In this document: positions 1 to 64,000 of the stretch, piece after piece | Numbering within the stretch: position 1 is the stretch's first letter | How the letters are laid out: each line of letters begins with the position of its first letter | DNA from: Spizellomyces punctatus DAOM BR117 | Lineage: Eukaryota | Assembly (NCBI GenBank): GCA_000182565.2 | Contig: KQ257452.1 | Strand: one strand, 5' to 3' | Length of the DNA stretch: 64,000 bases | Made by a program: the position numbers and the translations under genes | The notes under the pieces: model-generated | The model's input: only the letters and a program-made list of their open reading frames with translations | Databases searched by the model: none | Told to the model about the DNA's origin: nothing

Positions 1-917
1 GATACGGCAACCTACCCGCGATCGTCACCGTCCATCTGAAGAATCTCCTACAAACAGCATCGATAGACACTTGCGCGGACTGATACTCCGGAAATTCAAC
101 TGATTGACAGGAAGTACAGCTCGCCAGCACGTAAACGTCGCTACATGTAGTCTCAGTGCTGATCGTACACAGCAACATCCGTCCTCGGGAGTGCATACCT
201 CTTCTTTTCCTCACGCACGAAATCCATGGTAAGGTTTACCAGAGCCATCGTCCGAGAGATTTCTTCGTGTCTACATGGTATCAATTAAATCAGTATTCTG
301 CTCTGCTTCATGCTGCAGTCCAGTAGCTTGCCAACCCATACGTTGCTTGGCCAGTCGCGAAAAAACTCGAGAGATCATCAATCACAATACAATCCGGTAG
401 TTCAGGAAGACCGGGTATTGACGTGACATGTGGGAACCAAGCCAAGAACATTCTTAAGGCGTAGGAACTGGTAATGTATCTGTGGAAGATTACATTCGTT
501 GTTAGTTCATCGCTTTTTGAAGCAGAAGTCGCTAATGACTCCATACCGAATATGAACTCGAGCCAAAACGCTGGGAGTTGGTGGAGAGCTTCCAAGGGGC
601 ACATAAGGCTGCGTAGCCCGCAAAGCCTCTTTGTTGGAACAAATATACAGTACAGTTTCTCCCCGTCGTGCGTGTTTGAACGCGTACTGAAACAACATGC
701 ACGATGTCTGGCTAGAGGGCAGATTAAAATAACTTTCACAACTGGAGAACATGTTCGAAGCGTACCACTTTAACGGGCCAAGCAATAGAATCCCTTCCGT
801 TCCAATGTCCTTGTCAAAGCCGTGTTGGTTAAAGTCATCTTCGAAGCCAAACAGGGATGTCAAGGTGTTTTGGGGCTTCTCATCCTGTGAGGTCTCAGCC
901 GCCACAACATTCAACAT
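1..917 (-). CDS. SWSAP1-like RAD51/RecA-fold protein (Shu complex subunit); 3' end runs off the window
   Basis: Hand-spliced exons give ...GILLLGPLKC|QTSCMLFQYAFKHARRGETVLYIC...LARVHIR|YITSSYALRMFL...PDCIVIDDLSSFF...HEEISRTMALV...RRFFRWTV. This follows the SWSAP1 layout: P-loop strand, 'VLF/YI' strand, Walker B hhhhD. Confidence 0.65.
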
Positions 918-2903
918 TGTAAAGATAAGATGTTAATGGAATCATTCCCGATTGGGTTCGTGTGCTGGGAGAAGAGCGTTGCAAGGAAGATCACTGCTTG
1001 CTGGATGAGTCATCGCCTTTGTGGCGATCACTTTTATCGTAAGCACGATCGCCCGCCCCTCATGAGGCATCAAACCATCTAGTACACCGTCGGAGGCTGC
1101 TTTATGACTTTGTTGTGGTGACCTTTCCCATCGTCTTTGGCGAGGGTCATTGTTGGCAATTAGATAATTTGTATCCTCAATAGCTTTGCATCGACTCCCC
1201 CCGTATCTCTTTGAACCAGGCTAGGAATAACATTGGTGATAACCTGACCAATCCAGCAAGGTTCGAGGAATTCAGCGGCGATGCAAAGATGATAGAGGTC
1301 ACTTCCGTTCTGTGTAAAGTTGAACTTATGGAGATTCGATGGGCGATGTCCGCGAGTGTTTTAGATTCGTTTAGGCCCTCTTCAAGTATCTAATCCCCAT
1401 TGTAAATGTAGCGAGATACGATATCCTATACAAAATGATACCAAGTTCTCTCAATCCTTCAGAGATGCAGGGCATACTTTGGCAATTTGCCATTGAAAAG
1501 CAAGACAATGTTTATCGATTAGATTGCTTTTTTTTTTCTTTTGTAATTTCATAGATCTGAAGAGGTTTTATTGTTGAATAGTATACTGGTAGCCAACTTT
1601 GATGATATGACGCATTAAAATGATAGCTTGCGTACACATACTTGGGCATGAGGTGCGCACATTTGAGGTCGCAAGGGAGGGACCCTTGAAGTCTGACAAT
1701 GTTGCGACGGATATCGCGCACCAGTGGTTGCATGTCTAGTAATGGCCATTATCTTCCGCAGTCATATTCGCGTAGGGTCAACCTACTCCGTACTCTTTCT
1801 TGCCGTGTTCCCGCCATCCCGCCAACGATCTTTCACAGCGCAGCGAAAGTACCATGGCATTCAGCCGGGTTATTCAGAAAATGTTTGTACCCCAGCGCCA
1901 TTGCCGCGAAGCTAGTTCTTGAGGGATATGGTCGTAACCATTACCTTCATGCGACAAAGGGGCATCAAACAGTAACGCAATTCTTGAATCTTGAATCGTA
2001 GTGCTTTATTCGTCCACGCACGAGGTTTGATCAAGGGGTGTTACAGACGATATGTACATGGCCTGATTCTCTAGGTTCTTCGGCACGTAAAGGCGGAATA
2101 CGTTGAGAGAACTCGGAAACTTGAACGTTGTTGCGATTTATGGACCACAGTCATCAATGCCAAAATTGGCAGAGAGTTATCCACGCTTGTGTGAAATACT
2201 GGGACGCGCAGGGGATATGAATAACGGCGCTGGGCGAGCTTTTTTTTTGCTTCTGTATTCGGTCTGAGGGTCAACCCTATCATCAAACCACGTACTCTAT
2301 TCCAGCCAAGATATCGGGCAAGATGTGAATAAGATGTTGTAGACCGGCATTATATGCATTTTACACAGGTTCACGGCGAAGGTGCATGTGAATGTCCAAA
2401 GAGAAGCCTGTTGTTCATCTCATCAAGTACCGATATATGGAGTGTGCCTGGGAAAGATAACATTAAGATGGCCGGTGTCGGATGGTCATGGCAAATGATT
2501 GCAATCTTTAGTAATTACAAAATGGAAGGATGTTGCAAGGACCGTTGCGCTGAGGGGTTAGTAACTTATCACTCACATAACCAAACTTGCGATCAAGTTA
2601 GGGATCAAACGCCAGTATTTCACATATAACTATGGAATTACCAATAGACGAAAATACAACTTGCAAAGGGCAATGAATCTTTGCCGCTGCATGGGGACAT
2701 TGAATAATTGCCGCGGATCTATGATTAAAAGAATAGATGATTTTCTTACACGATTTGCGGTCCTTTCAAGCGAGATGTCATGCATGATTTTCGGATATCG
2801 CTGCAGCTTTCACATTTCTATGCTTGTTTGCAGGAGTAATTTACTTGGTACATACTCTGGCTGTATACCACAGAAATATAGTCGTGATGTCCCAAGCTTC
2901 CGT

Positions 2904-3549
2904 CTACAGCTCACTACTTGGACGGTTGCCCCACACTGTCTTCTTGATATTCAACAATTCCGTTTCAAAAACAAGAGTAGCGCCTGCCGGGATCTTGTCT
3001 CCCGCACCGCGATCACCATATCCTAATATCAAAAGAGGTTAGCAGCCTGCCGGCCATGTAAATGGGTGTTTCAAGTCGACACCAACCTAAGTGTGCGGGA
3101 ATAACCAGCCGCCTCTTTTCTCCAACGCACATGCCAACCAGACCTTGGTCCCATCCTTTGATGACATGTCCCTGTCCAAGAGTGAAATCAAACGGCTGGT
3201 TCCGGTCTAACGAGGAATCAAACTTTTCGCCAGTGTCATAGAGGGTTCCAGTGTAGTGCATAGAAAGGACGTCTTCAAATGCAAATTGTAAGCAATGATG
3301 CTAGTTTCACACCCACTAAAGTAGAGTGACACCACGCAAGACATTAAATTCAGCGGAGAGTCCACAAGTACCTCCAGCGGCCGCTGTTTCTTTGCAATCT
3401 TCTTTTGGAACACGTTTTTTGATTCCAATTTGCAGCTGAGTTGGTGGGGGTCGCTTGGGCTTTTCCGCTGCCGCTTGGAAAGGAGCAGACAGCAGAACGA
3501 GAACCAACGTGAGAAGAACGAGTAAATTGGGCATTCGGAGAGTGAGCAT
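2904..3549 (-). CDS. FPR2: ER-type FKBP peptidyl-prolyl isomerase (FKBP2/Fpr2-like)
   Basis: Signal peptide MLTLRMPNLLVLLTLVLVLL, LQIGIKKR, MHYTGTL...FDSSLDRNQPFDFTLGQGHVIKGWDQGL, GYGDRGAGDKIPAGATLVFETELL; 3 exons; ends SSEL-TAG. Confidence 0.93.
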
Positions 3550-4657
3550 GATGAATGATCTCTTGCGCGCTCCTAGCGAGGGAACTACGAGCAGTGCTTC
3601 ATGTGTGCTGTGCCACACCGTCAGGTTTCCTAATCCTGTGTACGAATTTGAATGGTCCTTCGCCCATTTTCTACAAGATTGAAATAGTTGTGTGCTGCCA
3701 TTTATCCCACACGGCACGAGAAACAGTTCCGCGACAGTCCGACATGGTAATGAAGAGGAGCACAAGTGACTTTCCGCACTGATCGTTTACACATGAAACC
3801 ATGGCGATTCTAAAGAATCGAGTTACATGCCTTGGATACTGTGCGTTATTGAGTTTTTGGTAATGTTGCTCTTGTTTCACTTCAGACTTGTAGTAGACCG
3901 TGATAAGCCTGCTCTTGCCAAGCTTTCAGGGTTGACCAAGTCGATGAGCGTCATTTCCACTGCCATGTCCTTCTCGCATAATGCGGCAAGTCGCAGAGGG
4001 AAGAAAACGGGTCGTTGGCCACCATGGCAACAAGCAGCTCTACAGACAGTGTCATGTGACTGAACACCTTTTGCCAAGAACAATTTTAGTGTGCAGGTGG
4101 TAGAAAATGTCACTAGGGACAAATTCTCCCTCCAACCCACTACAGCCGGTTCTAATTTACAATTAGCCAGCTTGTCCAACCCTTCATAACCTATCCTGCA
4201 AACGAGTCCCACCCCTATCCTAACTCGCTACAGGTTCCAGCCTGGGTTGAACTGGGGTACGTGCAACCAACTACAACTAGGCCCAATTACACATGCAATA
4301 CATTACGGTTGGTTCTAACCGGGTAACTAAGCCCACCACACGAGAGAAATCCTACTAAGCCCTTGATTCCGAAATTCTTAGTCGGAGGATGTTCAGATAC
4401 TAAGGTAGATCAGAATAGTTCGACTGGATAATCCGCTTGGGAAAATACAAAGATAATGCATACCTGCGATCGTAGCAATATAGTAGTAGCAGCGTTTGCA
4501 AGGGGTTATGTTGTTGTTGTTGTCGGGCGGACGAGGTCCTCGGCACCAGAGCGGCATTCTCATGATGATGGACTTGAGAGTGCTGCGTGAGCGTTGCGCA
4601 GATGCTTCGAGAGTCGAGGATGGGTAAAGAGGAAAGGGGAAAGAGACAGAAGCCCCC

Positions 4658-4665
4658 TTTTTATA
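4658..4665 (-). promoter_or_regulatory. TATA box (TATAAAAA) followed by a pyrimidine tract, minus strand
   Basis: Minus strand reads TATAAAAAGGGGGCTTCTGTCTCTTTCCCCTTTCCTCTTTACCC, the same architecture as the U2 promoter at 9241. Confidence 0.5.
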
Positions 4666-5367
4666 GACCTTTGGCATGCGCCTCACTGCAGTTTAAAAAA
4701 AAAGTTACATTAGCATGCCACACCGCTGCATGCCTCACCGCTTTGAGCGATAGATGGGGGTGCTGATTATGCGATATGACTAACCGGATTAATCCGGATA
4801 ATAATGAGTTCTAGTGCCATTTTCATACCTCTAAAAGCTTAAAATCTTGTTTGTGCGCGGATTCGCAGTAATGCGCGGTTGATTTGTCCGAGGTGTGATC
4901 ATGAAGATCGTTCGACAAGAAGTTTTCCTTTTTTCTAAGCGGACCGCGCCGGACGGCTGGGGGTTATCAACGGACGATACGGGTAGCTGCAGGTGTGATG
5001 GATATCACCCCGCCTGAACACATTCATTTTGTTTGACGGTTTCCGTGTATTGCACCGACTGATAAAGGAAAAGTTGAAAGTGTTGTCGTTGATTTGTCCC
5101 CTCACATGCACAAAGGGAGGTACGCGCGGCCTTTGCTACCACAATGGACAGCTCTTTGTGCTCGTCGGTATCAATATCCACTAGAGGTGGTACGCAACCG
5201 ATTCAGTTATATTCTTTTCTTCTCCCCTGATCTTGTCCAAGTGCGAATGTCAATTTGAAAAAAAGGAAAAGGAACTAGTACAAAAAAGAAATTCTGCCTT
5301 CCAATTCGGGGTTTACTTTCTGTGTTATTTTACGTTTCCCACCCAGCCAGAGGGCTTGCCGGGGGGA

Positions 5368-5375
5368 TATAAAAA
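5368..5375 (+). promoter_or_regulatory. TATA box of the OPT gene
   Basis: TATAAAAA about 190 nt upstream of the ATG at 5558. Confidence 0.55.
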
Positions 5376-5557
5376 GTAGTGCTGGGCTTGACATGGAGCC
5401 CCCTTTTGGCGCTCGTTCTTCCTGCTACTAGTACCTCATTGTGGTGATTGCATAGAGGAAATAACCAATCCTCCCTGCATCAACCCATCAACACCATTTT
5501 GCAAGTGTTTGCCCATATATTTGTTCACCGCCATTTGAGCCTGGCATCCCAGTTATC

Positions 5558-8500
5558 ATGAGTAACGCGCAAGACGTAAAGGTCGGCCACACTGTGGAGA
5601 ACCTCCAAGATCCGATCGGCGCCTTTGATGACATCAAAAAAGATGTGGAAGCCGAGGTTCATACGGAAAAGGAGGGTGAATCCCAGGCCGTGGATGAATT
5701 GGTCGCAGCAGCCGTCGAAGAAACCGACGATCCTGCTACTCCCGTCATAACCTTTAGGTTCATTTCTATGAGCATCTTTTGGGCTGTCGCCGTTTCCGGG
5801 ATCAATCAGTACATGTGGTTCCGTGCCTTGCCCATTCAGCTTCAAACTGTCGCGGTCCAACTGCTTTCCTTCTTTATGGGTAAGAATATTTTCATGTCAT
5901 TCGAGAAGGACCTAAACATTCTCAACATGTAACTTGACTGCTTTGCGCCTGCAGGGAAATTTTTGGAGCGAGCCCTGCCTACCACCAAATATCACCTCCC
6001 ACTCATTGGTGAATGGACTATGAACCCCGGTCCGTTCAACAAGAAGGAACACTGCCTCATCAATGTTTTTGCCAATGCTGGCTTCCAGAGCGCTTACGCT
6101 GTCGATATCGTTGGTAAGTGCGAAATTGAGCGCGCCATACCAATGTTTGCTGTATTGGGATCACTCAGCTGGCTCTGATTTCAGTTATTCAACGTGCTTG
6201 GTATAAACAAAACTGGGGAGCAGCGTACGGAATTCTTCTCGTACTCACGGTATGAAGCATTTTATGCACACTTGTGTCTGTCGAATCTGCTTCATGGCTT
6301 CTATTTTGACGTAGACACAAATGTTTGGGTATGGTATTGCTGGTATCTGCCGAAATATCCTTGTGTACCCCCCGTCCATGATCTGGCCGACCAACCTTGT
6401 CAGCACAACAGTAAGGGCATTCGATATTTATGGTGAACCTTTATCCATTTGGGAAATCACTCACAAGTTTAATATCTGTTAGTTCTATAACACTCTCCAC
6501 GGTGCCAGCACTGGCGATAACCGTAAGTAATAGTACTAATTTTGCGACAAATCCTTTCCATTTTATTCATGTGTCATTGGCATTCGCAGGCGGACGTCAA
6601 CGATTCTTCGGGCTTGTCTTTGCTGGCGCTTTCATCTGGTACTGGTTTCCAGGATACATTATGCCCATCATTTCTTCCCTTTCGATTATGTGCTGGTTCG
6701 CACAAACAAACCCTATTGTGGGAAATTTGGGATCAGGTAGTTTGGGAATGGGAATTGGAAACTTTACCCTCAACTGGTCTCAAGTCATTGTAAGCATAAT
6801 CTATCGCATTGATTGCCCTGGATTCTTGCTCACCGTTCTACACGGTGACCGTAGGCTTACTTGACGTCGCCCCTTGCCTACCCCACCTTTGCCATTGCAA
6901 ACATCTTGGTCGGTGCCCTTGCCATCTTCTGGGTCATTACCCCTTGGATGTACTACACCAACTTTTGGGACTCCAAGCTCTTCCCTATCCTCTCTTCTGG
7001 CAACTATGCCGTGCTCAAGAATGAGACAACCGGTGAAATGTTTGCTGAATAGTATGTGTTGATTTGGCTGCAATCCGCCCGGTTTAATTGCCTGACATGA
7101 CTATTTTTGGCGATAGCTACGACATTGACCGCATTTTGACGCCTGAGAAGACGCTCAACATGACCGCGTACAACGAGTACTCTCCTCTCCGCCTCTCCAC
7201 TGTTTTTGCTTTTACCTACGGAGTCAGTTTCGCTGCCCTTACTTGCATCTTCACGCATGTCCTTCTTTACAATGGTATGAGGATGACTTTGCCTACAGAA
7301 GATGATCAGCCTTTTGAGCGACTGTATGCCTCTAGGAAAGGATATCTGGCAACGATTCCGGAAATCCAGGACCGAAGATGGCGACATCCACAACAAGATG
7401 ATGAAAGCTTACCCTGAAGCCCCCCTGTGGTGGTACTTTTCTCTGTGGCTCGTTACTTTGGCCGTCAGTATCTTTGTGGCTGAATATTGGGAGACCCACT
7501 TGCCATGGTGGGGTGTAATGCTTGGTGAGTTTATGTAGACTATCTGCTCTTGATGACCTCAACAGTATAATTCACGCACAACACCAGCGGCTGCCATGGC
7601 CATCATTACGACGATCCCCATCGGTATCGTGACCGCTACGACGAATAACATGCCTGGAACGAACGTTATCACCGAGCTTGTTATTGGTTATCTCTTGCCC
7701 GGGAAGCCTATTGCCAACATTCTGTTCAAGGTATGTGTTTTCTGCTTAGATTGTAATTTACGAATAGCCCTAACATACTGATTCCTTGCAGACCTACGGT
7801 TATATTGGACAATACCAGGCAATCACCTTTTTGCAGGATCTAAAGCTAGGTACGCGCCTCTTCCTGTGGCCTTTACATTGACCATCAGGCTGACAATTGG
7901 TATACCATTTTCTTATTTTTCAGGACACTACATGAAGGTCCCTCCAAGAGCCATGTTCATTGCTCAAACGGCTGGAACGCTTGTCTGTGGCATTATTCAA
8001 TACCTCGGTATGGGTGATTGGTGGTGAAGGAAGTTTTTGCGACTGCCGCTAATCGTTCTCGTAAATGACCCAGTTATGGATTCCATTATGACCAACGCAA
8101 TCAAGGATGACCCAGCCAATGTAAATCAATGAGATGAGATTGAGTTGATGCGCTGGAAATGAAGCTAATTATCGTATTTTATTTATAGATGTCACCAAAC
8201 TCCCAGTACCCTACGCCCAATGCCCATGTGTTCTACTCAGCATCCGTGGTGGGTATCGCCTTCACGCTGTTGCAATTCTGTAACTTGGACTGCAGTCTCA
8301 TCGTTTTCAACCAGATTTGGGGTGTCATTGGACCTAATCTCATGTTCGGTCCTGAATCGCTCTACAGCGCCATGTATTGGTTCTTCTTGATTGGCTTTTT
8401 GGTATGGACGTGGTGCAACCTACTCGTTTAATGTCGCCAAGACTTTGCTCAATTCTGATTCTTTGAGAACAGCTTCCGATCCCTGCTTGGCTGCTCCACA

Positions 8501-8991
8501 AAAAGTACCCCAACTTTGGCTGGGACAATGTTCACTGGCCCGCCATTCTGAACGGCACCCTCTTGATCCCCCCAGCTGCCCCCGTCAACTATATGTACGT
8601 ATCCTTTTGCCATTTGCACTTTGTGCGTTTGATTGACCTTGACCAACTTATAACCTATAGTACCTGGGGTATTGTCGGTATCACATTCAACCACTACATT
8701 CGCAAAAACCGGTCGCGGTGGTGGAAGAAATACAACTATGTGCTGTCTGCTGCCTTGGATTGTGGAACCATTGTCGCAACCCTTGTCATTGCCAGGTACG
8801 CTCTTGTCTTGTGACGACAGCGTTCGTACTCTTCATGTCCTAACTTGCCAACTTGCCAACTTTTCAGTCTGTTACAAAACGGATCCTACAAGGCCGACAT
8901 GCCGGAATACTTTGGCAACAGACCGTTCCTAGACCCCGCCACGGGCGATACTCAAGAATACTGTCGTATCGATCACGGCGACCTCCTTTAG
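5558..8991 (+). CDS. OPT-family oligopeptide transporter, ~17 introns
   Basis: OPT motifs TDDPATPVITFR, NPGPFNKKEH, YPPSMIWPTNL, DIHNKMMKAYPEAPLWWY, GYLLPGKPIAN, QDLKLGHYMKVPPRAMF, WWKKYNYVLSAALDCG. Confidence 0.95.
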
Positions 8992-9240
8992 ACAAACCTA
9001 CTCTAGTATTTTGTAGTTTACATGGTTATCTTGCTTCCAGCCTGGTGCTGGATGTGCTTAGTGATGTGTTGGTCAATGTAGATCAGTGTGTTTCATTGGA
9101 ATAAACATCATGATCAGCAATACTAGTAAGCCAATCGCGTAAGCCATTATGTCATCATGAACTGCGCACCAGCATCCATTCCACCAATCAAATGCATTTT
9201 TCATTTTTCAATCTGCGCCACAGCGCAGTTCTCCATCGCC

Positions 9241-9248
9241 TATAAAAA
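9241..9248 (+). promoter_or_regulatory. TATA box of the U2 snRNA gene
   Basis: TATAAAAA about 43 nt upstream of the U2 5' end. Confidence 0.7.
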
Positions 9249-9283
9249 AGCGCCGTTCCCCGTCCCCCCTCCTGTTTTCTTTA

Positions 9284-9468
9284 ATCCTCTCAGGCCTTTT
9301 GGCTAAGATCAAGTGTAGTATCTGTTCTATTCAGTCTGATAACTGAATCTGTTCACATTGTGGACAATTGTTATCAAACTAATTTTTGAATTCCGCTGGG
9401 AGTTGATGGGCTTGCCCTAGACGCCTGGCACGGGTGTCCCCAGTCTTGCACTATCTCTGGGTGACGCC
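9284..9468 (+). ncRNA. U2: U2 spliceosomal snRNA
   Basis: GGCCTTTTGGCTAAGATCAAGTGTAGTATCTGTTCT including the branch-recognition GTAGTA; stem IIa ATTCAG/CTGAAT, whose loop TGATAA can pair with downstream TTATCA (stem IIc); Sm site AATTTTTGA at 9381; stem-loop IV with a TTGCAC loop. Ends approximate. Confidence 0.96.
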
Positions 9469-9972
9469 GAGGGCTTATAAAGAGGAAGAAACAAATATGG
9501 CATTTTAAATGGGAATTGAATTTAATTATGATTTAATGCATGTAATACTTGTTGAGAATTTAATAGCATGATGAACGGCGGGTTCATTTCTAAAGTGTCA
9601 GCTGGGCGCAACCTGTCGGGAGACCTCACTGTAAAACTTGAAAGACGTCGTAGGATGTGGACCGCTGCAGGCGAGCATGAAATGCTCTCAAGGTGAAAGC
9701 ATGTGTGTAGCGTGCACGGACCTTGATTGCCTGCCAGGTATCAGCATTTTTAAGTAGTATCTACCTTATTGATGCCATGTGGTTGTCCTTGCACTACAAC
9801 AGTGGTTGGCGTATACGGCAATTATCAGACAGTAGGACCATTACTACATTTGCTCGTTTGTACATGTATAATAATAAAAAAAAAGAGTTAAATCCTCCAA
9901 AAAAATAAAATCAAAGAGAAAATCAAGATACAAGAAATGTGACGACAACCCTAGCCCACCGATTCTCCATCA

Positions 9973-12279
9973 TCATCGTCCCGCTCCTTTATCTCCGCCC
10001 CCTATTCCTAGTTTCCCCTTTTCTTTCTCCTTTTCCTTTTCTTTATCCTTTTCTTTATCCTTCTTCCCAATTCCAAACCATCCCCACCCCTCCTTGTCCC
10101 GATCCTTATCCTTCTCCCCTCCCCAATTGCCAACCGCATCCCCCACGTCCGAAGATCCCGCACCATTAGTCTCTTGTTTGGTATCCCCCATGATAGCAGG
10201 CAAAGAAGGTCGCTTTCCTAGTTTCTTTTTTGCTAGTGGTGGTTGTATTGGAGTGTTTGATAAAAGGGGATTGGAATCTGTTTGGGATTCAGAGAGTGCG
10301 GTATTGGGTTCAGCAGGTGGTGCAAGCTCTTCTGATGGCTTCATGGAACGTATGAGATCGCCAGCGTCAAAATCAACAGCCGTGTAGAAAAAGATGTAGC
10401 CACATCCGACAGCGTTCGTGTCTCCATAGTACTTTTGGAGCTCGGATTCTTCTACAGGCTACAGGAATACGTGATACCGTTAGGTTGGAGCCATGATCGG
10501 GTGTTGACAAGTAAAATGCGTGGGACTCACCGAGACATCGTCATCGTCAAAGAGCAACCACTGTTCGTGACTCTTCACCAAGGTAACGTAATGGCCATGA
10601 TGTGGCCCACTCCCAATATGGACAATCACAGCAAATAGCCTATAAAGCCGATCGGGATCTTCCGCATCATCCGTGGTGTTAAAAAGCCTAAGCTCCAAAG
10701 GAAATGGAACACGATAGGATAGTTTGATATATCGCTGTAGTTTTTCTTGGTATTTAAACCGTTTTAGATGAACCGCAAGAATATTTGGTGTCTTTTTCAC
10801 CTTCATTCTCTTTTGGGCTTCTTGAAGGCTTCTACATGTGTCGCAAAAGAATTTATTCTTTTGACACAGGGTTTCCGATTTCGAAAAGTTACGAAGACAG
10901 CTGCTCAGTGAAGAATTTGGTTCCACATCAACGGAAAGATCCAGGAACGCTTCATCTCGGGAGGTGACTGTTTCGCAGGTGAGGCATTTGGTCTCGTTGG
11001 TAAGAATGCCTTCGAAAAGGGCGTGGACCCAGCTAGCGGGTTTATCGACGGGCTCTTCTAATGTGCCGTTTGTTGGTGGGAAGACGGTATCAAATGCTGG
11101 TGGTATTATGGCAGATGGCAAAGCCTTTAGCTTTTCCGAGAATTCCTTTCGATGTCGCAAAAGTATTTCGGCAATTGCGTTTAATAAATAATTTAGCATC
11201 TCGTGCGCGTCTTGATGCATTGTGCTCCGAAAAAGCTCTGGTCAGAGAGAACAAGAAGTGTCATCATTAGCGCCGTTGCTTGAGACCTTGTTGCATTTTT
11301 ACGCGGCGAAAGCCGTACCATTCTCTTTTTTCAGAATCGTCACAAATTGTTGAGGGGCGACAACACCAGTCTTTTTCTTTTGTGATGTTATCTTGACAAA
11401 TAGCTCGTGTAAGGCGGACAATAGCGTTTCCTGGTTCGCCTCCGCAGGTTCAATTCCTTCCAGAATTGTCGGTATTGGCGGAGTAGCTGACTGAGAAATA
11501 GGCTTATTTACTAGCGAGCTTTTCGCTGAGCTGTCTTTCCGCTTCTTTTCCAGTTTGACGCCATTTTCTTTATCTGTTAAGCCCGACCGTTGATCCTTGC
11601 CAGATCCGTCTGCGCGAAAGTAGCCATTGAGAGATGTGGTGGATGATGTGGTTCTTAGGTTTGGTGTTGATGGTGGTAGCGCGATGTTCTCGGACGCGGC
11701 GGTTAGGAGCGCTGCTGAGAGGGGATAAGAATATTCTTGCACGCATTCTCGAAATGGTTTGCAAAAATAGAGGGCTTGCACGACCGAGTTGCAGTAGCTG
11801 TGTGCATGAAAGCAAGAGAAATCGTATATGCCATTAGCGTCATTTGCTCACATCCAACGCGCGCGGCTTAAATTTGGACCATCACGGATTTCCATACCAA
11901 GTGTTGCCAAACTGCAAAACAAAGACGCCCATCCGCATTAGTATCAATAAACCAAAACCAAAGGCACGTCCAAAATGACACATACATTTTCCAAACCAAA
12001 GTATCGATCATTGCCAGTGTTCGCCCAATCGGATGTTATGCTGCTTGGCCGTCCACCGGCACTACCCTGAGGTTCGAGTAAAAGACAGCGTGAGCAATTT
12101 GCAGCTCATTTTCCAGTTGGTGCATTCCTTTATCCCCAGTACTTGCGCCCTCTCGCCAGTTCTCCAAGTATACTTGCAACACAAATGCGATACGCGCCAA
12201 CTTTCGACCCGTTTCACGGCCACTATAATTCTTCACCTCCACGCACAGCTCGCATAGGACCCAACCAATAACGCACCAT
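9973..12279 (-). CDS. Ubiquitin C-terminal hydrolase, USP12/USP46 (CreB)-like
   Basis: Cys box [45 protein letters not shown], His box [20 protein letters not shown]; Lys/Glu-rich C-terminus. Start inferred as an ATG-only first coding exon. Confidence 0.93.
10008..10066 (-). repeat. Low-complexity purine repeat (minus strand) encoding [17 protein letters not shown]
   Basis: Imperfect AAGGA(T/A)AAAG repeats inside the USP C-terminal coding exon. Confidence 0.6.
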
Positions 12280-12718
12280 ATTTCCAATCCATTTCAAAAA
12301 TGACATGACTCACGCCCCGCACGGGTCCGCTTGTCCACGCCTCGCAAACTTGACTTCCACGGCACGTCGTTAGAAAGGCCGTTTTTGAAAGTTCACCGGT
12401 GATGCCGCAACGAGTTTGTCCACGATACCCAGAGGTACTTTCACTTGGGAAGATATGCAGCAAAGAGAGTTTGCTTTTCAATGGGAATACCTGAGCAAGG
12501 CGAGATTCAAGATGCCAAAACTGGCGAAAGGCTGGAGATTTCAACAGCTCCTGCGAAGTGTTGAAATCATGGCTAAGCCACTACAGAAGGTGACTGTGCC
12601 CGCTGATACTGAACTAAGTTACAAATAAATAACAGGCATTCTTGGATCATCCCAAAACTAATCTATAATTCAAAAAAGTGCAAGCTACATACAGAATTAG
12701 TCCGGGTATTGGCTAGTT

Positions 12719-15076
12719 TTAGCATTGGCTGTAGCAGGTTATTGCCGACTCCATCCCGCAAGAATAGGTCCATTTGCTTTCTCCCCTTCCGCTATTATGT
12801 TCAGGAGATTCTCCTCCATGTGCTTGGATATAAATGAAACACATAGATGAGCAAGTGCCGCCAATTTTTTTTCTGAAAAAGACAAACTTGATGAATGAAT
12901 CGTACCTTTATCAAATATCGCCGTCGGCCCACTTGACGAAGGCAGTTCAAGTGAACCTGCAAGTCATTTTGCACTTGTGCCAGTTCCTCCTCAACAACGG
13001 TCGTCTTTGTAGCCATTATCAGAATCAACGCCGAATAATACACACACCACATGCTATAATAGCCGATGAGCTTCGCGTCTGGGTCGAGTCGAATGGCTTT
13101 ACGCAATAAATGGGCAATTCTACGAGCATGATCGAGACATATTGCGTACGCCGCGCCAGCAGACTCTGACAATCCATTCTCGCTGGGATGATAATGGGAT
13201 TCGAGTACAGTTGGAAGATGGAGAAGGATAAAGCCACAATGATAATATAAATGCGCGTGGAGGGTGTTCCAGGGTGGAGGTGATTTGGACACGAGAGAGA
13301 GAGCAAAGTGATCCCACTTGTCAATGTTATGGAACCAACTTGGTGTCGAGTTCATCCAGTTGACTAATGCTTGTTCAAGCTCTGCCCGCGTTTTGCGACG
13401 TTCTTCTAGAATCTTCGCAAGCGCCTCTGGGCCGCCCGCAGGGCTCACCTGTTCGTTGGCCATGCGATCTCGCCGGCCGTCGTCGATAGCCCGTTGCACC
13501 ATCGTGCCAATCGTTCCTGCAAACTTGAAAGCCTTGGTCCATATTTGAACCACAACAATCCATAATGTCATCGAGTCAGGCTCAGTTTCATTCGATACGG
13601 GTGGCTCGTCGTTTTCGTCCATGATGCTCTGCCACGTCGACTCGGTGCCCGGAAACTTTACAGCCCAGTGATGCACAGAATCACCAAAGCGAGGGACATT
13701 ATCTATTTCAACCACCGGTTTATCCTCATCCTTGATAATAGGTGGCAGATCCATCATGCTCGTGTCAACAGCTTCCAAAAACCAGAGACAAGACCAAATC
13801 CGCCGACGAGTTTCCTTTTGCAGAAACGTCAACGGACCATGCACCGAAACAATATCTGGATCCACGTTCAAACGAAGTTCCATTGCCATTCGAATGCACA
13901 AAGCGAGGATTGAATTCCGAGCACTGACTGTAGAGATTCATTCAGATAAAGACGAGCATAGGAAAGGGAGTTTCACATTGCTCACCTAACCCGAGCGTGT
14001 TCGCGGAACTGGAAAGCATTCCAAGCCCTAAAACGGTGTCAAGGTTCGGTGTCTCTAGCAATTGTGGGATCATCGAACGTGCTTTCCAAAAGAAATATTC
14101 TGCGGCGATGTACGGTGGCAAGCCTCTTGCTTCGGCGTACGCCTTGAGCGCCGGATGGTCAGATAATGGTGCTGCGCAGGCACATATCGACATAACCACA
14201 AACATGGGCTGTCGATGTAACGATCGCATAAACGTTGCCTCATGAAACGGTAGCATGGTGGCGGCGCTGTAATAACACTCAAAGAACACTTGGGCTAGGT
14301 GTCTGATCACTTCTGGCGATGAAACACAGTCGGCAATCGGTCCTTCCAGTATTGGGCCCACAGCGTAAGGGCACATCATGTTATAGGGGACGTTACTCGC
14401 AATGAGAGCAGGGGAGCGGATGGAGAGGTTCGAGACTCCTGCAACGATCGCATCGTTCCCGTCTAAAGCGGTCTCCGGGCCCGTGACGCTGATCGGCGGA
14501 CAGGTCGCGTTTTGTGGCTTCTCTGATACCAAGGTATCATTTTCGCCGCTCTCCCGGCTAGTGTCACTACTACTACCGATCAATATTTCCTCCAACTCTC
14601 TCACCTGAAAAGACATGCATGTTTTATACTCTGAGGGATGACGGAAACCAAAATTTTAATTTCTCACTCTGGACTCCAGCATCCGGATATAGGCCGTTCG
14701 ATCATAGCGTCGGCCTCCCCGATTCTGACTTCGACTTCCGCTGGCCCCACGGTCCCGAGAGCGACTATGTGGACTATACACGCATATCTAATCACATGAC
14801 CAATATTCAGCTTTGTAGCAGATACTTGTCGTTATCCCCAGCTTCAACCAACCCTTCCACGGGCCGCACATGCTCCACATGATGGTCTGGCCGAGTCACA
14901 CTTTCTTCGAATCCGATAACCTGTGCGCGAACAAGTTTTGTACAGTCAATTGCTGTGAGCCCTATTTACGGAGCATGCATCATACATCTGTCGCACGCCC
15001 ACACTTCGTCCGGTTTCTCTGCAAAAGGTTTATGCTTCACTTTCTGCGTGCTCCTCGAAGCACCCGACTGCTCCAT
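12719..15076 (-). CDS. Zn(II)2Cys6 transcription factor with fungal-specific TF (middle homology) domain
   Basis: ACDRC|YRIRRKCDSARPSCGACAARG...CVY zinc cluster, YIRMLESR|VRELE coiled coil, LPFHEATF, CIRMAMELRLNVDP, ETRRRIWSCL. Confidence 0.92.
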
Positions 15077-15701
15077 GTCCAAACCGCTTGACAAATGACG
15101 AACAGCTGTGCACCGCGACAAAGGGCTGTTTCCTGACCCCGCGGACTTGAAGTATTGGGCGAAAATGTCGCACTAATGGCACGTGATTGTAATTTGTGGA
15201 AAGCGGCTTGCTGGGGCATCGGAGCCTTTCTTACGCCATTTTAACTTTTTGTCCCGCTTTATGCAAGTATTGGGGATTTCATTCCAAATCAAACAAATGG
15301 AAGCACGAGTAGATCGCATGCAGATATTCAATGCAAGGTTGATCAACCATTTTTTGTTAGATTCGGCTATGGACGCTCGTTTGCAGACTTGGCGATGCAT
15401 TTCCTGCTCTGGCCATCCCCCTGTCTACAAGACGTAGTGTGTGCGGCCGCGTGAAGAACAAGAGCCCCAAAGGATCCGCAGGTTCCGGCGGTTGCGGGCG
15501 TTCATCTACCGTCGTTTTTTGGCTGTATGATCTCGCCCCTTTTTGAACCTTTGCACCCAAGCGGACTTTTGATTAGATGCGCAATGTGTACGTAATATCA
15601 TCACCATGGCAACATGCCAAAGGGACTAAACCACCGGCTGCCACAAAGTCGATATCAATTAGCACGTAACGACATCACCTTAGCACACACACAAATTACC
15701 A

Positions 15702-16247
15702 ATGCTCGGAGTACGCACACTCGTACGTGCTTCGCCGCGGGCAGTTTTCGTTCCTGTTCGAAGGGGCCACGGACATGCTCATGCACCGAGGGGTTTCGAG
15801 CCTTCTGGGTACTTTTTGGGAAGGCCGGTAAGTTGGTGGACGGCACTGAATGGCGTGGCAAAACTGTGCAAAATGTCTGTTAGCACAGGAATTGACTTGC
15901 GGATATTGCACGACCGCTGCCAGAGAACCTTTGTTAACTTGTAGAGACTAACTCCTAAATTTATAGAACGGAACCAAACGTGATTGGTACTGGTGGGAGC
16001 CTCTCTGGTATTTTGGCTACTACGGCACATTTGCAACCTTTTTCATCTTCCAAGCTTTCTCCGCACGACCTACGTAAGCGCTGAATCGTACTCCCGACGC
16101 TAGAGTAACATGGAACTTACAGTAATCGTTTTCAGACCTACCGAAGCAGCCAAACTCGAGGCCCATCGCCGTCTCGCCGAGCGCGGGGAAACATTCGGAT
16201 GGCCTTTCCCAGCTGACTATGGGTTGGTGAAGAAGGACGCTAAATAA
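15702..16247 (+). CDS. Mitochondrial complex I subunit NDUFB11/ESSS-like; exons 15702-15827, 15967-16073, 16136-16247
   Basis: Spliced protein MLGVRTLVRASPRAVFVPVRRGHGHAHAPRGFEPSGYFLGRP|NGTKRDWYWWEPLWYFGYYGTFATFFIFQAFSARPT|PTEAAKLEAHRRLAERGETFGWP: Arg-rich presequence, PSGY/WE motif, one TM helix, EAxRRL. Confidence 0.8.
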
Positions 16248-16706
16248 ATTCTTTTAAATGAAAGGAATGGGGAAGGAGATAAAGATATGGTTCCGGGAAA
16301 CTTTGTAAAACAGTGGATACACCCGGAATAGATGAGCATTGGAAAGGCCTCATACTGGGCGAATATTAGGCATTTGAGCAAATGCCGCTTGTCATGTGGA
16401 TGGTGAAGAGGCGTGCATAACAGACTAGATTCAAGGCACTGTGAGTTTCGCATGAAGCAAGTCCTCATTCAGAGTGTGCATCGAGTCATGTTCAACACCA
16501 TTCAAACATCGGACATGCATCATCAATTTTGCCCCGGTTGATATTGACTTGCGAACACAATGTTATACTCCCGGTAGAGCGAGCCAGACGAAAGAAAACG
16601 CTGCAATGGCAATAATTCACGCGGACTGTTGCCCGTAATACCACAACAAAAAGCTTGCTTCACACAGACTAGTCAATCCGCATCATATATTTATCAAATA
16701 TAAGAA

Positions 16707-17874
16707 TCAAGCTGACATATCATCAAAAACCTCCTTCATCCGTTCATAAATTGGGAAGAACATGGAACAAACACAGAACCACCAGGTCGACCGCGCCAGT
16801 CCACCCGTAAAGAATGCAGTATAAACTCGTGGCCCCACGACTCGTCCCTGTTCGACCAAAACTCGTCTTTGGTCCCCAACTATTTCCCGGGCAATCTGCC
16901 CCATAGTAACTTTTGAGTGATCGGCTCTTGTCATAATCTTGGTTCTGATTACGTCAAAGGGGGTTGTGAGGAAAGCTGCCAAGGCACCGGCCACGCCTCC
17001 AAATAGGGTTGATTTGACGGTTGTAATTGATACTTCCTGCGGTTCCATTGGGTCGAGCATGTAGGTTGGTGGCACCGAGGAGGAGGAGGAAGAGGGAAGA
17101 GAGAGACGGTGATGGAACTGCTTCAAGGTGTCATATGTAGTGAAAAGGATGGCCATGAAAGGCCAGTCCCGAGCTGTCGTGCTCCAGAAGCCTCTAAACA
17201 GGCCCGCTGGCCCTTCTTCCTTCAAAATCATTCGGAAAGCATATATGGCGGTCGCACGGCCTTGCGATGACTTGTCGTAGTGGCCTGTTTGCAGACGGGC
17301 GGTGATAACCTCGCGTGGAACTTTGACTATGGAAGACACAAAGTCACCAGCTATGGCAGAGATTGCGGATGTAGCCATGAAGCCAAAGGAGGGAAGGAGA
17401 GAGGTATTTGCGGTTGACGCACTGGAAGCTGACGTGATGTGACTTTTGCAAACTTCATATGTTGCCCATCGTAGACCACCCTGAATTGGAGATGGCAAGA
17501 TCAGACATGACAGCTTTATAAATGAAGCTCTACAGCAGCGGAAAACAAACCTGCGGTCCGGCGCCCAAAACACTGGCCAAAAAGCCTCTTCTCAAAACTC
17601 TCATTGTTTCAACATTAAATAGGCCCTTCATATTCGTATTCCGTCCAGACCCGGCCGCAGCCTGCATGCGGGTCTTGAGAGTGTCCAGCGGGTGCATGAC
17701 CGCAAAGGACGAGGCTAAGGCGACTGCTCCCGCGCCAAAACTATTGCGGATACGTTGGTATTCGGACAGCTGCACACTAGCAATCGCCTCGGAGCTGTAC
17801 TGCTGTTGCTGCTGTTGGTGGGTGAGGATAGAAGGTGTCGGCATAGTGTATCGGTGTTGGGCAGTCGCGGACAT
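16707..17874 (-). CDS. Mitochondrial carrier (SLC25) protein, possibly SAM-carrier-like
   Basis: Three carrier signatures PLDTLKTRMQ, PREVITARLQ, PFDVIRTKIM; one intron. Substrate is uncertain. Confidence 0.9.
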
Positions 17875-18164
17875 TCTGAGACAAAGGGAATCAGGTCCAG
17901 GCAGCTTCTCGTGCTTTCGAAAGGGTGACGGTAAAAGGTAGTCAAGCAAGGAGGAACCGTTCGTGATAAAGAGCCTTGGGGTATAACTTTGGAAATGTCC
18001 CAATCCTACAAGAAAACCCAAGAAAACGGGAGGAGAAGATGAAGGAAGGTCGAGGTTGTGCGGACGGTGCCCCAATTAAAAAATGCGGAGAAGGACCTGC
18101 AGGGGAACGCGGTTGGCGACAAAAGATCTTATCAGTGATGAAATCGGAAAAATATTAAACCACA

Positions 18165-20268
18165 ATGGATCCGGATTGCATGACTCAGATCACGGGAAAT
18201 GAGTCATTCAGCAGCAGGGAAGACACTTTGGCAAATGCACAGTGGTCTGAAGATTGCTTTTCATCCGCCATGTCCGCCTTTGGTTTTGCAAAATTCGCTG
18301 CCGCGGCACGCCGACCGCACATGCCGCGGTTGGACAGTGAAGCCAACCTGTCAGAAGCCGCGGTTGGTGCTATTGAAGTACTAGATATCACAGATCCAGT
18401 TTTGCTAGGTGCATCTTCGTCCTCTGCGGCTGGACCTGCCCTCCCGCAAAGGGATCCAGATCGGCAAGCGGGTAGGTTGTTCTTACAAACCTTAGTGCGT
18501 GGTCGAAGCGCAACGCAGGTCGAGCTAAAACCGAACATGTGTTAGCTTTTACGAACGGGTCCTCATCTCGACCTGTGCCACCTGCCCCAGAAGCCACCAG
18601 AGAACCTGCTTCAAGAGCGTCCCGCTCGTCGCTTCCATATCAACTGCTACCGCGGACAAGTTCTCGGACGTTTGACCGAATATCACTGGACGATATAGAG
18701 GGAGAGTCGTCCGAGTCTGACGTTGAGGACGCGCCACAGGACGGTGGTCTCGAACACGGTGGACAAGGGGTTAGTTTTGCAAGCCAATTGATACCATTTC
18801 AAATGCTTACTGTCTTGCGGTCAAACCTACTAGTCACTAGGTGGAGCCCACGTATCAAACAACACGATAAACGTGAGTGTCCGCCATGTAAATCCCCATT
18901 CCGTGCAGCATCTCCGCGAAGAAGCGGATTTCGACAATACATTTGAGCCTCCGCACCCTGTTGGCCCAACATCGACACCCGTATCAACACGATCGTCGGG
19001 TGTCGCGGACCTGGATTCCTTTGTTCTCAAGTATGTCGCTCCTAAAAACACGTCTATAATTGGTCATTTGACACCTTTCCTTCACAAAGACCTATACCCA
19101 TGGGCCAAAAGCTCCAATGTAAAATTATCCGTCGCAAGGAAGGCATCGACAAATTATACCCAAAATATGAATTGTACATCGAAGAATCTGAAGAGTCACA
19201 AGTGTTCATATTATCTGCTCGAAAGCGGAAGAAATCTAGCTCTTCACATTACATTATTAGTACGACACGGTTTCCGTCTAAACGTGATAAGGACCATATT
19301 GTGGCTTCTGTAAGGTACGATTGTACCATTTTGCAAAACTGGCAGATAATAACGGCATCTGATGTATTGAGTTGGATTATCCAGATCAAATTTTTTGGGG
19401 ACAGCGTTTGCGATCTATGGCGTGGACGGCAGTAATGTAAATGCCACAGATAAAGTGGAGGAACGACGGCAAGAGTATGGGGTCGTATTATATGTGGGTT
19501 TGCCCGTGTGGTGAGAATGGATTTGACAAGTCTTTTATACTAACATGCCTCATTTTCACAGGAGCCTAATCTTTTGGGATTCAAGGGCCCTCGAAAAATG
19601 ACCGTCATTCTTCCGTCCATGACGCGTGAGGGGAAGCGGATTGATATACGACCGTCCGATGTTAGTATATCATCATGAGTCTTCACATCATATGTTTAGC
19701 ACTCACGATACCTTGTATAGGAGAAGGAGACGCTCTTTGGACGATATCGTACTCGAAATGATCGTGATATATTGACCTTACACAATAAGGCACCACAATG
19801 GAATGATGGTGAGTTCTCACGTATGGGTAGATCATGTACGCAGAGGAAATTTACCGTCTGTATTTGGCGTAGAAACGCAATCGTTTGTGTTGAATTTCAA
19901 TGGACGGGTAACGTTGGCCTCGGTCAAGAATTTCCAGATAGTCCATGATAATGACTGTAAGTAATCTCGCAAACTGTTCGCCTGTGACATTTTGTTGATG
20001 CGGAACTCTGTTTAGTGGATTATATTATCATGCAGTTTGGCAGAGGTAAATTGAGTCCATTGATTGCAATGTGTTTGCAAATTGACTTACTTTGAGTGGA
20101 AATAGTAAGCGAAGATACATTCACCGTTGATTTTCAGTATCCCATGTCGTGCATTCAGGCATTTGCCATCGCGTTGACAAGGTGAGTAGCTTAGATACAA
20201 GGTGACAGAGAGTTGCCATTTCTTATTCAAAGTTTTGTAGCTTCGATGCCAAGCTGGCTTGTGAATGA
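18165..20268 (+). CDS. Tubby-like protein (TUB/TULP)
   Basis: [104 protein letters not shown]. Start ATG uncertain. Confidence 0.93.
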
Positions 20269-20497
20269 AGTGCACTCGCTGCAGTCGTATTCATGGTTAT
20301 CCTGCAAATCAAATGTATGTGTGTCGTTACGTCTGTTACGAAACTCATGTGTTACGTAGTCCAAAGTGGAAGGCAGTTTGAATCACATTCAATAGCTTTC
20401 ACTTGGTTTTGTATTATGTACTATAATGCCACTATTTACTGACGACTTAAATACAATATGTAAATACATGAAGGTTTAAATAACAATTGATGGGGGG

Positions 20498-21777
20498 CTA
20501 GATGAACCATGTCAGCGCTGCGAGCATCGCCGAAAACGCTACCAGCGCTTTGGGTACTCCAGTGCCAGCTGCCCCTGAAGCCAACGCCGTTACACCTCGA
20601 CTAGCTAACCCTGTTTGACCTAAATCCAAAAAATCCAACCGCCCACTCCCCGCCCCATCATCTCCGGCAATATACAAGAACGATCCATCTTCATCCATCT
20701 CCATTGTGAAGACATTCACAAAGGTCGTAGTGATCTGACCCTTGAGGACTCCCGTTGTGTCATAGATGAGCACGCCGCCTGCCCCGTACAAGCCCACGTA
20801 AATGTCACCAGTTTTGGGGTGTGGAATCACGGAAGAGACCACGGGATGGTCTTGCGGCGGATTAGGATAGGCGGTCGAGTTGATGCGTATGAGTACTTGT
20901 CCCTGGGAGGACGTGAGGTTCCGCGTGCCCCGAAGATCATATCTCCATATATTGTTGGAGCTGTTAAACCACTGTTGAAGAATAGAGTTTCTTTAGATGG
21001 AAAAGTAAGGGACCGCGACAATTCATGCCTACCTCTGCGACAAAGAGGGTTTGTGAATTTTGCATCAACCACATCGCCTGAACAGTACCCCGGAGCTCCC
21101 CGACCATGCTAGAATTGGTATTCCCAGCGCTAGGCGGATCCGCCGTCAGAGGTGTCACCACCGGTACCCACCACAGCTTGGTCCCTGATGCTGCGTACAA
21201 TCCGCCATATGCATCAAGGGCACTCAAAGCCGTTACCTCGCCAGTACCGTTCGCTAGTTTGACTTGACGTGGCGGGCGAGATGCGTCCGGTGTTTCCCGA
21301 GGACTCAAGTACCCGTAAGGTAAAACGGTGACGGACGACGTAGACCGGTCCGCCAGAAAGAGGAGGTTTTGAGGAGTCTGGAGTTGGTGATGTTTCACGG
21401 CCAACGCAGTGTAGACGGTATTTGAAGCTCCTTGATCATTTGTGTCTGGAGATGACCATGCCCATGTCCATGACGAGCTAACGTTTGTTTGAATGGCCCA
21501 GACTTGGTTGTTTTGCACTGATGTTGCTCCCGTGATTTTGCTAGGGTTAGCCGGTCCCAAGCAGAGCAAGGCATTGTTTTCAAGGCCCATTCTGTTTCGC
21601 ACAAGAGAGTGAATACGTGCAATACAGGAAAAAGTCCTTGTTGACGACAACTTACGAGCGAATAGATTGAAATGGGTTTGTGCCAAAACCGTACTTTGCC
21701 GACCGAAAGTATGCGAGCGACTGTCCTGACACATTGTGTGCCAATGCCACTAGAAGCAATAACAGGAAGAAGGCCAT
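20498..21777 (-). CDS. Secreted, probably GPI-anchored beta-propeller-like protein, 3 exons
   Basis: Signal peptide MAFFLLLLLVALAHNVSG; propeller-like strands (GGLYAASG, TLFVAE, GDIYVGLYG, GSFLYIAG); C-terminal small-residue site plus hydrophobic tail ending at the stop. Confidence 0.7.
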
Positions 21778-21847
21778 TTGCACCTACGGCTGCAATGGGA
21801 TCTAGGGGGCCGTATCAAGGGCAAGGCGGGCAGAAAGGCGCTTTTTG

Positions 21848-21856
21848 TTTGGCGCG
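21848..21856 (+). promoter_or_regulatory. Candidate E2F site TTTGGCGCG upstream of MCM8
   Basis: Matches the TTTSSCGC consensus, about 200 nt before the MCM8 ATG. Confidence 0.4.
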
Positions 21857-22052
21857 AGGCGGAGATGGAAAACGACTTGCCTTTCCTTTTGCTGCGCAAT
21901 TGCTGTGCCTCCATTTGAGAGGCGTAGTCACACTATCTGTTGCCATATCAGATGGCTGTGCAGTCTATTTTAGCTTAATTGGGTTAAAGTACTCAACAGC
22001 TTTCGCACACGGCCTTCAAAGGATCTCCGACTATTAGCTCAGGAAATTTCAC

Positions 22053-25693
<3,641 letters not shown>

Positions 25694-26268
25694 GGGTGTA
25701 ATTTGCGAACGAGAATGAATTGTAAATAGTGTTCAATTGTTCAATTTCATGATATCATGTAATGTTTCCTGTAAAATACAAGTGCTTCGGCTGATTATGG
25801 ACTCAAATGTCTTTGGATCTGGTGATGGGCCAAAGGGCCAGGAGCTTAATCTCTCCCAACTCAACATCCTGGGTTAAGCAGCACGAGAGGTATGTACCTG
25901 AAATCGATCCTGGCTGTGATAACATGCAAAGATGGACATACGTGTTGAGTCTGTCGCCTTGCGCCATTGTTGCTGTAGTTAGAGGTAGAAACAGATACTC
26001 GTAGCGCGTGCCGAGCGCAACTAGGCTGAACAGTGCAAAACTGTTCTTGACGTAAGCCTAATCGGCGCAAATGCTGCCTCTTGACAACTAAAGCTATGAG
26101 TTCCATCCGGCGATAGCCCATGCAGATGCTTGTTAATAATAATGATACAAGAAACAGCAATGATGGGTAATGCATTGACTATACACATTGGGCTATGCTA
26201 CGATGCCTATAACAAAATAGCTAATCTAAACACAAAGGGAGATTAAATATCCAATGACTATCGAGCTC

Positions 26269-27300
26269 TTAATTGTAAATATACAGTTTCTCTCCAACAG
26301 TTCTCGGTATCTCCACACTTTCCGCTGACTTCTTTTGCTCCTCGCTCCACTCTTTGTTAACATATACATCTTTCGAACCCAAACTGGGATCGTGGTCCAC
26401 GTCAAACTCTCGCACGCGCCCGAACGCAACTTTTAATGCCTCCTCGCCAATCTCTCGTGCAGTGTCTCGTTCGGTGAACCATCCGTACACGCGCCTTGGG
26501 AAGCCTGTCCAGCCGGATTGGTTTCGCCCGGTAATATAGCCGAGTTGGGGGAGAGGGAAGCTTGGAAGATTGTGTTCGGAGAGCTCAAGTGGTGGCTCGG
26601 GTGTCGCTGTGGCTTCGTCGTTTGGGGTATCGGAGGGCGCGTCCGTTTTCTCTGAATCTGCGTTTGTGGTCGGCTCGACGGGGGTAACTGCTGCTGGTGG
26701 GGGGCGTTCCGCTAGAGCCCCTTCCTTCAATCCCCGTAGCACTTCTCTCCACGCGTTTGGTCCAACCGCTATCAGTCCTTCATCAGCAGAGTATTTTGGA
26801 CGTTCCAAAGGGTTCCCCAAGGCAGCATATGGGTTGGGTTCGTATCGGTGGCCGGGAGGGAGTGCTCGCTGCTCGTCTTTTCCTGTCCATATCAAATCAC
26901 GAACAGTGTGGTGAATTTGTCCAGCGGCTTTTGGCTCGACGACTTCGTAGTCTAGCGCGGCAGAGTCGAAAACTGCGACGAGATCACGACAGTAGTTTCA
27001 GCAAAATGTCGGCATTGGATATTTGACGACAATTTCGCACTTACCAGGTTTAATATATTGCTTGAACCAATATCTTGCCCAGTGAGTTGGAGCAACGTAT
27101 ACTTTAACTTTCCTTGGCACCTCCCATGTCTGCATTGGTTCGTTCGCAAGAATGGCTGCCTTTTGGTCCAGCTCTTTTCTCACATTGCGAAGATGATATT
27201 TATCGTAGATTGCGAGGCCCGTGATAGTTGATGTAGTGCCCAAAAATATGCACCAATTTCGAGAGGGTAGTCGGGATTTGAGGGACTGGAGGAGCGACAT
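26269..27300 (-). CDS. TIM54: Mitochondrial import inner membrane translocase subunit Tim54
   Basis: N-terminal LPSRNWCIF plus TM segment, PRKVKVYVAP, FKQYIKP|VFDSAALDYEVV, IAVGPNAWREVLRGLKEG, GFPRRVYGWF. Confidence 0.88.
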
Positions 27301-28468
27301 CTTTGGAGGGCCCTTGTGGGAGGAATGGAGCTTTCTTGAATTTTCAAAGTCGCGGAGTTCGCGCTATGAAAAACGTCTGTGCCACTGTCGTAGTTGCCAT
27401 GGCCACCAAGAGTCGACATCCAACCGTGAATTCACTAGAATTCACTAGGAGAGACATCTCTCCGTTCATCAGTCTTTCATGCTTCACGTTTTTATGTCAT
27501 TACCTGTAATGTCCAGTGCCTTACCGTAAGCAGCAGCAGCGACCCCATCACGGACAGTAGGAAGAAAAGTCAGACGTGCTACACCAGGCGTTAGTGGAAA
27601 GCAGTCTCTTTGGCCCCATTCAACATTCTCCAGAGCGACTGCCAGAACCAGTCAATGACTTCCATGGCTTTTAATTTATTGATTTCCCACCTGTATGATA
27701 TATAGTGGACACGTTTGAAGGTACTCTGCTGTGCGAGGATACATTTGCTATGCAACATCAAAGCTGCATACAGGGCCTTGCGGGATGAAACCCTTACGAA
27801 CGGTAACAGCCTTCACCCAACTGACTATTCTGACAGCTACTAAAAGTGTTTAATTACCCTACATCCATGTGAGCGCGGTCATTATTCGCCTTGCAGTGTG
27901 ATACCCGACGAAACTAGAATGCAGAAGCTAGCAGCGATGTTTTGATCCTTTAAAATGTCAGCAAACACCCAGTGTTCCTGTTGCTAGAAAAGGGAGAAAC
28001 CCTTAACTACCATGAGCCGCAGTTAAATCTTGTTGGGAAGCTGACTTGCATAGTCATTCCGCAAAGGCCATCTTTTGAATTAAACTCTCAATCCGAGGAC
28101 CGCTGATATATAGCTTGCAGAAATACGAATTTATCAAATGGTAGATTGCCGCCTTCCATCTAGAAAGTACGTCAGCAACGCCATCTCCGGGGCTAAAGTA
28201 TGTCATGCTTATAGGAATCTTGTATACAATAAGAACATCCTACATTAGTCTGGCACTTGACCCTTCAACCTGATCATGAACTGCGATACGCTGTCAGTAA
28301 TGCCCCAGCCCCGGCAGTTTCTCCTAGCTTTTCCAATGATATCAACAAGGCTGGAATTATGCGTCAGCAAAGGCATCAGAATATAATCATGTGACCAAGA
28401 CCGTTCCCAAGAGCCAAACGACATCCTTCCACTCGTCATGATATATTCCTTTGGAGGACAAGGAAAAC

Positions 28469-30321
28469 ATGAGAATATTATATCAATCCTCGCTGCTGCG
28501 ATTGGAAGGGTGCATTCTTCGCTGCTTCAACGGTTTCGTATGGATAGCTGGTCCCGCTTTTATACTCATCGCAGTAGCTCTGGTCGCGCTAGTGGCATAT
28601 ATCTTTTATACCGTCAACCTTCCCTTCTTGTTCCCTACACTTCAAACATCTCCTGGCCAAGATGAGATACCTTCCCCAGCACAACGCCTAGCTCGACTTG
28701 CCACTGTGATATGGACTATCTATCTACTCTCCTGTTTGGCATTTCACTATTACATGTGCATCATGACGGATCCTGGTCGAGTCGTAGATCGTCCGCGCAT
28801 TATTGCAAATGACACTGTAAGACGCATGCACTATTAAAGGCTTTCGCTTCGTTTTGATACGGGGCCTCCGATCATCTGGTTTTCTTATTATTTACTAACA
28901 ATGTCCAGGAGCGTGACCGTAATTCGGAGGATATGGTCCTGTTCGAAGTCAGAACAGAACCTGTGCAGGAGCAACGAATACCGCTCAATAGGGATAATCA
29001 AGAAGGAGCACCCAAGGGCCGTTTTTGCAAAAAATGTATGCAACTCCCAGTATCCGCTCCAGGTTAACCCTGCCATTAGCTCAATCAATGTTTAACCTCA
29101 GGCCGCCGACATAAACCCGACAGAGCTCATCATTGTAGCGTTTGCCAAAGGTCCGGATCGCATCCTTAATTATATGTCTTGTTCTATCCTGATTGCTTGC
29201 CGATAGATGCGTTCTTCGCATGGACCATCACTGTCCTGTAAGTCGTGAGGCATTGTAGGGCTTGAGGCGACACATCTTTGACCAGATCTCACTCAATCGT
29301 CACAAATCTCCTCAGTGGATACATAATTGGTAATTGTCCAAGCGATCTGTTCGCCCGAACCTAATGCTACCATTGATGGCTCATCGCTCACTGGTCCCCT
29401 TCTTTTCCGTACCTAGTGTCGGCTTCTACAACCACCGATACTTCTACTTATTTTTAATGTACATGTTTGTGGCATGTCTTTACTACTTTGTTGTATCCGT
29501 CAATTTCTTTCGCTACGAAATTCTTGGAAGCGGTGGGGTAGGATACTGTTCTTCTCTTGCAGTCATATCAACATGTCACCAATTTTCTTCCAGTTTAAAT
29601 GGCCATACGATCAAGCGCGGATGGGCTTTGTGTTCTCTTTTCTCCTTGCTGGCGCCATTGGGCTAGCTATCGGCGGAATGGCGGGTTGGCATACCTGGTT
29701 AATAGCCACAGGTTCGTGCAGCTCTTTAATCACCATTTTGGACTAGGATAAAATGAAGTAATGATATGATTTTCCTTATAGGCCAGACAACGATTGAGCA
29801 CTACGGAAACCAGACGTCGAGGGAGATTGCAAAGTCGCGTGGAGATGTACGTTGTATGATCGATTTTGGTGGTATATGGCTATTGTTAAACTTACACATT
29901 CGATGAATCATTAGATTTTTATTAACGAGGTATGGTTCTGCTTTACGGTGATGAACGCTCTCTATCATTTTTGTAATTGGCGATATTTAGTACGATCTGG
30001 GGACAAGGCGGAACTTTAAGGTTTTCTTTAATATCGGCAGAAGATAGTGAGTCGACCAGGCGAGTTATCAAGTGTTTTCGTCGGAATTTTAACTGTAGCT
30101 ATCTCGCTTAGTAAATGGTGGACAATTCTTTTACCAATCCCAATACCTCCAATGGGTAAGTCGCATTTCGCGCGGGTAAATATGTGTCGAGAGCCTTATC
30201 AAACATTATCTTTTTAGGAGATGGCAGAACGTTTCTTACCAGTCATGCCATGTTATCCTCGTCAGCACGATCGACTTGGGTGGACGCTAGTGATTACAGG
30301 GATATTAATATTGCAGCATGA
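28469..30321 (+). CDS. DHHC palmitoyltransferase (ZDHHC16-like)
   Basis: FCKKC|RRHKPDRAHHCSVCQR|CVLRMDHHCP|WIHNC|VGFYNHRYF, TG|QTTIEHYGN, YDLGTRRNF; four TM segments. Confidence 0.92.
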
Positions 30322-30473
30322 GCGTTCAGCACAAACTGTATATAAGCGCTTGAAAAACTTGTTCAAAATTCTAACTTATTTCATGTCCCACAAACAAAAT
30401 GGTTTACACTGAAAACGAGGTGATTTTTGAGGGTACTCCATCACCCCACGGAGAGATGAATTTATCTTTGAAT

Positions 30474-33634
<3,161 letters not shown>

Positions 33635-33812
33635 ATCGAAACGATCCGATATGGCTAATGTCCCAAGCAATGTGCACTGGTAAGCAAATCATCCAAACAG
33701 GCGTTCGCGTTCTTGACGCTAACTGGTTCGAGTGCCATCGCCCCTTTGTTCCCAATATCCTTTTTTCGCCCTTTTCAAAAGCATTTTCAAGAGATCTGTT
33801 CAAACATTTGCC

Positions 33813-35322
33813 ATGGCTGCAGGAGTTCCTACGGCGGTGCTCGTTGGTTCCTGGTTCTTCTTTTCAACGGCGCTCATTTTCACCAATAGATATATTCTGG
33901 TTGAGCTCAAGTTCCCTTACCCAGTTCTCCTTACAACATGGCATCTCTTGCTGGCAACAGCGGCGACTCGCCTATTACGTCGCTATACACACTTACTGGA
34001 CGGCGTAGATGAAGTGAATAAGAAGCTAACGTGGTCCAAATGGGCGACCAGTGTGTTGCCTATCGGGTTCCTCTTCTCAGGGTCCTTGGTGTGCGGCAAC
34101 TACGCCTGTAAGCATGGACCAGGTTGCAAGTGGCGCATGAGGACCTAATCTCTAACCTTTTGTACTTTTTGTTTGATTAGATGTGTTTCTATCGGTGGTG
34201 AGTAGTGGCTGACGGTCTTGTTTCGGTGCAGAGGTACCACTTTTTTCCGTACAGGCGCTAAAGCATTTGACCCCCAGGCATTTATTCAAATGCTAAAGTC
34301 GGCAACCCCAGTGACTGTCCTCCTGACGTCATGGGCATTTGGCACGGAGAAGCCCAACTTGGGAATCTTTTTGAATGTGCTATTCATCACATTTGGTATT
34401 GCACTGGCGTCGGTGAGTCTTCCCGGCTGAAGGCACTTGCGTATGTCTAATACTAACTCGATTGCTCTCAGTATGGAGAAATCCGCTTCGTCATGACAGG
34501 CTTTGTTCTTCAGGTAAATCACTTTTGGCAGCGGAACATGGTAATCGCCCTTCAGGAGTGGCTCTAACAACCTTCTGGTACAGGTCGTAGCCCTGTGCAT
34601 TGAGTCCATGCGTCTGGTTATGATCCAGAAATTGCTCAGCGGACGAGACATCAAAATGGACGCTCTTGTTGGTCTCTACTACTTTGCTCCAGCCTGTGCA
34701 GCAATCAATATCATTACTGCATTCTTGTTGGAGTCGGAGGCTATTGACTTTGCATCCTTGAAGCAGGTCGGGTTTGGAGTGCTCCTGTTCAATGGTCTAA
34801 GTAAGTTGGATAGTTTGTAATTAACAGCGGCTCCTTTGTCATCCAAAGCTGATGGCTAATTTTCATTTCTTCAATTTATGCAGCTTCCTTCTGCTTGAAT
34901 GTATCCGCAGTGGTTGTTATTAAAAGAACATCGACCCTCGTTCTGGCTCTATGCGGTCTCCTCAAAGACATTGGCATCGTAGCTATCGCAACACTCGTGT
35001 ACCACACGGGGATGTCCAATCTGCAGGCCTTTGGGTACAGCTTATCGCTGATCGGTCTGATCAGATATAAGACTAGGAATGAGCCTTTCTGGAAAGATCC
35101 GCTGGGAACGAGCTTAGAGTTTTTGCGGAGATATACAGGGTAAGGTGATCTCAGATTTTCCACCGGCGACCACAATTTGCTCATATCTGTTTCCTTCCGC
35201 CGTCCAGGTCCGCGGCTGCTGACTACCAGAGTCCAGGAAGAGCCCCACGAAGCGCAGCAGATGATGAATGGAAGCCAAAAGAAGACCATGTCATAGACGT
35301 GCAGAAGGAGGACCGCCCTTAG
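33813..35322 (+). CDS. Triose-phosphate/nucleotide-sugar transporter (TPT, SLC35 family)
   Basis: ALIFTNRYILVELKFPYPVLLTTWHL, SLVCGNYAY VFLSVAFIQMLK, ESMRLVMIQKLL, LYYFAPACA, TSTLVLALCGLLKDI. Confidence 0.9.
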
Positions 35323-35821
35323 GTCTACCTAATTATTTAGTATATTTAGCCCCTGTTTAGGTTAGTTTATTGTTGGGCATAGTATGTTTTGGAACTTGCT
35401 CCTATTATCGCTTATTTTAAATAACGTTGAAAAGGACCTCTGGTCCCGACTTGCCTCTTTTGTAAATTTTATGTGGCAAAATAAGCCAGAAAGCCTGATA
35501 TAATGGTCGCTGCCCTTTACAAAGACAGTCAGAGTACGGACAAGTGGGCAAGTGATCCGACTATAGCCAGGTCCGAAAACGTAGATAGCAATCTCTACCC
35601 GAAGGCAATCGTAGCCACAAGGTTCTGTGGATATCTGCATATCTGATAATCAAAGTTAAGGTAAACGTTACACAAAATAAGCTTATTTCACATTAAAGCT
35701 GATTCGAACCGACAAATGACGCAGTGCCTTGGGGGTGGCTTGCGCGTGATGCGTCCACACGACCCAGCAACTTTCGCTGCCTCATCTCCCTCATCAAACC
35801 CAACAAAACTCGTTAAAAAAC

Positions 35822-37645
35822 ATGCCATTGTGGACAGCAGACAACAGAATTCCACTCTTTGTATTCGGTCTGACCACTGGTGTAGCTCTGTCGGCCGCCG
35901 TCCAATACTTGTTCACCAGTTTGGGTCCCGAGCGATCACCCAACTCCATACTAGACGATGGGCAACCTCACCCATTGTCTACAAGAAGGCAGGTGGAAAC
36001 CGCCATCCAGCGGCTAGAAAGAGAGTTCACCATTACTACGTCAATGCTGCATAATCTTGTGAAAGCATTCATGCGCGATATGGAAAGGTTGGATTTTTTG
36101 CCGCTAAGCCGAGATGCACATGAGTCGACTTAACAGTGTTACGTGGTAGGGGACTAAAGCGGGACAATGCAGTCCTCAAAATGATTCCTTCGTACGTGGT
36201 TCGTCGGCCTCAAGGTGACGAGACGGGCACATATTTGGCGCTGGACTTGGGTGGTAGCAACTTTAGAGTTTGCGAAGTTACCCTAAGCGGGAAAGGCCAA
36301 GTTCGGACGCGACAAAAGAAGTTTGTAGTATCCGATGACCTGAAGACAGGACAAGGGACGGACCTTTTTGACTTCATCGCAGACTGTGTGAGCCTGTCGA
36401 TGGATGAATTCAACCTGGACAAGAAGGCTGGGCTGAAGATGGGATTCACGTTCTCCTTCCCGGTAGATCAACATTCAATCAACAAAGGTTTGTGAGTAAA
36501 ATCAATGAGGAGTCCTCAGATATTGAGACAACTTCAATTGGATTTGCAGGTGTGCTGATATCGTGGACGAAGGGCTTCACTGCACAGGGTGTGGTTGGCG
36601 AGGATGCTGTTCAATTGCTTCAAGACGCGTTCCACAGAAAGGTAATGATTAAAAACTCTCTCCTACATATGTGCTACAATCTGGACGTGCTTGTAACATA
36701 ATGAGGCATTAGGGACTGGTGATTACCATCACAGCACTCGTAAACGATACGGTGGGAACCTTGGTATCCCAAGCTTATCTGGACACATCCACATATCTAG
36801 GCGTTATCCTCGGAACAGGTAGTAACGCCGCATACGTTGAACGTGTGGAGAATATCCCAAAATGGAAGGGTGGACCCACGTCGACTGGACAGATGATCAT
36901 TAATATGGAGTGGGGCGCGTGGGGCCAAGACGGCATCATTCTGCCCACTACTGAGTACGATCTGAGGGTGGACAGGGCGTCTCCTAACCCTCGCCAGCAA
37001 ACCTATGAGAAAATGATATCTGGATTGTACCTGGGGGAAATAACGCGACAGATCATGGTTGACCTGATCTCGACTGGAGAGCTCTTCAGTGGACGGCGAC
37101 ACGCGGCTCTGGAGGTACGAGGTAGCTTTGATACAGCTCAAATGTCCAGGATCGAGCGGTACGTGTGATTCTCTGTTCTCATGGTATCCATCGATTCTCT
37201 GCTGAAACGCGACACTAGTGACCACAGTATGGAACTAACGGACACTCGAACCATCTTGGAGGACCTGTATGGCGTGAAGAAAACCACACTTACCGACCGT
37301 CGTTTGGTCAAGCGCATCTGCGAGCTAATCGGCACGCGTGCCGCTCGACTCGCAGCAGTCGGAATAGCGAGCATTGTCACCAAAATTAACAAACTGGACG
37401 GCTGTACGGTGGCAGTTGATGGATCAGTATTCGAGCACTATCCCCACTGGAAAGATCGCATGACAGATGCTCTGCGTGAATTGCTAGGAATCAATGCGGA
37501 ACATATTCTACTCGTACAAGGTAGGTGGTTGTTGGCTTGCAGAGTAATGATTTGGCCACACTTCTAAATCCCGCTGGTAGCACGTGATGGGTCGGGAACT
37601 GGTGCAGCTTTGATTGCAGCTTTGGCCGAAACTGGTTCATCCTGA
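35822..37645 (+). CDS. Hexokinase with N-terminal hydrophobic segment
   Basis: LKMIPSYV, YLALDLGGSNFRVC, MGFTFSFP, WTKGF, VNDTVGTL, INMEWG, YEKMISGLYLGEI, AVDGSVFEHYP, DGSGTGAALIAA. Confidence 0.96.
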
Positions 37646-37880
37646 TGCCGCAATGCGGTCCATCAAAGGACGACCAATACTCTTACAATGCTCAAAAATC
37701 AGAATTCACATACTGTGATGGTGCTGTTCATCGTTGGTCTCTTGTCCAAAGGCATACTTTTGTCGGTTCAATTTGGGACAATTCTTTGGGACATTTCTCC
37801 CAGGGAGTTACATAACCATATATATTGAGGTGGTGTCCTCAATATTTTACGTATAGATACCGGATGTTTTTGCTGTTCTT

Positions 37881-38864
37881 TCAACTTTGTTTCCGCGTCT
37901 GCTTCGCGATCTTTATTGCAACATGCCTTTTCAGCTCGTAATCATCCTCATGACCCTCCTTGAAGCATCGATTACAGTATGGATCATCATCACACTCTTT
38001 GCACCGGACGGTAGCGTCATCGTTGCAAATGCCTAAAATGGGCCAAAGAATGAGATAGTGTCCTCCACTATTAGGAAAGTAAGTCATACGCACAGCACCA
38101 CATGTCTTCTTCGTTTACAAAGTCATCAAATGATGGCGGAGTGGGTGGAAGACCAAGCTGCGACTTTGGATGGGTATCGGATGATTTGCCAGGGCCCTCT
38201 TTGCCTGTAACTTCGACGGATGGGCTAGCGCCACGAGACGGAGGCACGAATTCCCGCAAGCCTTTCATTCTTTTCTCTAATTCACTATCTGCAACACCCG
38301 CCACGACACCATACTTCTTCTCCAGCTGAACTTCCTCTTGAATTTCTTGTAGCAAAGAAGCAACAGCAGGGTCGTCGCCCACATCTGGTCGTTCTAATCT
38401 GGATTTTGTCGGCGATGTGAGCAGTAAATTTGTATAGTCGACATATTTCCCGCCATCAGTATTGTTAAAAGCTTCGTGCCCTTCTCCTGGCACAGGTGTG
38501 GGAGGCACACTGATGCGCTCGTTTTCATAAGCGATATCAATATCCACGTCACTCAGTAGGAGAGGTTCTTGGAGTAGGGCCGCAATTTCAGCTTCAAGAT
38601 GCCCTGTGTCGCCGACTGTAGAGAAACTTCTCTCTGACGGCAATGGCTGGGGGCGAATGGAAGCTACCGGGTCACTGCCCGTGAGACTTTTTAGGCGGCT
38701 GTACAACTCCTCGTCGCTAGCATGCCAGCAATTCGTAAGTACTCGGAAACCAGAATAAGAAACCGCCAAGAGTAAACTTACCTGGGCAACGACTGTGAGC
38801 TCTTTGCTGTATCCACTTTTAATTTCTCGAACCGCTCTCGTAGCTCCTTGTCGGGGTCTGTCAT
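37881..38864 (-). CDS. ZFYVE19/ANCHR-like protein (C-terminal Cys/His zinc module, no FYVE domain)
   Basis: WC|CICNDDATVRCKECDDDPYCNRCFKEGH resembles the ANCHR C-terminus; N-terminal 'LRERFEKLK' and 'LYSRLKSL' helices. Confidence 0.72.
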
Positions 38865-38946
38865 GCTTGTTTGGAGGGCAAGTTATCCTTTTAGTGTTTG
38901 CAGTGTGGGGAAGACGCGCAACTGTACGCCATCTCAGGTCCCCACA

Positions 38947-39476
38947 ATGTCGTCGGCTGACGAGCCCAAATCTCTGACGACTGGAGGCTGCTTTTGTGGA
39001 GCCGTTACTTACAGTATCCCGGCAGATGCCGAACCAGCTTGGACTGTTTGTAAGTGCAAATTGTTATAAGTCCTTGAACTGCAAAATTTTGACATGAACA
39101 AGACTGCCATTGCTCAAATTGCCGGCGCATTACTGGTGCGCCTTTTGTCCATGACCTCGGCTTCCCTAAAGAATATGTGACATTCAATCCTAGCCCTGAC
39201 AAGGGCGACTTAACATCTTCGATTTCCGCACTCGGGATGTATCCAACAACCGACCATTTCACCAGGATATCCTGCACAAGATGTGGTTCAGTTGTTGGCG
39301 GGATTGGAACTCCTGGTCAATTTCTGGAAAAGTTTGCGACTATTATGGCAGGTTCCCTACCAGGAGGAAAGGCAGAGGGAAATTGGGCTGCCAATGGGCA
39401 CATTTTTTATAGCGAGCGGGTCATGGACGCCCAAGACGAGCTGCCCAAGTGGGAAACATTCCCGAACCCAGAGTAG
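38947..39476 (+). CDS. GFA/Mss4-like (CENP-V) zinc-binding protein
   Basis: TGGCFCGAVTY, V|YCHCSNCRRITGAPF, CTRCGS, HIFYSERVMDAQDELPKW. Confidence 0.9.
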
Positions 39477-39647
39477 TCGGTGGACGCTGTACTAGAATAG
39501 TGGGACGTTTAGGCTATATAGGTCAGTGTGATTGTCATAGGAGTAAACATTGTATAGGATTGTTCATGAAAACAACGTATCAACAACAACTACCACTGCA
39601 CTCGCTACTACTATTTGCGGCCGCCCACTAATCACCCCAATGTCTTC

Positions 39648-40253
39648 TTACTTCATCATCAGTAAACCTTCGTATAAATTCTCCACTAAACTGGCCAAGT
39701 TCAACATTAGAACCACTAACAGCAACCACAAACTGCTTCGCTGACTATCCCAAGCTTCTGACCCCGTTACGATGTTGATAGCTACACACGCTGCAATAAT
39801 CAGCGGGAGTTGCAATATAGCAGTCAAGAAGCGCGTCGTTCGTCTCCATTTCGCTTCTGTCCCAGCAGCTCTATCCACCTCTGCATCATACGCCGCAAAA
39901 CTAATGATCACTGCTGCAGCTCCGCAACATCCCAACTCTGTCCCAGCTAGAAAGCCCTCTGATTTTCCTCGACAGCTACATGCGAAATGGTAGATCGCGA
40001 GCCCAGTGTGGAATCCCAACATCAAAACCGTCAGCAACGCAATGACTGATATGCATCCAAGTTCGGTTGTATATGTCCAATCTGTAGCGAAATCATCGAA
40101 ACACGTATACTTGAACCAGGGCTTTTCACAGGGCACACCCGCATACTTTTTGGCGTAGTAGAGGTCCATTGAGTGTTTTATTAGGGGAAGGAAGTTTGTC
40201 CCCGTCAGGGTGAAATAGGATAGGCCGCGGTGGAGAAGGTAAAAGCTAACCAT
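39648..40253 (-). CDS. Hypothetical multi-pass membrane protein, 201 aa, single exon
   Basis: ATG in ACCATGG context; 3-4 hydrophobic helices; no family recognised. Confidence 0.5.
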   Translation of the reverse strand: MVSFYLLHRGLSYFTLTGTNFLPLIKHSMDLYYAKKYAGVPCEKPWFKYTCFDDFATDWTYTTELGCISVIALLTVLMLGFHTGLAIYHFACSCRGKSEGFLAGTELGCCGAAAVIISFAAYDAEVDRAAGTEAKWRRTTRFLTAILQLPLIIAACVAINIVTGSEAWDSQRSSLWLLLVVLMLNLASLVENLYEGLLMMK

Positions 40254-40734
40254 GGTGCCTGAAGTTGCGAAAGGATATCGAGTGCGGTGTCTGATCGGAG
40301 GTGTTAATAAGGGTTTAATGGTGGTAATCGACTAGCTGAATCAACGGAACCCACCAATTAATGAGTGCAGACTGACGAATAATGCCGCATTTGCGGACTA
40401 GTTTGCCTTCGTGCTTGAGGATAGGAATATCTTGCAACAAAAGAGCTCTACTCTACTGTAAGGCTGATTTGCACCTGTTTGCAAACTAATTGTGCAAAAA
40501 ACGAGGATAGTCTTACCTTAGGGACCAATCTATTATGGACCAATGTAGATGTTGATTTCAGCAGTTGCTGCCAAGGCGGAAAATGACATATGGTATGGAC
40601 GAATGTGAGGTTGTTATTTCCGTCCTTTGCACACTAGTTTTGTTATCGGTGTGATGATGATGGGGCCATGGAAAAAACGTGTTCGCGCAGCACACTCCAC
40701 GCGTTCATCAACAGCGCGCCCCTGTCTCTCCTTA

Positions 40735-40750
40735 CCCCCCCCCCCCCCCC
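40735..40750 (+). repeat. C16 homopolymer (G16 on minus strand)
   Basis: 16 consecutive C. Confidence 0.9.
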
Positions 40751-41614
40751 TCTCGTATGTTGTTTTTGGTGTTCCCGATCTTTGAATTTAGCTGACGAAC
40801 CGAGAGCAGAATGCGTAAACGGTGGTTGCGTATGTATCTGCATGGCTATTCCACTGTCGAGTTTGACAGATATTTAACGTAATTGGAGATAAATGATCTT
40901 GGACAGTTGGAGTGCTGGCGGCCTTGCGCCGCGCATTCGCCATTATTCGGCAGCCATTTTTGATCACTCTCGAATGGTGTGACGTAAGATATCATGTCCG
41001 AATTTGAACTTCACAAAATTATCAACGGACTGAGAAATGATGCCAGCTACTACAAGGGTTATGTATTGCAGACAGTTGGGACATGGCTCATCACTCAATA
41101 TGCCACTCGGACACGCATCATCCGTTCCTCTAGCCGCAAATTACTGCTCAAAACAGGCCATGCGAGGCCCACCATGCTGGGACATGTAAAGAAATAGGGT
41201 AAAACTCTGGTGGATGTGTGTCGTGCGATCGTTCGCGTTCTCGATGGATTATTTTAGAGGGCGAATTGATGACCGGCTGCTTGAAGAAGATGTATTTTCT
41301 TCGCGAAGATGTCACGTTAACTCGTGCTTGATGCAATCAACAATTGATTAATCGTACTATGCCAGGTGCTAGTCGTAGGTCAGATGCCTTCAGCGGCTTG
41401 ATCGCTACTCGAACGTAGATAGCCGGGCGTCCTCCCACATTTCGCGTGTGGTCATGGCATCCCCTGCCCAACTATTTGCAGCTAGTGATGATTATTGTTA
41501 TTGAAGGAGAATCGTGTACGCAGCAAGCGATGGAAGTCCCATCAAACTATTTGCCAGGGCAGTTTTCACCAGAGGGCTAGAGAACGGAGAATCTAATGAC
41601 ATTCTTAGTCAAGA

Positions 41615-44600
41615 TTAGAAAAGTTTGTCACGCTGGATTTTCGTACCTTCTGAGTCGGCCGGTAAAACCATGTAATCAGCCTTCCAGCTAGCTAGATGGT
41701 TCAGTAGTATCTGAAGTCGCCCCTGTGTCTCCGCCATTGTGTGGGTGTCCATATCCAGGTCTTTGCAACGAATGAGCGCGTCAGCCAGAGAGGCACTGAA
41801 TTTAGTGTGATCTCCACATGTCCACCAATGTTTTAGCAAATCCTGGCCATTTAAATCATGACGAGTAAGAGCTGCTAGCATGAGACGTGGGGTAGCAGGT
41901 GCCGTTTTGCAGAGTTGCATCAACCCATCTATTGTCGCCAATGAATCTAATGTGCGAAAGATCAGTTTATACACGGCCCTATGATTGATTTCCTTATACT
42001 TGACTTACTGCCCAAGTCCGGTAGGTTCGATAATGATTCCATGAAGGCTTCAATTTCGTCGACCCGTCCGCCTTTTTCAGCTATAAGCAGCTTCCAGAGG
42101 AATAGAATATTAAGCTCATCCCAGTTTTCCAAGGAACTCTCTGGAGAAACATGGCTGGTTGAGACCTGCATTTTGTCCAACCAAAGCACTGCCAATGCCC
42201 ACTTACTTAACACTTCAAACGGGTTTTTTACACCGAATAATCGATACTGTCCCTTACTAAGGGCCAACGAAATCTGTGCACACTACGAAAATATGCCTTA
42301 GTGTGAGGCAGCGACACTAAGCTGAATATGTGGTCCTACCAAGGGAAAATCTATGATTGACAATGTCACGTCCAATAAATCAACATTGGAATGACATTCG
42401 TCTGGGAAGAAGCGGCATGCAATGGGCAATATATCGGCATAAAACACGTCCTGCTGCTGCTCGTGGATGACCTGTAATATATTTAAGTCAAGAATATCGC
42501 AATCGTGCTTTTCTGATGCGCACCTGCATGTCTTTTACTAGTCGGTCACCTAATGACATCCGCATATGGTTTGCAAGGTCTTTGTAAAGCCCCACCGAGA
42601 TCTCGGAGGTTTGCAATGCCAATTTCCTAACCGACGAGACAGATCAGTTTTGTAACCAATCGAGTCATTCAAGCAGCAGGCGTAGCGTACCCCATCACGT
42701 AGGTTCCCAAATAGCCACCAAACTTTCGATTTGTAGTGTAACCCCGAAGTAATATGTTCAGAAGTTTGGGCCTGGCTTCCGGGTAACGACTGTATGCTGC
42801 CACCAGGTGATCGAGAAAGGTATCATTCCGCGTCGCTTGCAGCACTGCAAACATATCATCCATGCATTCTGTAGAGCAGATATCCTACAAGCATTTACAG
42901 TTACGCATAAGTATTTCGCTCAAGAGACGTGACGACCTTACCGGCGTAACGAATAGCTGAAATAGCTCAGCGTAAGTGGCAGGTGCGGCTTGCGATCTCA
43001 GCTGCTTGATCTGCGAAGCAAGGGCTTTGAAGGCGACTTCCTGAGCCTCGGACATTCCTGGAGAAGAAGAGGATGAAGCGTTTCGAGCCTCATCTAAAAT
43101 GCGTGGATCTCCCACCTTGCGTCGTTGTACGAGTCTGCAGAAACAGAGTGAGACTATAAATGAGACTTGTAGGGGAAGCGATCTCATCCAATTCTCGAAA
43201 CAAACCTGTTGAGGGAGTTCACCACTCGTAAGAAGAGAAGGGATAGGTGGACGCTGACCATCGTTCAACTGAGTAAATTGTGAAAATAGGTTTTCCAATT
43301 GCTCCCGGGTATCCTGTTCTAGACTAGGAGCCGTATAGATTCGTCGCAAAGATCTTCAAGATGGATCAATAAACACTTTCCATGATATAGTAGACACTCC
43401 AGCATAGTCACCTAACTACGCCCATTTGCACCAAACTAAACATCGCAAATGTCAGGTTTCTTCGGATCTCGGACGCCATTTTTGGCAGATAATTGTCCAC
43501 AACGTAATAAAGATATTCGATGCTCGTCGCTGTTATCACAGGATGTTCGGAAGGCGGCTGACACGCCCTTTCCATCATCAGCATTGCCGGTTCTGAGCCC
43601 GTAAATTAGTTAAGAGAACACGTCCCAAAGACTTCTCGCTTGTAGGGATACCTATATACATGATATTATCATGCGCAGGATTCCAGAACAGCCAATCAAA
43701 GAACAGCGCTAGCTTCACATCCTGAATCGCAACAGAGGTCTGCATCGACAATGAATGAACGGCTCGCTACCTCGCAACATTAGCGGGGTACTCCTACCTT
43801 CATTCCACTGAGCAGTTTTTGGATGACTTCCCAGCGCTGAACGATTTTCGATCCCAGGATAGTATTTGGCGGCTGTATCCCAGTGCAAATAAATCGTATC
43901 AGATCTACATAAATGGACTCGTCCGTATTCGAGAGGAACACGTTTCTGTAATTTCGAATGGCCACACTCTTCATTTTGGTTTTCACCTGTGAGCAAAAGA
44001 AAAGTAAGTTCCTGTTACAAGGATCAAATGAACTCTCTGGTAGCATACTTTATCGAGGATGAACCGCATCTTGATATCCATTTCCGGAGTTATCCGTTGG
44101 GCTATTACGAACGGCGGACTGGGCGTAGCCAACAATTGCTGCACACCTTCACGTAGACATCAGTAAGTCCTTTGTATGATTGAGAATACGCCATTCGAAG
44201 AGATGTGTATTTACGTTCAAAACTTGGATCAAGCTGCTTCGGGGATATGAACATATCACGTAGTATATCAGAAATGCCCGGAATGCGGCTCACGGTTAAC
44301 AGAAGTCGTACGAGATCCCTGCCGATACGTAGACAATCCCGGAACTACGATGCGAAGCATGTCAATATCAACCGCTGACTCCGATGACACCCAGACTCTA
44401 ACATTACCCTATTGCGTATCATTGTGCACACATAGTCCACCTCCGCTTGCCGCAGGTCTAGCTCTTGGGAATGATCAGCTATAAGTCGCAGAAATGAATA
44501 AACAGTGGTAGGTATGATATCGCTTCGTGTATCTAATCGCCTCCTGTGTCATTATGTCAGTAAGTTGATGGTTTAGGATCTCTGATATGGTACGCTACCA

Positions 44601-45456
44601 ATAGCGATTCAGGATGTTCACTAATCCCCTTGCCAAAGCTATATTTTCCGCGGCTGGATCACCGCCTGATACTGGCCTGAGCACAATGAGAAACCGTTAT
44701 GGCAGAGCACTAGTATCCTACTTTTAATATGCCGGGTGAGCAGCATGACGAGAGACTGTACACGCTCCAGATTTGTTTCGGCAATCTTATCAACAAGCCA
44801 TACAATCTTACCACAGAGTGATGATTATTAGTGCTTTGCCTGAGGACCACGTCGCCACTAGACAAATGACAGGTACCTTAAGACGAACATGAGAGCGTAA
44901 CATCCGAAACGGTCTCAAGTTAACCAGGTCCACATCCTCGGTGAGAGCAAATAGCTTGGTGATGATGTAATTGAAGTTGTCTGTCACAACAAGCTGCAGA
45001 AGGGTAGCGTACTATGGCAGATTGAACTTGAGCCAACATATTCGCATATCCAGTCAAAACCAGGAAAGAAGTCTCACTTGTGAGGACTTCTGCTCTGTCA
45101 GAGCACCATACAGGAGGCCGCCATTGATTTGATCATTATTTGAATCAATCTGTATTCAAAGAGCACGTTCAGAGGCATGGTTTCTGCTTTTGCAGGCTCC
45201 ACGGAGTCAAGCAAGGAACGGACCTGTTCGTGTAGCACGCGAAGGAAGTCTCCTTCATTTCTGTTACTGCGAAGTTCCTGCACAAACTCATATGCTGCAC
45301 GAAGCTCCTTCAAAGGTGGACAAAAGCAAGCACCAATTCAGCCCGAATTCGTCCATCCCAATCAACGCTCTAAACGATCTAGCGTTCAAGCACCTTTTCT
45401 CTTGGGTCTTGCTTGTCAACTTTTTCATCAAGGCTAAAGAGCACATGTCGTGCCAT
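41615..45456 (-). CDS. INTS3: Integrator complex subunit 3 / SOSS-A homolog; 3' end uncertain
   Basis: NGGLLYGALTE, FLRLIADH, FRDCLRIGRDLVRLLLTVSRIP, RITPEMDIKMRFIL, DLIRFICTGIQPPNTILGSKIVQRWEVI, LALFFDWLFWNPAHDNIMYI|EPAML: collinear with the INTS3 N-terminal domain. Confidence 0.85.
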
Positions 45457-45832
45457 GGTAGAATTGTAGCCCTCTTATATCAACAGCTGACCCCCTGCCC
45501 TCTGCAACTCTCCAACGAAATCGCTCCATTAAATCATCGCTGGGACAACTTCCCAGCAACAAGCAATTACCAGATCAGAGCCAATTATATGGCTGTGCCA
45601 TCATTGTGGCAATGCCATGGAGTTCGACATCAACTCGGCCAATGTCCCAACTTGTCTCCACCAGAGTTTAATCAACTGCAGTTGGTCATCTCCCTTTGTC
45701 AGCTAAAGGACCGTGCCCATCAGTATCGTTGACCAACCCTTGAACGCTTCTCTGACCCTGCTGGTTGTATTATCTTACGTGGCAGCATCATTTTCCAAAC
45801 GGATTACCGACGTATCGGAGGTCGCTATCAAG

Positions 45833-49069
<3,237 letters not shown>

Positions 49070-49333
49070 ATAAAAGCTGTTTCTGTTGGAGTGAAGAACG
49101 TGCAAATCGACCTTGTGCTCTGCTTCCCCTTTGTGTGTCTTGGCCATGGCCAGCCGTGGCTCTGTTATCTACCAAAAGAAACAATAATCATCGAAACAAT
49201 AATAACTGAACTCGATGAATTTAAACACTGATAGTGATGCTATACTGAGCTACATGCGCTCTGATGCAGCACAGTTTACTAATGACAGTTCATGCAACAA
49301 CCAACGAAACAGTAACAACCAAAGCCCACGAGC

Positions 49334-50206
49334 TTAATCCTTTTTGAATTCGCCGCTGGTTTCGGCGGCAATGTCATTCAAAGCCGATGTGGCCTTAGTC
49401 TGCAATCGATATAGATTAGTCATACGAGAACCTATGGCATTAAACCGGGGAATAAGTACCTTCAGCTTGGCAAAGTGACCATCAATGACCTTCTCCTCAG
49501 AAATCAGGTAAGGGCGAACAAATTTGAAATACAAGAACTGAGCGCCCTGTGCCGTAGAAAAGAAAGCATGAGTATCAAGCGGGACGGGACTTTGCCGAAA
49601 CATGACTATTTGTACCTGGAACTGAGGAACTATTTTGGAATGACAGAAATGGCGACCGATGAGATAGAGAAGATGCGAATACAAAAGAAGATGTACATAC
49701 GGATAAGGTAGAGGATCAATGCGGCCTTGAATGTGTAGTAGAATGGAATCCAGTAAAGCAACGCATCAGAGAAGAATTCCAGCACGTTCAAGAAGCCAAA
49801 AACTGTCCAGTAAATGAGCCTGGGTGACAATAAGGCAACCAAGGTTAGACAATTTTCACAAATGGACAATTGGTTGTGCAAACCACACCATTGAGTATCA
49901 TCATTCTTGTTCACAGACTCGATAGCTTTGAAGGATGCGTATGCGGGGTAGAGGAATCCCAACAAATTGGTCAACAAGGAGCCCCATATGTTGAAGAAGA
50001 TCAGCAAAGCGGCAAAGACACCAACTCCGCCGACTGCGTAAGTCTTGGGGAATCCCGTGCGTCGCTCGATTTCAAGCGTGATCGGGATTTTGGACAATTC
50101 AACATCAAACTATTTTGACATGAATAGATTAGAAGGAGGCCAAAACCTCACTCGCCACCGAGACACAACCCACCTGTTTGAGGTATTGCTGGAATTTGTC
50201 AGACAT
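49334..50206 (-). CDS. YOP1: Yop1/REEP5 (TB2/DP1, HVA22) ER-shaping protein
   Basis: LLGFLYPAYASFKAIES, DDTQW|LIYWTVFG, WIPFYYTFK, PQFQ|GAQFLY. Confidence 0.93.
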
Positions 50207-50538
50207 ATTGGTATTCTGGATGAACGAGAAACTTGAAGACGATGCGAAGGGTAACTCGGCTTTTTATGTCAATCTCTTGGAGAAAACAACAATCAAGTTG
50301 GAAGCTTCTTTTGCGCGGTAGAACCCTTATTCGCTTGGTTGGAGATACAGGCTGTTTGTTGTTGACTCACCGCCGCCGAGCCTGTGCGACATTTGATTGG
50401 GCATGTCATTTAGCCATATTTGGCAAGTACTTTATTTCTTTTTGGCTTACGAAATGCTGCAAGGGCTGTTGAGTTTTGACTTTTTGGCTGATCGCTGTTG
50501 GGGCATTGAAATTGTCTGCGGTCTGCTCAACTCATATA

Positions 50539-53500
50539 ATGTATGAGGAATATGGATTTGGTTTTTTATATGTTAGAACCGCACCGTAACGTTTTGTTCT
50601 CAGGTCCCGTCTCATTGTCAAGAACCTTCCAAAGCATTACACATTAGACCGGTTCAAGGAACATTTTAGTGAAAAGGGCGAAGTAACAGATGCCAAACTC
50701 GTGAAGACACCGTAAGTTGGCAAGTATTGTCCTGCTATGTGATCATTTTTCAACGCTACTCTTCCACCAGGGATGGGGTGTTCCGTCGCTTTGGCTACAT
50801 TGGGTTCAAGACAGAGAAGCAGGCCAAGGATGCGCTAAAGTACTTCAACAATACATTTGTGGATACCTCAAAGATTCAAGTTGAATTGGCAAAGGCGGTA
50901 TGTCTAGGCAAGAGAAATGACATCATCGTGGTTATTTCAGTGTAATAGAGTGCTCTTTTCCTAGATTGGAGATGCAAGTCTTCCCAGACCATGGAGTCGA
51001 CACTCTCATGGAAGTTCAGCATTCGACCGCAAGACGCAAGCAGAGGCAGAGGCCCAAAGGCAGCGGGAAGAGCGACAGGATCGCTTGCGTCGTCAAAAGG
51101 AGGAGACGCAACAGGATATGGAGCGAAAACAAAAACTTTTGAATACTTTATATGCTGACGAGCATGATCCAAAACTGAAGGAGTTCTTGGAAGTGATGAG
51201 GCCTCGGTCTTCCGCCCGTGGGCGGACGTGGGCAAATGATGATGTCACATCTGCACAAGGAACGGCAAATAATGGGGGGAAGAAGAATAGAGCCAAAGCT
51301 ACCGTTCTGGCAGTCCCAAATAAGAAGACCGGCGGTGATGGAATGCTAGTTACCAAAACGCATGTGACTTTTGAAGATTCTGAGGATGAGCTGTATGACG
51401 AGCTTCCCTCTGCCACGAAAGACAATGGTAGTGGCAGTACAAAGGAAGGGACGGAATCGGCGGCAACGATGGTAGAAGAAGATGTAGAAACGGAAACCGT
51501 CGAGGATGCATCTAAACAGAGAAATTCAGCTGCTCACGACAGTAGTTTGTCAGATCTCGATTATCTTCGTTCTAAAATGAGAAACCTGAGCAAGGTAAAG
51601 GCGCTTGCTGCTGTTGACTCGTCAGCAAAAATGGACACTCACAATGTCTCTAGGATGAAGACGAGGAAATCGAAGCGCATGAGGACTCGGGGGCGGACGT
51701 TGGCGAAGATGATGATGATAGCATGGACGTGGATAAGGCAATAACGCCAACAGACATTAAATCCTCATCAACAATTGGAGCTGTGCCTTCCAAGATTCAT
51801 GCGAGTAGAATGGCTCTATTCGATAATGAAGATGACATTGAAACTCCTGCACCGATCGCAACGACGCAAGGTGCTTCTAATACTCGACCGCCTCCATCAA
51901 CGGTTTCAGTGCCAAAGGCTGAACAGGGTCCGCCGCCTGCAGAGTTAATCGCTGACACAGGTCGACTGTTTGTCAAAAATCTGCCATACACTTGCACAGT
52001 CGAGGATTTGCACAAGCTTTTTGAGAAGTTTGGACCTTTGTCGGAGGTAAATTGGTACTCTTTCATATCAAGGGTGTGATTATTCACATGATATCTAGGT
52101 TCACATTCCGATAGAAAAAGAAACTAAAAAGCCGAAAGGTTTTGCATTTATCTTATACCTTCTTCCCGAGCACGCTGTGAAGGCATTTACGACACTGGAT
52201 GGGCAGATTTTCCAAGGTCGTATTCTGGAAGTATTACCTGGCAAAGAGAAACCGAGACCCGTTGATGACGAAGAAAACAGTTCGCAGACGTTCAAGAACC
52301 AGCGAGAAAAGCAGAGAAAAGCTAACGCTGGCAATGAATTTAGCTGGAATAGCCTCTTCATGAACGTATGTTCTTTTATGTGTGACTATGGCATCACATC
52401 TGATGATTGGATACCTAACTCGGTGTGCAGAGTGATGCTGTAGCAGAAGCGATGGCAAGAAAACTCGGAGTGAAGAAGAGTGACATTCTGAATCCGGATG
52501 CGGAAAATATGGCTGTACGATTGGCTCTTGCGGAAACCCACATTATTACTGAAACAAAGCAATATCTTGAAGAGGTATGTGAAATACTGCGCTCATTTTA
52601 TTTGCTGACGTGCGTGCTCAGCGTTTTATTCCTTATAGGAGGGAATAGATCTAAGCGCTTTTGAGAAGCGGAAGACACGAAGTAAAAGTATCATTTTGGT
52701 AAAGAATATTCCACATGACACAGAAGAAGAGGAGTTGCGCGAGCTTTTTGGCAAGTTTGGTACGATTGGACGGGTAAGGAAGTCGTCGTTTGGACGTTGC
52801 GATCCCCGCGGTTCTAGCGATTGACATCCCAGTATTGTTAGTTGGTTCTTCCGCCTGCAAAAACCATTGCTCTGGTCGAGTTTTTGGAACTTAACGAAGC
52901 GAAGGCAGCATTTCAACGGCTAGCATACACCAAATTCAAACATTTGCCATTGTATCTGGAATGGGCACCAGTGGATACCTTCAAAAAGAAGTATGATCCG
53001 ACAGAAGTTGCTGAACGTCGGAACAAAAAGGAGACACAAAAAGAAGATAAAACTACTACCGAAGATGTAGAATCAGAAGCCCCCAGAAGAACTATCAACG
53101 AGCTTGCTAGCGCAGACGACGCTACGGAGGATCCGGATGCTATGCCAATTGCCACCTTGTTCGTTAAGAACCTCAATTTTGAGACCAATGAGGAGCGGCT
53201 TCGAGAAGCCTTCAAAGTTGCCAAAGGCCTGCGTTCAGTTCGAGTTGCCACCAAGTTGGATAAGAAGACTGGCGGCAAGCTGTCCATGGGGTTCGGATTC
53301 TTGGAGTTCAACACAAAAGAGGATGCTATGCGATGCATTAAGTCGATGCAGGTATGCGAACGTGCTGAAGAAATATGCCTGTCAAACTTGACCTCTCATT
53401 GCATATTCTGCAGAATTTCAAATTGGATGGACATTCTCTTGAGCTCAAGATTTCGAACGCTGCGGCAAAAAGCACAGCGCCGTCCAAAAAGCGAGGGTCT

Positions 53501-53944
53501 GAGGAACCAATAAAGGTCACCGGTACAAAGCTTATTGTACGCAACATTCCATTCGAGGCCACAAAGAAGGATATCCGACAATTGTTCTCGTAAGTCATCA
53601 CTTTAGAGTACCAGAATTTTTGATGTTTGTTTGCTGATGCTTCGATATTTTCTATCAGAACATTTGGCCAAGTCAAGTCTGTGCGTATACCGCGCAAGAT
53701 GGATGGAAATCACCGAGGTTTCGGTTTCGTAGATTTCTTAACCAAGCAAGAAGCGAAATCCGCGTTTGAAAGCCTGGCTGCTACTCACTTGTACGGAAGG
53801 CATTTGGTGCTCGAATGGGCTGAGGATGTGGAATCAGTGGAAGCTATGCGAAGCAAAACGGCGAGGGGATTCTTTAAGGATGATGGGCCAAATAAAAAGA
53901 GAAAGATTGTGATGGATGATGAAGGGGAAGAAGATGAGGACTAG
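50539..53944 (+). CDS. MRD1: Multiple-RRM pre-rRNA processing protein Mrd1/RBM19
   Basis: [10 protein letters not shown] (start codon split by an intron), [72 protein letters not shown]. Confidence 0.95.
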
Positions 53945-54107
53945 TTGATGGTTATATAGTTTCAGGCTACATTGTATATAGTATATAAACTTTATTTTAG
54001 TTCTGATATCATCGTTAAATACAAGCGAGTTTAGACCCACAAGATAAACTGTCGCTCGGTTGTTCGCCTGACGTTATCGCTTATGTAAGCCAGATCACAG
54101 CTCGATC

Positions 54108-56559
54108 ATGACTCACTGTCCACCACGTCGCTTGCTCTTGCAGTTCCGTCCACCCCAACGTCGAAAAATGCGACTTCTTCCACCACTCATCCTTCTCTTC
54201 TTTGGATTCGGTTTTATTTATTTCCTGTTAGCTCTGAACACACCTTCTCATCCAATTCCCGCACTCCTTGCCGCATATAAAGTACGGTTTCCAGATCTGG
54301 TTGAAGAATGGGCAGACCGGGTGGCAGGGTTTGCCCTGGTCGATGGCGGGCAAAGTATGCACGTTGGATGGATGGGGCATAATAAAGAAAAAGGTGGGTT
54401 TACAATCGCTATCGCAGAGGTACCAAACGAGGCCAACTGAGGTGCTGTCTTACGTCACAGGAGTGTTGCAACAGTATACAGTACCACTGGCGCTTAATGC
54501 GTCGCAAGTCGAAGCCAAGGCAATGAGGGTTAGGGAGATTAATGGCACCGTGACCCATATTGCATTTAATCGACAAATAATGCCGGACGCTGGACTAGCT
54601 ATGATATACAGACACGTGGATGGGGAACATATGAGGTAGGACTTCTGCTATGATTTAACTTATGCCAAGAAGACGTCTCCATGTTTTGTTATTTTAAGTT
54701 ATCACATGGATATGACAATATTAAAGTCGGAGGATACTTCGAAGCTCGCTTGCGAGAAAACGAAAGAAGGATGTGGTGAAAGCGAACTATTTAGTCATCA
54801 GTCTTGGGAGTTACCTGGCAATCTGCCATTGACGCGCGCATCGCTCGGATCATTAGGAAAGCTGGTTGCCAGTAGGTCAGACGGTTACCACACTATGGGC
54901 TAGTTTAGCCTGTTGGTTGAAATTGTATTTTGCCCTCCTCTGCAGGAGATATGACTCAAACATGTTTCGGGTGTATTTATTTGGAACGGATACCGATGAG
55001 AGTGAGCGGTCGGAAGGGACTGGAATTGGAGGGCCATCGATAGGTATGCCAATCAGTTTATAGGATCCGCCAAGAGGTTGCTTAATGAACGTTTGCAATA
55101 TTGTCGCAGACCTTTCACTGGGAAGGCAATTGCTCGCTATGGAACTGTACAACCCCATGTAGGATGCCATAGTTTGAATTTATATCAGGCAGGTCCACTC
55201 ACCAATGTCGTTCACCTTTTAGAGAACGTCACATTAGCGTATTCTCGGTAACCTTTCAGGAAGTAGATGACTTCTACCGAGTGTCGATGTCTATTTTTAC
55301 ATGGGTAGATGGCAAATGGGAACAGGATGAGATCTGGAAGGTGAATATAATTCGCGTGCCGATCGGTTGACGTTTGATTTAATTTCGCAACCATAACAGC
55401 AATCCTATCTTCCTGTACAGCGAAGCGTGTATTCTCCTGCATTGGGGCACGAAGTCGTCGAAGCTGAGAACGTGGATCAACTGTTCTGGCTCGGCACTCC
55501 GGTTGTTGGTGAGTTTCTCGTTATAGCGCGACAATCATTTTTGACGTCTATGGTCTGACCCGCACGGTAGCCGCATCATTGAATTCAAAGAGCGTCGCAT
55601 GGGTTTTTCTTGGCCGTATTTTTACACTAGACTACATTGGTGAAGAAGCCAGTGGCAAAAGCCATGGCTACCTGTTGGACGATTCGAGAATAGTAGACGA
55701 GATCAGCCATTCCAATTTAAAGATTCGAGGTGCAAACTTGAATCAGGATGGTTCCATTCTGGCACTGGTTACGGAAGTGGACGACATTATCGTATTCAAG
55801 CGTAACCCGTTGACCAGTGAACGAGAAGCAGAGTCCTCAGGATGGTGGGATGCTGAATCATTTTTTTCGATACCCCACGAAGTCGCCTTCTTTTTCGATG
55901 GGGCGCTAGAATCTACTCCGATGCGCGGCACGGCGCCCGCTGAGGAAAAAAGCAGCGGGAAAGGGCGATGGGAGTTGCATAATGTTTGGCTGAATAATAT
56001 AGACGGTGGCGCCGCTGGACGGGTGAGTCTGTTGTTTCAACAGAAGCATAGGATGATCCCAAGAATGCTAATCGTAGCACGGTTCGGGTTAGACTGTAAT
56101 TGCTTTTAGTCTGGTCGATGCGGAGCAGCTACACTTGGATGTGCCAACCAGTTCAGAGTCCGAACAGCAGTGTTACATAGGTAATTACTCGATGTTGCTT
56201 TGTCGCTCCCCGTCACTGATGAAATACTAAGCTCAATGTTGGGGGTTTTCACAGTTGTGCTATACTCAAACAACGTCCTCAACATTCTGGACCTGCAAAG
56301 ACAATTTGAAGGCTCACACGTCGGAAGATTTTTGACGACGCGATGGCCGATGCTTGTAGGGATGGTGGCTGTTATCATTGCTTTCGTTATAAACGAAGTG
56401 AGGTGAGCATATGTTCATACAAGCTACTCATCAAATAGGTTTCTGACTCTGACTCGTTCCTTTCCCAGCCATGGATTGGGCAGGTACATGTCCTTATTTG
56501 GGATAGGATTGTCATTTTGGCTGTTGATGTCGATTGTAATTGTTGGGGAGACGGTGTAG
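54108..56559 (+). CDS. Hypothetical membrane protein with beta-strand-rich (WD40-like) middle region
   Basis: Multi-exon model; N-terminal TM (LLPPLILLFFGFGFIYFLLAL), ANLNQDGSILALVTE, C-terminal TM helices. Internal exon structure only partly resolved. Confidence 0.6.
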
Positions 56560-56668
56560 CTGTGGACGGATCAACGGCTGCCTCCTTACTGTAACTTTAA
56601 AAGGGTGACCGGATCTTGCATTATGTACATTTAAACACATTAATCAGAAAATTTGGGACTTCTTCCTT

Positions 56669-58631
56669 TCAACCGCACTCAGGCTCATCTGTGTACCCGC
56701 CGCCTCCTTCAGCTGCATATTCGTCAAATTCAAACTCTCCGCGCAATTCCTGTGTCCACCCATCGCCTCCTTCCATGTCGTGTTGTATGCGAAGCTGAGG
56801 TTTCCATCGGTTCTTTTTCGATGTCCCCTTTGCGCGAGGCTTTCGTCGAGGTCTTGCGCCAGCTGTGTTCTGTTCACCCCTTGCGCTGTCCGCATCTATC
56901 AGTTCATCTTTCGAGAACCTTGCTTCGGCTGCTCGTCGTTGCATCGGTATTTTTGCCGTGCGCTCCACAGTGCCTGGCTTTACCGGCACATATACCGGTG
57001 GAGCGGTTTTCAGTGTTGGATTGCGGAATTGACCGCTGGAGCCTGGATCCTGGGGTGGTGACGCGGGGCGTGGGGGTTGCGTCTCTACTGAATGGGAATA
57101 CTGTGAGTGAGCCGTACCGCGCGAAACAAGTAGTCATTACAAAAACCATACCAATTTTGTGAACCTGTGAAATGGGTGGTTTGGGGGTTGAATCGATAAC
57201 GCGCTTGTTGACGAGATCCAGCGTAATCACTCGTCGTCGTTTCTGCTCCTCCTCGAGTCTACGCTGTTCTTGCGCTTTCTTCAAGGCTAAGGCACGCTCT
57301 TCGGCACTGAGCCACTTGTTCGATGCATCTTCATCGTAGTTGAAGTCACTTGCTTGGTCTGATACGCCAGAGTTATAATCGCAAGTAATCAAGAGGTCAC
57401 CAAGTATCGTCTTACCATGAACTCTCGTTCTTGCAGTGCTATTCCGTTGGAAATCCAACAGTTTTTCCATCTGGGCTTCGGCGCGCGCTAACGCCTGTTG
57501 ATCCTTTTCCGTCATGAGAGTCGGGAACTGAGACTGATCGGCGCCATTGGGTGTCCTCGCAATCGACGCAGCAGAAGGCACCTGAGCACCAGCTGCCTGT
57601 CCGTATCGCGCACCTACATAGGCATCTCTACCCCTCCCTACTTTGGACGAACGAGTAGGAACACCCTTGCTCTTCCTTTCCTGGACAAGTGTGACCTGTT
57701 GCTGTTTAGAGTAAACAGGAGTTCCGCAGCAGGGACAAGGTCCTTCCCCTTCCAATCGGCATATCACTTTCCCACATGTCAAACAGTTCGTAATCAGTCC
57801 ATGGGTTGCAGCTGAATTAAGAGCGGGTAAGAAACTGATGCATTGTCAAAAGCACAAGATACAGGAAGTCTGGCAACGGGCCATACCTAAGCATTCACAG
57901 ACCACACGACCGCCAAATCCAGGAGGGGCATTTCCGACTTTCACCATTCCATCCAGACTATCCAGGGTGGCTGCGGCTGCAGCTACATTCATTCGTTCCT
58001 TCTTTCCCTTCTTTTGTTTATACTTTGGTGCTTGTGTGGACCGATCGTCAATCTTCACTGACGATAGTTTGTCGCTCAACAATTCTCCCTCCAAAGGACG
58101 CGATGGTGCTTTCGGAGAAGGTGCACTCGATGTTTTCGATCCCCTGGTTCTGCAAAGTACATACATGAACTCGGATCTCAACCGTACAGCGCGTCATGTT
58201 TATCCTACCCCTTGAAATAGTCCTCTTCCATATCAGGTTTTCTGTACACATTTTGTTCATCCTTGAAATGCTTCTTGAGTTGTGCGGGCGATCCGTTTTT
58301 ACTAGGAGTTGAAGCCTACTATAACGCTAAGTGTTTGTGCCAAGTCACGGATATCGCTAAAGGTTCAAGCAGGCTGTACCTGAGCGTCAGTGGTTTTCAG
58401 CGGTGCCGTCCAGGCCCCTTTCGTAACCACAGGGGGAAACCGTCTTGTATTGAACTCTTGAATAAACAGCACCGCAGGCGATGAGTCGCCCAGCATGCCA
58501 GTTAGAAATTCGACTACCGCTTCAGGGGAAGTAATTTGCAACAAGTACGCCGTGATTTGCTGCAGTTCTTCCCCGTCTAGGCCCATCAACGCCGATAGGC
58601 GGTCCTGCGCCCATCCGTCCACAGTGTTCAT
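56669..58631 (-). CDS. Rqt4/TRIP4 (ASC-1)-like zf-C2HC5 protein without ASCH domain
   Basis: N-terminal WAQDRLSALMG...EFLTGMLGDSSPAVLFIQEF; VCECL|AATHGLITNCLTCGKVICRLEGEGPCPCCG; KLLDFQRNSTARTRVH|DQASDF; KWLSAEER. Confidence 0.85.
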
Positions 58632-58934
58632 TTGAGACGATGAGTGCTCCTGGTCCAGAGTGTGCTGTGGGCGAGTTTCCAATGCTTGACATGAGTCATT
58701 GTTGATATAGCAACAGTAGAATACACGTGCCTTGATGATGCAACTCTTTGGAGGCAAGTTCCCGACGACTTTTGCGTCTTGTCCTGCACCTCCTAAAAGA
58801 CAATTTGACTAGCAGGTGAGCTATGGAACAGTCGGATTGCGAATGCACTATTGCAAGCAACTCACTATCGACGTCCCTCCTACTTCAGCCTTTTGCCTGG
58901 CTTTCTCTAGAGACCTTTAATAGACGGGGCAGAA

Positions 58935-60922
58935 ATGGCCTTCTTCACACCACAAGACGTTAAAGCTTTGAAAAGCTACAAATACAGCGGAGTAGACAAG
59001 TCGATAATATCGCGATACATAGTTTGTATCTTCCCGTCCTTGTCAGAACCTTTATTTGCTTCCGTGTAAGCCATAACCATTCTCACTTGTGATAGTTGAA
59101 TCCCTACTGGTGGAACAACTTGGTCAAGATTTTCCCATTATGGTTTGCGTACGTATACTAACAGAGAGAATCCTTGATGTGATGCTGGGTCGGTACTGAT
59201 TGGAACGTAATATCATGTGTAGCCCCAACCTCATAACGCTGACGGGTCTGAGCATTGTTGGGGCCAACGTCATGCTCCTTCTCTACTACTCGCCTGACCT
59301 TCAAGAACCATGTCCGAATTGGGTCTACTACAGGCAAGGAGAGACGAGTATATGAGCTAGTTTGACTCAGATCCTTAATAGAGAACTAATTCGAGGACTG
59401 CCTATAGTTTTGCTGTCGGCCTCTTTCTATACCAGTCCTTCGACTCGATAGATGGAAAACAAGCGCGTCGAACGGGGACGAGTGGACCTCTCGGGGAGCT
59501 TTTTGATCAGTGAGTGTACGAATCGTGATTACCGCTGTCTGCCAGAAAACCTTACCCATGTTTCCGTGCAGTGGTATGCATTGTGTGCGCAATTGCCACG
59601 CCAGGATTAGTCAACCTATAGCTATCATTTGATATCACAACTAACTTAATTTGTTGTATTAAACCATAGGATGTGATGCCCTCAATACCACAGTACGTAG
59701 AGTTGGTGCATTCGATTGTCTCATCGCGTCGCTAACCAGGCAAGCTCTACCATTAGTTAGGAGGACTTCTACTTGGTTCGGCAATGAATCTTCATCAGTC
59801 ATGGTGGCTGATTTTCAGTTTGATGTCCGGTAAGTCCTTGCATTAGCTCTGTCTTTGAGGATACGTCGCATACCCACATGTCGTAGCGCTTGGCAATTTT
59901 TATCTGAGTACATGGGAAGAATATCACACTGGAACATTATATCTTAGTTACTGCAGTGGGCCCGTGGAGGGCATTCTGTTGATCGTGTTCATTTTCATAG
60001 TATCTGGCCGATATGGTGAGTGAACGGATATACCGATTTCATACACTGGCATCTTCTAACAATAGTGCAGGGCCTGAAATCTGGGATCGCCGTATATCTG
60101 CCACGTTTCCGAGTGTCGCTTCTCTCCTGCCTTCTACAATTGCGGAATTAAGGCTGAACGAATACTTTCTTGGTATTGGTGCGGTGTTTCTTGTATTCAA
60201 TATTGTCAGCGGGTATGTCGCTTTGTTGTCAAAAAAGGCACTGCTGCAGCCTCAACGTATGTTGTTGTAGGGGATTGAACGTCTTCCGCGCCTCCGGTGC
60301 ACGGAAAAGGAGCACCGTTGTTGCTATGCTGGGCCTTCTTCCCTTTGTTGCCTTCACTTTTGGCATTTTCACGTGGCTGAAACTCTCGCCATCTATTCTA
60401 ACGACGCATCTAATCCCCTTTTCGTTACTGGTCGGCTGTCTATTTGGTCACCAAGTCGGAAAGATGATTATCGCGCACGTCTGTCGGCGCTCATTCCCAT
60501 ACTTTGATTTTCCGATTTTCTTGATCGTAACGATCGGGAACTTGAGTGCCTTTGTTTTCCGTAATTGGGAGCTTACGGATGGTGCCAATTCTGGTCCCGT
60601 CCTCCGTAGCGCTTTTCCCAATGAGCTGTCTCACTGGCTTCAGGGTCTCTTGGAAAAACTCTTTGGTCACGTGGAAAGGATTGAGGACGCTGCTTTCATG
60701 GAAGGAACTATTGTGCATGTTCTGCTCTGTGTTGCCGTCTTTGCGTATCTGAGATTTGCGTTAAGGGTGATTCACGAACTGTGCGAGATCTTTGACTGTC
60801 ATTGCCTGAGGATCAAGAAGAAAGTTATCAAAGTTCATGGAACTGCAAAGTTTCCGCATGGAAAGGTTGGACGGGAGGGTACCCCTGGGAGGATGGGGGA
60901 AGAAAATCGAAAGTTGGAATAG
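58935..60922 (+). CDS. Choline/ethanolamine phosphotransferase (CDP-alcohol phosphatidyltransferase, EPT1/CPT1-like)
   Basis: [80 protein letters not shown]. Confidence 0.95.
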
Positions 60923-61106
60923 ATGGGATTATCGGTGTAAGGATAAATTACGCTTATAATAGTTGATAGTATACAGTGGTCAAGAATGATTCTTCTTTCA
61001 TTGGTGCTTGCCTCGCCACTGATGTATGCGCCAGATGTCATGTCATCTCATTTCATGTACATTGTATTACATATTTACAAATGTTTACGGTCATCATGAT
61101 ATATCA

Positions 61107-61720
61107 TCATGCCTTTCTACCCTTCGTTGCCTTTTTTGGCTTTGGTTTTGTCACGCTACCCTTACTTGTACTCGCTCTCTTCGAAGGAACCTCAGTCCCC
61201 TTCTCCCGCCCAACATCCACATCATCCTCTTCATCTGGATTCCAGTCGGATACTGTGACGGTTGTGACTCTCGTTGCGCTTGGGATGGTGGATACCGTTT
61301 CCGGTGTCGCTGCTTCGTCTTTGCTGGCAACGGCTTCTATGCGTTCGAGGTCGGAAACTATAAGGTGGCGCTTATTCTACGAATGCGAATAAGGTTAGGC
61401 TCTTGGGGAGCTCTAGCGCCCAACCCCGGACAAAAAATATCACATCATACATTCTCTTTACGCAATTCTCTCCGCTCCTCCTTTATTTTTTGTTCATATC
61501 GTTCCTTTGCTTTCCGCTTTTGCTCTAGTTTGCGTTTATGGAAGCCTGTCAGAAAGTCTCTGTGCTTGTGCGTCCAAAGTGAGTGAATTGCAACAATGAA
61601 ATAGTGGGATTCTTGACGGATTTCGATTTACCTTCGTGCGCTTTCATCGTAGACTAGTTCGGTGAGTTCTGTTGTTGAGCGGCGGGTGCGAGGTTTGGAC
61701 TTTAATGTTTTTCGAGCCAT
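61107..61720 (-). CDS. RRP17: Rrp17/NOL12 nucleolar rRNA-processing protein
   Basis: LVYDESARR|DFLTGFHKRKLEQKRKA motif, TTVTV strand, basic C-terminal tail. Confidence 0.85.
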
Positions 61721-61908
61721 AATGTTCTGCTTTTTTGTAGTGTTGAAAACCCCAAAAATGCAAGTTGAGTTTATGTTGTCAGCAATGGGCGCGCATCACG
61801 TGTTTTACGCACCATGGCAATGTCCGAGAGGGACTGGGGGTTTGGACAAGCCAGCGGATCTTGAGCTTCTTTGTCATAAGCATCATTGTTCCAAAAAACT
61901 CTACAAAA

Positions 61909-62609
61909 ATGACAACGACAGCAACGACTTCACCACCTGACGCAACACCCGGAACCCCCTCATCCACTGACCACGCAAAATATTTTCGAAAAGCACTGGG
62001 AGATGTCACGCCGAATAATATGGGACAGATCAAAGCAGTCAATTTGGTCCTGTTTCCTGTTAAATATAGCGACGAGTTTTATAAAGCTGCATTGCAGGTT
62101 GGGGAGTTTGCAAAACTAGGTGAGTGTAATCGTTTGAAGTAAATTCGTTTTCTGTATGGAAAGAGGCGCTAATGGTTACGTTTTTTGGGGGTAACTCTCA
62201 TAGCGTATTTTAATGACGTTTGTGTGGGGGGTGTTATTTGCGTTAAGCAGGCAGATAAGGAGACGGGAGCAAACAGACTTTATATTGCAACGCTCGGTGT
62301 TTTGGCTGCCTATAGAAGATTAGGACTGGGTATGTATGGAACTTTAGGGGTGCTTGATTATACATTTGTACGCTAACGCTACAGGTTCATCTAGGTACGA
62401 TGCTCCTCGACCACGTCCTTAGGCAAGCTGCCCTGGCAAAAGATAAACAAAAGATATCTGAAGTTTATCTACATGTGCAGACAACTAATGAGGACGCATT
62501 AGAGTTTTATAAGCATCGGGGGTTCGAGGTGACAAGTACGGAGGAGGGCTATTACAAGCAAGGCCCTGATCCAAATGCGTATGTTCTGACAAAGAAAATT
62601 GCGGCGTAG
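61909..62609 (+). CDS. NAA50: N-alpha-acetyltransferase 50 (GNAT)
   Basis: LGDVTPNNMGQIKAVNLVLFPVKYSDEFY, AYFNDVCVG, LYIATLGVLAAYRRLGLG, YLHVQTTNEDALEFY. Confidence 0.92.
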
Positions 62610-62814
62610 ATATTTGGGAATAGAATTGATTGCATTCTGACACTTTAGAGCATTATTTTATTTATACTTGACAATAAGGGTAAAAATATATTTGATATGG
62701 TCCAGAAGTTTGTAACAACAAGTGTCCACTCATGCTAACAGACGACCATCCTACTTACTGTCCAATATCGATCTATGAACCCCAGCCCCACCCCATATTA
62801 AAGCGAACCCCCTC

Positions 62815-64000
<1,186 letters not shown>

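What the first reader, a model, noticed from the sequence alone, without database searches (positions are those of the whole stretch)
59510..59669. 2-nt micro-exon inside the catalytic DHGCD motif of the EPT1/CPT1 gene
Seen: ...TTT GAT CA|gtgagt(59510)...gtgcag|TG(59572-59573)|gtatgc...ctaac...catag(59669)|GA TGT GAT GCC. Only inclusion of the 2-nt exon restores F-D-H-G-C-D-A, part of the conserved CDP-alcohol phosphotransferase signature. Removing one 160-nt intron gives CAG ATG TGA, a frameshift and stop. Both flanking introns (62 and 96 nt) have consensus ends. Exons this small are rare and gene predictors usually miss them. Inference: splicing is intron-defined or sequential, and skipping could act as an off switch.
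Basis: partly seen in the sequence, partly recalled or inferred. Interest (0 to 1): 0.8.

Follow-up and report, generated by a model that had tools for sequence, protein, structure and literature searches.

The report
Two-base exon in chytrid phospholipid-synthesis gene
A chytrid fungus gene for the last enzyme of phosphatidylcholine/-ethanolamine synthesis can only encode its catalytic histidine if a two-base exon between two short introns is kept, and public gene models miss it; such tiny exons are rare but already known in fungi and plants.

Summary
A 10-exon gene (58935-60922, + strand) encodes a 457-aa CPT1/EPT1-type CDP-alcohol phosphotransferase. It aligns end to end with four chytrid orthologs at 60-66% identity.

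Exon 4 ends with CA and exon 6 starts with GA. Only the TG at 59572-59573 restores D-H-G-C-D; it lies between a 62-nt and a 96-nt GT-AG intron. The His is present in 118 of 118 homologs that keep the motif. It is the proposed catalytic base of CHPT1 (PMC10182977).

A suitable AG|YG|GT site arises in 0.18-2.7% of shuffled introns. Intron 5 sits where 3 of 80 other fungal loci also have an intron. Intron 4 therefore looks like a later addition.

The Spizellomyces punctatus reference protein (361 aa) is reproduced exactly from the window by skipping the TG and starting at an out-of-frame ATG. The S. 'palustris' and Fimicolochytrium models also break at this spot.

RNA reads were too shallow to show the junction, so inclusion is inferred, not seen. 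Two-base exons are already documented in fungi: 57 in Coprinopsis (PMC12230235). The 'off switch' idea has no support.

Verdict: real, a new member of a known kind, of moderate interest.

The parts
58935..60922 (+). CPT1/EPT1-type choline/ethanolaminephosphotransferase gene, ATG to TAG. It has 10 exons and 9 introns and encodes 457 aa.
   Evidence: The model was built. It aligns end to end with chytrid orthologs P0001-P0004 at 60-66% identity.
59408..59509 (+). Exon 4. It encodes [33 protein letters not shown] plus the first two bases (CA) of the His codon.
   Evidence: Pfam PF01066 matches this exon alone at E=8.1e-4, 20.2 bits, below the 22-bit cut-off.
59510..59571 (+). Intron 4, 62 nt, GTGAGT...GTGCAG, phase 2 inside the His codon. 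The best branch-like site is CCTTAC, about 18 nt before the AG. It is probably the lineage-specific intron.
   Evidence: None of the 80 metagenome loci has an intron at this position. It has no similar copy elsewhere in the window.
59572..59573 (+). 2-nt micro-exon TG. It supplies the third base of the His codon (CA+T) and the first base of the Gly codon (G+GA).
   Evidence: It is the only frame-restoring solution that gives DHGCD. The chance of such a site is 0.18-2.7%. His is present in 118 of 118 homologs that keep the motif.
59574..59669 (+). Intron 5, 96 nt, GTATGC...ACTAAC...CATAG, phase 1 inside the Gly codon. This is an old intron position.
   Evidence: L035, L066 and L077 have an intron at the same position (CAT G|GT...AG|GN).
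59670..59692 (+). Exon 6, 23 nt. It encodes (G)CDALNTT.
   Evidence: Seven metagenome loci appear to have an intron at the same place as the following intron, after NTT (not checked in detail).
59334..59407 (+). Intron 3, 74 nt, with a GC-AG boundary (GCAAGG...CTATAG).
   Evidence: It is needed to give ...[12 protein letters not shown] as in the orthologs. No nearby GT donor keeps the frame, from reading.
59452..59454 (+). Out-of-frame ATG inside exon 4. The public S. punctatus model (P0124, 361 aa) uses it as its start codon.
   Evidence: P0124 is reproduced letter for letter from window exons 59452-59509, 59670-59692, 59757-59829, 59887-60019, 60066-60212 and 60271-60922.

Best explanation
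The TG at 59572-59573 is a real internal exon of two nucleotides, and it has to be included in the mRNA. The gene encodes the chytrid CPT1/EPT1 enzyme, which makes phosphatidylcholine and/or phosphatidylethanolamine from a CDP-alcohol and diacylglycerol.

Two short GT-AG introns (62 and 96 nt) are each recognised on their own, by intron definition. The acceptor of the first and the donor of the second lie only 2 nt apart, so the two introns are most likely removed one after the other, much as in recursive splicing. Joining CA+TG+GA gives CAT GGA, the His-Gly of the G-E-x-x-D-H-x-x-D signature. That His is the proposed catalytic base.

The downstream intron sits at an old position shared with other fungi. 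The upstream intron appears to have been added 2 nt further 5' in the Spizellomyces lineage, and this created the micro-exon.

Shown: the sequence anatomy, that no other solution exists, the conservation of the motif, and the errors in public gene models. Inferred: inclusion of the TG in mRNA, sequential removal of the introns, and intron 4 being the younger one.
For: - Anatomy and uniqueness.
- Chance: 0.18-2.7% of 20,000 shuffles give a comparable site.
- With the TG, the 457-aa product carries [23 protein letters not shown] at residues 99-121. It aligns end to end with P0001-P0004 at 60.3-65.6% identity.
- Of 121 fungal homologs, 118 have D-H-x-x-D, all 118 with His.
- In the homologous xlCHPT1, H133A nearly abolishes activity (PMC10182977, passages).
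- Residues 1-117, which lie upstream of the micro-exon and are left out of the public model, match the four chytrid orthologs at 89-93 of 116-117 positions. Residues 127-457 match at 164-186 of 306-315. The upstream exons are therefore under selection and must be read in frame with the rest.
- Three independently annotated relatives are wrong exactly here. P0124 (S. punctatus) uses the 160-nt skip and an out-of-frame ATG. P0122 (S. 'palustris', 322 aa, no Pfam domain) starts out of frame in exon 6. P0003 (Fimicolochytrium jonesii) reads FDQA..LL.
- Intron sizes of 62 and 96 nt fit the gene's other introns (55-74 nt) better than a single 160-nt intron would.
- L035, L066 and L077 have an intron at the intron-5 position.
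- Exons of 1-2 nt are documented elsewhere: PMC12230235, PMC4674806 and PMC8831610 (passages).
Against: - No RNA read across the junction was obtained. The one RNA raw-read run laid (X8) has reads of at most 60 nt and sense depth below 1.5 over exons 4-7. No joint reached the reporting threshold for any intron in that run.
- The public S. punctatus model uses the skip junction. If that model rested on transcript evidence, a skipped isoform may exist. I could not see its evidence.
- Intron 4 has no consensus CTRAC branch site, only CTTAC (read).
- Genomic DNA of the relatives was not available, so conservation of the micro-exon is inferred only from broken protein models.
- P0001, P0002 and P0004 have an intact DHGCD in their annotations, so the micro-exon is not universal in Spizellomycetales, or was modelled correctly there.
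Confidence: 0.85

Rival explanations
1. Sequence or assembly error. Two bases (TG) are missing at the exon 4/intron boundary. The true gene would have one intron of about 160 nt at the old phase-1 position (CAT G|GT...AG|GA), and the internal AG|TG|GT would be coincidence.
For: The conserved intron position in other fungi is the phase-1 Gly position (L035, L066, L077). A 2-nt gap is a common kind of error. No DNA run that was laid covered 59510-59669; the X3 contig spans only 59878-60870.
Against: The window's coding exons reproduce the public S. punctatus protein exactly. Two other species' models break at the same codon (P0122, P0003). A suitable AG|YG|GT with a GTNNG donor arises in only 0.18-0.28% of shuffles. 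A 160-nt intron would be by far the longest in this gene; the others are 55-96 nt.
Confidence: 0.04
2. The TG is normally skipped. The locus then makes only a truncated or NMD-targeted product, or the 361-aa protein of the public model. It would be a decaying or repurposed gene without the catalytic N-terminal half.
For: The public model P0124 uses exactly the 59509-to-59670 junction. No read showing inclusion was seen.
Against: The 361-aa model starts at an out-of-frame ATG. It lacks D1xxD2G1xxAR...G2 and the His. Exons 1-4 are open, have canonical introns, and are the best conserved part of the protein, at 76-79% identity to orthologs. All 10 exons are free of stops.
Confidence: 0.05
3. A single non-canonical intron, for example GT...AT (59510-59667), restores the frame without the TG and gives D-Q-G-C-D.
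For: This is the only single-intron option that keeps the D-x3-D spacing.
Against: An AT acceptor paired with a GT donor is not a known splice-site class (established knowledge). It would replace the His, which is present in 118 of 118 homologs that keep the motif and is needed for activity in xlCHPT1 (PMC10182977).
Confidence: 0.02
4. The micro-exon is real but alternatively included. Regulated skipping, which gives a frameshift and probably NMD, would tune synthesis of the enzyme.
For: Skipping gives F-D-Q-M-stop. The closely spaced splice sites could compete. The public model contains the skip junction.
Against: There are no expression or isoform data of any kind. Documented 1-nt exons in plants include constitutive cases (PMC4674806, passages).
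Confidence: 0.1

Closest known systems
Exons of 1-3 nt in the long-read annotation of the mushroom Coprinopsis cinerea (PMC12230235; passages read)
   Same: These are internal exons of 1, 2 or 3 nt in a fungus: 13, 57 and 27 exons respectively. Leaving one out creates a premature stop in 63 of the 89 gene models that carry such an exon. They break standard gene models.
   Different: That study is in Basidiomycota and is transcript-supported. This case is in a chytrid and is inferred from homology only. I could not see whether a CPT1/EPT1 gene is among those cases, because supplements are closed.
Single-nucleotide exons of plant APC11 and VPS55 (PMC4674806 and PMC8831610; passages read)
   Same: These are exons too small for exon definition, missing from reference annotations, which leaves N-terminally wrong proteins. 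The authors propose one-after-the-other removal of the flanking introns by intron definition plus a recursive-like step.
   Different: They are 1 nt rather than 2 nt and are in plants. They were validated by RT-PCR and reporter assays, which is lacking here.
Recursive splicing at ratchet points (PMC8605326; abstract only, from the listing)
   Same: An acceptor is followed directly by a donor, so removing the upstream part regenerates a 5' splice site that is used in a second step.
   Different: Ratchet points leave no bases behind and subdivide very long introns. Here 2 nt must stay in the mRNA, and both introns are short (62 and 96 nt).
Stwintrons, the spliceosomal twin introns of filamentous fungi (PMC5639578, PMC6616335; abstracts only, from the listing)
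   Same: Two U2-type introns in immediate contact are removed by consecutive reactions in fungi. They are thought to arise when one intron inserts next to or into another.
   Different: In a stwintron the inner intron interrupts a splice signal of the outer one, and the whole unit is removed. Here neither intron interrupts the other's GT, AG or branch site, and removing the whole 160 nt destroys the reading frame.
Yeast Cpt1, Xenopus CHPT1 and human CEPT1 (PDB 8ul9/8urt, 8ero, 8gyw)
   Same: The protein belongs to the same enzyme family. Ortholog P0004 matches yeast Cpt1 at E=3.6e-69. The window's product carries the extended signature G-E-x-x-D-H-x-x-D (PMC10182977).
   Different: It has a longer C-terminal tail shared with P0004. 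Its preference for choline or ethanolamine is unknown.

Membership tests
CDP-alcohol phosphotransferase, CPT1/EPT1 (CHPT1/CEPT1) type, Pfam PF01066 | Signature D1xxD2G1xxAR...G2xxxD3xxxD4 | tested here: met
   The spliced model has D-S-I-D-G-K-Q-A-R ... G-E-L-F-D-H-G-C-D; the regex match covers residues 99-121. It is met only if the TG exon is included.
CDP-alcohol phosphotransferase, CPT1/EPT1 (CHPT1/CEPT1) type, Pfam PF01066 | Eukaryote-specific Glu and His (G2ExxD3HxxD4), proposed as the catalytic pair | tested here: met
   GELFDHGCD is present. The feature is defined in PMC10182977 (passages).
CDP-alcohol phosphotransferase, CPT1/EPT1 (CHPT1/CEPT1) type, Pfam PF01066 | A Pfam PF01066 match above the gathering score | tested here: inconclusive
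   Only single exons could be submitted. Exon 4 alone scores 20.2 bits against a 22-bit cut-off, E=8.1e-4. The orthologs that align end to end all carry a precomputed PF01066 domain.
CDP-alcohol phosphotransferase, CPT1/EPT1 (CHPT1/CEPT1) type, Pfam PF01066 | Full-length similarity to characterised members | tested here: met
   The model is 60-66% identical to four chytrid orthologs over 426-441 aligned positions. Ortholog P0004 matches yeast Cpt1 (8ul9) at E=3.6e-69.
CDP-alcohol phosphotransferase, CPT1/EPT1 (CHPT1/CEPT1) type, Pfam PF01066 | Enzyme activity and choice of substrate (CDP-choline or CDP-ethanolamine) | not testable with these tools
   This needs an enzyme assay or complementation.
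Ultra-short internal exon (micro-exon of 3 nt or less) | Flanked directly by a canonical acceptor and a canonical donor, each belonging to a complete intron | tested here: met
   The context is GTGCAG|TG|GTATGC. The flanking introns are 62 and 96 nt, with GT-AG ends and branch-like sites.
Ultra-short internal exon (micro-exon of 3 nt or less) | Needed to keep the reading frame and conserved residues | tested here: met
Ultra-short internal exon (micro-exon of 3 nt or less) | Seen in transcripts (junction reads or cDNA) | tested here: inconclusive
   In one search, sense depth over the neighbouring exons is below 1.5 and reads are at most 60 nt. No joints were reported for X8. An X1 contig confirms splicing of intron 9 only.
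Ultra-short internal exon (micro-exon of 3 nt or less) | Conserved in the genomic DNA of relatives | not testable with these tools
   No eukaryote genomes are held. There is only indirect evidence, from broken protein models of S. 'palustris' and F. jonesii.
Stwintron (nested spliceosomal twin intron) | The inner intron interrupts the donor, branch site or acceptor of an outer intron, and the whole unit is removed | tested here: not met
   Removing the whole of 59510-59669 shifts the frame and gives a stop. Two bases must remain in the mRNA.

The most novel reading that the evidence does not exclude
Intron 4 is a recent insertion placed 2 nt upstream of an ancient intron. The resulting micro-exon is not fully constitutive. 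Competition between the two abutting splice sites would let the cell skip the TG, which causes a frameshift and mRNA decay, and so adjust output of the last Kennedy-pathway enzyme, for example between the zoospore and the growing sporangium.
Probability: 0.08. Interest if true: 0.6.

Novelty: new member of a known kind. Interest (0 to 1): 0.35.

Why it matters
- It corrects a gene model in a model chytrid. The public S. punctatus 'cholinephosphotransferase 1' protein lacks about 100 N-terminal residues and most of the catalytic signature. It would be scored as inactive or misjudged in comparative lipid-metabolism studies.
- It extends exons of 3 nt or less to an early-diverging fungal lineage. 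It is also a clean case in which one intron position is old and the neighbouring one appears to be added. That is useful for studying how intron gain next to an existing intron creates micro-exons, and how intron-defined spliceosomes handle abutting sites.
- It is not a new principle.

Tried and rejected
- RNA evidence. The look-up of sequencing runs listed no holder on record as RNA. I laid X8 (RNA raw reads, same species label), X3, X1 and X2. X8 is 3'-biased, with reads of at most 60 nt and sense depth below 1.5 over exons 4-7. No joints were reported for it, so it says nothing on inclusion or skipping. X3 is an unspliced DNA contig covering 59878-60870. X1 shows only intron 9 spliced. X2 covers only the last exon.
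- Whole genome. None is held, so paralogs and genome-wide micro-exons could not be checked.
- Close chytrid genomic loci. The metagenome scan returned 80 fungal loci, none more than 50% identical to the query. They were usable for intron positions only.
- Intron 4 as a repeated introner-like element. No intron resembles another or anything else in the 64-kb window beyond 11-13-nt chance matches. This does not test the rest of the genome.
- The 5-nt CAGTG repeat at both ends of intron 4. It largely follows from the splice consensus, so I do not treat it as a target-site duplication.
- Single-intron and other internal-exon solutions were rejected.
- Literature. No listed paper in the held library combines S. 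punctatus with cholinephosphotransferase. The phrase searches for a 2-nt or 2-bp exon returned 6 unrelated papers. Supplements are closed, so I could not see whether a CPT1/EPT1 gene is among the Coprinopsis 2-nt-exon genes.

Full report
**Observation.** The window between 58900 and 60950 was read and translated in three frames. I built a 10-exon model on the + strand:

| Exon | Coordinates |
|---|---|
| 1 | 58935-59021 |
| 2 | 59096-59148 |
| 3 | 59223-59333 |
| 4 | 59408-59509 |
| 5 (micro-exon) | 59572-59573 |
| 6 | 59670-59692 |
| 7 | 59757-59829 |
| 8 | 59887-60015 |
| 9 | 60071-60212 |
| 10 | 60271-60922 |

The product is 457 aa. Exon 4 ends ...TTT GAT CA. A 62-nt intron follows (GTGAGT...GTGCAG), then TG, then a 96-nt intron (GTATGC...ACTAAC...CATAG), then GA TGT GAT GCC. 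Eight of the nine introns are GT-AG, and intron 3 is GC-AG. Intron lengths are 74, 74, 74, 62, 96, 64, 57, 55 and 58 nt.

**Is the TG needed, and is it more than chance?** One search listed every internal exon inside 59510-59669 that is bounded by AG and GT/GC and has the right length class. There are 10 candidates:
- Five meet a stop codon.
- Four are open but insert residues between the two Asp and break the spacing.
- Only 59572-59573 gives D-H-G-C-D.

No single GT-AG or GC-AG intron keeps the frame. The only single-intron option that keeps the spacing has a GT...AT boundary and replaces His with Gln. Removing the 160 nt as one intron gives F-D-Q-M-stop.

I ran 20,000 dinucleotide-preserving shuffles of the intron interior. 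A site AG-YG-GY with both sub-introns at least 45 nt long appeared in 2.7%. Adding a GTNNG donor brought this to 0.28%, and adding a YAG acceptor to 0.18%.

**What the gene is.** The translated last exon found four Spizellomycetales proteins and one ascomycete protein, all with Pfam PF01066. The spliced model aligns with them from the first to the last residue. Identity to the four chytrids is 60.3-65.6%.

Ortholog P0004 matches the solved yeast Cpt1 at E=3.6e-69, and also matches Xenopus CHPT1 and human CEPT1. The model carries [23 protein letters not shown] at residues 99-121. This is the CDP-alcohol phosphotransferase signature, including the eukaryote-specific Glu and His. The authors of the xlCHPT1 structure propose these two residues as the catalytic pair. 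H133A nearly abolishes activity (PMC10182977, passages read).

I scanned 121 fungal homologs: 120 from the search plus P0005. Of these, 118 have D-H-x-x-D, with His in all 118. The three exceptions are all aberrant at exactly this spot:
- P0003 reads FDQA..LL.
- P0089 reads DHGRCD.
- P0093 reads FDHDDHDD..., which looks like read-through into an intron.

**How public gene models treat the site.** A search with the last exon among shorter proteins found P0122 from Spizellomyces sp. 'palustris'. It is 322 aa, 97% identical, and has no Pfam domain. Its N-terminus is an out-of-frame reading that starts at an ATG inside exon 6.

Its cluster mate P0124 is the S. punctatus DAOM BR117 protein named 'cholinephosphotransferase 1', 361 aa. 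P0124 is reproduced letter for letter from the window with exons 59452-59509, 59670-59692, 59757-59829, 59887-60019, 60066-60212 and 60271-60922. The window therefore matches that species. The public model joins 59509 directly to 59670 and rescues an open frame by starting at an out-of-frame ATG within exon 4. It drops exons 1-3 and the D1xxD2G1xxAR...G2 part of the signature.

The dropped part is the best conserved. Residues 1-117 match the four chytrid orthologs at 89-93 of 116-117 positions. Residues 127-457 match at 164-186 of 306-315 positions. This argues that exons 1-4 are translated in frame with the rest. Only the TG allows that.

**Age of the two introns.** The metagenome scan gave 80 fungal loci, each at most 50% identical to the query. 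In 77 of the 80, F-D-H-x-x-D is uninterrupted; many of these are short contigs that may be transcripts. In 3 of the 80 (L035, L066, L077), an intron lies between the first and second base of the Gly codon: CAT G|GTAAAT, CAT G|GTATAC and CAT G|GTAAAC, each resuming with ...AG|GN. This is the position of the window's intron 5. None of the 80 has an intron at the position of intron 4.

So intron 5 occupies an old, or at least recurrently used, position, and intron 4 looks like an addition in the Spizellomyces lineage. P0003's Gln (CA plus G/A) suggests that the His codon is also split after CA in Fimicolochytrium. I could not see the DNA. Intron 4 resembles no other intron and nothing else in the window, so its source is unknown.

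**Mechanism.** Both introns are short and complete, as expected for intron definition in fungi. The acceptor of intron 4 and the donor of intron 5 are 2 nt apart. It is unlikely that two spliceosomes occupy them at once. The authors of the Arabidopsis 1-nt exon paper reached the same view and proposed intron definition combined with a recursive-like, one-after-the-other removal (PMC4674806, passages). Either order yields the same mRNA. I cannot tell which is used.

**RNA test.** No listed holder of the stretch is on record as RNA. I laid one RNA raw-read run with the same species label (X8), one unknown run (X3) and two guessed RNA runs (X1, X2).
- X8 is strongly 3'-biased, with depth up to 92 at the 3' end. 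Its reads are at most 60 nt. Sense depth over exons 4-7 is below 1.5, and no joints reached the reporting threshold for any intron.
- X1 contributes one 234-nt contig with intron 9 spliced out.
- X3 is an unspliced DNA contig covering 59878-60870.

The gene is therefore transcribed and at least partly spliced. The micro-exon junction was neither confirmed nor contradicted.

**Comparison with what is known.** Tiny exons are established.
- A constitutive 1-nt exon exists in Arabidopsis APC11 (PMC4674806).
- Conserved 1-nt exons of APC11 and VPS55 are missing from plant annotations, which leaves wrong N-termini (PMC8831610, passages).
- In fungi, the long-read annotation of Coprinopsis cinerea has 13 exons of 1 nt, 57 of 2 nt and 27 of 3 nt (PMC12230235, passages).

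The present case is not a stwintron, because two bases must stay in the mRNA. It is not a ratchet point in the strict sense either, though it probably works like one. I found no listed paper linking S. punctatus with this enzyme and no relevant paper for the 2-nt exon phrases. Supplements are closed, so I could not check whether a CPT1/EPT1 gene is among the Coprinopsis cases.

**Verdict.** The reading as a 2-nt exon is well supported by sequence logic and comparative evidence (about 0.85) but has not been seen in RNA. The proposed 'off switch' has no evidence. It is a new member of a known kind. Its practical value is a corrected model for a core lipid-synthesis gene in a model chytrid, and a tidy example of a micro-exon made by one intron landing beside another.

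Noticed in passing
window 59334-59407: Intron 3 has a GC-AG boundary (AG|GCAAGG...CTATAG|T). It is required to give [12 protein letters not shown] as in the orthologs, and no nearby GT donor keeps the frame.
   Followed up: partly
window 59022-59095, 59149-59222, 59334-59407: The first three introns are each exactly 74 nt long with 42% G+C, yet show no sequence similarity to each other. This may be coincidence or a preferred intron length.
   Followed up: partly
window 60016-60070: The public S. punctatus model uses different ends for intron 8 (GTGAAC...CAATAG, 60020-60065). This adds three residues (GRYGDAGPE instead of GRYGPE). The four chytrid orthologs lack the insertion, and the alternative donor is weaker. 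It may be a second annotation error or an alternative splice form.
   Followed up: partly
window 58969-59865: In RNA run X8, reads whose first mate lies on the - strand (depth 1-6) outnumber sense-oriented reads (below 1.5) over the 5' half of the gene, introns 1 and 2 included. At the 3' end, + strand reads dominate (up to 92). This could be an antisense transcript or mixed libraries.
   Followed up: no
window 58365-58757 (- strand): A 130-aa ORF lies on the opposite strand just upstream of the gene. It starts about 180 nt from the gene's ATG, which suggests a divergent gene pair with a shared promoter region. It was not characterised.
   Followed up: no
proteins P0089 (Basidiobolus meristosporus) and P0093 (Linnemannia exigua): Their annotated proteins are aberrant at the same motif (DHGRCD, and FDHDDHDD...). 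They look like mis-set intron boundaries at the conserved Gly-codon intron.
   Followed up: no
window 59508-59512 and 59569-59573: The 5-nt string CAGTG occurs at both junctions of intron 4. It largely follows from the splice-site consensus but could be a trace of how the intron was inserted.
   Followed up: no
loci L018, L057, L058, L061, L064, L072, L080: These fungal metagenome loci have GT directly after the N-T-T codons, and the frame then runs into unrelated sequence. This suggests an intron at the same position as window intron 6 (59693), so that position also looks old.
   Followed up: partly
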